Positions 1 through 64,000 of a stretch of 64,000 nucleotides of DNA are shown piece by piece. Each line of letters begins with the position of its first letter. Positions within the stretch are counted from its first letter, which is position 1. This stretch comes from Vicugna vicugna (Eukaryota): NCBI GenBank assembly GCA_013265495.1, contig MU057521.1, positions 1,562,335-1,626,334 on the forward strand, written 5' to 3'. The position numbers and the translations under genes were made by a program. The notes beneath the pieces were generated by a model. It had not been told where the DNA came from. It was given only the letters and a program-made list of their open reading frames with translations, and did no database searches.

Positions 1-757
1 TTTTGCCTGTAGTTAAACCAAACGATGACCAGGAAAAAGTGCTGTGATTATAGTCTTGTGGAGGAGACAGTTGAGGTTTTCCAAAGCATGATGGAGAGGA
101 AAGGTCAGTGTATTTGTTTCTCCCTAAGGAATGTTTAAATTTATACAAGGTTATTAATGGTCAATTTCATGACAGTAATATTAGAAATTTAAAATAAGGA
201 GAAAAATTCCTTGTGATACTATTACTCCAACAGACTGAGTAGCCTACCTTCTCTTTCTGCTCACTGGCCTGACATTTCCCTCCGACTTCCTTAATGTTTA
301 ACCTAGCATCCAACCTTACCTACACAGGATTTGTACATTATGGCACTGGACCTTATTGAATGATGAGAGTAAAATGCAAAGCAAAACAAAGTAAAAAAAA
401 AAATTCTGTGTAACCAACCTATTTCCAATTTTCAAAATCAGCTCATTTTCCTTCATGGAATTGTTTCACATTCTGGGAAATCGAGCTGAGCCATCTGGTG
501 AGTTGCTGTGGTTAGAATGGACAGGGTTTTGGTGGTGGTGGGTGCTTGTTGTTTTAGGAATGTTTCCCACTTTATATAAACAGTTCTATTTGTTGAAAAT
601 TGAGCACTACCTACATGACACCTGAGCATCTTTCCACTGTGCTTTTCTGATACTGTTCCTTATCACTGATACCAGCCCACCAACTCTGAGGTCAGAAGCT
701 GATGGCATACACTCTTTAACTGTCTCCCTCTGATCAGCTCCTTACAGGAGTTCCTCA

Positions 758-1097
758 GTATATTAGTCAGTGTTCTCCAGAAAAACAGAACCAATGGGAT
801 GTGAACATATGGAGAGAAAGAGCGATTATTTTGAAGAATTGCCTGGCAAATATAAAATCTGTAGGATGAGCTGTCAGGCTCAAGTCCAAAGGCTGCCAGG
901 CTGGAGGGAGGTCCATCTTCACAGGCCTTTGACTGACTGGATGAGGCTCACCCACAGTATAGAGGGCAATCTGCTGTACTTAAAGTCCACCAATTTAAAT
1001 GTTAATCTCTCCTAAAAATACTCACAAAACATCAAGAGTGATGTTTAATCAAATATCTGGGCACGATGGCCCAGCCAAGTTGATACATAATATTAAT
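758..1097. mobile_element. MLT2-family (ERVL) solo LTR
   Basis: Hallmark motifs TATTAGTCAGTGTTCTCCAGA, GACTGGATGAGGCTCACCCACA, GAGGGCAATCTGCT, GGCCCAGCCAAGTTGATACATAA. Confidence 0.8.
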
Positions 1098-1868
1098 TTT
1101 TATGTGTCATTACATTGGATTCTTAGATTCTTATTAGCACAGTCCCCTGTCCTAATGCTGACACTGTCCCCACCCAATCCACCACACTCACACCTGTAAT
1201 CTCATCCTGGCTTACTCTGTGGGGAAGACGGGAAAGGAAGGTCTGTTCCACAAATTCAGACGGCTACAAAAAACTCAACCAGGTGTAACCAAAGTAATAA
1301 GATGAGGGCCAGGGCAAATTCTCAACTAACTCAAGAAACAACACGTTCATTCAGGTAAGAATATAAAAAAGTTTTGGTTTCACCTTTAGATGTAAATTCG
1401 ATGCAACAAATTATGCCCAAGAGAGGTACAGGGTAGGAGGCCCTGCATAGATACTGAGTCATATTTAAAGAAATGTTACAAAGCATGGCCATAGAGCAGA
1501 ATGCACTGCGAAGGCAAGTTTGTGGGTAAGAGGGAAGGAGACCTCTAGCCTTTCAACACGTGATTTCAGCAATAAGCCTGGGGGTCCTCTACATGAGTTC
1601 TTCCTTGAACAAAAGGAAAGATGCCTTTGTTTTGTTTTGTTTTCCACTGCGCCTCCGTTTAGAATTTCAGGCTAATAGTGATGCTAGTGGTACCAGCAAA
1701 ATGTTGCCAAAGTTGGGGGGATCACGCTGCATTTTGTATTCTATTTACATAAAAGAGGCTCTTTTTTGTTTATAAATATTTTTACTTGGTCTTTCAAATC
1801 ACAACTGTAGGTAAAACTCATGTTGTCATTAGCAGCAGGTACATGTACACATATAAAGCTAAATTTCT

Positions 1869-1918
1869 GTGCTCACTTTGGTAGCACATATACTAAGCAC
1901 TGAGAAACAAAACAAAAA
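1869..1918 (+). pseudogene. 3'-truncated U6 snRNA retrocopy with A-rich tail and TSD
   Basis: GTGCTCACTTTGGTAGCACATATACTAA (1869-1896) vs U6 5' end GTGCTCGCTTCGGCAGCACATATACTAA (3 transitions). It is followed by GCACTGAGAAACAAAACAAAAA and flanked by the direct repeat CTAAATTTCT (1859-1868, 1919-1928). Confidence 0.85.
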
Positions 1919-1999
1919 CTAAATTTCTGATTTTATTTTATTATAGTCCCTTAATTGCTCCCATTATTCCACTCTCATAAACGTCCATTCTGGGTTTTA

Positions 2000-2945
2000 A
2001 CGTTCTTCCAACTCACCTTCCATACTTTCATGTATCTAAAGTAGACTTTCAGTCACATAACTGGTTTTGTGCTATACATCTCATCCTACTTATTTTTTCA
2101 CTCGTCATGTTTCTGAGCTGTAAATATGTTGATGTAAGTAAATTTTATGTACCGCTTCTGAGCATTTTCTAGTTTTTCCATCCTATGCGTGTACCACAGT
2201 TAACATATCCTCTCTTCCACTGAAGGACAGATTGTCTAGAGCCATTTACATTGACAAGCAAACATACTGACATAAGTCTCTTTGGGCACCTGCCAGTTTC
2301 TCTAGGGTATCACCCAGGAACAGTATTTCAGATCACACGAAGAATATACATATACAAGATTTCACTAACCACTGCCCAAATGACCTCCAAAAATGGCAGT
2401 GGTAGGTGACTCCTCCCATCTGTAGTGCAATAAGGAGTTTCATTTCCCCACATCCTTGTCAAAACTTGCTATTATACAACTGTTTATGTTTTAGCAGTCT
2501 AATGGTTATAAGGTAGTATCTCATTTTTTAATCGAAGTATAGTTGATGTAGAATATTATGTGAGTTACAGGTATAAAATACAGTGATTTACAAATTTTAA
2601 AGGTTATACTCTGTTTATGGCTATGTTCCCCGTGTCGTACAATATATCCCTGCAGCTTATTTTATACATAATGGTTTGTGCCTCTTACTCCCCTACCCCT
2701 ATAGTGCCTTCCCCTCTTCCTTCTCCTCGCTGGTCACCACTAGCTTGTTCTCTCTATCTGTGATCTGTTTCTTTTTTGTTATATTCACTAGTTTGTTTTA
2801 TTTTTTTAGACTCCATATATAAGTGGTATCATACAATATCTTTCTCTGTCTGACTTACTTCACTTAGCATAATACCCTCTAAGTCCATTCATGTTGCTGC
2901 AAACAGCAAAATTGCATTCTTTTTTATTGCTGAGTCATATTCCAT

Positions 2946-2976
<31 letters not shown>

Positions 2977-3500
2977 CACACCTTTATCCATTCAACTGTT
3001 GATGGGCACTTAGGTTGCTTCCGCGTCATGGCAGTTGTAAATAATGCTGCTAAGAACGTTGGGGTGTATGTATCTCTTTGAACTAGAGTTTTTCTTTCTT
3101 TCTTTCTGAGATATACCTAGGAGTGGGAATTGCTGGGTCATATGTAGTTCTATTTTTAGCTTTTTGAGAAACCTCCTGGCAGTATCCCATTTTTAACACA
3201 ATCTGCATTTCTCTGATTACTAATGAGTTTGAGAGTCTTCTCATCTATTTATTGGCCATTCTGGATTTACTCCTGTGAGTTTCTTTTTCCTATTTTTGCC
3301 CATTTTTCTGTTTTTTTTCCTTCCTGATTTGCGAAAGTTCCTTAGATATTCTGGATTTTAATCCTTTGTCCTAGTTTTGCAAAATATCTTCTTCCAGCAC
3401 ATCTCCTGTCTGTTACATTTGTATAAAGTGTCTTACTTTGAAGAGAAAGCTTTACTTTTAGTGTCATTAAATTCACACATTTTTTCCCTTTGAAGTTTGT
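2000..3500 (-). mobile_element. Old L1M fragment hosting a younger L1 insertion
   Basis: Degenerate antisense L1 3' motifs (CCCCACATCCTTGTCAAAACTTG; TGCATTTCTCTGATTACTAATGAG...ATTGGCCATT) resume on both sides of the 2529-3177 insert. Confidence 0.6.
2529..3177 (-). mobile_element. 5'-truncated L1 3' end (artiodactyl-type) with TSD
   Basis: Antisense L1 3'UTR (GAAGTATAGTTGAT...TGACTTACTTCACTTAGCATAATACCCTCTAAGTCCATTCATGTTGCTGCAAA...GGAATTGCTGGGTCATATG). Flanked by GGTAGTATCTCATTTTT (2512-2528) and GGCAGTATCCCATTTTT (3178-3194). Confidence 0.85.
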
Positions 3501-3519
3501 ACTTTGTGCCCCTACTCAA

Positions 3520-3920
3520 ATTAGCTACCTTTTCCTGTATAACAAACCACTCCAAAGCATAGTGGCTTAAGTCAATAGCAATGTATTGCCATGGGCTGGT
3601 ATGGTGGTCCTGCTTGACTGGGCCTGCCTCCTGGGGCTGGATGGTCAAGGGTGGTCTCACATCACATCATGGGGACCTCAGCTGGGATGGCTGGGCCTCT
3701 CATCCTCCAGGAGGCTAGCCCAGGCTCCTTCACATGGTGGTCTCTGGTCTCTAGCAGCTGGGGAGGGCAAGACTCCGTGTACACATGATTTTCAAGGTTT
3801 TGCTGCTTCACGTTGCTAATACCCAGTGGGCCAAAGCAAGTCATATGACTAAACCCAGATCCAAGAAGTGGGGAAAAAAGATTCCACCTACCTCCTGATA
3901 GGAGGAGCTATAGAATGTTT
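3520..3920. mobile_element. MLT1-family (MaLR) LTR
   Basis: TAACAAACCACTCCAAAGCATAGTGGCTTAA ... CAGTGGGCCAAAGCAAGTCATATGACTAAACCCAGA motifs. Confidence 0.7.
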
Positions 3921-3934
3921 GTCTGTTTTACTAA

Positions 3935-4280
3935 GCTTTATTTTTTGAGCAGTTTTAGGTTCACAGCAAAATTGAACAGAATGTACATATATCCGCTGTT
4001 TCCAATATATATGTTTCCCATATATCCGCTGTTTCCAAGATAGCCTCCCTCACTATCAGTATCCACGCCAGAATGTTCTATTTGTTACAATCCATTGACA
4101 TGTCATATCACCCAGAGTCCACGTAGCTTACCTTAGGGCTCACTCTTAGTGGTGTATATTCTATGGGTTTGGACAAATGTCTGATGACATGTATTCTTCA
4201 TGACAGTATGGTACAGAGTAGTTTCACTGCCCTAAAAATCCTCTGTGCTTCACCCATTCTCCCACTCTGCCTCACTACTC
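3935..4280 (-). mobile_element. L1M 3' UTR fragment
   Basis: TTTTGAGCAGTTTTAGGTTCACAGCAAAATTGAACAGAA ... GGGTTTGGACAAATGT...AGAGTAGTTTCACTGCCCTAAAAATCCTCTGTGCT. Confidence 0.75.
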
Positions 4281-4476
4281 CACATTTAAATGATGTTCTT
4301 CTATATTTCCTATTAGTAGTTTTAATAGTCTTTAAACTATTTGGCATTTCTTTCTTTATATTGTGATTTTTAATATCTTTAAATAAATTATTTTAAATAT
4401 TTCACTGATAATTTATAAATGTATTTATTCTATAATATGTTAATATAGTTATATATTATATAATTATTTTATTCAT

Positions 4477-4740
4477 TAAGTTCCAGGGTTCTAAGGTATA
4501 GCATGGTGACTACAGTTTACAATCCTATATTGTATACCCAAAACTTACTATGAGAATAGATCTTTAATGTTCTCAACAAAAAACAACCAAACAGTAGTTA
4601 TGTGAGGGGAAGAATGTGTTAACTAACCTTATTGTGGTGATCATTTTGCAATATACACATATGTGTATCAAGGCATCATATTACACACCTTAAGGTTAAA
4701 CACTGTTATGTGTCAACCATATCTCAATAAAGCTGGAAGC
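4477..4740 (+). mobile_element. L1MA-type 3' end fragment
   Basis: AGCATGGTGACTACAGTT...TTGTGGTGATCATTTTGCAATATACAC...ATATCTCAATAAAGCTGGAA. Confidence 0.75.
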
Positions 4741-7435
4741 AATCATCTTGAGATTTTGATTTGAAAGGCATTAATTTAGCGATTAATTCAGAGAAAATTA
4801 TCATCTATTCTGCACTTACAAATGTAGTATATATGTCTGCTTATTTAGGTGGTCTTTTACATTCTTTAGTTTAGTTTTAATTTTTTCCATAACGTCATGT
4901 GATTTTTATTTTGGTTAGGTGAATTTATAGATACTTTACAGTCTTTGATACTTTCTCCACAATATCAAACAATGTTGTTGATTTTTTTCCTCTGTATGCT
5001 ACTAGACTTCAAAGGTTATAGGAGGGGCTTTATGGAATTGTTGAAATGTTGTTAAAAAAGAAAAAAAGCTCTGAATCTGAGGAAAAAACCTATTATCCAG
5101 GTTTATAACAATATTAATATTTGAAGTGACATCATTCGTCATGCCTTCTAAACTGGACCAAATGATTAGTTTCAAAATGAAATCAGGCTGTTGAAGTATT
5201 CATCCAAGAGATTTTAATAGATTTTTCTCTCCCAGTGATGCAGGAAGTCAGTTTTCAGTACAACTCACAAAGGCGTAAGGTCATGAACTGCTCTACCTGA
5301 AACCTCCTGTATTTCAGCAGCTCCCAAGTGTTAGAGAGAATTAATTGCTCAACTGTAAAAACTGGGTCCCAGTGAAGTTTCAAACACCAGCCAGATGGGA
5401 GAGAGTTTTATGGCACATGTAGTTTTATACCCTAGCAACAACAACAACAAAAAAAACAGGAGAAAAAGAAAAAGAGCTTACGTTTCCATTGTCAGCACAA
5501 TGCCTGACAATTTTCCTTTGTTCTGAGGATAAAAACTGAGAGAGATGAAGGGTGAAACTTACATCTCTGAATTTTCATAATGCTGGGTGCTAGGGGTTGT
5601 CATCACTTGCTTGAAAAAGATTAAAACTGCTTGTCATTTTTGCAGAGAGAAAAGGGATATAATGCACTTTTTGAGATACACGTTTAGACAGCTTTAGAGT
5701 GCTTTGTCTTATGGGTGCAAAATTGTGTTTAGCCGAACAATTACCTGGTCTAGGCAGCAAATGCCATGTGCCTTATTTTTTGTTTAAGATGTTTCCCCTT
5801 ATTTTTGCCTTTTGTTTTGATTACTTTTTATTCTATTTTTAATCCTTCTCTTGCATGTATGGTTTTAATATTTGGATCCACTGCCAGTATTTCTGTCAAT
5901 GAGGAGGAGTGTTACTTAAAACATGGGTTAGCTTGGTTCAAAGTGCCAACATTCCACTTTGTTAGACCTTAGGCAAGAGTCACTTCTCTGAGCCTCAGTT
6001 TACCCATCTGACACAGGAGGGGGTGAGGTCACCACACATGTCCTCTCCAACTCTAGGATTCTGCATATTTTCTTGGACGCTTGGTCTTTGGAGATAATTC
6101 TTGAAGTTTCCATAAATAAAAGTGGAAACCAGCTACTTCTTTAAAACCAGCGAGAAACTTAGGGGACACAGTAATTGCCATGGTTCTGTAATCCCGGGGA
6201 ACCAAATCAGAAACTGCAGGGACGATGAGGCCTTCACATGATAGCAAGGAGCAAAGTGTATCTTTCCAAAGTCCACATTTCTTCTTCTAGCAATTTCTTG
6301 AATTGCCATGAAAATTGGAATGGATGAGAATTGGGGTTTGTCAACAAGATAAAAGGCTGTCAGATAAAGTGAGTTATCTGCCTTTTGTTCCGCCCAAAAG
6401 GTGACTTTACCCGAAATTCTGCTGAACATCTAAGGAATTAATCTGGATGAGTGAGCTCAGCCTGACATTAAGATGCTCTGATGCCCTTCTTAGCAAGGAT
6501 GCTGAAATAGCAACAGCTTCAGTTTGCTGAAGCAATAACAGCTGTCAGGAAAAAAAGAGAGAGGCAGAGAGAAACTGGAAAATCAAAGCCGTTCAAAGGC
6601 ATTAGGTAGCAATTAAGAGGCTTTTCTCTTGAAAGGCTTATTTAAGCAACTGATCAGCCAATATCCATCGGTTGCCTGATGATCAAGACCTCACCTCTGC
6701 ACTTCCTGTCTTCCAGGAGCTTACAGTTTAGTTAACAGCTACCAGCTCTTCTGCAATGAACCCAGTGCCTACTAAGCTTTCTCAGATGGCAGGTACTACA
6801 CCCCTTGGGACCAGCAGCAGTCTATAGCCCATGTGTCTTTGCATCATTGGATCTTTGATTTTTCAATCCCTTTCCATTCTTAGGTCCCTACTTTGGGAAT
6901 CCACCCAACGTTGGCTTTTAGCTGCCTGGGTCCTGACATATTTCTTGCTAACCATTCCTCATTCTTGGAATCCACCTCAGTTGTTGGTGTGTTTGCCTTT
7001 CCAACTTCATCCCATCTTTAGCTCCTTGGTTCCACTGAATCCTGTAGCGGAAGACCTTTTCCCCATCCTCCCAGGCTGATGTGGCATATTGAGGGTACCA
7101 TCTTCTACTTCTGCATCCTGGCTGCCCCTACAACGCCTCATCTGTCAACTAGAACGACCAGGCAGCCTGTCTTTGCCTGGAACTTGACTTTTCCTTAGAC
7201 TCACAAACGAGTCTATTAAAGGCTGATGTGGTTTAGGCCCCTGTATTACTCTGTCAGGTCGTTCACCCCTGGATATGCCCACTGTACTGTCCACTTGTGG
7301 CTCACTAGACTTTGAGCAGAACAGACCAGAGAGAAAGAGCAAACCCTCCCTTGTTCTAGGAAGCCTGCTTCTCCAGGGCTCCCAATGGGACTCAAATTGA
7401 GCCTTTTCTTGAGTTCGAGCTACAGAGATGACTTT

Positions 7436-7530
7436 ATACAGACATACACGCACATTTGGACGTTTAGGCACACATATGTACACCCACTCATGCACACATA
7501 TGCACATGCACACCTACACTTGCACACATA
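7436..7530. repeat. Degenerate (CA/TA)n alternating purine-pyrimidine tract
   Basis: ACAGACATACACGCACA...CACACATATGTACAC...TGCACACATATGCACATGCACAC, directly visible. Confidence 0.75.
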
Positions 7531-9869
7531 ATCATCCATTTATTCATTATGTAACACCCTGGGCTGTCTCTCCCTCTGCTGGGAGAAGGTGGTGTGATTT
7601 GGCCATAGGAAATTTGGAGAGAACAAACCAATGTGATTGGCTCAGCCCCTCTCTGCTTTCCTCTTTGGGAGCTGCCCTGCCCTCAGGGAACGTAAGTTGG
7701 GAGGTGGGCTGGGGAATGGCAGGGCAGGGGTGGGAGGCTGCTGTGGTCCAGGCTGCTGTGACAGGGATTCAGTATTGGAAAGTTTATTTGCTCACAGATA
7801 TAAGCTACATCCTCAATATCAGCTTCATAAAGGTGCTGTTGTGACCTCCATCTTTCTTGATCTATTTCTCAACTGGCTCATCACTCAGGCAAGGAAGCAG
7901 AGTGTGATCTCAAAGACCCTAACAGAAGTAGGAAACTAAGGCAGAGCTTGAATAATTCTCTGTCTGCTCTGACTTCAAATTTACATAAGGAAAGGGGGCT
8001 GAGGATATTGCTTCTAGTTCTCAGATGGTGCATTTACTCCTGCTTGTCATGTATAAGACAATCCTGCAGGTATTTATCATCTGTGTCTTGATACATGATA
8101 CTTCTATGATGTATGATACATATATGGTGCTTCTCAGCTTTCCCAGGGCTTGGAATCTCATTGAACAAAAGGACTCATTCATGTTTACCTTAATTTGTTT
8201 ACAATTGGTTTTGCTAGCAAGGGCCCTCCTGCCTTGTTGGCTTCATCTCTCTGGGGAGTTGGTCTCAAACCCTGGGATGTTTGTTTTCCTCTCCTGGGCA
8301 TGACGTCACTGTGCTGGCTGCACCTCATGTTGCATCTCACCCCGGCTGTGTTTTCTTCACTGTAATAAGGTACTTCTGAAGACACACTCGAGTAGCCTTG
8401 TTTTTCACTGTTTTTCACAGCGTGCATAATTCTGGAGTGAGGCAGTCCCTGGCTTTGTCCCACTGTTTCATCCAGTGCTGATTTCACTTCTGTCTTCTTT
8501 CAGGTCAGACAAATTCAGAGAAGATTCCAATATGAGGGTTGAGTTAGGGCTCAGTCTTCACATTGGGCCAGTGAGGAAAGGTTAAAGAGATGAGGATTAT
8601 TGGAGGGAGAAGGTTGAGGAGCAGGTTAATGATTGTGGTGTCTGAAACCTTAGGGATTATTTTACAGACTTAGTGACCAGCTAATGTCCATCTCCACGAA
8701 GAAGAGGAGAGGAAGTAGCCTTGGGCCACGGCAGAGAGACTGAGTTTTGAAATGGGTGATGTGGGGGCTCAGTGGAGTGATCTTCCCTTGAAGGACTTGA
8801 TAATTCACATAGATTTTAGTCTGCCTGGGATGGCTGGCATTACTCTTCAAATGAGTCTCAAAGAAATAATAAACCCATAACACTAAAAACATTTTACCAT
8901 CTCTACTTTCACCAAAAGAGGCTTTTGTTGTTTTTTTTTGCTTGTTTGTTTGTTTGCTTTTTGACCTGGAGAATCCGGCAATTACTGCAAACTGCCCTCT
9001 CCCAAGGATCTACTCAAGTATAAGCAATCCTATGGAACCCACTGATACGAATGTTACAATTATTTATGTCTCCAATTAAGAGTGCTCCCCATCTTCGAGG
9101 GAAGCCTGCAATTTCTAGCTTTGGAGGAGGGCTGTAGATCATATGGTTTAATTTTTTAAGTTATACCTAAAGAAATGTTTCCAGAATTGTGTGCTATTTT
9201 TGAGATTTTGAAACTGGGCCAAGAATCTCAAAATGTAAAGGACCACGTGGGGCGTGTGGTGTGAACTATTAGACATGTAAGTCCTCTCGATAACATTCCC
9301 TACAACTCGCTGTGCATCCTCTGACCCCACAGCGAGGTGAGGCCCCGGCTCCTCACACCGGCTCAGTTTCCAAAACATGCCATGTGCCGCTGCTGCTGTT
9401 CCAGGCAATTTCAGTGGCATGGAGATGACCCTCTTTTTTACTTTAATACTTATGTATCTATTTTCTTATGCATTAGACTAAAAAAAAATCACAGGGCAGA
9501 CATTTCAAAGAAAAGTGAGGAGAGTCTGAGGATAACATAACAGAGGAGCACGATTCGCATGCTTTTGACATTTGCAAACAAGAGGGAGAAGAGCATTGAA
9601 AAAGTCTAGTGGGAAGAGCGAGTTAGGACATAGGAGAAATAAGACTAGTTAGAAAGTGTGGAGTCAGGGAGGACCTGGAAAGCAGTAATAAATGTAATAA
9701 ATGGCATGTTAGAAATCGCAAGAACATGGGCTTTGGAGAAAATAAGATGGAATTCTGAGATCAAGTTGCTTATTTCTCTGACCATGGATGTAGTGATGAC
9801 TTTTTTCTTTTTTTGCTGGTGAGTGACCTGTGGGTTGTGGCAGCATCACAATTAATTATCATTGGTGGT

Positions 9870-11800
9870 AGTCATGTTTCTGGCAATAGCTGAGTAGGTT
9901 ATTTTGTATTATACTTGTTTCTGAAAACAACTAGAAAAGTTGGACTAAATATAAAAACTTTTTTTTAAAGACATTGGAGAGCTACCAAGGTACTGAGAAT
10001 TTGCACTACCAATATTAATATTTTTCCTCTGACCACAGTGAAATCAAGCTAAAAATAAGTAACAAAAACATTAAGGAGAAAAATCCCCATATGTCTGGAA
10101 ATTAAACAATACATTTATAATATCCATGGGCCAAAGAAGAAATCACAATGGAAATTAGAAAATATTTCAAATTAAGCCATAATTAAATTGCTGCATTTCA
10201 AAATCTCTGGGATGCAGCTAAAGCCAAGCTTAGAGGCCATTTATACCTTTAATATGCATATATTAGAAAAATTTTAAAAGCTGAAAAAGCAACAATTTAA
10301 AAATCTAAAGAATTTAGGAAACAGAAAATCAAATCTAACAGTAAAAAGAAGGAAATTAAAAAAAACAAAAATTAGTAAGATAGAAAACAAACTTATAATC
10401 AATAAAATCAACAATGCCAAAAGTTAGTACTATAAAATTTCCTTGAAGCCCTGCGTTAGGTTCACTCCATAAATTTAGTTATGTTGTATTTTTATTTTCA
10501 TTCAGTTCAAAATATTTAATTTTTTTTCTTGAGATTTCTTGTAGACATTGTACTACCTTAAAATCAGTAATTTCTATGCATTAAAGATACCATTAAAAGA
10601 TTAAAAAGACAAACCACAGAGGGGGAAAAGTTATTTACTGCACATATACATGACAAAGAGCTTGGATCCAAAATATATACAGAACTCCTACAAATCGATA
10701 AGAAAAAGACAACCAAATAGAAAAATGGGCAAAAGACTCAAAAAAAAGCTTCACAAGAGAGGATATCTAAATGACCAATAAATATATGAGAAACTGTTCA
10801 ACCTCAGTGGTCATCAATGATGTGCAAATTAAAATTACAATGAGATACCTCTGTATCTTACAATGGTTAAATATCAACACTAAGTGTTAGAGAGGTTGTG
10901 GGTCAACTGGATCTCTCATGTGCTGCTGGGGAGGAAGGTAACTTAGCACCACTTTGAAAAACCATTTTTGCAGAATCTAAAGCTAAACATGTTTATACTC
11001 TATAACTCAGCAATTCCATTCTTCAGTATATACCCAAGAGAAATGCAGAATATTTTTACCAAAAGACATGTAGATGAATGTACATGGCAGGTTTATTCAA
11101 AATGCTCTGTGGTGAGCTAAATAGTGCCCCGCTCCCCAACATATTCACAACCTAATCCCTGGAATCTATAAACATGCCACCTTACATGGCAAAGGGGTCT
11201 TTGCAGATGTGATAAATATAAAGATGTTGAGATTGGTAGATTATTCTGGATTATCCAGGTGGGACAATGTAATCACAAGGATCCTTATAAGAAGGACACT
11301 GGAAGGTCAAAATCAGAGAGAAATGTGAGGATGGAAACAGAGGTCACAGAGGAGAAAAGATACCATGTTATTGGCTTTAAAGATGGAGAAATGGACCATG
11401 AGCCAAAGAGTATGTGTGGCCTCTAGTCACTCCAAAAGGCAAGGAAATGCATTCTCCTCTAAAGGCTCCAGAAGTAAGGCAGCCCTGTGGACCCACATTA
11501 GACTTCTGGCCTCCAGAACTGCAATATTACAATTTTGTGTTATCTTAAGCCACTAAACTTGTGGTCATTTGTTACAGAAGCAATAGGAAACTAATACTTG
11601 CTGCAAATTGGAAACAGCCCAAATGTCCACCATAAGCAAAATGGATGAACAGTGGCATAGATCTATGATGGAAGGCTACATAGACATGAACATGATCAAT
11701 TACAGCTTCATACAACATGATGAATTCTCACAAACATGAGCCTGAGCACAAGAAGCCAGACAAAAAAGAATACACACATATGATTTCATCCACATGACAT
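9870..11800 (+). mobile_element. Fragmented L1M element (ORF2 and 3' pieces) interrupted by an MLT1 LTR
   Basis: ORF2-like CTCTGACCACAGTGAAATCAAGCTA...CTCTGGGATGCAGCTAAAGC; AAAATGGGCAAAAGAC; CAGCAATTCCATTCTTCAGTATATACCCAAGAGAAATG; TGGAAACAGCCCAAATGTCCA. Confidence 0.8.
11108..11598 (+). mobile_element. MLT1 (MLT1D-like) solo LTR
   Basis: TGTGGT...CCTAATCCCTGGAATCT...ACCTTACATGGCAAAGGGGTCTTTGCAGATGTGAT...TTTGTTACAGAAGCAATAGGAAACTAATAC. Near-TSD TGCTC/TGCTG. Confidence 0.85.
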
Positions 11801-13821
11801 TTTGAGCTGGTACCCCTATGGCCTACTTGGCTGTCCTGTAGGTAGATGGTCAGCTGTTAAAGTCAATTAAATCGTATGGAAGCCCCACTGTGTCCTTCAG
11901 GAATTTGGCAGTGCTAGCCATGGGAATAAGATAATTTGAACAAATATTATTAGGAAACTCTTGTTTACATTAGGTTCTTGGCTGCTTTGACAACATCTAT
12001 ATTCAGAGGCAGCCCTCCATAAAATTGAACAATAGGATAATAGGAGGAAAGACATTCCCTTTGATTACCTTTCAGAGGTGAATAATGGGCTAGGAAAGCT
12101 CACTGTTCTGCTTTCTTTCTAAATTGCCAAGCAGGAAGCAGGCCAGAGGGTGGGGTTGGCATATCTCCACATAATAGGGCCCAGAATTTAAGGGACTTTT
12201 GGCTGTTTTACAAGACTTAAGTCCTAAGAATTATTCTTTAGGCTGCTGTAACAGAGGGCTTTGAGAATTAAGGGCCTCAAAGCAGATCTTCCCGGGAGGA
12301 AAGGTGGGCACCACTCCTGACTAGGGGTACAGACCCACAGCCTACCTGGCTAGGAACATTCCACCTGAGTCACCACATCTGAGGGGACAAGGTAATTAAG
12401 AATCTGCATGTTCAGTCCCAAGCTATTTTATAGAAAAGCAAGTTTGGTAAAAGAAAGTCTTTCTTGCCTCTTTTGTGCCCTAGAAGTGGCAGACTCTGGT
12501 ACAACCCACATGCTCATGTGATACAGGGTTGGGTTCCCACCAAACAGTGTCACCCATTTAACACCACCTTTTGGCGGCTGGGAGAGCACTGACATACTCT
12601 TCCAATGAGGGCGCCCTCTTCCGCTGTCCATCCCTCTCTCTCAGGCCTGACTTACTCTGGATGGTTAAAGTTTCATCTTAGTGCAATGTTCTCTAAAGAA
12701 GAGTCCAGATGTTTCTCGTGGAGATTCATTCACTTTCTTCCCTATGTATACAGTCATCTTGCAGAGTGTTCTCATGTTCCACGTATTGAGAGAAAGACTT
12801 CAGATTTACCTGTTTTTCTAAGATTTGGTGGTGGTGTTTTCCACAATGCTGATCCTAGACCAAACTGTGGTGTGATATGAGCCAGAGCTTTCTCTGGCGT
12901 TCCCCAACCTGTCACCGGAGTCTCTTTCCCATATTTTGGACCTTAAGCTCTTTCCCAAAGAAAATCCCTTTCAAGATAAAACCTGAAACCACATCATACC
13001 GAATAGAAATGGCTGTCAACAACCAGCAGCTCACTTAGTTACCGCCATCATTTTGAAAGAGGTCAGGGTCTGAAAGCAAAGGAATCATGTACCTCAACAT
13101 TTTAGGGACTAGCAAACAAGTGAGAGAGTTTATTGCTCGAAGACCCTCTCCTGGTGTCCCAGAAATCATATTAAATAAGCAAATGAGCGTTGATAATGTA
13201 CCCAGCTTCCCTATTTTAATATCTCAGAATGGGCAAATGGGGATGTGAAACATTAATGACCACTGATTCATTAGCTGACCCAGTCCAGGTTCTAGACACG
13301 ACAAGACCTCCCTCAGCCCTCAGTACAGCAACAGGCAATTTAAACCCCACATCACCTAAACAGCAAGTCCTTCTTTGTGATGAAAAGAAAGAGCATTGAG
13401 ATGGGGGACTTTCTTCTTTCAAAATCCCCTTTTGTGCTATTTTAATAGAGGTTTTATAACAAGTAAAAATTTAAAAAGATGAAATACAACCTTGGAACTA
13501 CTATGGAGAGAGTCAAAATAAGAAGACAACAGACTGTCAGTCTCAGAATTTTTTGACTTGAGTCACTTTTGGGACATGATTGACTGTAATGCTATCTAAG
13601 TGCCATTTGTGACACTAGGTTCTCCAAAGCAAGGGGGGAGAGGACACATTTAATTGTTTAGTGGATGTGGAGTGGTAGGGGGAGGACATCACCATTCCAC
13701 ATGCTTTCATAAAGATGTAGCCACCAGACTTTTTCTCTCCAGACACATGCTGTGTGCTAATGCCTTTCCACTGCCTTGGAGTGGATCATTGTACCATCAT
13801 ACCCCGGTAATCCTTTAGCTG

Positions 13822-14331
13822 TGAAGCAGTTCAGAGCATGTCGTCCCCCAAAATGCCTTTTTGGCATGTTGATTATTTTGAGTTAAAGTAATTTGAAAAA
13901 CAGCAGGTAGAAAGAAGACCCTTCTTTTCTTCCTGAAAGCAGGAGATAAAACTCACAAGTGAAAGGTGCCCTCTCTGTATCAGGAGGAAGACATTCTTAT
14001 CACCAGAGATGGGGAATTGGGCGTGAGAATCTGTACAAACACATCTTGCTAAACTAACTGTTATCTTCCTAGTGACTGCTCCACATTTCACTTCCCCAGC
14101 CCAAACCCCTTTGTCCTGCCGTCTTTCTACAGATCAGCTGTTCTTTGTTGAAGATGCTGTGTAAACTGGAGTTTTAAGCTGCCATTTGGAGTTACTTATC
14201 CTTTAGCATTCTCCTGTGTGATGTGCGCTGCACATGTTAATAAACTGTTCCTTTTCCTCTTGCTAATCTTTTTGTTAGAGTTTCAGCTGAAAACCAAAGA
14301 TGGGTAGAGGTCAAGTTTTGCCTCCCCTACA
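13822..14331 (+). mobile_element. ERV1-class solo LTR, MER34/MER39-like
   Basis: TG...CA termini. Begins TGAAGCAGTTCAGAGCATGTCGTCCCCCAAAATGCC...TTGGCATGTTGATTATTTTGAG, has AATAAA near 14240, ends TTTTGCCTCCCCTACA. Confidence 0.75.
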
Positions 14332-15224
14332 GCCACACAAACAAATTCTAGAGGAACTATTTCTACTGGATGATAAATACCATTGGAAGCCAGGAAGCAG
14401 GTCCAACACTTAACGCAACAGTATCAGTATGGATGGCTAGGATGCACTTTACATTAAAGGGGCGACAGTGTTGCAGTAGAGAAGAGGGAGAGGAGAGAGT
14501 ACCTAAACCTTGAAATGGAAACGGGACTTCAACAGAGGAAGATGCAGAGAACTTCCCAGGAGGAGAAAGCTTAGACAAGATCCAAATGCTAGGGGAGTTC
14601 AGGGCAAATCCCAGTCGTGCTTTGAAAGAAAGGGAGCGACATCATCCTGTTCCCCCGTTCATCTAGCACAATCTGATGTGTAGCACGTACCCAGTAATTG
14701 ATACTGAGTGAATAAATGAATGAAAACGTGGTTACAGGATGGACTGGAAAAGGGGAAGCAGGGAACCCAGGCAAGAGATGTGAGGACTTGAACCAGGGCC
14801 GTGGAGGTGTCTGTGAAAGAGAAGAAAGGAATGTCAAGGTCATGCAGCAGTGGAATTGACAGGAGAGTGGGAAAACGGCTTCACGGTAGAAAACCTGGGA
14901 AACTGGGAAAACAGAAGGGAGAGTCAGGGCAGCTGGAGTTGTGGCTAAAATCACCGAAGAAGCAGCCATGGTGATTTCCATCCCTGAAGCACAGGTATCC
15001 TCTCAACTCAGTCTCTTAACTCATAAAATAAAATTAAAGTGTAAGCACACAAACATTTATCACAAGGACTATTAGGACCACATGGGACCAAGAGAAAATG
15101 AGGAGATAGGGGGAAAATATCTCCAAGATAAAGGGCTGAAGTTGTTCAGGAATAGGGTGAGGGATCATTTTGTGGAAATGAAGGGGTCCCAGAACATTCA
15201 TAAATTACACAGAGACACAATTCA

Positions 15225-15240
15225 TGCTGCCACCTGGTAG
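15225..15240 (-). promoter_or_regulatory. Candidate CTCF site
   Basis: Reverse complement CTACCAGGTGGCAGCA, 13/14 match to CCASYAGRKGGCRS. Confidence 0.45.
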
Positions 15241-15736
15241 AGCTGTGCCTTTGTCCTCTTTGTCTGTTGTCAGGGGCTACCAATCCTGGAGAGAAAACTA
15301 GCTCTCAAATAAATGATTAAATAAATTTAATTAACTTGGAAAACATAAATGGGGCCTCGTGGGACTTCTTTCTGTTTGGCCAGCTTTTCAGACACTGTCA
15401 CGTGACTCCCGCTTTCTGTCCTGAGATGCTCTGATTGCTGTATGAGTTTCCTCTAAAGGTGTGTGTCTGGTCCTACAGTCCACTGTGTGTCTAGAGATTT
15501 CTTACTCATCCTAGGGGTCATTTTTTTTTAAGCATTGATTCAGCTGAATAGAGCTAAAGGCCAGGCATGCTGCAGAAGGTAATCCTTCTTTACAGCACGA
15601 GATTTAGCCCATTTTTTTTGTTTCCAGGTAGACTAGAACCACACACTCCATTATTCTTTCCTCTGTCCCTAAATTGGAATTCAAGTGAAGGCTGTCTGTT
15701 AAATAAGCAACTCAGAGACCTCAGATGTGAGCTAGA

Positions 15737-15924
15737 CCTGAGGTTCTCAAAGTGTGACCCTTGACCGCTAGCATCAGCCCCATCTGGGAATGTGTTAGAA
15801 ATGCACATTCTCAGGCCCCGCCTCAGACCTGCTGAATCAGGATCTCTGCGGCCGGGGCTAAGCAATCCGCATTTCCACAAGCCCCCAAGTGATTCTGATA
15901 CAGGCTGATGCTTGAGAGGCACTG
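15737..15924 (+). mobile_element. MER5A (hAT-Charlie) MITE
   Basis: GGTTCTCAAAGTGTG...AGCATCAGCCCATCTGGGAATGTGTTAGAAATGCACATTCTCAGGCCCCGCCTCAGACCTGCTGAATCAG...TTGAGAGGCACTG. Confidence 0.85.
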
Positions 15925-15942
15925 GGTTACAGTCTGGATAAC

Positions 15943-16451
15943 TGTATTAGTCAGGGTTTTCCAGAGAAACAGAGCCAACAGGCTATATATAGATACACAT
16001 AAGAAGAGATTTATTACAGGAGTTGTCTCAGCAGTTACGGAGGCTGAGATGTCTCACGATCTTCCACCTGCAAGCTGGAGACCCAGGAAAGCTAGCAGGG
16101 TAATTCAGTCAGAGTCCAGAGGCCTGATAATCAGGGGGCTGATGGTTTGAAGTCCTGATTTGAGTCCAAAAGTCCAAGAATCTGGATCGCCTTGTCTGAG
16201 GGCAGGGGAGGATGGATGTCTCAGCTCAAGCTGGGAGAGAACAAATCTGGTCTTCCTCCACCTTTCTGTTCCCTTTCGGGCCCTCAATGAATTAAATGAT
16301 GCCCACCCACACTGGGGAGGGCAATCTACTTTGCTCAGTTAAGCAATTCAAATGCTAATCTCTTCCCAAAACACCCTCACCAACGCATCTGGAAATAATG
16401 TTTTACCAGCTCTCTGAGCAGTCAGGTTGATACATAAAACTAACTATCACA
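15943..16451. mobile_element. MLT2-family solo LTR with intact 5-bp TSD
   Basis: TGTATTAGTCAGGGTTTTCCAGAGAAACAGA...GTTGATACATAAAACTAACTATCACA, flanked by ATAAC (15938-15942, 16452-16456). Confidence 0.9.
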
Positions 16452-16519
16452 ATAACTAAAACTAGTTTTTGGATTGAGCATTGATTCCTTTCTCTTCTTT
16501 TGTTCCTTTAATCACTGTT

Positions 16520-18380
16520 TCATTTCATCAGTATTTTATGGGGCACTTGCTGTATGTCAGACATCACTGTATCTGTTAGGATGATAAAGTAGTCTAGGTA
16601 ATTCTGCTCTTGGACAGAGTTGCAGATAAAATACAGATGCCCAGTTAAATCTGAATCTCAGATAAGCAATGACAACCTTTTTTTTTTTTTGGTATACAGT
16701 TGTCCCAAGTATTGCATAAAACATATTAAAAATTATTCTTTGTTTATCTGAAACTTGAATGTAACTGGGTATCCTGTATTTTTATTTGCTAAACCTAGCA
16801 ATCTTACCATTGTAGCACTTACGTTCTTGTGGAGAATACAGACCCCCCCCGCAAAGTACACTAATTTAAAGAAGCAATGCTTTTCAGTGGTGATGTGTGC
16901 AACTGAGAAATAAAAAGGTGTAATATGGTACAGAGTGGCACTGGATAGGCTGGTTAGAGAAATCCTGCCCCAGGAGCTGGGAGTCAGTTACATACTGTTC
17001 TGAGGGGAGAAAATTTGAGACAAAAGGACCAATTTAGTGCAAAGTACCTAAGATAAGAAAGATCTTAATATGCTTTAGGAATTGGCCAAAAGTCAGCATC
17101 AGTGAGCACAGTGAGGGAAGGAGGCAGAAGACGGGGACAGAGGGGCAAACAGGAGCTCAACCACATAGGCCTCAGCAGCCCAGAGCAGAGAGTGAAATTT
17201 ATTCTCTTACTGGAGAATTTTTAAGCACAGCAGCGCCACAGGACTGGCTTTGTGATTTTAGACGATATCCTAGCTTCTGCAAGGAGAAAGGTTTGTAGAA
17301 GAAGCAGGAGTGAGAAGCAGGGAGGCAGGTCAGGAAGGACTTGTTGAGGGCCAGGGAGATGATACTAGCTGGGACACAGGTGGTAGTGATGGATATAGGA
17401 AGAAACGGACAAATTCGGGTGAGTTTTGGAGAGGAGTTAATAGGACGTGCTAATGGGTGGCATGTGGCTGGTGGAGGGAAAGGGAAAAAACATGAGTGAT
17501 AGTGCTTTTTACTGAGATGGAAAAAGATTAGGGCAGATTGGTGTTGGCCAGAGGAAACTGACTTTCTTTTTGGACAGGCTGCATTTAAGAAATCTATTAG
17601 ATACACATTCGAGTTAGGAAATCAAGTATATGATTTCAGGGCTAAAGATATAAATCTGGGAACTATCAGCACATACATAGTATTTAAACTATGGAAGTAA
17701 TTAATCTTATCCAGGGGAGCATATGCAGATAAAGGACCGAACAAGGCATTCCCCCTTAGACATCAAACCAAGAAGGAGCCAACCAGGGGGCTGAGGTAGG
17801 ACAATACCAGACAAGGAGATATCTTAAAAGCCAAGGAGAAAAGTCCAGGAGCAGGTGGGAATGGTCAATTGTGCTAAAAAGGCAAACAGAATTAAGACAG
17901 GAATGTGATCATTGGATTTACAACCCAGAGGCCATTGCAACATTTAAAAGAGCAGTTTTCATGGAACAGTGAGGTCAGAATCCTGTTTGAAGTAGGTCAC
18001 AGAAATAAATGAAGATGAGTAAGTAGAGGCACCCATTATGAAGAACTCTTTGGAGAAGTTCTACTGTGAAAGGGAGACAAGTAGGACTGATAGGTGGGGA
18101 AGGATTTAGGATCAAAGGAAAACAATTAGCAATGGAAAGTACTAGAACATATTTTATGTTGATGGAACTGATCTCATTGAAGGAAAGAAATTGATGCTGA
18201 AAGAGAAAGAAGATAAAATTGCAGGAGTGAAGTTATTGAGGAAGAAGAGGAGATAAGATTAACAGTGCCAGGGAAGTAGTTGCCCTTTGATATGAACAAG
18301 GACAGTTTATCTGTTGTAATCAGAGAGAAGGCACAGAGTATAGATACAGATGCAGGCAGATGTGGCGATTTGGTCAGGGG
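16520..18380 (-). mobile_element. L2 LINE, long degenerate fragment
   Basis: L2 3' end antisense (GGGCACTTGCTGTATGTCAGACA) followed by a purine-rich L2 body (GAAGCAGGGAGGCAGGTCAGGAAGG..., GAGCAGTTTTCATGGAACAGTGAGG). Confidence 0.7.
16615..16806. mobile_element. MER53 palindromic hAT MITE
   Basis: GTTGCAGATAAAATACAGATGCCCAGTTAAATCTGAATCTCAGATAA...TTATCTGAAACTTGAATGTAACTGGGTATCCTGTATTTTTATTTGCTAAACCTAGCAA (self-complementary arms). Confidence 0.8.
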
Positions 18381-18624
18381 ACAATGAGGAAGCCCCAGGC
18401 AGAAGTATTTTTCACTCAACACCAGCCTCATCACAAAAATTGTGTATGTGTATATATAATATTGTAGTTCTGTGTATTTATATTTGTAAATTATGTCAAC
18501 TACCACTTCTGTTGAATTCAAGACTATCACAGCTTGATTGGATGCAATTACAAATTATATGTATGCCATGAATGATTTCAAATATATTTTTGCTCCATTT
18601 GGTTTCTTTTATTTTAGAAACTGT

Positions 18625-19405
18625 GGTTTAAAAAAAAGTAACATAAAATCTACCCTCTTAACAGAATTTTAAGTGTACAGCATTAACTATGAACATTGTT
18701 GTATAGCAGATCATGAGAATTTCATGTTGGATGACTGAAATTTTTTACCCATTGAAAAACAACTCATTTCTCCCACTCCCAGTCCTTAGTAATCACTTTT
18801 GCATTCTCTGCTTCTATGAGTTTGACTGCTTTAGACACTTCATATAAGTGGAATCATGCAGTATCTGTCTTTCCATGACTGGCTTATTTCACTTAGCATA
18901 ATGTTCTCATGTTGTCACATATTGCAGGATTTCCTTCCTTTTTAAAGGCCAAATAATATTCCATAGTGTGTACAGACCATGTCCTTGTTTATCCTTTCAT
19001 CTGTTGATGGTCATTTGAGTTGTTTCCACCTCTTGGCTATTATGAATAATGCTGCAATGAACTTGGGAATGCAAATACTTCTTTGAAATCCTGTTTTCAA
19101 CTCTTTTGGATAAATATTCAGAAATAGGATTGCTAGGTCATATAGTAGTTCTATTTTTTATTTTTTTTGAGGAACCTCCGTACTGTTTCCATAGTGGCTA
19201 CACCAATTTACATTTCCATCAACAGTGTTGTCTTCTAATTCCTCCACATCCTTGTCAACACTGGTATTTTCTGTTTATTTTATAATGGTCATTCTAACAG
19301 GTATGAAGTGACATCTCACTGTGATTTTGATTGGCATTTCCATGATGATTGGTGATGTTGAATATCTTTTCAGACACTTGTTGGCCATTTACATGTTTTC
19401 TTTGG
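18625..19405 (-). mobile_element. L1MA-type 3' region
   Basis: CATATAAGTGGAATCATGCAGTAT...GACTGGCTTATTTCACTTAGCATAATG...GGATTGCTAGGTCATATAGTAGTTCTATTTTT...TTGGCATTTCCATGATGATTGGTGATGTTGA. Confidence 0.85.
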
Positions 19406-20751
19406 GCATTGTTTATACATAATGGCCCACACAAACCCATGGCAATTACACACAGGGGAATAAAACTTGCTATTTAATCAAAGAGATTTCCTGGAACAAC
19501 ACACACTCCCCATCTAAGGGACATGGGAACCTGCGTTTCTGTGTTGAAAAAAAATCAAAGTTGAAGAGAGGTCAAATGACAGGCCAGCTAAGAGCCATTT
19601 GTAGAAGAAACATGATGTCCAAATAAGGCCAATTTCCCAAAAGAATTCTGCTTTTTCCCCTCTAGTGGTCGGCCCCTTGTTTTACTATTAATCTACAGGC
19701 GTTGTATAATTAGAGGCTCTGTTGTTCCAGGGTGACATTAGAAGAATCTCCTATTCTGAGCTAATGTAATCAATCATCTGAAGTGAAGACTTCCTTGTTT
19801 TACAGACTTCCACCTCAGGGATCTTTTTGGGGTAAAGCACTTGCCATCTTGACCCAGGATTCGAGCTGGGCATCACTGTGCTTTAGTTGATTAATTCTAA
19901 TAATTATAACCATAATAATCACTCATTTATTGTTATTCATCTATCCCTTCTGCTCATTCTAAAAAGTACACGAGGTGAATAAATGTGAGGATGATGATGG
20001 TGATGGTTTGAGTCCATGGATTCCCTGGATCTTCTGTAGTCGTGGAAGAATAAACACTTCTGGGCAGAGGGCTGGTTTCTCCTATTACAGGGCTCAGAGA
20101 TTGTTTTCTTTTGCTTCACATTTTTTCCTAGGGGAGATTAAACAGGTCTTACAACCCAAGCTGGCTCCTGGCCACAAAGCATCCCCGCTGTTTATTATCG
20201 GAGGGGATCTGATAAGAGAGCAGCCATCTTAAATTCTAGAAGCTTTGTGATGACTCACAGAAGTGATCAACAAGCCTTTAGAGTCCTGCAGCTGCAATAT
20301 TGAGAGACTGTAGTACCTTTCAAAGTCTTAGAATAAGCAAAATCTACTTGAGTGATTTTTCTTATTTTGAGCTCAAGGCAAACCACAGAAAAACAGTTGC
20401 GCTTTGAATCAGATGCTTCTCAGTCAGGAGTCAAAATGAGGGCTCCTCGGCCCCTCCGTCTAAGATAAGGATACTCAGTGATGAGTCATTGTTATGGTCC
20501 AGGTCATCCATTCTCACACCACCACCACTAGTGACAGCTGGTTGGCTGCCCAAGGGGAGACAAATTCTCTTTTTATTATTTCACTGAGAAAACTGGGGCC
20601 AAATTTTGTCACAAATTGTTTCCCTCTACTTCTTACCCTTCCCAACTATATATTTTTCTACATCTAAAATCTATCCTGTCTTCTTTTTTTGGTTCAAGGA
20701 CAACTTATCCCCCTGTGTTCTGACCCTGTATTCTTTCAGCTCCTGCAAAAA

Positions 20752-21980
20752 ATTTTTAATTGAGGCAAAGTTCACATAACATAAAATTAACCTTTTTAAA
20801 ATGAACAATTAGTGGCATTTAGTACATTTACAATGTTATGCAACCATCCCCTCTAGTTCTAAAACATTCCATACCCATTAAGAAGTCACCCCTGATTTCT
20901 GCCTCCTCCCAGCCCCCGGCAACCACTAGTCTGCTTTCTGATTTTATAATAGTGTATATTCCATATAAATGAACTCATAAGTGACCTCTTGTGCTTGGCT
21001 TCTTTCACTTGGCATAATGTTTTTGAGGTTCATCGACACTGTAGCATGTATCAGTACTCCATTCTTTTTTAAGGCTGAATAATATTTCATTATATGTATA
21101 CTCTCATTTATTTATCCATTCATCCATTGATGGAAATTTGTGTTGTTTCCACCTTTTGGCTGTTCTGAACAGTGCTGCTGTGAACATTTGGATACAGAAT
21201 TTGTTTTAAATTCTTTTAGATATATACCTAAGAGAAGAATTCCTGTATCCTATATTAATTATACGTTTAATTTATCAAGGAACCACCAAAACATTTTCTA
21301 TAGTAGTTGAGCCACTATACATTCCCACCAGCAATGGACAGGGTTCCACTTTCTCCACATCTTCATCAACACTAAAATTTCATTTTCAGTCAGTCTAGCT
21401 AAAGTTTTGTCAGTTTGTTGATCTTTTCAAAGAACCAAGTTTTGGTTTCATTGATTTGCTCTATGGTTTTCTTATTGTCTGTTTCAGTGATCTCTGCTCC
21501 AATCCTTTTATTTCCTTCCTTCTGCTGGCTTTGGGTTTGGTTTGCTCTTTTTTTTTTTTTTTCTAGTTCCTTAAGGTGAAAGGTTATTACTTCGAGATCT
21601 TCTTTTTTAATGTTGGCAATTGCAGCTATAAGTTTCCCTCTGAGTACTGCTTTCACTGCATCCCATAAGTATTGGTATGTTGTCTTTTTGCTTTCACTCA
21701 TCTTAAGGTGTGTTCTAATTTCATTTGTGATTTCTTTTTTGACCCCTTGCTTATTAAGAACATGCTGTTTAATTTCCATGTATTTGGGAATTTCCCAGTT
21801 TTTCTTTTGTTATTGCTTTCTAACAACATTCTGTTCTGGTCTGAGGAGATACTTCGTGTAGTTTCAGTCTTTTAAAGTGTATTGAGATTGTTTCTGTGGC
21901 CTAACATGTGGTCTGTCTTGGAAAATATTCCATGTGCACTGTGAAGAATGTGTATTCTGCTATTATTGGTGGAGTGTTCT
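20752..21980 (-). mobile_element. L1M 3' UTR (20752-~21375) joined to an ORF2 5' fragment (~21390-21980)
   Basis: Antisense 3'UTR motifs. ORF 21399..21779 translates to L1 ORF2p-like ...TTYQYLWDAVKAVLRGKLIA...INETKTWFFEKINKL. Confidence 0.88.
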
Positions 21981-22349
21981 ATAAACAAAACACTTAAAGC
22001 CTAAATAAATAAATAAATACTCTCCTAATCTTTGCTGGGGAACTTCTCCACCTCTGCCTTAGCCTTCACCTCCTGCTCATATGAAGCCCAAAGCTCAGCC
22101 AGAGTCACAAGGTAGGATCTACTCAGGTCTTCTCTGAGGCTGTATCTGGCCCTAGGCTTGTGTGTTGTGCTTCAGATTGCCGAATATAAGGTAGCTCAAA
22201 GTATTCCTCTCCCTCCTCCCCTCAAAATGTTCTTCCTTGGCCTCCTTCTGCCCAGGCTTCAGGTCTGTTGATCACTTGCCTGGTCCTCCATTCTTTGCCC
22301 CAGGCATCTATAAACTGTGTATATCTTTACATGCTTTTGCCATTTCTGT

Positions 22350-23765
22350 AATGTCACTCATCTGCCTGTCAGATTTTGAGCCATCCTTCATTTCTCTAAT
22401 TCCCTTCAATATTCCCCTTTCCTTTATCTTCCCTTGGATAACAAGTTAGTCTAGTCTCACTCATCTAAAAAAAAAAAAAAAGAATCTCCGTCCAATGCCT
22501 CTCTTCTCTGAAGAGTTGAGTGCATTCTCTGTCTACTTCAACTTCATTTTGCTGCACAAACACCTGCATTCTGGTTGCTAGGAAACCTCTGCTCCTTAAA
22601 GACAGCATATGACTTCCCAATTGCTATGAGTGGCAAGTGTTTTCTAATAATCCTCTCCTTGCATCTTTCTGAGAAATTGTTCATTGTTAACTTATCCCTC
22701 TTTCATGAAACACTTGTTCCCCTTGACTTCCATGACATTTCCTAGTTTATCATTCCTGACATTTATCATTCTTTCTTCTCTTTCTCTTTTATAGTCTTGA
22801 TGTCTTTCTCTTATTCCTTCAACTCCAGTGTCCCCCATGGCTTAATCCTCCACCTATTGTCCTTTCTACACTCTGTCTGAGTGATCTTTTCCACACTCAC
22901 TGTTTCAACATCATCTATACACTGATAACTCCCAAGTCTGTTTCTTTAGCATTTTTGTTTCCCTCTCCAAGAAGAGGACTCAGATTTCCTATTGCCTACA
23001 AGATGAATATATAAACATCTCGTATGTACTAAAACAGAAACTAAACTATCATTTCCTCCTACATTCTTGGTAAAAGATGGTATCACAGTTGTCACTAGGT
23101 TAGATTCCTGAGTGTCATTTTAAAGTCCTTTCTGTCCTTCATCATCAACACCTGGATAACCATGCTGTTCTACCCAGACTCCTGAAAGGAGACACTCAAG
23201 TTTGCTCAGTTTTCTCCATCCACATTGCCAGTGTCCAAATCCAGGCCTGCATCATTCTCTCTTAGACCACTGTGCCAGCATCCTCACCAGTCTCTCTTGC
23301 TCAGTTCTATTATCCCTTAATTCCTTCCCTCAGCTGCCAAATGCAAATGTGATCACATCCTTCCTGCTTTCAGTTCTTCAATGGCTGCCTGTCACTTTCT
23401 TCACTGATCTGGTCCCTACAGACTTCATCTGCTGGTACCTCCTGCCTTTAACTTTATGTAACAGCAACTCTGGGCTGTGGCCATCCCACTGCTACTCGCC
23501 ATGCCTTTCCTCACCTCCATGCCTTCCCTTCCTCTCCAACTCCATTACTCCTACTTACAGCATCACTGAAGTCTTTGTTGGATCCTCGAAGTCCCTACCC
23601 TGAGCCCCTGGAACCACATGCCTGTGGTTGCATCCTTATCCTGTTTCATACTGATTTGTCTCTGTCTCTTTCTCTTTGACTGGGTTGGAAGCTCCCTGTA
23701 TACCCATCACTTGGCTCTATTCCTGCCACATGGTTGACCCTCAAAGTTAATGGCATGAATACATG
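22350..23765 (+). mobile_element. L2 LINE, degenerate
   Basis: Pyrimidine-rich L2 body (CCCTCTTTCATGAAACACTTGTTCCCCTTGACTTCCATGACA; ACTGATAACTCCCAA; CTTCAATGGCTGCC) ending in an L2-like tail (CCTGCCACATGGTTGACCCTCAA...ATGAATACATGAA). Confidence 0.7.
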
Positions 23766-24881
23766 AAGATGTAACACATAGATTTTCCCCCTTACCATGG
23801 GAAAGGACTGGGAAAAGAGAAATTAGAAGCAGTAACTAGAAATGACTATGAGAAATGTTTCAAATAGAAAACATCACACTGCTAGTTAATCCGATTTTTT
23901 ATCGTGGTATTAAAAGTATTTTTAAGAGTAGCATTTGATCTTTATGGAATTCTAAACTGGGAGAGAATATTATTAGGGGTTGTTTCAACGTCCAGTTTTT
24001 AACATAGAATAAATTTTTAATGGTTAGTTTTAAAATGCCTTTAAAAATAGTTTCATGTATCTTAAACCATCATTGGACAGCGAGCTTTCCAATATTTGAA
24101 CTTGCTGAACTGAAACTGCTGAACTCCAATACTACAATAAGCTCAAAGGAAAGGGCTGGAGGTTTGATGTGAAGACGATGTGGCGTTGCCTAGTAACTTA
24201 CCGGCGGCATCTGCATAGCCTTGCCCCTGCTGCCTAACACTCTAGGTAGCTGGGAGCAAGGAAACTTACTTTAGAGGTATTGATATCTCTGTCACCAAGA
24301 AGGCATCAATTTTACTTGCCTTCCTCACTCTTGCTGTTTAACAGTTTAATCAGTTCATAATGATTTTAAAATGTTCAAGATTGGTCAGTACTATTATATG
24401 TCCAACCCACTGGAAGGGCTTTTACATTATATGGAGATACAGAGGGTAGAGAAGGAGAGGGAGATTAAAGGCAGACAAAACAAATTATTTTACTCCCTAG
24501 CCTGGTGAAACGAGAAGGAAGATTGATATCCAATCCTCCAGGGACGGCTAAGAAAGAACAAGGAAACAGCCACAGGTAGAAAGACACATGACTTTATGCT
24601 GCTGGGAACTAAACAGTCAGACATACAAACAGCATCACCTGTAAGTTACCAAACTCAAAACCAGAATCTAGCCACGGAGCAGAGCAATCACCATCATCAT
24701 CGTCATCATCACAATGAGTAATAAGCCAAGTCTGCCACACTGGCCAGAAAGTCATCTCCACATCCAGAGAGTTAGCAGAGGAAAGCAAGCTGTCAGAGTT
24801 GGAATGTGGGGATGTGACTAAAATAGTCCAAAGGATGGATGTAAATAAAAAATTTAGAAGGGTTGAAAAGTCAACATAAGG

Positions 24882-25089
24882 CAGTGATTCTTAACTGGGA
24901 GTGATTTTCCCACCAGAGGGACATTTGGCGATGTCTGGAGAGATATGGGGTTGTCACTGCTGGGTGGGGACAGGGTGCTACAGGTGTCTGGTAAGGCGAG
25001 ATCAGGGATGTTGCTAAACGTCATACAATGCACGAGGAAGAGGATCATCCCATCCAAAATGTCAGCTATGCTAAGGGTGAGAAACCCTC
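24882..25089 (+). mobile_element. MER20 (hAT-Charlie)
   Basis: CAGTGATTCTTAACTGGGAGTGATTTTCCCCACCAGAGGGACATTTGGCGATGTCTGGAGA...GGGATGTTGCTAAAC...CAAAATGTCA...GGTGAGAAACCCT. Confidence 0.88.
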
Positions 25090-25184
25090 ATCTAAGGGAA
25101 TTTTTCAACCTGATGAACAACCCCAGGGAGATTGACTGGATTTACCAAGGGCCACAGCACAAGCCCTCTCCTTAACCTGACCAA

Positions 25185-25365
25185 GTAGTGAAGCCCGCTG
25201 TGCCAGCTTACAAGATTCCAATTCCATATTCTGCAGCCTCACGTTGGTAGCTTGAAATAGGTTAGTTACACCATGGAAATCAGCAAATACCACAAAGCAA
25301 GCCATTGTGCCTCCACACTCCACATCCTGAAAAGCTGGTTTTAAACATTTACCACCACGTCACTG
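25185..25365. mobile_element. MER63-like hAT element
   Basis: CACGTTGGTAGCTTGAAAT...TACACCATGGAAATCAGCAAAT...GCTGGTTTTAAACATTTACCACCACGTCACTG. Confidence 0.7.
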
Positions 25366-25544
25366 CTTCTCAGTTACTGGAGGAATGAGACTAATCCTCT
25401 GGCACTTTTCAGCCCTCCCCCTTCCTCCCTCCTCCTCCTCCCCCCTCTTCCTCTCTCTGTTTTTAAAGGGCACTACCCTTAAACACACAAGTGAAAGTCT
25501 CTCAGTCCTTAATCTTTGTGTTTCCAGCCTGAAGTCCTCAGAGG

Positions 25545-25712
25545 ACAGCACATGTCAGCATCACCTGGAGGGCTTGTTAAACCACGATGGCTCGGTCCCG
25601 CCTCCAGAGTTTCAGGTTCTGTGGGTCTGTGGGGCCCAAGACTTTGCATTTCCCATAAGTGTTCCAGGTGAGGCTGATGCTGCTGGTCTGGGGACCACAT
25701 TTTGAGGACCAC
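25545..25712 (-). mobile_element. MER5A MITE
   Basis: CAGCATCACCTGGAGGGCTTGTTAAA...CCAGGTGAGGCTGATGCTGCTGGTCTGGGGACCACATTTTGAG. Confidence 0.85.
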
Positions 25713-28700
25713 ATTCCATGCTGTCTGAGAATGGCCTCGCTGACTCATATCACTTTGTCTTTGGGAGGCAACTCAGTGGGATTTAAGGTGATGTTTCCAG
25801 TTCTCTCAAATATTCACATAAATGAAACTTTGCAAGATGTGAACCATCACCTTGTTTGGGCCGCCTGTATTTTTAGCAGTTTTATTTCTCTGGCATCGGA
25901 TCCTCTGAAGGTGGATCTTAGGCTAATCGTGCATGACAGTTAATGAAATAATGCCAAGTGTGGAATGTTAAGTAACAGACTGAGTTTTCAGACTCCAACC
26001 AGAGCCTCTCTAGACCAGTGGTCTAGGAACATAGGAACATAGGAACATACTGACAAGAAAATTTTCTAAAAAATATGAAGAGAAAAAAAGTTCAAAAGTG
26101 AAATTAGCAAAAAAAAATTTTTTTTAAGATAGAGAAGATGAGAAAAAGATGAGTTTTTCCAGTGCTGATGGGAAGCAGTGTGGCTGCCAATGTCACAGGC
26201 GTTCAGGTGCCACACGCCCCAGATAGGATTGTCTTTCCAGGCACCCGTTGTTCATGCTCTGAACCAGCTTCAAAGCAGAGCTCTGCTCTTCCCTCTGCTC
26301 CCGGTGGAGAAGGTGCCAGCCCGAGGCAGGAGTGAACCATGTAAAGTGTGAGAAGGGTTTCTGTGGCATAGCACTCAGCATTTTGCTCCCCACATTCCCC
26401 ATCAATTGTCTGTTTCCCAGTTTCTCTGCTTGGCTACCAGCTCCAGAGCTTTCCTCTCTTCAATCACTCTCCCCACCTCCAGGAAATCATGGCTGCCCTT
26501 TTCTTTGCAAAGTTAAACAGTTTAGCAGGTCTCAGTTTCCTTAAGCCCAGCCACCAGTGGCCCAGGCTTACAGAAGACTCGGTAGAGCACATCACCAAAG
26601 CCGGCCACTTGCAGAGGGATGTAACTCTAAGGGTCCTGGGAGAACAGATGGAGCGCTCCACTGGTGTAAGTCGAGGAGAATTTAACTGAGGGACCGTTTA
26701 CAAAGGCATAGGGAGGGTTTCAGGGAAATCTTTTAATTATACACTTAAAATGCGTGAATTGTATATGTAAATTATATCTCAATAAAGTTGTTAAAAAGAA
26801 ATCTTCCATTGTACATAAGGTAAACATCATACCATTTTACCATTTATAGGATATTTTTTAACAGCATGTTACACATACCACAGCCTGCAAAGTGAAAACA
26901 AAACAAAACACAAGGTCTAGGACAGCATGTATGCGCTTGTATGTTCATAGAAATTTTTCTGCAAGGTAACATAAGAAATTGGTAATAGAGATTTTCTCTG
27001 GGGAGTGGGAATGGTGTGGAGACTTCCCCTGTAAACCCTTTTGTATCTTTAGAATTTAGTGTCATATGTAAACTTTCAAAAGCATGAGTTATTAAACATT
27101 AACATTTTTAAGTATCAGTACACCACAAACCAAAATATACACTTAATATCAGAGATGACCTTTCAGAAAATAAAAATTGTGGAATTTTTTCCCTGTGCAC
27201 AAGACTGTCAATAAGTGATCCTTTCAGGTCTGATATTTGGCCCTTTGCGCTAAGAACAATTTATTCACCTCCACTCATGAGCTGTTTTTCACAGGGGGCT
27301 AAGTTTTAATTACATGGTTAAGTTCAAGATCAGAGATTCACGTCTTTCTGGTCTGTCCTGCCTACTTTATCTGCGCAAAGCGGGAAATAATCTTCCATGC
27401 AAAGTGTTCCAGGGAAAGCTACTACATAAACATTAAATCATTGAGATAATAAATGAGATTGGGAGATGGGATGGGGAGGCCTGATTTATATATCTGCACT
27501 AGTACTTGCAGGACTATAGTTAAAAGGGAAAATAATACATTACACTATTCTTTTTAACAACGTTGGCTGCTGTGGAGGACACTTATATAACTATTGATCT
27601 CTCTTTACTCCCTCTTTGTTGTTGTTCTAAGGGTGTCATGCAAATTGAGAATAAGGTGTTTTTCTAAGTGCAATAAGATGTCATCATAAAAGAGAGTTGT
27701 ATAATGAAGCAGTTTCTTTTTTTTAGGAAAAAAAAAACCCCAAAACCAAAAGAGATTTAACTGATCATTCTTAGAATACTTTAAAGACCCAAAACACATC
27801 AGTCATTAATTCTGTCCCATCCTTTCTGCTGGGCTGTGTGGTCCTGGCTGCTGTAAACTCTGCACAGAATGTGTTTTTTGCAGCCAGACCCCTCCACTGA
27901 AATAATATTCTATAATTGCTCAGTCCTTATGGCCTGAGAAAGCTCACCAGCATCACATTTGGGAAACTGTCTCACCATATCCAGCTACTCACAGTATCTG
28001 GCCAGTCAGCCAAGCAACAACCAAAAAGCGTCTGGGTCTTTGCACAGAGTCACTGCGGTGCACTATAGAGATCTTTGGGGCTGGCTTGGGAGTGGGGTAG
28101 GAGAAGAGGATTATTATTTTCTGAAAAATGTGATTCTTTAAATCCAGTGCTTTTAAAAGTGAGCTTTTTATTTAAATGAGTTGTAGCCAAAAGAAAGAAA
28201 GTACAGAGAAGCATTCATTAATGACAAAGCCTCCTGCTGGTCCCAAGCTAGTCTATTTCTAAAGCAGGAGGCAGAAGAATTGATTCAGACTCGATATGCC
28301 CCAGTTACATTTACTAGGACATTATTAATTTGCTTAATGATGTGCTGTCACACAATTCTTACATGCAGTCGCCAGAAAGTGAAGATGCTACAACTTCTAG
28401 TCTGCAACTGTGATTTCTACTTCATTTCGGGGGAAGCATGGAAAAAATAGAATAGCTAAGGACATTTAATCAAGTCGGAGCCTCACAATTCCTATTTAAA
28501 GCAGCTTTCAACCTCTTTGAATTTACGTTAAAATTAAATGTTTCTCTGAATGAACTGATGTATCTTAATACGTAAGTGTATGTGTGTGAACTTAATCATC
28601 TACTTTCCTATAAAACAAAACATATTGGTAGCTCACATTACCTACTGAGGTAACCTGGCAAAATTGTTTACTGTCCTCCCCAAGTTTTTTCTCCTAATAC

Positions 28701-31700
28701 TTTTTGCTCTAAGTATATTTGATCATGGATGTCTACTCCTCATCCCAACAATGGATAACTGTTAGCAGCACCAACGAAGAGGAATGGGGGAAGGAGAGTG
28801 CCAGCTAGTCAAAGGTGTAAGTAGATGCACAGCCATGCTTTTCTCGCTCTCAATCTCCAAACCCAAAGTCACATGGCAGATACAGGTGGGAGCTGAGATT
28901 CCAACCAGCTGTCTCACACTTGACCCAGCATTTGACCACTGTGCTCTAATGATCAGGTGTGACTCCTCGACACCCTTACTCACTCTGGATATTATTATTT
29001 TGCCGAAATTTTGCCAAGCTGCGGTGTGAGATGGCAAAAGAACGGTGCATGATGAGTTTTAAAAGCATTTTCTCTATATCCAACTTCCAGGGGAGACACA
29101 CTGACTGGTAACTGGTGACTAGGAAAGCTCTATGTCCCCCAAAGGTGCCAAGGATGATAAAGGCTCACGTTGCCTTCTACTGGGGACAGAGGTATAAGGA
29201 ACAAACTAGCAAAATATTGAGGGACAGAAGTCCTTGTCAAAAGGTTAAACCAGGAAATAATTTCCCAGTTCCAGTGCCCTCATTGGAAAAGGATCACTTA
29301 AAAATTTTTTTGCCATATTTCGTGAACATATTTTGTGCTTTGTATATTCTAAATAAGACCTCAAAATCATAACACATTGCAGTTTGGAGAAAGACTTCTT
29401 ATACTCTTTGAATTTAAGAAGACAAAGAGAAAAACAGTTATATGAATAACATGTGGTAAAATTCTGAATACAAAATGAGTATTTACTCATTAATGGATTA
29501 ATGGAACTAATATTTATTCCACAGATCAGCTATACACAAACTAACAAAAGGTATTCAGAAAGGGCATCTGAATTTGTGTGGTCAATAGAATGTTATTAGT
29601 TGTGAAAGTTAATCTTCTAATAAAAGTTAGTATGCGTTCAGTGAAAGAGAGAAAGAGAGAGAGGCATGGTCACTATAATCAATATAAAAGGAATTGAGTT
29701 TAGTGTCTGCAAAGCCAGCATGAAGTGAGGGAGGGAGCCTTGTCGGTCCTCTAGGGGAAGAGCCCAGACAGGGGACAGCACAGCTGTGCACAGGGCCAGG
29801 GGCGGAGCCTGTTTGATGGCTTCAAGGGACAGTCAAGAGAGCTGTGTGGCTGGGGCAGAATGAGTTAGCAAGAGGGCAGGATGTTTAGAGGGGAGCTAGA
29901 GAGGCCGCCAAGATCATGTGTCACCTGGGAGACTGAGATGAGGATTTTGGAGCGAGCCTACCTCCCAGGAATCCTGCAAGAGTGAAGTGAGGTACCCAGC
30001 AGAAGGGTAAGCTCTGTCCCACCCTGCTCTCCTTGCTGTCCCCACTCTCAGACAGCATATTAAGAAATTTCTTGACTGACTCCTCCAACTGAGAAGTTCT
30101 TTTCTACTTAAGTAGTCATCTGATAAGGGATCTGACATTTTTCCATTGCTGAAGGGATGGCATTTAAGGGGTTGTATCAGATAAACTCCATCAAAGTAAC
30201 TTTTCATAAGAAGAATACCTGCTAGACCAGGATGCCACAGAACAAGGTTATACCTGCAAAACCTGCAGAACAAGGATACCTACTTGGGTTGGAAATAAAC
30301 CTCTTGTCCTATAGTCTCTCCTCCCCAGTTAGTCATCTCTGAAGACTCTCCTGGACACTGGAGAGGGGCATGGCCAGATTCTAGAAAACTCTCATGTCTT
30401 TTATTTCCAAAGTGGCCCTATGACTGATCGAAGTCAATGGACCTCGAATGTACTCTTTGTTTGAAAAACATTTTATTGAGTGAAAGGAACATAAGATGAT
30501 GCTATGTATGAATATATTGCCCGCAGATGAATTCTCATTCTATCCCTAGGACTGTCTATCAAACATCATAAATATTTGCAAATTTCTAATTAATCTGCAT
30601 CAATTTTATCATTCCCTCATTTGTGTTCAAAATATATATTTTGGAATGATGTTTCAGCTAGTCACTGCTTTCTAGAAGTTCCTATGATCTGTTCGGGAAA
30701 ATAGGCATGTAACAGTGGTTATTATGAGGCATTCTAGTGCTGCACTCCAGAAACTCTGACCCTGGGAACTCAGGAAAACTTGCTCTCTGTACCCCACCAC
30801 CCCTAAGACTGTTCATTTGGTTGACACCTCAAGGAGGAAACTGCTATATGTACTGGCTCAAAAATGTCTGCTAACCAGACTGTTTGGGGTGTCATTAATG
30901 ACCTTGGCTGAGCTTTTCTGAATTCCAAATTAAAACCATTCTTCTAAAAAAAAAAATGTAAGACCAGAAGAAAAAAAAATACACACATACATTCTTCTAA
31001 CCATTTGTCCCTCTGATATGTCTGAGATGGTAATGTCTGGAAGGCAGCAATAAGTGACAAAACCAAATGCGAAAACTCAGCAGGGAAGCGTCCATGGCGG
31101 GCTTTTGAGAAACTCAGAACTAGACCTTCAGTTGTCTTGCATCTGTTTGGAGGGTGTGGAAGTGTGTAGCGCAATCCCCACTAGAAAGAGGAAATCATCT
31201 GTGGAGCCGTTAGGGAACATTTGCTACCAATTATGCTTTCGCCCTGAAGCCAAGCCCTGAATTCGACTCAGCAAAATGAAATCGTGAACTCTTCCACCAA
31301 GTTTGCTTTCATCTCAGGATGAGATTCAATGTAACATGTGGTATTTAGAGTGTAGCCTTTGACACGCCCGCAAGGAAAAGCAGCTCCGTTTTGTTAGTTT
31401 CCTTGTGCTTCCATCTTGTTCGGGGTGTCAATAACACCACAGCCCGGGGCCGGCAGCTGGTCACCCGGGGAGCGCAGCCAGAAGTAAGAGCCCCGCCAAG
31501 CCATGAACTTCAGTTCAAATGCTCATCTCTGACACAGACAATGCCATCCCTTGTGGTGGGAAACAAAACAGGAGCAGGGCTTTGTATGGCACTTATAATG
31601 ACAATATGCCCTAAGATTCACTTTCTTATTAATGCAGGGTTTGTGTGACTGTGGCATGAAAGACAACTGTGTACTCACTGAAAACAGGGTCACAGTCATT

Positions 31701-32209
31701 GTGTGGTGTCCTGGAAAAATACAAGATCCTTCCAAAACCCAAAACCCTTTTTTAATTTAAGGCTCATTAAAGGGTGTGAACATAATCCTCAGATTAGAAC
31801 ACCCTCTTTAGAAAATTTTCCTTGTTTATTCTAATGGTGTGGGCCTCTTTGACCCCCTGAGCACTTGACCTTGATCACACCCTCTTCCCCCTTATTGAAA
31901 CTCCTACTTTCCTTGATTTTCTTGGCTGCTTTTTTAATGGAGTCCCTTTCTCCACTGATACCCTAAATGGAATTTATAAAATGTTTGTCTTCAAGGCCTC
32001 TTTTTCCTCAGCACCCTTTCTCCTATAGAGCTAATTCTCTTCCAGTCTAAATAATTACAAAATCTGCTCCAAACCTCCTCTCGCCTCCTGAGCTCCGATC
32101 TCTTATTATTTCTAATCACCTGAGTATCTTGCTTCTACTGCAAAATCAAGCAAAACTTGAGTTTAAATCCAACCTATTTCCCCTTTTCCCTCTCTCCAGC
32201 AAAATATAT

Positions 32210-32347
32210 GACCCTTCTGATTTTTTAATTTTAATTTTTGTTTTCATCAATGTTATACATAGTGAGTCAAAGAGTTTTACCTTCATAATCTGGCAGCTCC
32301 CTGCTCCCCATTTCCTTCTCCCTAAAGGCAAATGCTTTCAATCCTTT

Positions 32348-32378
<31 letters not shown>

Positions 32379-33700
32379 CNNNNNNNNNNNNNTTTTTTTT
32401 TTTTTTTTTGGTATTTCCTCCTTGTCACAAATAACCAGTCTGTGTTGCTGATTCTTGCATTTTTCCAGTTTAGGCATGATCTGTCTTACCATCACCACCA
32501 CCACCACCACCACATGCTTGTACACTCTAGTCACACATCCTCCTGACCCCAAATACTTAAAGCACAATTTTGGTTCAATCAATTTTCAACAATTCTTTTG
32601 ACTTTGTACCTGCATTACTGCTGAGTAATGTATTTTTAAGACAATTTTCCTTTCTTCTAAAACTAAACTGTCTTGGTTTTTCATTCGCTTGATTGACTCA
32701 TTTAATTACATGAATTAAACCCCAAACTCTTCACTGGAAGAGTAAATATCTTCTGCTTGTGTTGGGAGCCACTGGGCATATTACCAGCTTCATCTTCTGA
32801 GGAGCCTTCTGACCTGCTCTGTCCCAGACCTTAGAGTCTCCCTTTACCATCAACCTTCTTCTCTCTTGAATTGGGGTCTGTGCTTTCTGGATCCCCTAAC
32901 TTCCTATTTATTGGCATATTTCTTCATTTCTCTGCAGCAAATTCTTCAGTCGGCTCCTGAGAAGAAAGTGACAGGTAAAGTTTGTGGGACTTTGCACATC
33001 TGAGAAGCATCTTTGTTCTTCCCTAACTCTTTTTAGTTCTCTTTCTTTAGTTCTTCCTTCCTTCCTCCTTTCTTCCTCCCTTCCTCTTTTCTTTGCTTTC
33101 CTCTCTTCTCCTTGCCTTTCCTTCTTACCCTAACTTATAATTAGCTGTTTGACCAAGTACTGAATTCTAAGTTGAGTCATTTCCTTTCAGAGATGTGAAG
33201 GTATCATTACTCCATTGTCTGCTATTTTGCTTCTGAGAAGTTGAAGCAATTCTAATTCCTCAGGCTTTTAATATAACTTGTCCCCGCTGTCCCTGGAAAA
33301 CTTCAGGTTTTTTCTTTGTTCTTAATGTTCTGAAGTTTCATGTAATGTGCTTTAATCTAGATCTTTTTTTAATTTACTGTGTTGGGTACTGAATGGGCCA
33401 TGGCAATTTAGAAACTTACATTCTTTAATTCTAGGAAAATGAAACTTTATGATTTCTATCTCCTACTACTTGGATATTAACCCTCTCAAATTTTCTTCAC
33501 TGTTTGTCTCCTATTTCCTCAACTTTTCCTCCAAATTTCCTATTGAGATCTTCATTTTTCTCTTTTAACTTCAGAAAGCTTGTTCTGTTTCTTCTTTATA
33601 TTCTCTTGTTCTTGTTTCACGCAGGCATTAATCTCTTTTCTGAAGACACCGAGGAGTTCTAAAAAGTTGCCTTTTTCAGCTTACTTCCACTGTGTTGTGA
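32210..33700 (-). mobile_element. Ancient LINE (L1ME/HAL1-like) remnants
   Basis: T-rich degenerate segments such as TTACTCCATTGTCT...CTTCTGAGAAG and TTCTGAAGTTTCATGTAATGTGC. Subfamily uncertain. Confidence 0.4.
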
Positions 33701-34423
33701 AAGGTCTTCCTCACATTTGATTCTCGGGGGTCTGCTCCTCATTAGGGGTGAAGCTGTGTGCCCGTAGTCCCTCAGCTGTGGACTTTGCTGCTGAGTAACA
33801 CAGCCGGGCCCTCGATGGGTGTCAGATATCCCTGAGAAAGATCTTTTATGAAGACTAAGTTGGCGGCCAGTGCCCAGGTGGGACAACTGCAAGTCCATGC
33901 CAGGTTTTGTGAGAATTATTAAAAGGTGCCTTTTCTGGGAGGCAGTTGTGCAGGAGCAGGGCTTGGTGATCAGATGCTACCTTATGGAAAAGGAGAAAAA
34001 AGTGCCCCTTCCTCTGGGCAGAGCCTGCACCAGGGCCTGAGGCTGGTGAGGGAGCAGGAGCTGGATTACGGGCCCACTCAGCCCTCAGCCAGGTCCCCTA
34101 AATGTGTTCAAACTCTCTATTTTATCTGCTTTTCCCAGCAATAAACTCTGAAGGGCAATCAGTCTCAAGGAAGGTGGTTACCGGAGATCTAGGGATATCT
34201 TTGCTTCCTAAATAGATCAGCAGCCTCCTCCTTTTAAGTGCCACCTTTATCCTTTCCAGAAGAGCCTGTTGTCACTGTTCCTGTGTCTTTAGGAAGTTCT
34301 GCATTGCAGAGGGGGCTTCCTCTCAGCTAACCCACTCTGCTGCCTCAGAATTCTCTTTCTTGGTTCAGCAAACTCAGTTACCGATCCTTCAGGTCTTCAG
34401 CTTCAAAAATTTTATTATCATGG

Positions 34424-34427
34424 TTCT

Positions 34428-34459
<32 letters not shown>

Positions 34460-34488
34460 GCTTTCTTTCTTTCTTTCTTTCTTTCTTG

Positions 34489-34526
<38 letters not shown>

Positions 34527-34545
34527 CTATCTACCTATCTATCAA
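34424..34545. repeat. (TTTC)n microsatellite with a short (TCTA)n tail
   Basis: Directly visible: ~25 TTTC units with two TTGC interruptions. Confidence 0.97.
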
Positions 34546-36664
34546 TTGTCTATCATTTTCTAAAGTCTACAACCATTTTTGTGGGATTTCCTGAGAGATC
34601 AGAGTTAAATGAGTATTTCAGTCTGCTTTCTTTAGTTAGAAATGTGTCTTATAATTAACAGGCATTGTATATAAGATGATTTTATGACTTTTTTCTCAAA
34701 AGTTTCTTTGTTATATTTGTCCTTTACCATTTCTCCTGAGCCTTTCCTGGTCTTTGCCCAGGTTTGGCATGGTGATAAGCAGTTCCTGGGGTAATTGTAC
34801 ACAGGGACTGTTGTACTGTTAGACAGTTGCACTGTTCTGCTGAATTGTGCAGCACACATTCAGTGTGGATGACAAGTTTTTCTAGTACATCTGGACTACC
34901 TGGCCAGTTTAATGACTTTTGTCCTATTCTTGAGTGACTGGGCCTTCATCATTCTTTAAGATGGGCACTGAACAAATATTGCACTTCTGTGTTAGCAAAT
35001 TGGAAAGAGAAGACATACAGACATAATCTTCCTACAAATGGGTAAAAGTGCATAAAAATGCCTTTTATGTTTTTTGCTGGATGAGAAACCACAAGGGGAC
35101 TGAACTTTATGTTGAACTTATGCGGCCTCTATGTTGGCTACAAGCAGGACAATTTCTGACTTTTTATGGGTGCTCTTGGTCACCCAACATGAAAAACAGA
35201 GTCAAGGGATCACAGACTTTTCTAGATGAGAGAGTGAAATCCAGAGACGTAAACATCATACAGTAGGTTAGCCATATGCTCTGCCAGGACCCCTTTTCCT
35301 TGACATGACTAATTTCTCCTTGCCCTCCACGACCTACCTCAGCATCACCTCTTCTAGGAAGTCTTCCTTCACTGCCAGTCCTCCCTTCTAAGTTGACTTG
35401 GGGATCTTTACCAGATGCTTCCAGAACAATGTGTGCTTACCTCCATTATTGAGGAGAACATCTTTTTCCTAGACCATGTGGGTCAATCCTTCTGCTTTGG
35501 CTCCCTTCAGATTATAACAGTCCTTCTAAAACATTCTTTTTCAGACAGTTACATTACTACACAGTTGGCAAGGCTGCAGTACACTGAATTCACTTCGACT
35601 GAACTTGAATAGTTTCCAGGTCTCTGGAGCAATATATCTACATCTTAGTATGACCTATTTCTACAAATGTATACTTTCAATAATTCTGTCCTTCTGGAGA
35701 CTTTATTCTCAAATTGTGTGACTGGGAGCACTTAATCAGAACTGCCTATATCCTGCTGATGCTTGTCATTTACCCACCTCCCAGGCTTGCTGGGAGAATC
35801 GAATGAGGTGATGTAGATGAAAAATGCTTTGTCAACAGGAATGTGCTATAAAGACACAAGTTATTATATTTACAACATATGCTATTTCTTGTTTATAGTC
35901 CAACCTGAAAAAAAGTTTAGTGGATTAGAAAATAATCTTTAATATGGGGAAAAAATCAATAATTTAATAGACCTTTAGATATAAATTTAATGCAAGCTGT
36001 CTTGTTATATATATAAAAGATCACCAGCTAGAAGTTTTTATTAGTTTTTCTTTCCTTCTTTTATTTTCCGTCTGCAGTTTTTTCATTTGAAAGTATGTTC
36101 CCCTTGCCCTCATATAAATAAATATATAAAACTTGTTTGTGCTCAGTTCTATATAAAAATTAAGATCATTTTGCAACTATAATTAACTTAAAATAGAACT
36201 GAAGTAGATTACAGATACTATAAAATACTATAAATGAATTAATATTTACTCTAGCAATTCTGTGTAGTTCCCTGCATCTTTCAGTCTTGGATTTTGAATC
36301 TCCAACCTGTAAAAAATTTTAAATACATTAACTAAAGCTTGTTTTTTCTCCCTGTGTTTTGGTATTACTATTCATTATAAATCTTATCAATCAACTTTGA
36401 CTATAATAGTATTTAAATACTTACATGTGAGTAGGGAAAATTATAGATATGAGCTTTCCCACACTATTATCCTTCAGTGCCCTTTGCCTGATTTAAATCT
36501 AACATGCATTGATTTCACAATTAAGTTTTTATATTTTTAAGCACCAGAGGCCAGGTAGGTCATAATTCTAGAAAATTTATGTTAATATTAAAGTGTCAAC
36601 CTTCAGAATACAGAAAAGGTATAATGAGGAAATGTTCATTCTTCACAATATTCTGGGGGAAAAG

Positions 36665-37548
36665 AAAACAAACCTCTATTGTCACTATTCAACATAGAAT
36701 TGGAAGTCCTAGCCCTAGCAATCAGGTAAGAAAAAGAAATAAAAAGGGCCCAAATTGAAAAAATACTTAGGAATAAACCTGACCAAGGAGGTGAAACAGG
36801 AACCCTCCTACACTGCTGTTGGGAATGTATTTTGGTGTAGCCATTATGGAAAACAGTATAGAGATTCCTCAGAAAACTAAGAATAGACTTACCATATGAT
36901 CCAGTAATCCCACTCCTGGGCATAAATCTGGAGGGAATGCTAATTCAAAAAGACACACACTACCCCAATGTTCATAGCAGCACTATATACAATAGCTAAG
37001 ACATGGAAACAACCTAAATGCCCATCAACAGATGACTGGGTAAGGAAGTTGTGATATATTTATACAATGACATACTACTAAGCCATAAAAAGGAATAAAA
37101 TAAGGTCATTTGCAGAAACATGTATGGAACTTAGAAGATGGTCATTCTAAGTGAAGTCAGCCAGAAAGAAAAAGAAAAATACCATAGGCTATCATTCATA
37201 TGTGGAGTTTAAGGAGGAAAAAAGGACACAAATGAACTTATTTACAAAATAAAAACAGACTCACAAACATAGAAAATAAATTTATGGTTACCAGGGGAGG
37301 AAGGGGTGGGAAGGGATAAGTTGGGAGTTCGAGATTTGCAGTACTGACTATTATATATAAAATAGATACACAACAAGTTTCTACTGTATATAGCACAGGG
37401 AACTACATTCAGTATCTTGTAGTAATCTATAATGGAAAAGCATATGAAAATGAACATATGTACGTATATGTATACCTGAAACATTATGCTGTACACCAGA
37501 AATTGACACAACATTGGAAACTGACTACACTGCAATTAAAAAAAAGAA
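36665..37548 (+). mobile_element. Camelid/artiodactyl L1 3' end preceded by short non-contiguous ORF2 pieces
   Basis: CTATTCAACATAGAATTGGAAGTCCTAGCC; AAAATACTTAGGAATAAACCTGACCAAGGAGGTGAA; then GGAACCCTCCTACACTGCTG...CATGGAAACAACCTAAATG...GTATATAGCACAGGGAACTAC...poly(A). Confidence 0.9.
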
Positions 37549-37959
37549 AAGATTGACAAACAAAGTTGCAAAGTGAATGTCATTCTACTTCCTCTTCCAG
37601 ATTTTGCTGCCAATTTTGGAACTGTCTCCACACATTCACCCCAGCTTTGTCCTTCCCTGGGCCTGCCCATCCTACCAAGCTCTCCCTTGTCTCCTATCTC
37701 ACATGACCAGAGCCCAGGGTTTTATGTAATAAGTGTGTTAAATAAATCCAATGTTCTTGTGTCTTAAACAAACAAAAAAAGACAAAACCTTTTATTAAAG
37801 GATTATGCGTAAAGGACTATGAACTTACACACCCTCAAGCCACAATTCAGAGACAGAAACAGAATATTTATCAGCAGCCCAGAAGCCTCCTCCAGTCACT
37901 GCACCAGGCCAAAATGAACTTCTATTCTGATTTCTGTCAGATTAGTTTTGTTTACTCTT

Positions 37960-38152
37960 TTTTAAAAAAATTGTGTTAAAATGTCCATAACATAAAATTT
38001 ACTATCTTACTCTTTTTAGGTGTTAAATACATTCACATTGCTGTGCAACCAATCTCTAGAACTCTTTCTATCTTGCAAAACTCAAAACTCTGTACCCATT
38101 AAATAACAACTCCCCATTCTCCCCCTCTCCCCGATCTTGGCAACCACCGTTC
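37960..38152 (-). mobile_element. L1M 3' UTR fragment
   Basis: CATAACATAAAATTTACTATCTTA...CATTCACATTGCTGTGCAACCAATCTCTAGAACT...TGTACCCATTAAATAACAACTCCCCATT. Confidence 0.75.
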
Positions 38153-38159
38153 ATTTGTA

Positions 38160-38345
38160 CTCCCAATTTTGGTGTCAGAAAGCTTGGCTTTCTATCCTTG
38201 CTTTGCCCCTTCCTAGCTGTGTGATCTTGGAAAAGATACTGAATCTTTCTGAGCTCTTCTTTACAATGGGAATCATCTATAACTCTTAAAGGGGTCAAAG
38301 GGATTAAATTAGAAAATATAGGTGCCAAGCCTTGCAGTGCCTCTG
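38160..38345 (+). mobile_element. MIR SINE
   Basis: CCTTCCTAGCTGTGTGATCTTGGAAAAGATACTGAATCTTTCTGAGCTC...ACAATGGGAAT. Confidence 0.7.
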
Positions 38346-38348
38346 GCA

Positions 38349-38475
38349 TAGGGCTACCAGATAATATATAAATTCAAATCTCAGATAAACAACAATTTTT
38401 TTTCATGATAAGTATGTCCAAATATTTCAGTTACTGGGAGTCCTGTATGTTATTTGCTAAATCTGGCCATCTCAC
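38349..38475. mobile_element. Internally deleted MER53
   Basis: TAGGGCTACCAGATAA...TCAGATAAACAAC...TAAGTATGTCCAAATAT...CTGGGAGTCCTGTATGTTATTTGCTAAATCTGGC. Confidence 0.7.
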
Positions 38476-39118
38476 CCTGGCATCTGATAGGTACTTGGTA
38501 AATGTTTCCTCATTTCCACTTCCTTACAAACTCATCTAAAAAGGACTTCAGACACTGCCTGATTCAAATGTTACTAAATTATAGTTGAAGGATGGGGAGA
38601 TAAGGAAAGATGACGGTAGCAAAATCAGCTGTAACCATATTCTTATTTCCACAAGAAGAACAGCACCACAAATAGGATAAAATACCAAAAATAGCATTAA
38701 AATACGCCAGCATAGCATCCTACCTGATCATTAATTCAGTATGGTGTGCTTAAATAAATCACAGTCCTCCAAAATGATGCGTTTTTACCTATAAATTTAA
38801 ATTTTGTGTATGGTGAGTTTTTTCATGTTTATAGTAAAGTTTTGAGTGAGAAAAGCAATATAGAAACTTGTAACTACATTATGATCTCTACTACATTGAA
38901 ATGCACAGAAAAAATCTAGGAGGAAATAAATAAAACTAAGTCTGGGTCACTGGATTTTTTTTGCTTATCCTTGCATCTTCATAGTTTTCAATATTGCTCA
39001 AACTTTCTATACGGAACTTGTTATTCTTAGAATAAGTAACGTTTAAAGTTCTCTCTTAAATTACATTAGATTTATAATTTATTGATTGTTTTAAATTACA
39101 AATAAAAATTAAAAAAAA

Positions 39119-39200
39119 TTTTTCCCCTTAATGGAGACACTGGGGATTGAACCCAGGACCTTGTGCACACACTCTACCACTGAGCTATATGCCCACCCCG
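39119..39200 (-). mobile_element. Camelid tRNA-derived SINE (Vic-1 type)
   Basis: Reverse complement GGGGTGGGCATATAGCTCAGTGGTAGAGTGTGTGCACAAGGTCCTGGGTTCAATCCCCAGTGTCTCC has A box TAGCTCAGTGG and B box GGTTCAATCC. Near-TSD TACAAATAAAAATT / TATAAATAAAATTT. Confidence 0.85.
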
Positions 39201-39319
39201 CTATAAATAAAATTTTTAGCAAAATTAAACAAGTGGTGGGAAACTTAACATAAATTTAAACTTTTAATTATGGAAAAAATGTAGAAATTCAGATTCTAAC
39301 AAAACCATAAAGTTGATCT

Positions 39320-39885
39320 TTAAAAAAAACCTTTGTTCTGAAGTATAACATAAACAAGAAAGAGTATAAAACACAAATGTACAGCTGAACACATTTTTTT
39401 AAAAACAGAGACCCAGCTACCCTCCTAGGTCAATACACAGAACACTGTCAGTGTCTCAGATGCCCCACCTCCCACCCTATGTACGCTATTCCTGTCACAG
39501 CTCACTCCCTTTCCCCTAGTTAGTTTGTGTTATTCACTTCCTTTTCCTTTCATTTCAGTTTTATCACCTAAATTGTATCCATAAAAAAAATACAGATTAG
39601 TTTGGTTTGTTCATGAACTTGATACAAATGGAATCACATGGTAAATATTCTGCTGTGTCCGGCTTCTTTCTTTCAGCATGCTTTTATGATTCATTCATAT
39701 TGCCTAGCATTGTAATAATGTATTCATTGTAGTTGTGTTGGTATTTTATCGTAGGGCTACGCTACCACTTATTTATCTGCTTTGCTATTGATGGACATTT
39801 GGGCTGATTCCAGGTTTTGGCATTGTGATCTGTGGCTGCTGTCAACATCCTTGTCTATGGCTCCTGGTGCACATGTGCTCGCTGG
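39320..39885 (-). mobile_element. Old L1M 3' fragment
   Basis: GAAGTATAACATA...AAATGTACAGCTGAAC; AAATGGAATCACATGGTA...GGCTTCTTTC; ATTGATGGACATTTGGGCTGATTCCAGGTTTTGG. Confidence 0.7.
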
Positions 39886-41264
39886 CGGACGTTCTAGCTT
39901 CTGTGAGCTGAACTTACTTTGTGCTAATGAGATTTCTATCCACCTGTGACCATAAAAGGGAAAACGATAAAGACCCTGGAGTTTGGAAATCTGAAGCTGT
40001 GGGTCTTATTGTCATGGTTGGCTCCTATTCATGACAAATTCATATTTCAAAAGGACTGAAAACCCAGCAGTTTTCTTAAATGTCAGAATAAACCTGCTGT
40101 TATTTTAAATGCATTAAAAATTCTTTTAAATGGCAAGAATCAACTTTAACAGCCTTTTTATTTCAAATTAATGTCATCTAAATGTGAAGGCCTCTGCTTT
40201 GTGACTAACAAAAGCATTTGCCAATATTCCAAATTAGACAATTTTGCTTTCAGTTAAAAATCAGAAAAAAATGTTTGAGCCAGAAGAGATTTTAGAGACA
40301 CTATCTAGTTCAACTCCTTCATGTCATAAATCAGTAACTGAAACCTCCTTGAAGTGAAATGTCTTCCGAAGGCCATAGTTAACTAGTTGGTATAGAACCA
40401 GGACTACAATAATGACTTCTGACTTCCAACCTTGTATATTATTAAACTCCCCCAAATATTACATAGAGCCACCTTTCAAACTATGGAATTGGTAGAAGAC
40501 TGAGACTGTTATTCTGTCATTGTCACCATCATTATGTCTGACTATTAATACACCTACCTGGGCATCATCCCCTCTGTCTGATTTTCCTGGCATCCCATTT
40601 CTACGACAGAGGTATGGTAAGATTATATATATTCTATGGCACTGGTGCAGTGGTTTTTTTTATAATGTTTTGATCCATCTGGCAACATATGGTGGTAAAT
40701 TGTTAAATTCCTGAGAGTCATAGCTCTGTACTTACCATAACACTGGCTACGAAACAGAAGAGAACTAGAGACAGCAACTCTTTGTAAACTCCAGTGCTGT
40801 GATTCCCAAATGCCAGAGTGAGATATGGTACTGGTTTGGGATAGTGTTTTTCTTTATCTGCAGTAACATGAGAGAAAAAAAAAAAGAGGGAGAGAGATGA
40901 TAAGGAGTTTTTCATAAAATTAATTGTTCAATTTAAAGGGACTACCTTTTATGCTAAGATTTTTGTTTCCTACTTTTTTGGTGTTAAATGTATTTCTTTA
41001 ATAGTATTTTAATGGTATTTATTGTTTAAAAATTTTTTTGAGGCCAGTGCTTATAAATGTTTTATTCACTGTCATATACTCAGTTTCAAGCACCTGCATG
41101 TAACAGACTCAAAGAACATTTAAGTGAGTGTATAAAAAGTTAATAATCCTAGTTTGGTCACCAATTTGTGGTGGTGGGGGAGTAGGGGTGATATTTTACT
41201 AATCCCTGAAATCTCCAAGTTTGATTTCCAATTGCCACTCCAGAGTAGCCATACAAAAGACCCT

Positions 41265-41708
41265 AGCGTACTGGAGTGTTTCCCCCAAACTGGCATCTAC
41301 CTGAAACCTCAGAATGTGACCTTATTTGGAAACAGGGTCTTTGCAGATGCAATCAAGATGAGATCATAATTTGGGATTACAGGGGCCCTGATCCAGATAC
41401 TGGTTATTATTGTAAGAGGGGTATTTGGACACAGACATGGGGGAAGGCTACACAATGACAGATATCAGAGGGAAGAAATTAGCATGATGTAGCTCCAAGA
41501 TAAGGAATGCTGGCAACTGCCAGAAGTTGGACCAAGGCAAGGAAGGACCCTCCCCTCAACTTCAATCCCCAGCTTTCAGAAGGAGCATGGTCCTGCTAAT
41601 ACCTTGATTTTGGACTTCCAGCCTCCAGACTGTGAGACAATAAATTTCTGTTATTTGAGCCATCCAGTTCATGGTACTTTGTTATGGTGGCCCTAAGAAA
41701 CAAATATA
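41265..41708 (+). mobile_element. MLT1 (MLT1B/C-like) solo LTR
   Basis: AACCTCAGAATGTGACCTTATTTGGAAACAGGGTCTTTGCAGATG...ACCTTGATTTTGGACTTCCAGCCTCCAGACTGTGAGACAATAAATTTCTGTT...GCCCTAAGAAACAAATAT. Confidence 0.88.
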
Positions 41709-44700
41709 TCTAAAAGTCCAGGCCAGTGGATTTGGTGGGAAATAGAGGGGGAAACAGCAAGATTTCTGGGAATTGATTGTGTCTCCTGTAATCTATTTTG
41801 GGGCAAAAAAGAGAACACCCACATTGATTCTTCAGGGTATAATTAATGACTGTAAGTATAGGGGAATCACCTGGAGGGTACTTTCCTATTTTCAGTCATG
41901 TTAGATTCAGAGGGAAATGCTTTGGGATAATGTAGAAAAGATTTTTGTTAGGTATCAATCTTTATGGAAAGAGGTATTAGGCACTTGTTAGAACCCAAAA
42001 TGAGTTTCTAAAAGTGGGACATAAATCAATTTTTAAAATTAATATATTTAAAGTATATTAATATTATAGGAGCCCAGCATTTAGGACAATTGTATGATGA
42101 ATTCATTTAAGAGAAAGAATAAAGAATACTTTGGGAAGAAATATTTATACCCTAAAATATAATTTATATATCTAGATTTTCATATACCTCATTCCTCAAA
42201 TAAGAACCGTCTATACAAAAGAAGAAATTTGGCCAATTTTTACTAAAGATTAAAAAAAATGACAATGCCCACATGTAAACTTCCTTAGGGTGGGTATTTT
42301 TGTTTAAACTATTTACTGGTGGTAAATGGTGCCTACATATAAAAGTTTAATAAATACTTGTGGAATGAATGTCCCAGGTAATTTATACTGTTATCAGAAG
42401 AGGTGGGATGACATGATCTCTATTTCTTGGTCTAATACTTCATTGACGTGACTTGTAACAGATCTGTTTATTTCTGTGAGGCAGGATGTCAAGAATAAGA
42501 AAAAGACAGAATTATGGGATTAAAAAGGGTACACTAAAATTTGAAAGGTTATCAAGTGACTTATATGACTTTATAAGTGGACTACCTTAGATGACAGTGA
42601 CAATCTAAGCCCCCGATAGAATTCAAATGATAAATTTTGTGAGGGAGGGGTGAGGCTTTAGAGAGCCCAGAAGGTCTTATCCTGCCAGTGAGCACGGAAC
42701 ATATGAATCCAGTTTAGCCACCTGGGGCCCATTTAGTGCACTAGAGCAGTAATTTGCTAAATGGGTCCCTCGTAGTAAAAAAGAATGAGTAAATAGTGAG
42801 CAATTCAGGGATGGTAAACCACTAGTAGCTCAAGGGATGTAAAAATGTGAAACTATAATTAGATTCCTTGTTCATTATGCACTAACTAAATTTATTACAT
42901 TGTATATTGCATCGTTCTGAGTTTATTTCTGGACACAGCTGAGCCCTTAACATTCAGACTGAAACCATCCCTGCTATCAATTCATGCCTCCATTAAAATT
43001 CCAACTGCTTATATTAGAAAAAAATTCCAAAGATGGTTTCTTTTATCTTGGATCTAAGGATGCAAACAGGATTAACCTAGATACAAAACACAGCAAGTCA
43101 GTTATAAATCACACAGCATAAAATAAACTGTGGTAGTAAATTGAAAATTATGTTCTCTTTTTCTATACTTAGCTGTGAAAATATTTTAACAAGTTGGCAT
43201 CAGGGTTCGTAACTTTTACATCTGTTGTTTCTTTTGGGGATTATCTTTCAGCATTTGAACATGTGATTCTTTGAAAAGTGTGGCTAGTCAGAAATGTGGT
43301 ATTAGATTTTACATTTGAAACACTTTAAAGGGTTCAGGGGCATTCGTGAGTTACATGGTTTCAAGACACTGGCCTATTCCCCACTCTACTCTTAAGTGGA
43401 AGAAGGTGCTACTACATGGGTGTCTGGAAAACATTTGTCCTTAACCGAAATCCTTTTCTTTCTCAGAGAAACTATATGGTGTGAGATGGCTTGGATAGTT
43501 TGGATGATGATCCACGATATCAGCAAACTCTAAGTACCAGGTTCGTTGCCCTTATCATGGTCTATTTTATCAACTATGAGGTATCAGTTTATCTTGTGTT
43601 TAGGGGACTGGTTATACTTTAAGAACTCTCATTTCTTTCTCTTTCCTCTCACCCCCAAGTTTAGTAACTTTATAGAAGGTTTGGAGGTAGAACAAAGGCT
43701 GGATCACGCTGTGGACTCTTGTGCTTCTACTCTCCGCTCAACTCTGATTTTTATTATTTTGGATACAAAGGAATATGATATGATGCCTTTTAGATTATAG
43801 ATACTACACATGAAATAATTTCTCTATGTAGAAATTATATTCTGCGTTCTCCCCCAACTCAAAAAAACCCCTCCGTTTTTTGAGGCTGGCATGTATTTCT
43901 TTTCTCTTCATATTGAGACACTTTGACATTATTCATTATTCCCTTCTTCCTTCCAATTTACTAATCCTTCATACCAAGTCTGGCAGGTGAATATAATGAC
44001 CCTCCAGTCCCTCTCCCTCCAACACTTTGGGTACTAAATTCTCTGAGCAATGCTTTTTCTTTTTTCCACCCTTGAAGAAGGTGTTTTGGTTATAAATACC
44101 TTCAAAGAGTAAACAAAATCCATAGAGGATAAAAAGACATAATCATGGTGACCATGTAAAGCTAAACTACAGGATCCAGAGCTAGTTTGAGAACCGTGCT
44201 ATAGTTACTCAGAGAGGATGGAAGTGGACATTGGATCAAAGGTGACAATATTTACGATCAGAACAAACTTCCCTTGAATTTGTTACATGAGCTAAATAAA
44301 TATAACTCTAGAAAACAGACATGTGGGAGTTAGTATATATTTCTTAATATAGAAAAAATTAGAGAGGTTTATAGGAAATCAACTAAGGAACTAACAAATA
44401 TAAAGAAATCAACAGTCCATGTTTTAGTACTGAAATTTAACATGTTCTTTGTTTTTTAATCTTATTAAAGGAAGGCTAAAATACTGTTCTTTTCATTTCT
44501 AGAATAATTCGTGTTAGGTGCTACTCAAGGTAATGTGAATTAGTGTAGTTGAAATTCATCTTCAATATTATTACCTTTTTCTCTGCCTCTTTACTGTCTT
44601 TCAGAGACTGAGCCTTCAGCAAGTACTCAGTTTCATTCATTACAGAAAATTTCATCCAAAATGAGGTCTCTATTGTTGGACTTCCTAGACTAGGTCAGTT

Positions 44701-46059
44701 CCCCTTGCTTTATTTTTGCTTCTTCGTATGGCAACTGGTATTTTCCCCTCCTCTACATCCTCCTCACTTGTTGAATGTTTTTCTTTCTAATCTATAAGCT
44801 CTATGAAGGCAAGGACAGTGTCTAATTTATTCAATTGCTGCAACAGAGTGCCTGGTATACGTTTATAATAATTTATTTAATTAATTAACTTGACTATCTT
44901 ATCTCTCTTGGGAGAATTTGCATTCTCCCTAATCAAAAATGTAACTCTGCTGTTCATTGAATTCAAAAGGAATAAAAATTAGTTTCATGAGGCCAACATA
45001 TAATACTTCAAAAGTAAAATATAGAAAAATCATTTTCAGGAATTTCAAGAATCAATAGAAATATATATATGTGTATTTTGTCCTGTAATTTCCTCCATTC
45101 CTCTTCAGTGAAACTGTGTAGATAATCTAAGTACAACTTTCCCTGCCCTGATTAATTTCTGTTATTTCAGCTCCAAGTTCCAGTTTATCTTTCTCCCTTT
45201 CTTTCCTTTCCTCTGTTTCTCTCTCCTTCCCTTTCTCTTTCCTCAAACCTCTCACCCCTCAACTCACCCCCAAGTTTAGAAACTTCACTGAAGTTAAGGC
45301 AGGTCCTGGATAGGATGCAGTTGAAAAAGTCTCACATGTGAAAATTCAGGTTTATAAAACAATATGGGGGAATGGTAATTCAATTAAAAAAGTTTACTAA
45401 ATTCTTTTAAACAGTAAGCTACTCTAGGCTAGCCCACAGTATTGCTTTAACTGACAAGAATGTGCAACTTTTCAGACCACAACGAAACACTGTAGCCGTA
45501 GAAAATAATTTTTTTCTGAATGTTGAAACAAAAAACACGGTAAGACATTAAGAGAGAACATACGGGACCAGCCCACCTCGTGTCCTACCTTGTCTCCATT
45601 CCAACGTTTCCTGTACTTTCCATTGCCTTCTGTGTCATTAAGGGACTTCAAACTCTATCAGTGAGGAAAAATGAGATCTCAGCTCTTTGCCTTTTTCCTT
45701 CTCGGAGGCAGGAATGGGAGAGGACCGGCTCGACTCGGGCTTGCAGGATTTCCACCAAGCATGTTCAACATTGTCCCAGTTAGAGTTTCCAGACACTGTC
45801 TTCCCTGGCCTTGGAAAAGTGGGGGGAAAGTGAGGTTGGCTCTGACGGCCAATTATCCTGTGGTGCTGTGGGTATGTATTTGTACCTCATACAACGTGTG
45901 ATGGAGGTGAAGACCATGGCCTGGGGACCTTGGTGCCGTGGAAAATGCTTCAAAGCCCTCTCTTTCAAACAGCAGGAAAAACGAAAGTCTTCTGGGGAGC
46001 GGGAATGGGCCGGTTAGGTACAAGTTAATGAACAAGAACATTCCCGAGCACCGAGTTCG

Positions 46060-46073
46060 ACAGCAGAGGGCAC
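46060..46073 (+). promoter_or_regulatory. Candidate CTCF site at the CpG island edge
   Basis: ACAGCAGAGGGCAC, 13/14 match to CCASYAGRKGGCRS. Confidence 0.5.
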
Positions 46074-46185
46074 AATATCCACCGTCCAAGGCCAGCCGCC
46101 GGCGGCCAAAAGGGGCAAAACTTAAGGATCTCTGGGGCTTGTAGTTCACCACGTTCCCCTAGGGCGTGCCCGTCCGTGCACTAGG

Positions 46186-46210
46186 ACCACAACTCCCAAA
46201 GTGCACCGCG
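46186..46210 (+). promoter_or_regulatory. ZNF143/THAP11 (SBS) composite promoter motif
   Basis: ACCACAACTCCCAAAGTGCACCGCG matches the ACTACAnnTCCCA(N)ATGCA consensus. A second, opposite-orientation ACTACA-type motif (CTGGGGCTTGTAGTT) lies at 46132-46146. Confidence 0.65.
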
Positions 46211-46784
46211 CGCCCCCGATTTCTCTGTCGCCCCCTCTCAGAGGCCCGCGTACGATCCTCCTGGGAAACTGTCCCCCGCCCCGCCCTCGTACGCACGCGT
46301 CACGTTTGTTTACCCTTAAGCCCCGCCTCGTCGCCGTCCTCCTGCTCTCTCCTCTCCTCCCTGGAATGCCGTCATGCGGGTGATGCATATTCATAAGGCC
46401 CCCGTGGAGCTCCCGCCCTGCCCGCCTCCTGTCTTCCCGCTCCGGGCGCTTGATTAATATTCAATGAGCCCTGCTTCGCGGCTGGCTCTCCGGGTAGAGG
46501 TTGGGGAGCGGGCGGNNNNNNNNNNNNNNNNNNNNNNNNNNNNNNNNNNNNNNNNNNNNNNNNNNNNNNNNNNNNNNNNNNNNGGGCGGGCGCGCGGGAT
46601 GGAACACCGAGACACCGACGGAATGCTCCGAATTGCCACATAATCCCCTGGAACGGCCGTGCCGAACGCCATTGCCTTCTCCCTTCTCCCCGCGCCGCCG
46701 CCGCCGTCTCCCACCTTCGCCTCCCCGCCTCGATCTCCGCCCCCAGCCTCCGGAGCTGGGGGGTAAGCGCGAAGCCCCACTGCA

Positions 46785-48211
46785 ATGGAGCCCGCCGCCG
46801 CGGCTACGGCGCAGCGACTCCCAGAGACCAGCAGGGAGGACCGAGCTTCTGCTCCCGCGGCGGCCGCCGCGGAGCCGGCGGCGGCGGCGGCGGCGGCTCT
46901 GCTCTGACCCGAACGGCGGCGCGCGGGAAGAGGCCCCCGGTGAGATAGCGCCGGGGCCGCTGCCGGGCCGAGCGGGAGGCACGGGTCGCAGGAGGCGGCG
47001 TGGCGCGCCCCAGCCCACCGCCAGCGGGGCTGCCCCGGTGCCCGGGGCCGGCGGCGGCGCCAACTCCCTGCTGCTAAGGAGAGGGCGGCTGAAGAGGAAT
47101 CTGTCCGCGGCCGGCGCCGCCGCCGCCTCGTCGTCCTCGTCCTCGTCGTCGTCGTCCGCGGCTGCCGCCTCGCACTCCCCCGGCGCCGCCGGCCTGTCCG
47201 CCTCTTGCTCGGCCTCGGCGTCCCTGTGCACCCGGAGTCTGGACAGGAAGACGCTGCTCCTGAAGCACCGGCAGATGCTGCAGCTGCAGCCGTCGGACCG
47301 AGACTGGGTGCGGCACCAGCTCCAGCGGGGCTGTGTGCACGTCTTCGACCGCCACTTGGCCTCGACCTACTTGCGCCCGGTGCTCTGCACGCTGGACACC
47401 ACGGCCGGCGAGGTGGCCGCCCGCCTGCTCCAGGTGGGCCACAAAGGCGGCGGCGTGGTGAAGGTGCTGGGTAAGGGGGCGCCCGGCGAGCCACGGGACT
47501 TGGGGCCACCGCCTGGGAGGAGCGGGCTGACCACCGTCGGGGATCCGCCGCACGCGCCTCCCGCTGACTTGCCGCTGCCCGGTGGCCCGGACAGGTGGGC
47601 GCGCCGTGCCAGCCCCGCGCCCTCGGACTCCAGCCCCAGCGAACCAGGAGCCCCGCGTGCCCTGGACGGCGCGGCCGCGGGCCCGGCCTCCGACACCGAG
47701 AGCTTCAGCCTGAGCCCCAGCGCTGAGAGTGTGTCCGACCGGCTGGACCCCTACAGCAGCGGCGGCGGCTCCTCGTCGTCGTCCGAGGAGCTCGAGGCCG
47801 ACTCAGCCCCTGCCTCGACAGGGGCTCCGAGCCAGCCCCGCCTGCCCGGCCGTTGCACGCAGCCCCGGCCCGGAGCGGGCTCTCGGCCGCCTTCCCCGAC
47901 GGCCTCCCCGCCAGCGCTGCAGCCGAAAGCCTCGAGAGGCGTCGACGGCCTGGGCGGTGCAGCCCGCGATCGGCCTCGGGAGGAGAAAACGTCGACCCCG
48001 GGGGGGAACGGGGCGACCACGGAGAAGACGCCTCCAACGCCCACCCTGTATGTGCAGCTCCACGGAGAGACCACCCGGCGCCTGGAGGCGGACGAGAAGC
48101 CATTGCAGATCCAAAATGACTACCTCTTCCAACTGGGATTTGGGGAGTTGTGGAGGGTGCAGGAGGAAGGCATGGACTCGGAGATCGGCTGTCTCATCCG
48201 CTTCTATGCAG
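46785..48211 (+). CDS. PHLPP1: PHLPP1 (PH domain leucine-rich repeat protein phosphatase 1 / SCOP) coding exon 1, apparently frameshifted near 46900-46912 in this assembly
   Basis: ATG at 46785 (GCAATGG) gives MEPAAAATAQRLPETSREDRASAPAAAAA. The downstream frame (ORF 46501..48249) gives AREEAPGE...GRRRRRGAPQP...NSLLLRRGRLKRNLS...SLDRKTLLLKHR...DWVRHQLQRGCVHVFDRH...SDTESFSLSPSAESVSDRLDPYSS...LYVQLHGETTRRLEADEKPLQIQNDYLFQLGFGELWRVQEEGMDSEIGCLIRFYAG, which I recognise as the PHLPP1 N-terminal extension and RA-like region. The exon ends at the phase-1 donor GCAG|GTAAGG (48211/48212). Confidence 0.96.
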
Positions 48212-51200
48212 GTAAGGAAACCACCTGCTCTTTGACGTGTGGGAAGTAAGCACTTTCAGGTGCCGAGAGTCAGTGCGGGTCCTTGGGAGTCTGTACTTCT
48301 TTACAGCTTTCACGTACAACTTGTATAATACTACATGGGGCAATTTTGAAATCCGGGAGCAATCTTGAGGACTCTGAGGTCGAGAGGTGGCAGAGCCACC
48401 GCGAAGTACAGAGAGCAGACCCTCCTGAGAGAGGCAGTAGTACATCTAACAATGAAGGTGCTTCCTTGGGGCCTCTGCCCGTGGGCTTGTCGGGTTTGAG
48501 GCAGTTTGGGATTTCAGGTGAACTATCTCTTGCACATGATACCTGCAGAGGGAGATGACTATGAGAAACTCTCTCCCTCCACTTGATTGTTTGCAGCTTG
48601 CCATTCTAGCCCCGGAGCTGGTTCCCCGTCAGCCGGTGCCCTCCAGCTTGCTGTCAGCTCCTTTGCCCCTTAGTCTTCAATAGAACCTAACAGATGAGAT
48701 CCTTTTCAGTGATACTTTTCTTCAGCGCTTTTTCAGTTTCCTCTGTAAGTTTGCTTCTTGCATCAAAAGTGGTTTTGGCTGTTTCTTTCCCTCATTTCTT
48801 ACTTTTAGCCTTTATAGCAAGAACTGACCATTGCGGTGTGACTTGCATTAGGAATATAGGGATCACAATACGACTTTAAGTGATTACTCTCTCTTGAAAT
48901 GGGATCTAAAATCCTCCTCATTATTTCTTTATTTCTAGATGAAAAGTCTTTAAATTTTTTTCTATTTATTGCAGCTTTATTGAGATATAAGTGATATATT
49001 AGATCGAATTCTTGACCAGGAGTGACTAATGTTTGTTCTTTTGGTTAAAGAGTTGGCTGGTACTTAATTAGAGAGCTCTAGATCCTGGTTATATTTGAGC
49101 TTAATAAGTTGTTTCGTATTCTTCCTCCTCTGGTTTGAAGAATCATGTTCTTAGTGATAAAGAATTTTGTTTAAAATAAAGTTAGCATAACAAAATTAAG
49201 TTAGGAGAGAGAAGTCTTTCCAAATTTACTATTCTAGGTTGTAGGTAGTGGTGGAAAAAATAATCACACTTGTGATTTCATTAATCTGTAGCCATTTTTT
49301 TCTAATTTAATATATTTTTGATCCAGTTTGTGTCCTAGCAGGAGTTTAGTAAATTTAAATAAAGAAATCTTAATTCCCACATTGAAATATGCAAGACTGA
49401 AATATGCATCTCTGGTGAGATGTTCCTTTGTGTTTAATTGAGGTGTTTCTCAGACGAGTGAATTTCTGATGGATTTTTGCCTCATAAAGAAAACCATATC
49501 ATAATATAGTAGCATTTGCAGTATCTGAAGATAATGTCCCAGTCTGACGACATGCCTTTAAAAGTTTATGGACTAGAAAATAGGTGATTTCTCTTTTCAT
49601 GTAGGAGTAACAACTATATCCTTTTTTCCTGTGGCTCATGTAATTTGTAAAATGCAGATGCATTAAATGGTAATCATACATGTAACGAGAATATTTTGTT
49701 AGTATGAGGATGATAAATATCCTTGTAACCAACTAGTTACATTGAAGGGAATATATATAAAGCGAGGGATATATTAAATAAGCAGTATTGGACGTATTTT
49801 GTGTGGAAAGAGCTCTGCATTCTTTCTTTTCCTCATGAATGAATTGTTGATCATGATACATGTCCATGCGGAGGAGGGTTTTAGGTGTTAGTCATGACAT
49901 TTAAATATTTGACTCACCTTGATTGTCTCTTCAAGTGTGTCTAAAATATTTTAAGTGGATGATTTTTTTTTTAACTTACCTCAATATAAAGGTAACAAAT
50001 TATCTGTCTGGTTAAATCTTACATTTCTGGTGTGCTCATTTTAATCTTTTTGTTCTTTATGAAAAGCAGTAATTGTCATAAATGCATATATACATCTGTG
50101 TTTATGCTCATAAAAAGAGCTAATAAAATGTGGAAGCCACCACACAGCATCCTGCCTATTCTTGAATGTGAAGCCAGTGTGCAGGTGTCCTAGAAGGAAG
50201 ATGCTTGATTGTTATAAACATGTCTCATTGCTTATTTTATACGAAGTTGAGCTTATTTTAAGCCTAAATTGATATACCAAACATCTCTGTGTTGATATTC
50301 ATTTGCCATAGAACAAAATTAAACATATAGTGAGTCCACTTGAACTTTTGCAAGGAAGTTTAGCTATTGATGAACAAAAGGGCCTAGTTATAAGGTGTTC
50401 TTAACTTATCATGGGAACATTGTCAGGACTTCACATGTAGCGGAGGTTTGCACCGAGCTGGAGGAGATTCCTGGAAATTACCCTTCTGCTGCAGTGGAAT
50501 GTAGGACACCCAACAGGGAAGCATCACATTTTGGTAGTAATTCTTTTCCTTAATAATAAGAGAATTAACATTTGTTTTAGATGAAACCCTCTAAGAGGAT
50601 GTTATGTATCACATTCATGTTTATAATTTTACAAATAAATTTATTGCTGCCTATGTTTTTGTTTATATGTGTAGTTGGAGTTAAGGCCTTTGAAGGCTTT
50701 TGAGTATTTACCTCTATTTAAATTGAGCTCATTACCTGCTATCTATCTAGCTTATCTAGTTTGTCAGCTGCTTTTTTTTTTTTTCTTCAGAAGTTCTTGT
50801 CCAGCAGAGAACTTCATTCTCCTAAAGGTCACCTTTCAATTAAATTTTAGTATTTATGACCAGCTCAAGTTATTCTTAAAAGGTTTTGAAAGCCATTTGT
50901 GGTTGCTTTGAATATTTAAATATTTATTTAGGAAAAGTAAAATGAAAGTCTTTAATGAGGTAGAAGGCATTGGACAAAAGGTACTATCTAATTACAGAGC
51001 TGTTGATGAAAACTTAGTTTGAAAATTGTTACTGCACCTCTCAAGTAACCATTCTCTTAGCTGATTTAAAATATGAAAAGAGTTAATCTGAAGTAACTTG
51101 TCTGAAGTGTTAAGTATTTTAGGTATATTAACATTTAATTTCCCTTTAAGAAAAGCCATCTTACATTTTATCTGAAAGAGAGTGATTTTAGGTTAAAAAA

Positions 51201-54200
51201 ATTTAAGAATTTAGGTTGCTGGATATCAGTTATGGATTTCAAAACATTAATGAGGTTTTGGACTCCCTGGAAGGTCTGAATCGCTGATCAAGGGCAGTAT
51301 TAAACTATTTTGTTGAATATTTTTGACTCTCTTCTACCGCCTTTTAGATTTAGTTGTCTAGCTATTTCAGTTTACATGGTAACAGTGGGAAAGGATGTTG
51401 ACAGAATGGAGAGCACACCCACTGTGCCTGGTGAACCTTGGACGAGATATTTATGTGTGTGACTTCTTGGGATTGCTCAGGAGAACAGACTTCTTCCCCT
51501 CTCATGTTTCTTCTCTTTTTCTCTTCTGGGAATGGTCAAACCTTACATAGTTTCCTACACGGAAACCAAGAAGGGGTGGGTCAGCATTAAGCTGTAATAT
51601 TGACAAGCAGTCTCTTATTACTATAATTACAGCAGTATTGAGTAACGTGGTATGAACATGTGACACCAGTGTATGCTTAAGCAGTCCTTTTAAGAACAAA
51701 GGGTTTAACTTTAATTTTGGTTTTTTTTTTAATATTTAAATAGTGTATTTGTTGTTTTTCACGTAAAGTGCATGCTATCTTGTCCTTCATACTGTGGTTT
51801 GATAAAGTCTATTAACATGTTGGGTTTATTGTCTTCAAAAATCTTAAAGGGCTTTCACATAAATTATCTCATTTGTCCTTTCAAAAACATGATTAGGGAG
51901 GAGTTGGTGTCAATCCTCTTTTCAGATGGAGAAACTGGTGCCTAAGAGTTTTGATTCTTGTGGTTTTTCAGTCCTTGGCAGAGCTGAAAAGAGAGTATGG
52001 ATGTTCTGTTTTACAATTCATATCGCTTCCCTTGAATCGACGCTGAATTTCATTTACGGTTGAATTTTTCATTTGGTTCAAAGCATTCAGAAAATACGCT
52101 GCTTTTGTTGGTAATGAGGTGATATTATCCTCAAGTCCAAAGTGGAATTCTTTGTGAAATGTGGATGGTTCTGTTTTTATCATGCTGCCTTTAAAGACAT
52201 AAAGAAGTAGGACTGGCAAATAAGTAGACAATACAGAAGGAGTACTGAAACGTGCTAAATATTCTCATTGCAAATAGCCATTTAAGTTGATATGGAACAA
52301 AGTTGATGTAACAATTCTTCTCATTATTCTCTTACTCAAACTGACTTCATTTGTTGACTCTTCACTGGGTCTAGAGCATTAACACTTTAGACAACTTTTG
52401 GGGGTGAAGGTATGGCATTTCAGTTCCCTTAAAACATAGGCTTACTTGTAAAGTATCAGAAATATTCCCCATAAAAGGTTTGTGGAAACTTTTCACTTTA
52501 AAGTAAATTTATTTGTACTTTAGTGATTAATACTGCTTTATTGCTGTTACTATGCTGTTCAGTTTTTATAATGCATATATCTTACAGAGCTAGAGAGTAA
52601 GCTATTCTCCCCAAATTTCATAGTTATTCCTAAAATGGTGTATTTTTTTTTAATGTTCATTGGCATAATTGTAGGGAGAAGGGATGAATAAATGAGTTTG
52701 TAAAGTTTCTGGTTGAAAGTTTTATTTTTGTGTTGCTATAAGATTGTTAAATTTAGCAGCTTAAGTTAGATTGATTATCCAAAGATTCTTATTTTTTTTA
52801 AAGTATAAGATGTTTCTGTTGTTTTTTAATTCTCTTTCTTTTTAGAATGTTGAATTTGATTTATTGGTAACATAACATTCATTGATGTTGTATATGATCC
52901 AGCTAGTATAATAGTTGGCATTTTAGCTTTAACATTTGTTAAACTGAATTTGTGGAATTTTGTTAAGCAGCTGGTGGTGTGTGCCCTGAATCTCCAGCCT
53001 TCCTTCCTCTTTGGGTCCCCAGGGGATGTGTTAAACACACATATGCACAGAAGCATTTCTCCCATGGCAGGAGATTTTAGATGTGCCACACACTATTAAT
53101 ATCTTCTATTTCACGTGAGTGAAACTCTGTGGATTTTGAGAGAGTTGGCTCTCAAAGTTTTCTTAGAGTTAATAGGAGTTTTTTCCCCCTTTTCAAAGGC
53201 ATCTCTTACCTCAACTTTGAGATGAATTTAATGAGACATCTGTCAAATGAGGCATCTTAGATTTAATGATTTTGTTATGTGCCAGGGTTGAACACGGTTC
53301 AGTCTATCTGGACAGAGAAGGGTTTAATTGTTCTACTGGGAAAGTCGAGAGATCCTGAAGCCACTCAATAGAAAAGCTTCTCCTTTAAAGACGCCTGACA
53401 TTTTGAAAAATAGAAAGAGATGTTATCAAAATGTCCAAAATTGTCTGGGGATAATGAAGCCCTTTTGTAAAAAAGTCCCACCTTCTAAAACCCACTCCAC
53501 CCCTTTAATCCCAGGCATCTGGTACAGCGCTGGTAATGAAGGGTTTTGAATCTGGCCTCATGTCCCTCTGCTTCTGGGGCAAACTCTTTTTTGTACTTAC
53601 CTTTGGTTTTCTAAAGATTGTGTAATTAAAACAAAACAAAACAAAATTGACCATATAGATTCCTTAGATACGTTAGTTATCTATAACATATATCTATGTG
53701 ACTGTGTTTAGATTTGTTATGAAACGTCAACTCTGGGCTTTGGAAATTTTTAATAAATTGAAACTCAAAAATCTGAGGGAAAAAAGATTTTAATGATACT
53801 TCAATTAAAGAACATTAGGCTATTTGGTTAACTATGAAACTAGCTGTTTCAAGTGGTGTAATAATTGTACTTAAGAATCAAGAAAAATAAGTTACTGGAT
53901 TGCTGAAGTGTTACTACATGTTGATTTAGAGGTGGAATGGTTTTGTTATATAAATAATATATATGTCTGATATACTTTTTTCTACATTAAATGAAACAAA
54001 GCAGAACCATGCCATAATGCCATATTCATGCTGGAATATTTCCTTGTTGTATTTTTACACTTGAGATTGCTTTAATACATTGTAAAATGTATTTACTGAT
54101 AGCGTCTTAATTAAGGTACAATTCCAGTGGCCTTTGAGTTGGGAACCTAGAAGTCCTATTGGAAACGGAGTAAAACACTCCTATTTGTAGGTTGTACATA

Positions 54201-55034
54201 TTTTATGAGTTTATTAGTATCAATACTGTAGCAAAACCCAAAAAGATCCAGAATTTTTGACATATATTTTCCCAAATGAAGCTTTCTAGAAGTAAATTAG
54301 TCTCATTTCCAGCTACGTGACAGCATTCAGTTGAAGACGGAATAGCATTTGAAATAATTTGGTTTTGGACCATTTCAGCAATGAATGAAAACATTTAAAT
54401 AGAGATTTGAAATTTGAGATGATTGGCTGATTTTATTTTTAGTTTCCTCCCTGCATTCTTTTCAAGCAGGAAGAGTTTTGTATTTGTTGTCAATTTCTAC
54501 TGACTCCTGTCTGATGAAGAGCAGCCGGAGAGTGAATCTTTTCATGTATCTGCACCCGTTAGTAATATGTTAGAATGTTTGGGCTCTCTTTTCAAATATG
54601 AGGCATGTTTTTTAATACAGTGAAAGTGAGTGTGAACTGTACTTGTTTTCATTGCCCATTTAATAATTATCTGGATTTTAACAATCAGTTCACTCCTGAC
54701 ACATGGTCCAAAGAGCAAAATTTTATGCACAGAATCAGTTTTGAACTTTATTGTCATTTACAAGATACACATTCCTGAGGAATTCTTTGTTCCTATCCAT
54801 ATTTTGAGAGCTTTTTGGCTATACACTAGCGCTTGAATGGCTGCTACATCTTATAGTTCTTGAGTTTGGCTGATGTGTCCTGGGGCCAGTTGAAAGTAAC
54901 TTTCTTCTTTTCAAAAACAACTTTGGGAAAGAATTTGTACCATTTTAATCTTACGCTCTGATTGAGAGAAAATGGTCAGTCATTTAAAGAAACTAGTCTG
55001 AGAGTTGGGAAACTTGGTATGACTTTGGACATTC

Positions 55035-55374
55035 TTTTTTTTTTTTTTATGTAAAGATTTTTTTTTTTTACATTTTTATTGATTCATAATCATTTTACAG
55101 TGTTGTGTCAAATTCCAGTGTTCAGTACAATTTTTCAGTCATACATGGACATATAAACACTCATTGTCACATTTTTTTCTCTGTGATTTATCATAACATT
55201 TTGTGNNNNNNNNNNNNNNNNNNNNNNNNNNNNNNNNNNNNNNNNNNNNNNNNNNNNNNNTTTGTTTGTTTGTTTTTGTTTTTTAGATTCCACATATGAG
55301 CGATCTCATATGGTATTTTTCTTTCTCTTTCTGGCTTACTTCACTTAGAATGACATTCTCTAGGAGCATCCATG
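55035..55374 (-). mobile_element. Young camelid L1 3' end (spans an N gap) with perfect TSD, inserted into a MIR
   Basis: Poly(T), then ...GATTCCACATATGAGCGATCTCATATGGTATTTTTCTTTCTCTTTCTGGCTTACTTCACTTAGAATGACATTCTC. TSD TTGGACATTC at 55025-55034 and 55375-55384. MIR sequence resumes downstream (CCTCATCAGTAAAATG...TCTAAGATCTCTTTCAACTCT). Confidence 0.88.
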
Positions 55375-57924
55375 TTGGACATTCATTTTAACCTATCCTG
55401 GACTTTGGTATCCTCATCAGTAAAATGATGAGCTTCGAGTAGAATAAGTCTAAGATCTCTTTCAACTCTTAACATTCTGGGGCTCCATTAGAGGGCCTGT
55501 TCTTCAAATTAGAAGGACTAGATGTTGTAGTTGTTTTAAGTTCTGTAAGACTTGTCCGTGGGTTTAACAACAGCCAAATCCCCTGCCTTTTGTCATGGAG
55601 AAAGGAGCCGGCTTGGACCTAACTTACACAAGTCAGCCTGGGGTTGCCAATGGAAGCTGAATACTTTTCTGGAGTAGATTAGGACTAATTGACAGACTAG
55701 ATGATGTTTGATTCACCCTCTCCTTACCAGCCCTACTCTTCAAAGTAGAATTCAGTACACTAGAGATGAATTTAAAGAAACCCTAGAGATGAATTTAAAG
55801 AAATACATCCTTTTAAAAGTTAAAGTAAGATTCTTTTCTTAAGTTGACTTATAAAGCAAGATACTTTCATAATCCAGTTTATAAAGTTTATTGTAGCAGT
55901 AACTGTATTTGAGAGGTCCAAATCTTACTGGTTCATTAGCTTTAATTCGTGGTGAGCTGTGTGCCTGTCTACTTGTGCCTAGAGTCAGTAAGAGCAAAAA
56001 CCCTTAAAGAAAATGAAATTTTTGTGTTATTTTGATTAGGTTGTAGAATTTAGGATCCTGTAGAGAGCCCAACATCTGTATTTTTATAGACGAGGAAAGC
56101 AAGCCCTATAGGGGTTAAGTGTCTGGTCCAAGGTCTTATCAAGTCAGTCTTAGAATTAAGGAATGGCACCCAGGATTTTTATCATTGGAACCTCCTTTAT
56201 TTAATATTCAAAATGAAAGTTTAAAAAATTGAGTGTGCTTCACACATTTGATGCTTTCTCTATTCAAGGTGTTTCTAGTTAATTTTCTTTCTCATCACTG
56301 CTTTTGAGAGATTATATATATATCACTTTGACAGATTATGAGAGGTGGCTTCTAATGGAACAATTGGATATTTTAATTGCATAATGGGAAATTAGATTTC
56401 ATTAGTGATGTTACCTTTTGGGAGATTTACGACAGAACTTTAAATTAGACAGACAATTGGCTGAAAAGAGTTACAGTGCTAGAAAATCAGAAAATCAGTG
56501 GTGATTTCTTCAGTACTTTAAAGTTGAAATTGTTAGAAGAATGGAAATGTTGGAATAAGAAATCATAGAATTTTTAAAAAATATTTGGGAGAAAAATTTA
56601 AGAATAGATTTTGAAAAGAAAATTCCCATTCAGACATGTGTTCATTAAATAGATTCAGTATTCATTATATTCTTTTATCAATTTTTTTTTTAAGAAAAAT
56701 GGTATCGTCTCACAATTAAATGCAGTTGCCCTATTTGGGTACACATACACAGTCCTATTTTTATGTGATGTAAAAAACTGAAACAACTTGTAATCTTTGG
56801 GCTTTTGCTGTTTGCTAGTTTTGGAAGTCTTTATCACGAAATCTGGTACTGCTCTGAATATCTCTTTCTCTCAAAGAGAAACAGAAATATCTTGCTCCTG
56901 TTAGAAGTAAAACAGCTTGCGAATATTTGTAGGGGTGAGAGAGATTCCCTTTTATATTAGGTTCCATTTTAATATAATCATTTAACTTAAGCAAAAGTTT
57001 TATGTGGAAACTAATCTATGGAGTCAGTTAATTCCTCAAAGATGACTGTTCATTTTTACTATGAGGAAGGGAACTTTTTAAAGCGCAGAAGTACAGAGGA
57101 GTAAAAATAAATTGCATCTGGCATATGGAATATGTATTTGAGATGCTGAAGCAGAGAAGAAATTTCTCTTGGCGGTCTCTGAGAGGTGGTATGGCTGGAG
57201 GTAGTAGAGGCGCAGGTCTGTGTACTAAATTGAATCTTCCCCTGTGGGAGGAAGTAAACACTACTTTCATTGGCAGAGGGGCATTCTTTCTCCTCCTTAC
57301 GTACATCCCATGCATGCTTACATGATACATGCACACGTGTTCTCCATCGATTGTTGAGGTGGTAGTTGTATTTATGGATGGAAGGGGATGGGTGGGGCAA
57401 ATAATCTTGGGGGGAAAGATCTTGATTTAAAAGAAAATTGCAGTTCTTAATTATATAGAGCATTTTTTTTTTCACATTTTAATTGGTAACATTTCTCTTG
57501 TGACTGGCCTGTTTGTATCTCTAGCCCTTTTTTTTTTGTATGATAGTTGTCTTTTTCCTACTGGCTTATAGATTTGTTTTGGGGGGTATGTTTAGGGAAC
57601 CTAGCTTTGTTTTTCTAAGTCACTTTTTTCTTTATCTGTTCACACTTCTTTCTGTGTCAGTCCTTTCAAAAATCTAGGTATTCAGGTTTCTGTGTGAGGC
57701 TTCAGAAGACCTCCCCACCCCAAGGTTAAAAAGAAATACCCCATATTTTCCTGTGTTGTCTCATAGTTTTACTTGTAGGCTACAAAATTATAATCTATCG
57801 TTTGTTTAAGAAAGATAGGAAGTAGGAAAGAACAAATTGTCCCCATACTTTTTATTGGATAATTGAGTATTTCTTTAGTGATTTAAAGCTGTCACTTTTC
57901 CTTAGTTTATCTTTTTTTCCTTAA

Positions 57925-58165
57925 CTGATTGGCATTTGTATCATCCTTACTATGTGCTAGGCACTGTTTTAAGTGTTTTGTAAGTATTAGCTCATTTAAT
58001 TCTCATAACAACCCTATGAGGTAGATAATGTTGCCCCTGCAGCAGATGGAGAAACTGAGTTACAGAGCAGTTTAGTACCTTGTGTGGGTTTGTCCAGTGA
58101 GCAAGGCACAGGCAGAATGCAAGTCCAAGCATTTGAAGCCAGAGTTAACTAGTTAACTCATGTGT
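57925..58165 (-). mobile_element. MIR SINE
   Basis: CTTACTATGTGCTAGGCACTGTTTTAAGTG...CTCATTTAATTCTCATAACAACCCTATGAGGTAG...CAGATGGAGAAACTGAG. Confidence 0.85.
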
Positions 58166-58239
58166 AATAGCTTGATTTGCTGAATGTGAAAAACATTCTA
58201 TCCTTAACAACCTTCTGGGGCCGGTTTGGGCATATCAGC

Positions 58240-58670
58240 ATTTGGGAAGCATGGACTTTGAAGTAATTGAGGCTTGGACTTGCTTTCTGGCTGTGCCCCT
58301 GACCTCAGAGCTCCACTTCCCTCTTTCCTTCTCTGTAGGAAGAGGTGATACCTACCTGCCACACAGGGCTGTTGAGAAGATCAAATGAAATGAGGGGAAC
58401 TGCCCAGGACAGCAGGACTCAGTGTAAGCCAGGCCCTGGTCTTCGGATGGAATGTGCACTGATGCAGGAACTGGGACCTAGATTTGACTGTGGGCTTCCT
58501 CTCTACTTGATGTGAGACCTGTGATGAACCCCCAAGTCTCCTTAAGCCTCATTTATTAGAGAAAAAAGGCGATAAAAAAAATCTGTCTCAGAGAACTTTG
58601 TGAGGTTCAGATTTGATGATATATGTGGAAGTGCTTTGTAAACTGTGAGATGTTATACAAATGTAGTGTG
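58240..58670 (+). mobile_element. Two tandem MIR-family fragments
   Basis: GCATGGACTTTGAAGT...CACAGGGCTGTTGAGAAGATCAAATGA; CTTAAGCCTCATTT...GTGGAAGTGCTTTGTAAACTGTGAGATG. Confidence 0.65.
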
Positions 58671-60995
58671 GTGTGTTATTTTTAGTACTAGTAAATTGCC
58701 ACAAATGTTAATTAGAGGTAATTAGGGCTCATTAAGGAAGATGGGATATGCTGTTGCTCGGTGACACTGGCAAACTATACACTTTCACTCTTTCATCTAT
58801 TCATTCTATCCAGTAATTACTATGAATACCTAGTATGTCAAAGGTGCTTTTGATTCAAAGATGACTGATTTGAATTGTCGATGATCCCTTGAAATACTTG
58901 CAGATCTGAGGGCATGTTTGTGGAAACAAGCAAGCCAGCACTTAGAATACAGCGGTGGGAAGTGTTCTGATAGAGGCGTGGGGTTCACAGACGCCTGTAG
59001 CAACCATAGAGGAGAGACTCCTGACTGCACCGTGTGACTCCCCAGAAGGCCCCTGAGCCACCCTGAAGGACCAGAGGGCGTAGCCTCTCGCCATAGCTCC
59101 GGGATGCTGAATTGTTTGAGGGGCAGACATACATTACTAGTAGTTCAGAGTCCAGTCAGGCTAGTTTAGGGTTGGTAATTCCAGCCTAATCCTTTAAGAC
59201 TTACCAACCCTTTCTGTCTAGCCCTTCTCATCCACTTGAATCATTTGGGCTTCATTTGGTATCATAGTTTGTGAGGATCTAAGTTCTGGGTTAAGGAAAT
59301 ATTAATTTTGCTTTCTTGAAAAGAAAACGCAAATGTGCACATGCCCAAGGCTGCCCCAAAGCCTGGCAGTGGGCCTCCAATGTACTTGAAAGAGCTTTTC
59401 TTACTCTTTTCTGCAAGGCCTGTGAGAGTTTTGCTTTCCTTGGGTTTATGAGATTTATGGGAAATGCTGTGTTTATCTTCCAGAGGCAGGTACTTTCTTT
59501 TAGTTTAATGTCATGTAGCCCACATTCATGTAAAATTTGGAAGATGATGAATTGGTCATACCCTGGGGGTATTAATTTTGACTTTGCCCGTGTACTGTCT
59601 GGATCTTCATTCGTGAAGGAATTTTTTTTTTACTCTCTTGTGTGGACTAGGAGGATACACAACTCTTAAGTTGTTCATATAAGCAAAAGCAACTCTTTTA
59701 TCCGTGGCTGTAAATCCGTACTACACTCATGGCAAGTTAAGTCTTTACTAATGGCCTGTTAGGAGTTTCTTTTAAGAGGAGGGCAAACGTCTCTGTGAAA
59801 TATTGTCTCGTGTAGTAACGTGAATGACAACACTGGAAAAGATCTTTATTTTGCTTTTTATGTTTTAAAATTATGATAAATATCCTGGTTAAAAAATTAT
59901 GCAGATCCTGTCTGATTAAAATAAGTCGTACTTATAATGATTCACATGAAAATACTTCTAACTCAAACTCGTTAACAGTCAGGTTAATTACCTGCCAGTG
60001 TGTATTTTCCACTGTCATTTGTACCTTTCTGCCCCCTGTGACAAATTTCTACAGAAACCTCACTTAACTCATTAGAGCAAAATCAACACCTGACAAGCTG
60101 ATTTTCATGGGGGAATATTAACAGAAATGTTAGCATCATAAGGAGACTAATTACTGGCCCTTGTGATTATGACGTGGATGCTAAAAATCCCTTGCGACTA
60201 AGTCGTAAGAGGGGCTTGGTGTTTTTAACCAAAATCTGAATAGTATTGTCTCATTGATAAATACACAATGAGAAAAGTTCTATAAACAAGTATCACGGAA
60301 CTGCTAAAAAAGTGTCACTGTGACGATGCCATACAGAAGTCCATTTCTGAGAGTAGGGATCGTCTTGGTTGGGGGGGTGGAATGCTTGTTTTGTATCTCA
60401 GATTGGCTTGCAGCTGCTGATAGAGTTGGGAGTTGTCATTGCTTCTTGCTTCTGTAGATGTGCATAAGGTCCCCCATTCCACCCCCCCAACCAAACAACA
60501 AAATGGTGACAGCCTCTTGGTTCTAAGAAGCTGATAGATTAACCCAAGTGGTGTTAACCTCCAGATAATGCTGATACATAAAGAGAAGTAGTGGTGTTCA
60601 TTTATCTTCAAGGTACTGTCATAAGCACAAGTATATATACCCCCTTGCACAGTATCTTCTTTAGCTTTTACAAACATTTGTAATATTAGAGTAGATTAAA
60701 CCAGAGTTGTCTGTAGATAGTTACTAATTCAGAACCAGGTGAATGAAATCATTGAAGTAATACCTGCCAGGGTATAGCTTTGCCAAGCTTCACAGGTGAA
60801 AAATGGGTGACAACATCATGGATATCCTACGGAGAGCACAGAATGTGAGCACTGGGAGGGACCAGGGGACATTTAGTCCAGTTTCTTACCTCGCATAGAC
60901 ATCTGTGCTTATCCTCTTCTGGCTGATGGCCATCTGGCTTCTGCTTGTTGACTGCTTGCTAGGTACTTTATTCTAGGACAGCACTGAGTGGAGAT

Positions 60996-61940
60996 CATGC
61001 TTCTTGAAATGTGGTCTGTGGATCAGCATCTCCTGAGAATGGGTTAGGAATGCAGAATCTATGCTGGAGAGGGTGTGAAGAAAAGGGAACCCTCCTCCAC
61101 CATTGGTAGGAAGGTAGTTTTGTTCAGCCGTCATGGAAAACAGTATGGAAATTCCTTAAAAAACTGAAAATAGACTTGCCCTATTGATCCAGCAATCCCA
61201 CTCCTAGGCATATATCCAGAGGAAATTCTCATTTGAAAATAAACATGCATCCAAATGTTCATAGCAGCGCTACTTACAGTAGCCAAGACATGGAAGCAAC
61301 ATAAAGGTCCATCAACAGATGACTAGATGAAGAAGTTGTGGTGTATATACAATGGAATACTACTCAGCCATTAAAAGGAATAAAATAATGCCATTTTCAG
61401 CAACATGGATGGACCTGGAGATCATCATTCTAAGTGAAGTAAGCCAGAAACAGAAAGGAGAATACCATATGATAGTACTTGTATGTGGCATCTTGAAAAA
61501 AAAAAAAAAGGACACAAATGAACTTATTTACAGACCAGAGATAGACACACAGACATAGAAAACAAACTTGTGGTTACCAGGGGAAAAAAGGGGCAGGGAG
61601 GGATAAATTGGGAGTTTGGGATTTTGTAGATCCTAACTACTATATATAAAATAGATACAAGGTCCTACTGTATAGCACAGGAACTCTATTTAATACCTTG
61701 TGATGGGTTATAATGAAAAAGAATATAAAAAGGAATATGTGTTGTGTGTATGTTGTATGTATAAATGAACCACTATGCTGTACACCAGAAATTAACACAA
61801 CATTGTAAATCAACTATATACTTCAATTTAAAAAAAAGAAATACAGAATTTCAGGCCCAACCTCAGACTTACTGAATAATTGTCATTTTGACAAGATTCC
61901 TAGGCAATTGCTTTGCATAATTCAGTTTAAGAATTGCTAG
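60996..61940 (+). mobile_element. MER5-family MITE split by an L1 insertion
   Basis: Left half CTTGAAATGTGGTCTGTGGATCAGCATC...TTAGGAATGCAGAAT; right half TTCAGGCCCAACCTCAGACTTACTGAAT...CATTTTGACAAGATTCC...AGTTTAAGAATTGCTAG. Confidence 0.75.
61059..61836 (+). mobile_element. 5'-truncated camelid/artiodactyl L1 with TSD
   Basis: ATGCTGGAGAGGGTGTGAAGAAAAGGGAACCCTCC...MEYYSAIKRNKIMPFSATWMDLEIIILSEVSQ (ORF2 C-terminus, ORF 61352..61558)...poly(A). TSD AGGAATGCAGAAT (61046-61058) / AGAAATACAGAAT (61837-61849). Confidence 0.92.
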
Positions 61941-62689
61941 TGTTGGATGAATCAGGAGTGGGATAGATTAGAACTGGAGGAGGGAAACCATTAGGAGCTT
62001 GCCTGGTTCAGTAAGATACTGAGAGCTTTAACCAGAGCAGTGGAGAGAGAAAAGGAGACAGATATAGACGTTATCCTAGGACTTAGTAGTTATTATAGAA
62101 GCTCGAAGATGACAAGTTTGCACTTGGAGTAATGGAAGAATTGTGGGTCAGAAAGTAGGAAGCAAGAGGTTGTGTGGAGGGTATTGTTAATTAATTCAGT
62201 CAAGCTTGAGGACCAGACGCTCTGCTTAGGAGCTGGTGATATGAATGAACGAAGGCCTGTCTCCTGCCCTTGATATTTATGAATATTTTGCAGTTGAGGG
62301 TAGATTTTGCTGAGGATGAGTTTGAAATGGTAATGCATGTTAGGCTGACAATAATTATTTGTTTAGCTGGCGAATGGACCTGGCTCACCACCCAGCTTCC
62401 AGATCTCAGTGGGTCCTATTATGATATATGCAGTAACTGTCAGGAAGGTGATATAAACCTTTATTTACTTGAGCCCCCCCCCCCCTTTTTTTTCACATTC
62501 GGAATGGGATTATGGCCATGGACAGAAGTGATGAGGTCTAAAAAGAATGTTTATATTAAATTTTTGCAGCTCTCAGGATGAATGCCTTTTGAATCTCCAG
62601 GCTTTCCTATCTGGTGTGTGTGTGTGTGTGGGGGGGGAATCTGCATAAACAATTACAGTAAAACTGGAAATGCCTTAAGGGATTTACAA

Positions 62690-64000
62690 AATGCCTAGGG
62701 AACCCAAAAGCCTGACAAATCAGCTCTCCCTGGAGGTGGAATGCTCTGAAAGGCTTCCTGAGAAGGACTCCCTGTGTGAATGGGGGACTAGCATTGTGTG
62801 AAAAGGGCATGTCAGGAACTAACGCGTGATAAAAGGGCACGGTGTGTGCAGGGAATGGGAAGTAGCTGGAGCGGCAAGGTGTTAGGTGATGAGATTAGAA
62901 GAGGTAGGAGATGAGACTAGAAAGGACAATTGGGGCCAGTTGATGAAAGGCCTCACATGCTTAAGGACTTGATTTGATAAGCAGTGGGAGCTACTGAGCA
63001 TTTTAAAGTGGGGAGTTTCATGATTAGATTTCTATTATAGGGCATTAACTGACAACCAGCTGGAGGGTGGATTGGAGAGGGACTGGAGACTTGGAGACTG
63101 CCTTGGTGGGGCATATAGTAACAGAGCACTCTGTTAGGAGCTGGAGATACAAAAAGACAGAATGGCCTTGCCTCAGGGAGTTCAGCCTAGTAGGAGACAA
63201 AGAAATCACTGCAGTATAGATTATGCTCCTTTTGAGGTTTGTACAATGTGGAGGTTGTACCCAGTACAGAATTAATCAATTCTGCTGCAGGTGAGTTAGG
63301 TGGGAGATTGTTTTGAATTTTAGAAAGAGTAGACCAGGAGTAGGAGTAGATGGGATGGACATGCCTGCCAAGGGGACTGAGGGGCCACCTAGGAGCTAGA
63401 TGAGGAAGAGCTAGACTAGGTCAGTGCAGATGAAGAACTGTAGACATGGGAACTGTTTAGAATGTAGAATTCTTGGACCTGATCAAATGATTGTATGTTG
63501 GAGGAGAAGGAATAGTTCAGGATTTATTATTCATTTGTGAAGTAATTTGAGTATATCTTCCACATTGGCAAGTGTGCCACTATCTTCCGTGTCAGGGATG
63601 TAGTGTGAACAAGACCAACAGGATTCTGTGTCTCAGGACCACTTGAAGGTTTCCAGTTTGGTTGACTAATCCCATCAACCAACAGGGAGAATGTAGGAGC
63701 AAGGTGAGGGGGAGAGAGAGTGAATTAGATTCTGGATGTGTTCTATTTAAGGTGCCTAAAGACATCCAGGTAGTCTGAGAGCTCAGGGGTTACCTGTGTT
63801 TAGGTAGGTGTTAAAGCGTTTGGATTGAATGAAATTGCTAGATCATATAGGTGGGGTGAGGAGAGGGCTGAGGAGGCAACTCTGAGGAATGCCTATATAT
63901 AAAAGTGCTGGTAGTGGATTATGTTGAGTGAAAGAATTCAGATATAAAAGACGCACTTATGACAGAAGAAGGTCAATTAATAGGCAAAACTAATTTTTGA
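62690..64000 (-). mobile_element. L2 LINE fragments
   Basis: Purine-rich L2 motifs: GAAAGGCTTCCTGAGAAGG; GATGAAAGGCCTCACATGCTTAAGGACTT; ATGATTAGATTT; TTAAGGTGCCTAAAGACATCCAGGT. Confidence 0.65.

Follow-up and report, generated by a model that had tools for sequence, protein, structure and literature searches.

The DNA analysed here very probably holds the normal, single PHLPP1 locus of a South American camelid, with the animal's gene intact. The frameshift and premature stop that appear near the start of exon 1 in the 64-kb stretch of DNA analysed here (the window) are most probably false, 47 bases having been dropped in assembly. This reading follows from the 47 nucleotides that are missing relative to an in-frame alpaca protein, from the near-identity of the sequence on either side of the break, and from the site itself, which is GC-rich, bordered by a repeat and next to an assembly gap. 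A mis-assembly in GC-rich sequence had already been proposed in the preliminary description of this DNA, with comparison to another camelid set beforehand as the test. That comparison yielded one record with an in-frame junction, the Vicugna pacos RefSeq protein XP_015095964.2, which supports the proposal. All positions below are window positions on the plus strand unless stated otherwise.

As written in the window, the start codon of the long PHLPP1 isoform lies at 46785-46787, where it corresponds to M1 of XP_015095964.2 and stands in a strong Kozak context (ACTGCA-ATG-G, with G at -3 and G at +4). Direct reading confirmed that 40 codons (MEPAAAATAQ...AAAALL) run from this ATG to a TGA at 46905-46907, as the preliminary description had it. 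This apparent 40-codon uORF (46785-46907) is made up of PHLPP1 residues 1-39, of which 38 are identical to those of XP_015095964.2, followed by an off-frame leucine and the stop. The AREEAPGE... sequence further on was likewise found in a different frame from the ATG, namely the +1 frame, which is free of stops from 46786 to the exon-1 donor at 48211/48212. An unbroken frame from the canonical ATG through the NLS to the RA domain, which we took as one of the marks of the long PHLPP1 isoform, is thus interrupted in the window and holds in XP_015095964.2. The first in-frame ATG 3' of the break, at 47275-47277, corresponds to M180 of the alpaca protein. It has a weak Kozak context (C at -3 and C at +4), lies 368 nt beyond the TGA in the window as written, and falls in a column where methionine is present in 84 of 104 matched chains.

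Other possible starts were seen 5' of the canonical ATG. A CTG at 46756-46758, with a good Kozak context of G at both -3 and +4, belongs to the +1 frame, and from it the window as written can be read without a stop into the remainder of exon 1; this CTG would be relevant only to a real deletion. The 5' leader (46584-46784) holds two short ORFs that begin with ATG and span 14 and 6 codons; they are in the frame of ATG 46785, share a stop 5' of that ATG, and could be ordinary uORFs if the transcript begins that far 5'.

The exon found its top match in alpaca PHLPP1 (XP_015095964.2, 1683 aa; E 3.7e-271), as expected of its orthologue, and non-alpaca mammals were at most 83% identical among the protein matches listed, which places the window's DNA in alpaca or a near relative. 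When XP_015095964.2 was searched against the 64-kb window by tblastn, one match was obtained, covering residues 58-493; the later PHLPP1 exons lie beyond the window, and the PH, LRR and PP2C-like domains were found in XP_015095964.2. The remaining exon-1 coding sequence (46909-48211) encodes residues 58-491 of the alpaca protein in the +1 frame without a stop, and is identical to it at 433 of 434 residues. Both basic halves of the bipartite NLS are intact at 46987-47097 (RRRRR from 46987 and RRGRLKR from 47077), matching the motif that PMC6692130 describes in the PHLPP1 N-terminal extension. The PHLPP RA domain (PF23010) is encoded at 48037-48207, being matched by residues 373-429 of the translation of 46921-48210 with an E value of 7e-15 and 55.5 bits against a Pfam cut-off of 27. 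The match to XP_015095964.2 ends at the exon-1 splice donor, GTAAGG (CAG/GTAAGG), at 48212-48217.

No sign of decay was seen in the exon, which runs for 434 codons without a further stop or frameshift and keeps its NLS, RA domain and donor; a repeat search of the sequence returned low-complexity GC repeats only. A retrocopy or a decayed duplicate was considered and is ruled out by the CpG island, the intact donor, the intron that follows and the lack of decay.

The ATG of the short form is also intact, at 48172-48174 in a strong Kozak context. It corresponds to the start of the human 1205-aa form (P0407; P-numbers are labels within our comparison set of 446 proteins, in which P0001 is alpaca XP_015095964.2), whose first methionine aligns with residue 479 of XP_015095964.2, and exon 1 ends at residue 491. 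The short form therefore begins inside exon 1, near its end, and cuts the RA domain (residues 434-490). PMC4649889, which gives the sizes of both PHLPP1 isoforms (long about 180-190 kDa, short about 140-150 kDa) and cautions about a non-specific band near 150 kDa, describes the short form as being without exon 1.

We compared the window with XP_015095964.2 across the break. The alpaca protein passes the junction in frame, from MEPAAA... through L39 and then AAAAGGGRSPEPALTPAAPNGGAREE. None of its first 150 residues is an X, and it carries no LOW QUALITY flag, a flag borne by P0006 and P0356 in the same listings; it may come from a sister species of the window's animal. The window agrees with it at 38 of 39 residues 5' of the break and 433 of 434 residues 3' of it, or 471 of 473 in total. 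From the ATG to AREE the window counts 136 nt, against the 183 expected from XP_015095964.2, and 47 nt of coding sequence are therefore missing in a break zone at 46899-46911, equivalent to about residues 40-57. As the long isoform of PHLPP1 (PHLPP1beta, or SCOP), the window's exon has the same start, NLS, RA domain and exon end as that of alpaca; it differs in these 47 nt and in two substitutions, A31P and A126G.

Fitting the window to the codons allowed by XP_015095964.2, the best two-piece solution loses about 37 nt at 46899-46902 and about 10 nt at 46908-46911, with one mismatch in the Pro31 codon, while a single loss of 47 nt leaves three mismatches. However, a two-piece fit just as good came from 65 of 300 shuffled controls of residues 40-57, which undoes the two-piece form as proof of stitching. 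The preliminary description had recognised stitched pieces (AL / ALT / NG) with a net non-triplet deletion. The deletion is indeed non-triplet, at 47 nt, and the AL/ALT arrangement is the best fit, with the reservation that the shuffles match it; the NG piece is not a remnant at all but intact right flank, since XP_015095964.2 itself has PNGG at residues 58-61. The stretch of XP_015095964.2 across the right junction, residues 55-66, is found in 1 of the 446 compared proteins, the alpaca record alone, and so the spacer is camelid sequence rather than a copy from another species' model. Two N-terminal signatures of XP_015095964.2 were likewise each found in 1 of 446 proteins.

The two substitutions sit at similar places. 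At 46875-46877 the codon CCG encodes Pro in place of Ala31, at the 5' edge of a triplet run; we suspect a base error or a polymorphism. The Pro31 pattern was present in none of 118 chains, a weak marker given that most chains are without the preceding Glu. At 47113-47115 the codon GGC, a suspected base error, encodes Gly in place of Ala126 at the 5' edge of the triplet run 47115-47126, and Gly was found at this column in none of 114 orthologous chains. Each substitution thus lies at the 5' edge of one of the exon's only two triplet runs of at least four units. This is suggestive, and both are probably local consensus errors of the same kind as the 47-nt loss, although repeat edges mutate in life too.

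The setting of the break is as GC-rich and repetitive as had been described. The CpG island of exon 1 has 74% GC and a CpG o/e of 0.94. A repeat scan placed a (CGG)7 run, encoding poly-Ala, at 46876-46896, immediately 5' of the break, where GC content reaches 81-82%. A gap of 68 N at 46516-46583, in the part of the CpG island that forms the promoter or 5' leader, is flanked by 200-nt stretches of 64.5% and 70.5% GC, and the break lies about 320 nt downstream of it, the distance noted previously. The window has three gaps in its 64 kb, of uneven length (13, 68 and 55 N), the other two being at a poly-T run (32380-32392, 13 N) and at a GTTT-type repeat (55206-55260, 55 N). Gaps at two T-rich simple repeats and one CpG island presumably point to a short-read scaffold. 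Elsewhere in the window, a Lys/Glu/Ile-rich open frame of 136 aa on the minus strand (21399-21809) resembles a LINE-1 ORF2 fragment and may be one.

In such a setting reads would run thin over the CpG island, and an assembler or gap filler may pass directly from one short word to a near-identical one and leave out what lies between, the spacer having two copies of the Ala-Leu codon pair. The poly-Ala/Gly spacer, GC-rich and close to the 5' end of the exon-1 coding sequence, would thereby lose 47 bases, and both the frameshift and the stop would be false. PMC9516821 describes an enrichment of false SNPs, indels and frameshifts in the GC-rich 5' parts of genes in older assemblies, and the window shows two features of that class: a 5'-proximal coding exon of high GC content with a gap nearby, and a sister- or same-species record in frame (one only). 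The likeness extends to individual cases reported there, such as zebra finch PCDH17, in which a first coding exon within a CpG island adjoins a gap and is in frame in another assembly. In contrast to the window, where 47 nt are missing relative to a separate record, the frameshifts of PMC9516821 are indels of less than 10 bp seen in pairs of assemblies from the same individual (zebra finch, hummingbird). We also sampled 165 words and looked for them in sequencing datasets. The best 14 non-RNA datasets (5 organisms, 7 studies) held 0.84-0.87 of them and none came near 1.0; only 99 of 1687 31-mers (5.9%) touch discordant sites, while 13-16% of words are missing, so that other losses are mixed in and these shares cannot place the 47-nt loss; the dataset with the largest share may be the source of the window itself.

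Judged from the compared proteins, the lost spacer is widely conserved in mammals, its length varying among them. Of chains that start with MEPAA, 116 of 118 reach the DR[DE]WVR motif (all but P0043 and P0176) and 76 of 118 match a loose spacer pattern, a tally that includes isoforms and near-duplicates and is biased, since the models are in frame by construction and a species with a true frameshift would escape annotation with a MEPAA start. In ruminants (P0026-P0040 and P0424; for example P0028) the N-terminal extension is much shorter and rewritten yet keeps its frame, with the second NLS half starting near residue 60, as against about residues 95-116 in most other mammals; this lineage seems to have truly remodelled the region.

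Donkey provides a closer parallel. The RefSeq protein P0158 (XP_014699250.3) has the usual spacer with the mammalian consensus, whereas the UniRef models P0160 and P0025 look off-frame there until RRRRR, where they come back to the usual sequence; P0158 and P0160, with 95% identity over their length, differ across the spacer. The gene and the spacer are the same as in the window, and here too one model looks off-frame. Unlike the window, which runs into a stop, P0160 returns to frame within one chain, and the donkey case is known from proteins alone, from which its cause is inferred. Odd or missing PHLPP1 N-termini were also seen in zebra, sand rat, one pig model and snub-nosed monkey (with donkey, P0009, P0021, P0023, P0025, P0043 and P0160), which suggests that PHLPP1 exon 1 is often mis-assembled or mis-annotated in public models. 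A second camelid PHLPP1 was not found among the best 120 of 280 matches, all 108 of 108, or the best 120 of 314, nor among the listed members (up to 15 each) of 25 clusters. None of the papers listed by loose two-term searches of open-access literature mentions PHLPP1, whether in connection with camelids or with a uORF, a frameshift or gene loss, which does not imply that none has been published.

If the DNA is instead correct, the deletion could be a private allele of the sequenced animal, probably heterozygous and taken as the consensus haplotype, that was generated in the poly-Ala spacer through slippage or microhomology-mediated joining. We regard this as improbable. The break does adjoin a triplet run and repeated Ala-Leu codons, and poly-Ala runs are real mutation hotspots as well. 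The absence of decay from the exon is also consistent with a young allele and, PHLPP1 knockout mice being viable according to PMC13358185, fitness would be no bar to a null allele. However, for a private allele the deletion would have to coincide with two private substitutions, each bordering a triplet run, and all of this close to an assembly gap; none of the 114 orthologous chains has the Gly, and the only camelid protein found is intact. Such an allele would yield a 40-aa peptide from the canonical ATG, and any remaining product would come from re-initiation at ATG 47275, without the NLS halves, or from ATG 48172 as the short form.

Less probable still, and in our view very unlikely, is a change fixed in one camelid species, by which the long-isoform start became a regulatory uORF and translation of PHLPP1 moved to an ATG further 3' or to an in-frame CTG further 5'. 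The preliminary description had raised such a conversion of the start into a uORF, and the comparison does not support it. The window as written does resemble the regulatory uORFs of mammalian mRNAs in its strong-context ATG and in the distance from its stop to the next in-frame ATG, and the +1 frame, without a stop between the gap and the donor, contains both CTG 46756, in good context, and Met 47275. Yet the supposed uORF is the gene's own conserved N-terminus rather than an element distinct from the main coding start, it is read in frame in the alpaca record, and its arrangement occurs in none of the 446 proteins; the context of ATG 47275 is weak, and an open GC-rich frame is to be expected by chance because the region has long open frames on both strands. 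Ruminants (P0028, P0424) truly shortened the same region and did so in frame, but alpaca has an intact protein, from which the window departs at no more than 2 of the 473 residues compared. The change in the window is not shared with XP_015095964.2, and the exon sequence shows none of the decay that would go with a lineage-specific loss. Least probable of all, to the point that we give it hardly any weight, is a rescue of the frame in the RNA or on the ribosome, with the DNA correct and a non-canonical mini-intron or programmed frameshift at work. In its favour, the main frame stays open before as well as after the break. There is, however, no GT in 46785-46907, the earliest being at 46940, and the rejection of a GT-AG mini-intron in the preliminary description therefore holds. 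A GC-AG intron that restores the frame is not credible either, because its best donor matches 5 of 9 positions of the donor consensus and its best acceptor candidate is poor, with 65% pyrimidine and 4 T in 20 nt. Moreover, removing sequence cannot supply the approximately 16 residues that are found in XP_015095964.2.

According to PMC6692130 the N-terminal extension carries the NLS and binds STAT1, and catalysis-dependent effects on STAT1 are reported there as well. The description of PHLPP1 as an Akt/PKC phosphatase follows the older literature and is disputed in a 2026 review (PMC13358185), where PHLPP1 and PHLPP2 are argued to be pseudophosphatases; with catalytic activity in doubt, the non-catalytic parts of the protein gain in interest. 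It is unlikely that this animal, or its species, truly lacks the 47 nt and has in them a natural New World camelid allele that silences only long PHLPP1. If it did, the start would open a 40-codon uORF and the NLS-bearing, STAT1-binding extension would be lost while the short-form ATG at 48172 was kept. This isoform-specific natural knockout would offer a natural test of the role of the N-terminal extension, although the result would still be a modest one given the viable knockout mice of PMC13358185.

Under the assembly-error reading that we prefer, ATG 46785 would give rise in the cell to the usual long PHLPP1 of about 1683 aa. The artefact is then a warning: a loss-of-gene screen run on the window's assembly would miscall PHLPP1, whose exon 1 is a spot of assembly and gene-model faults, here and apparently also in one donkey model.
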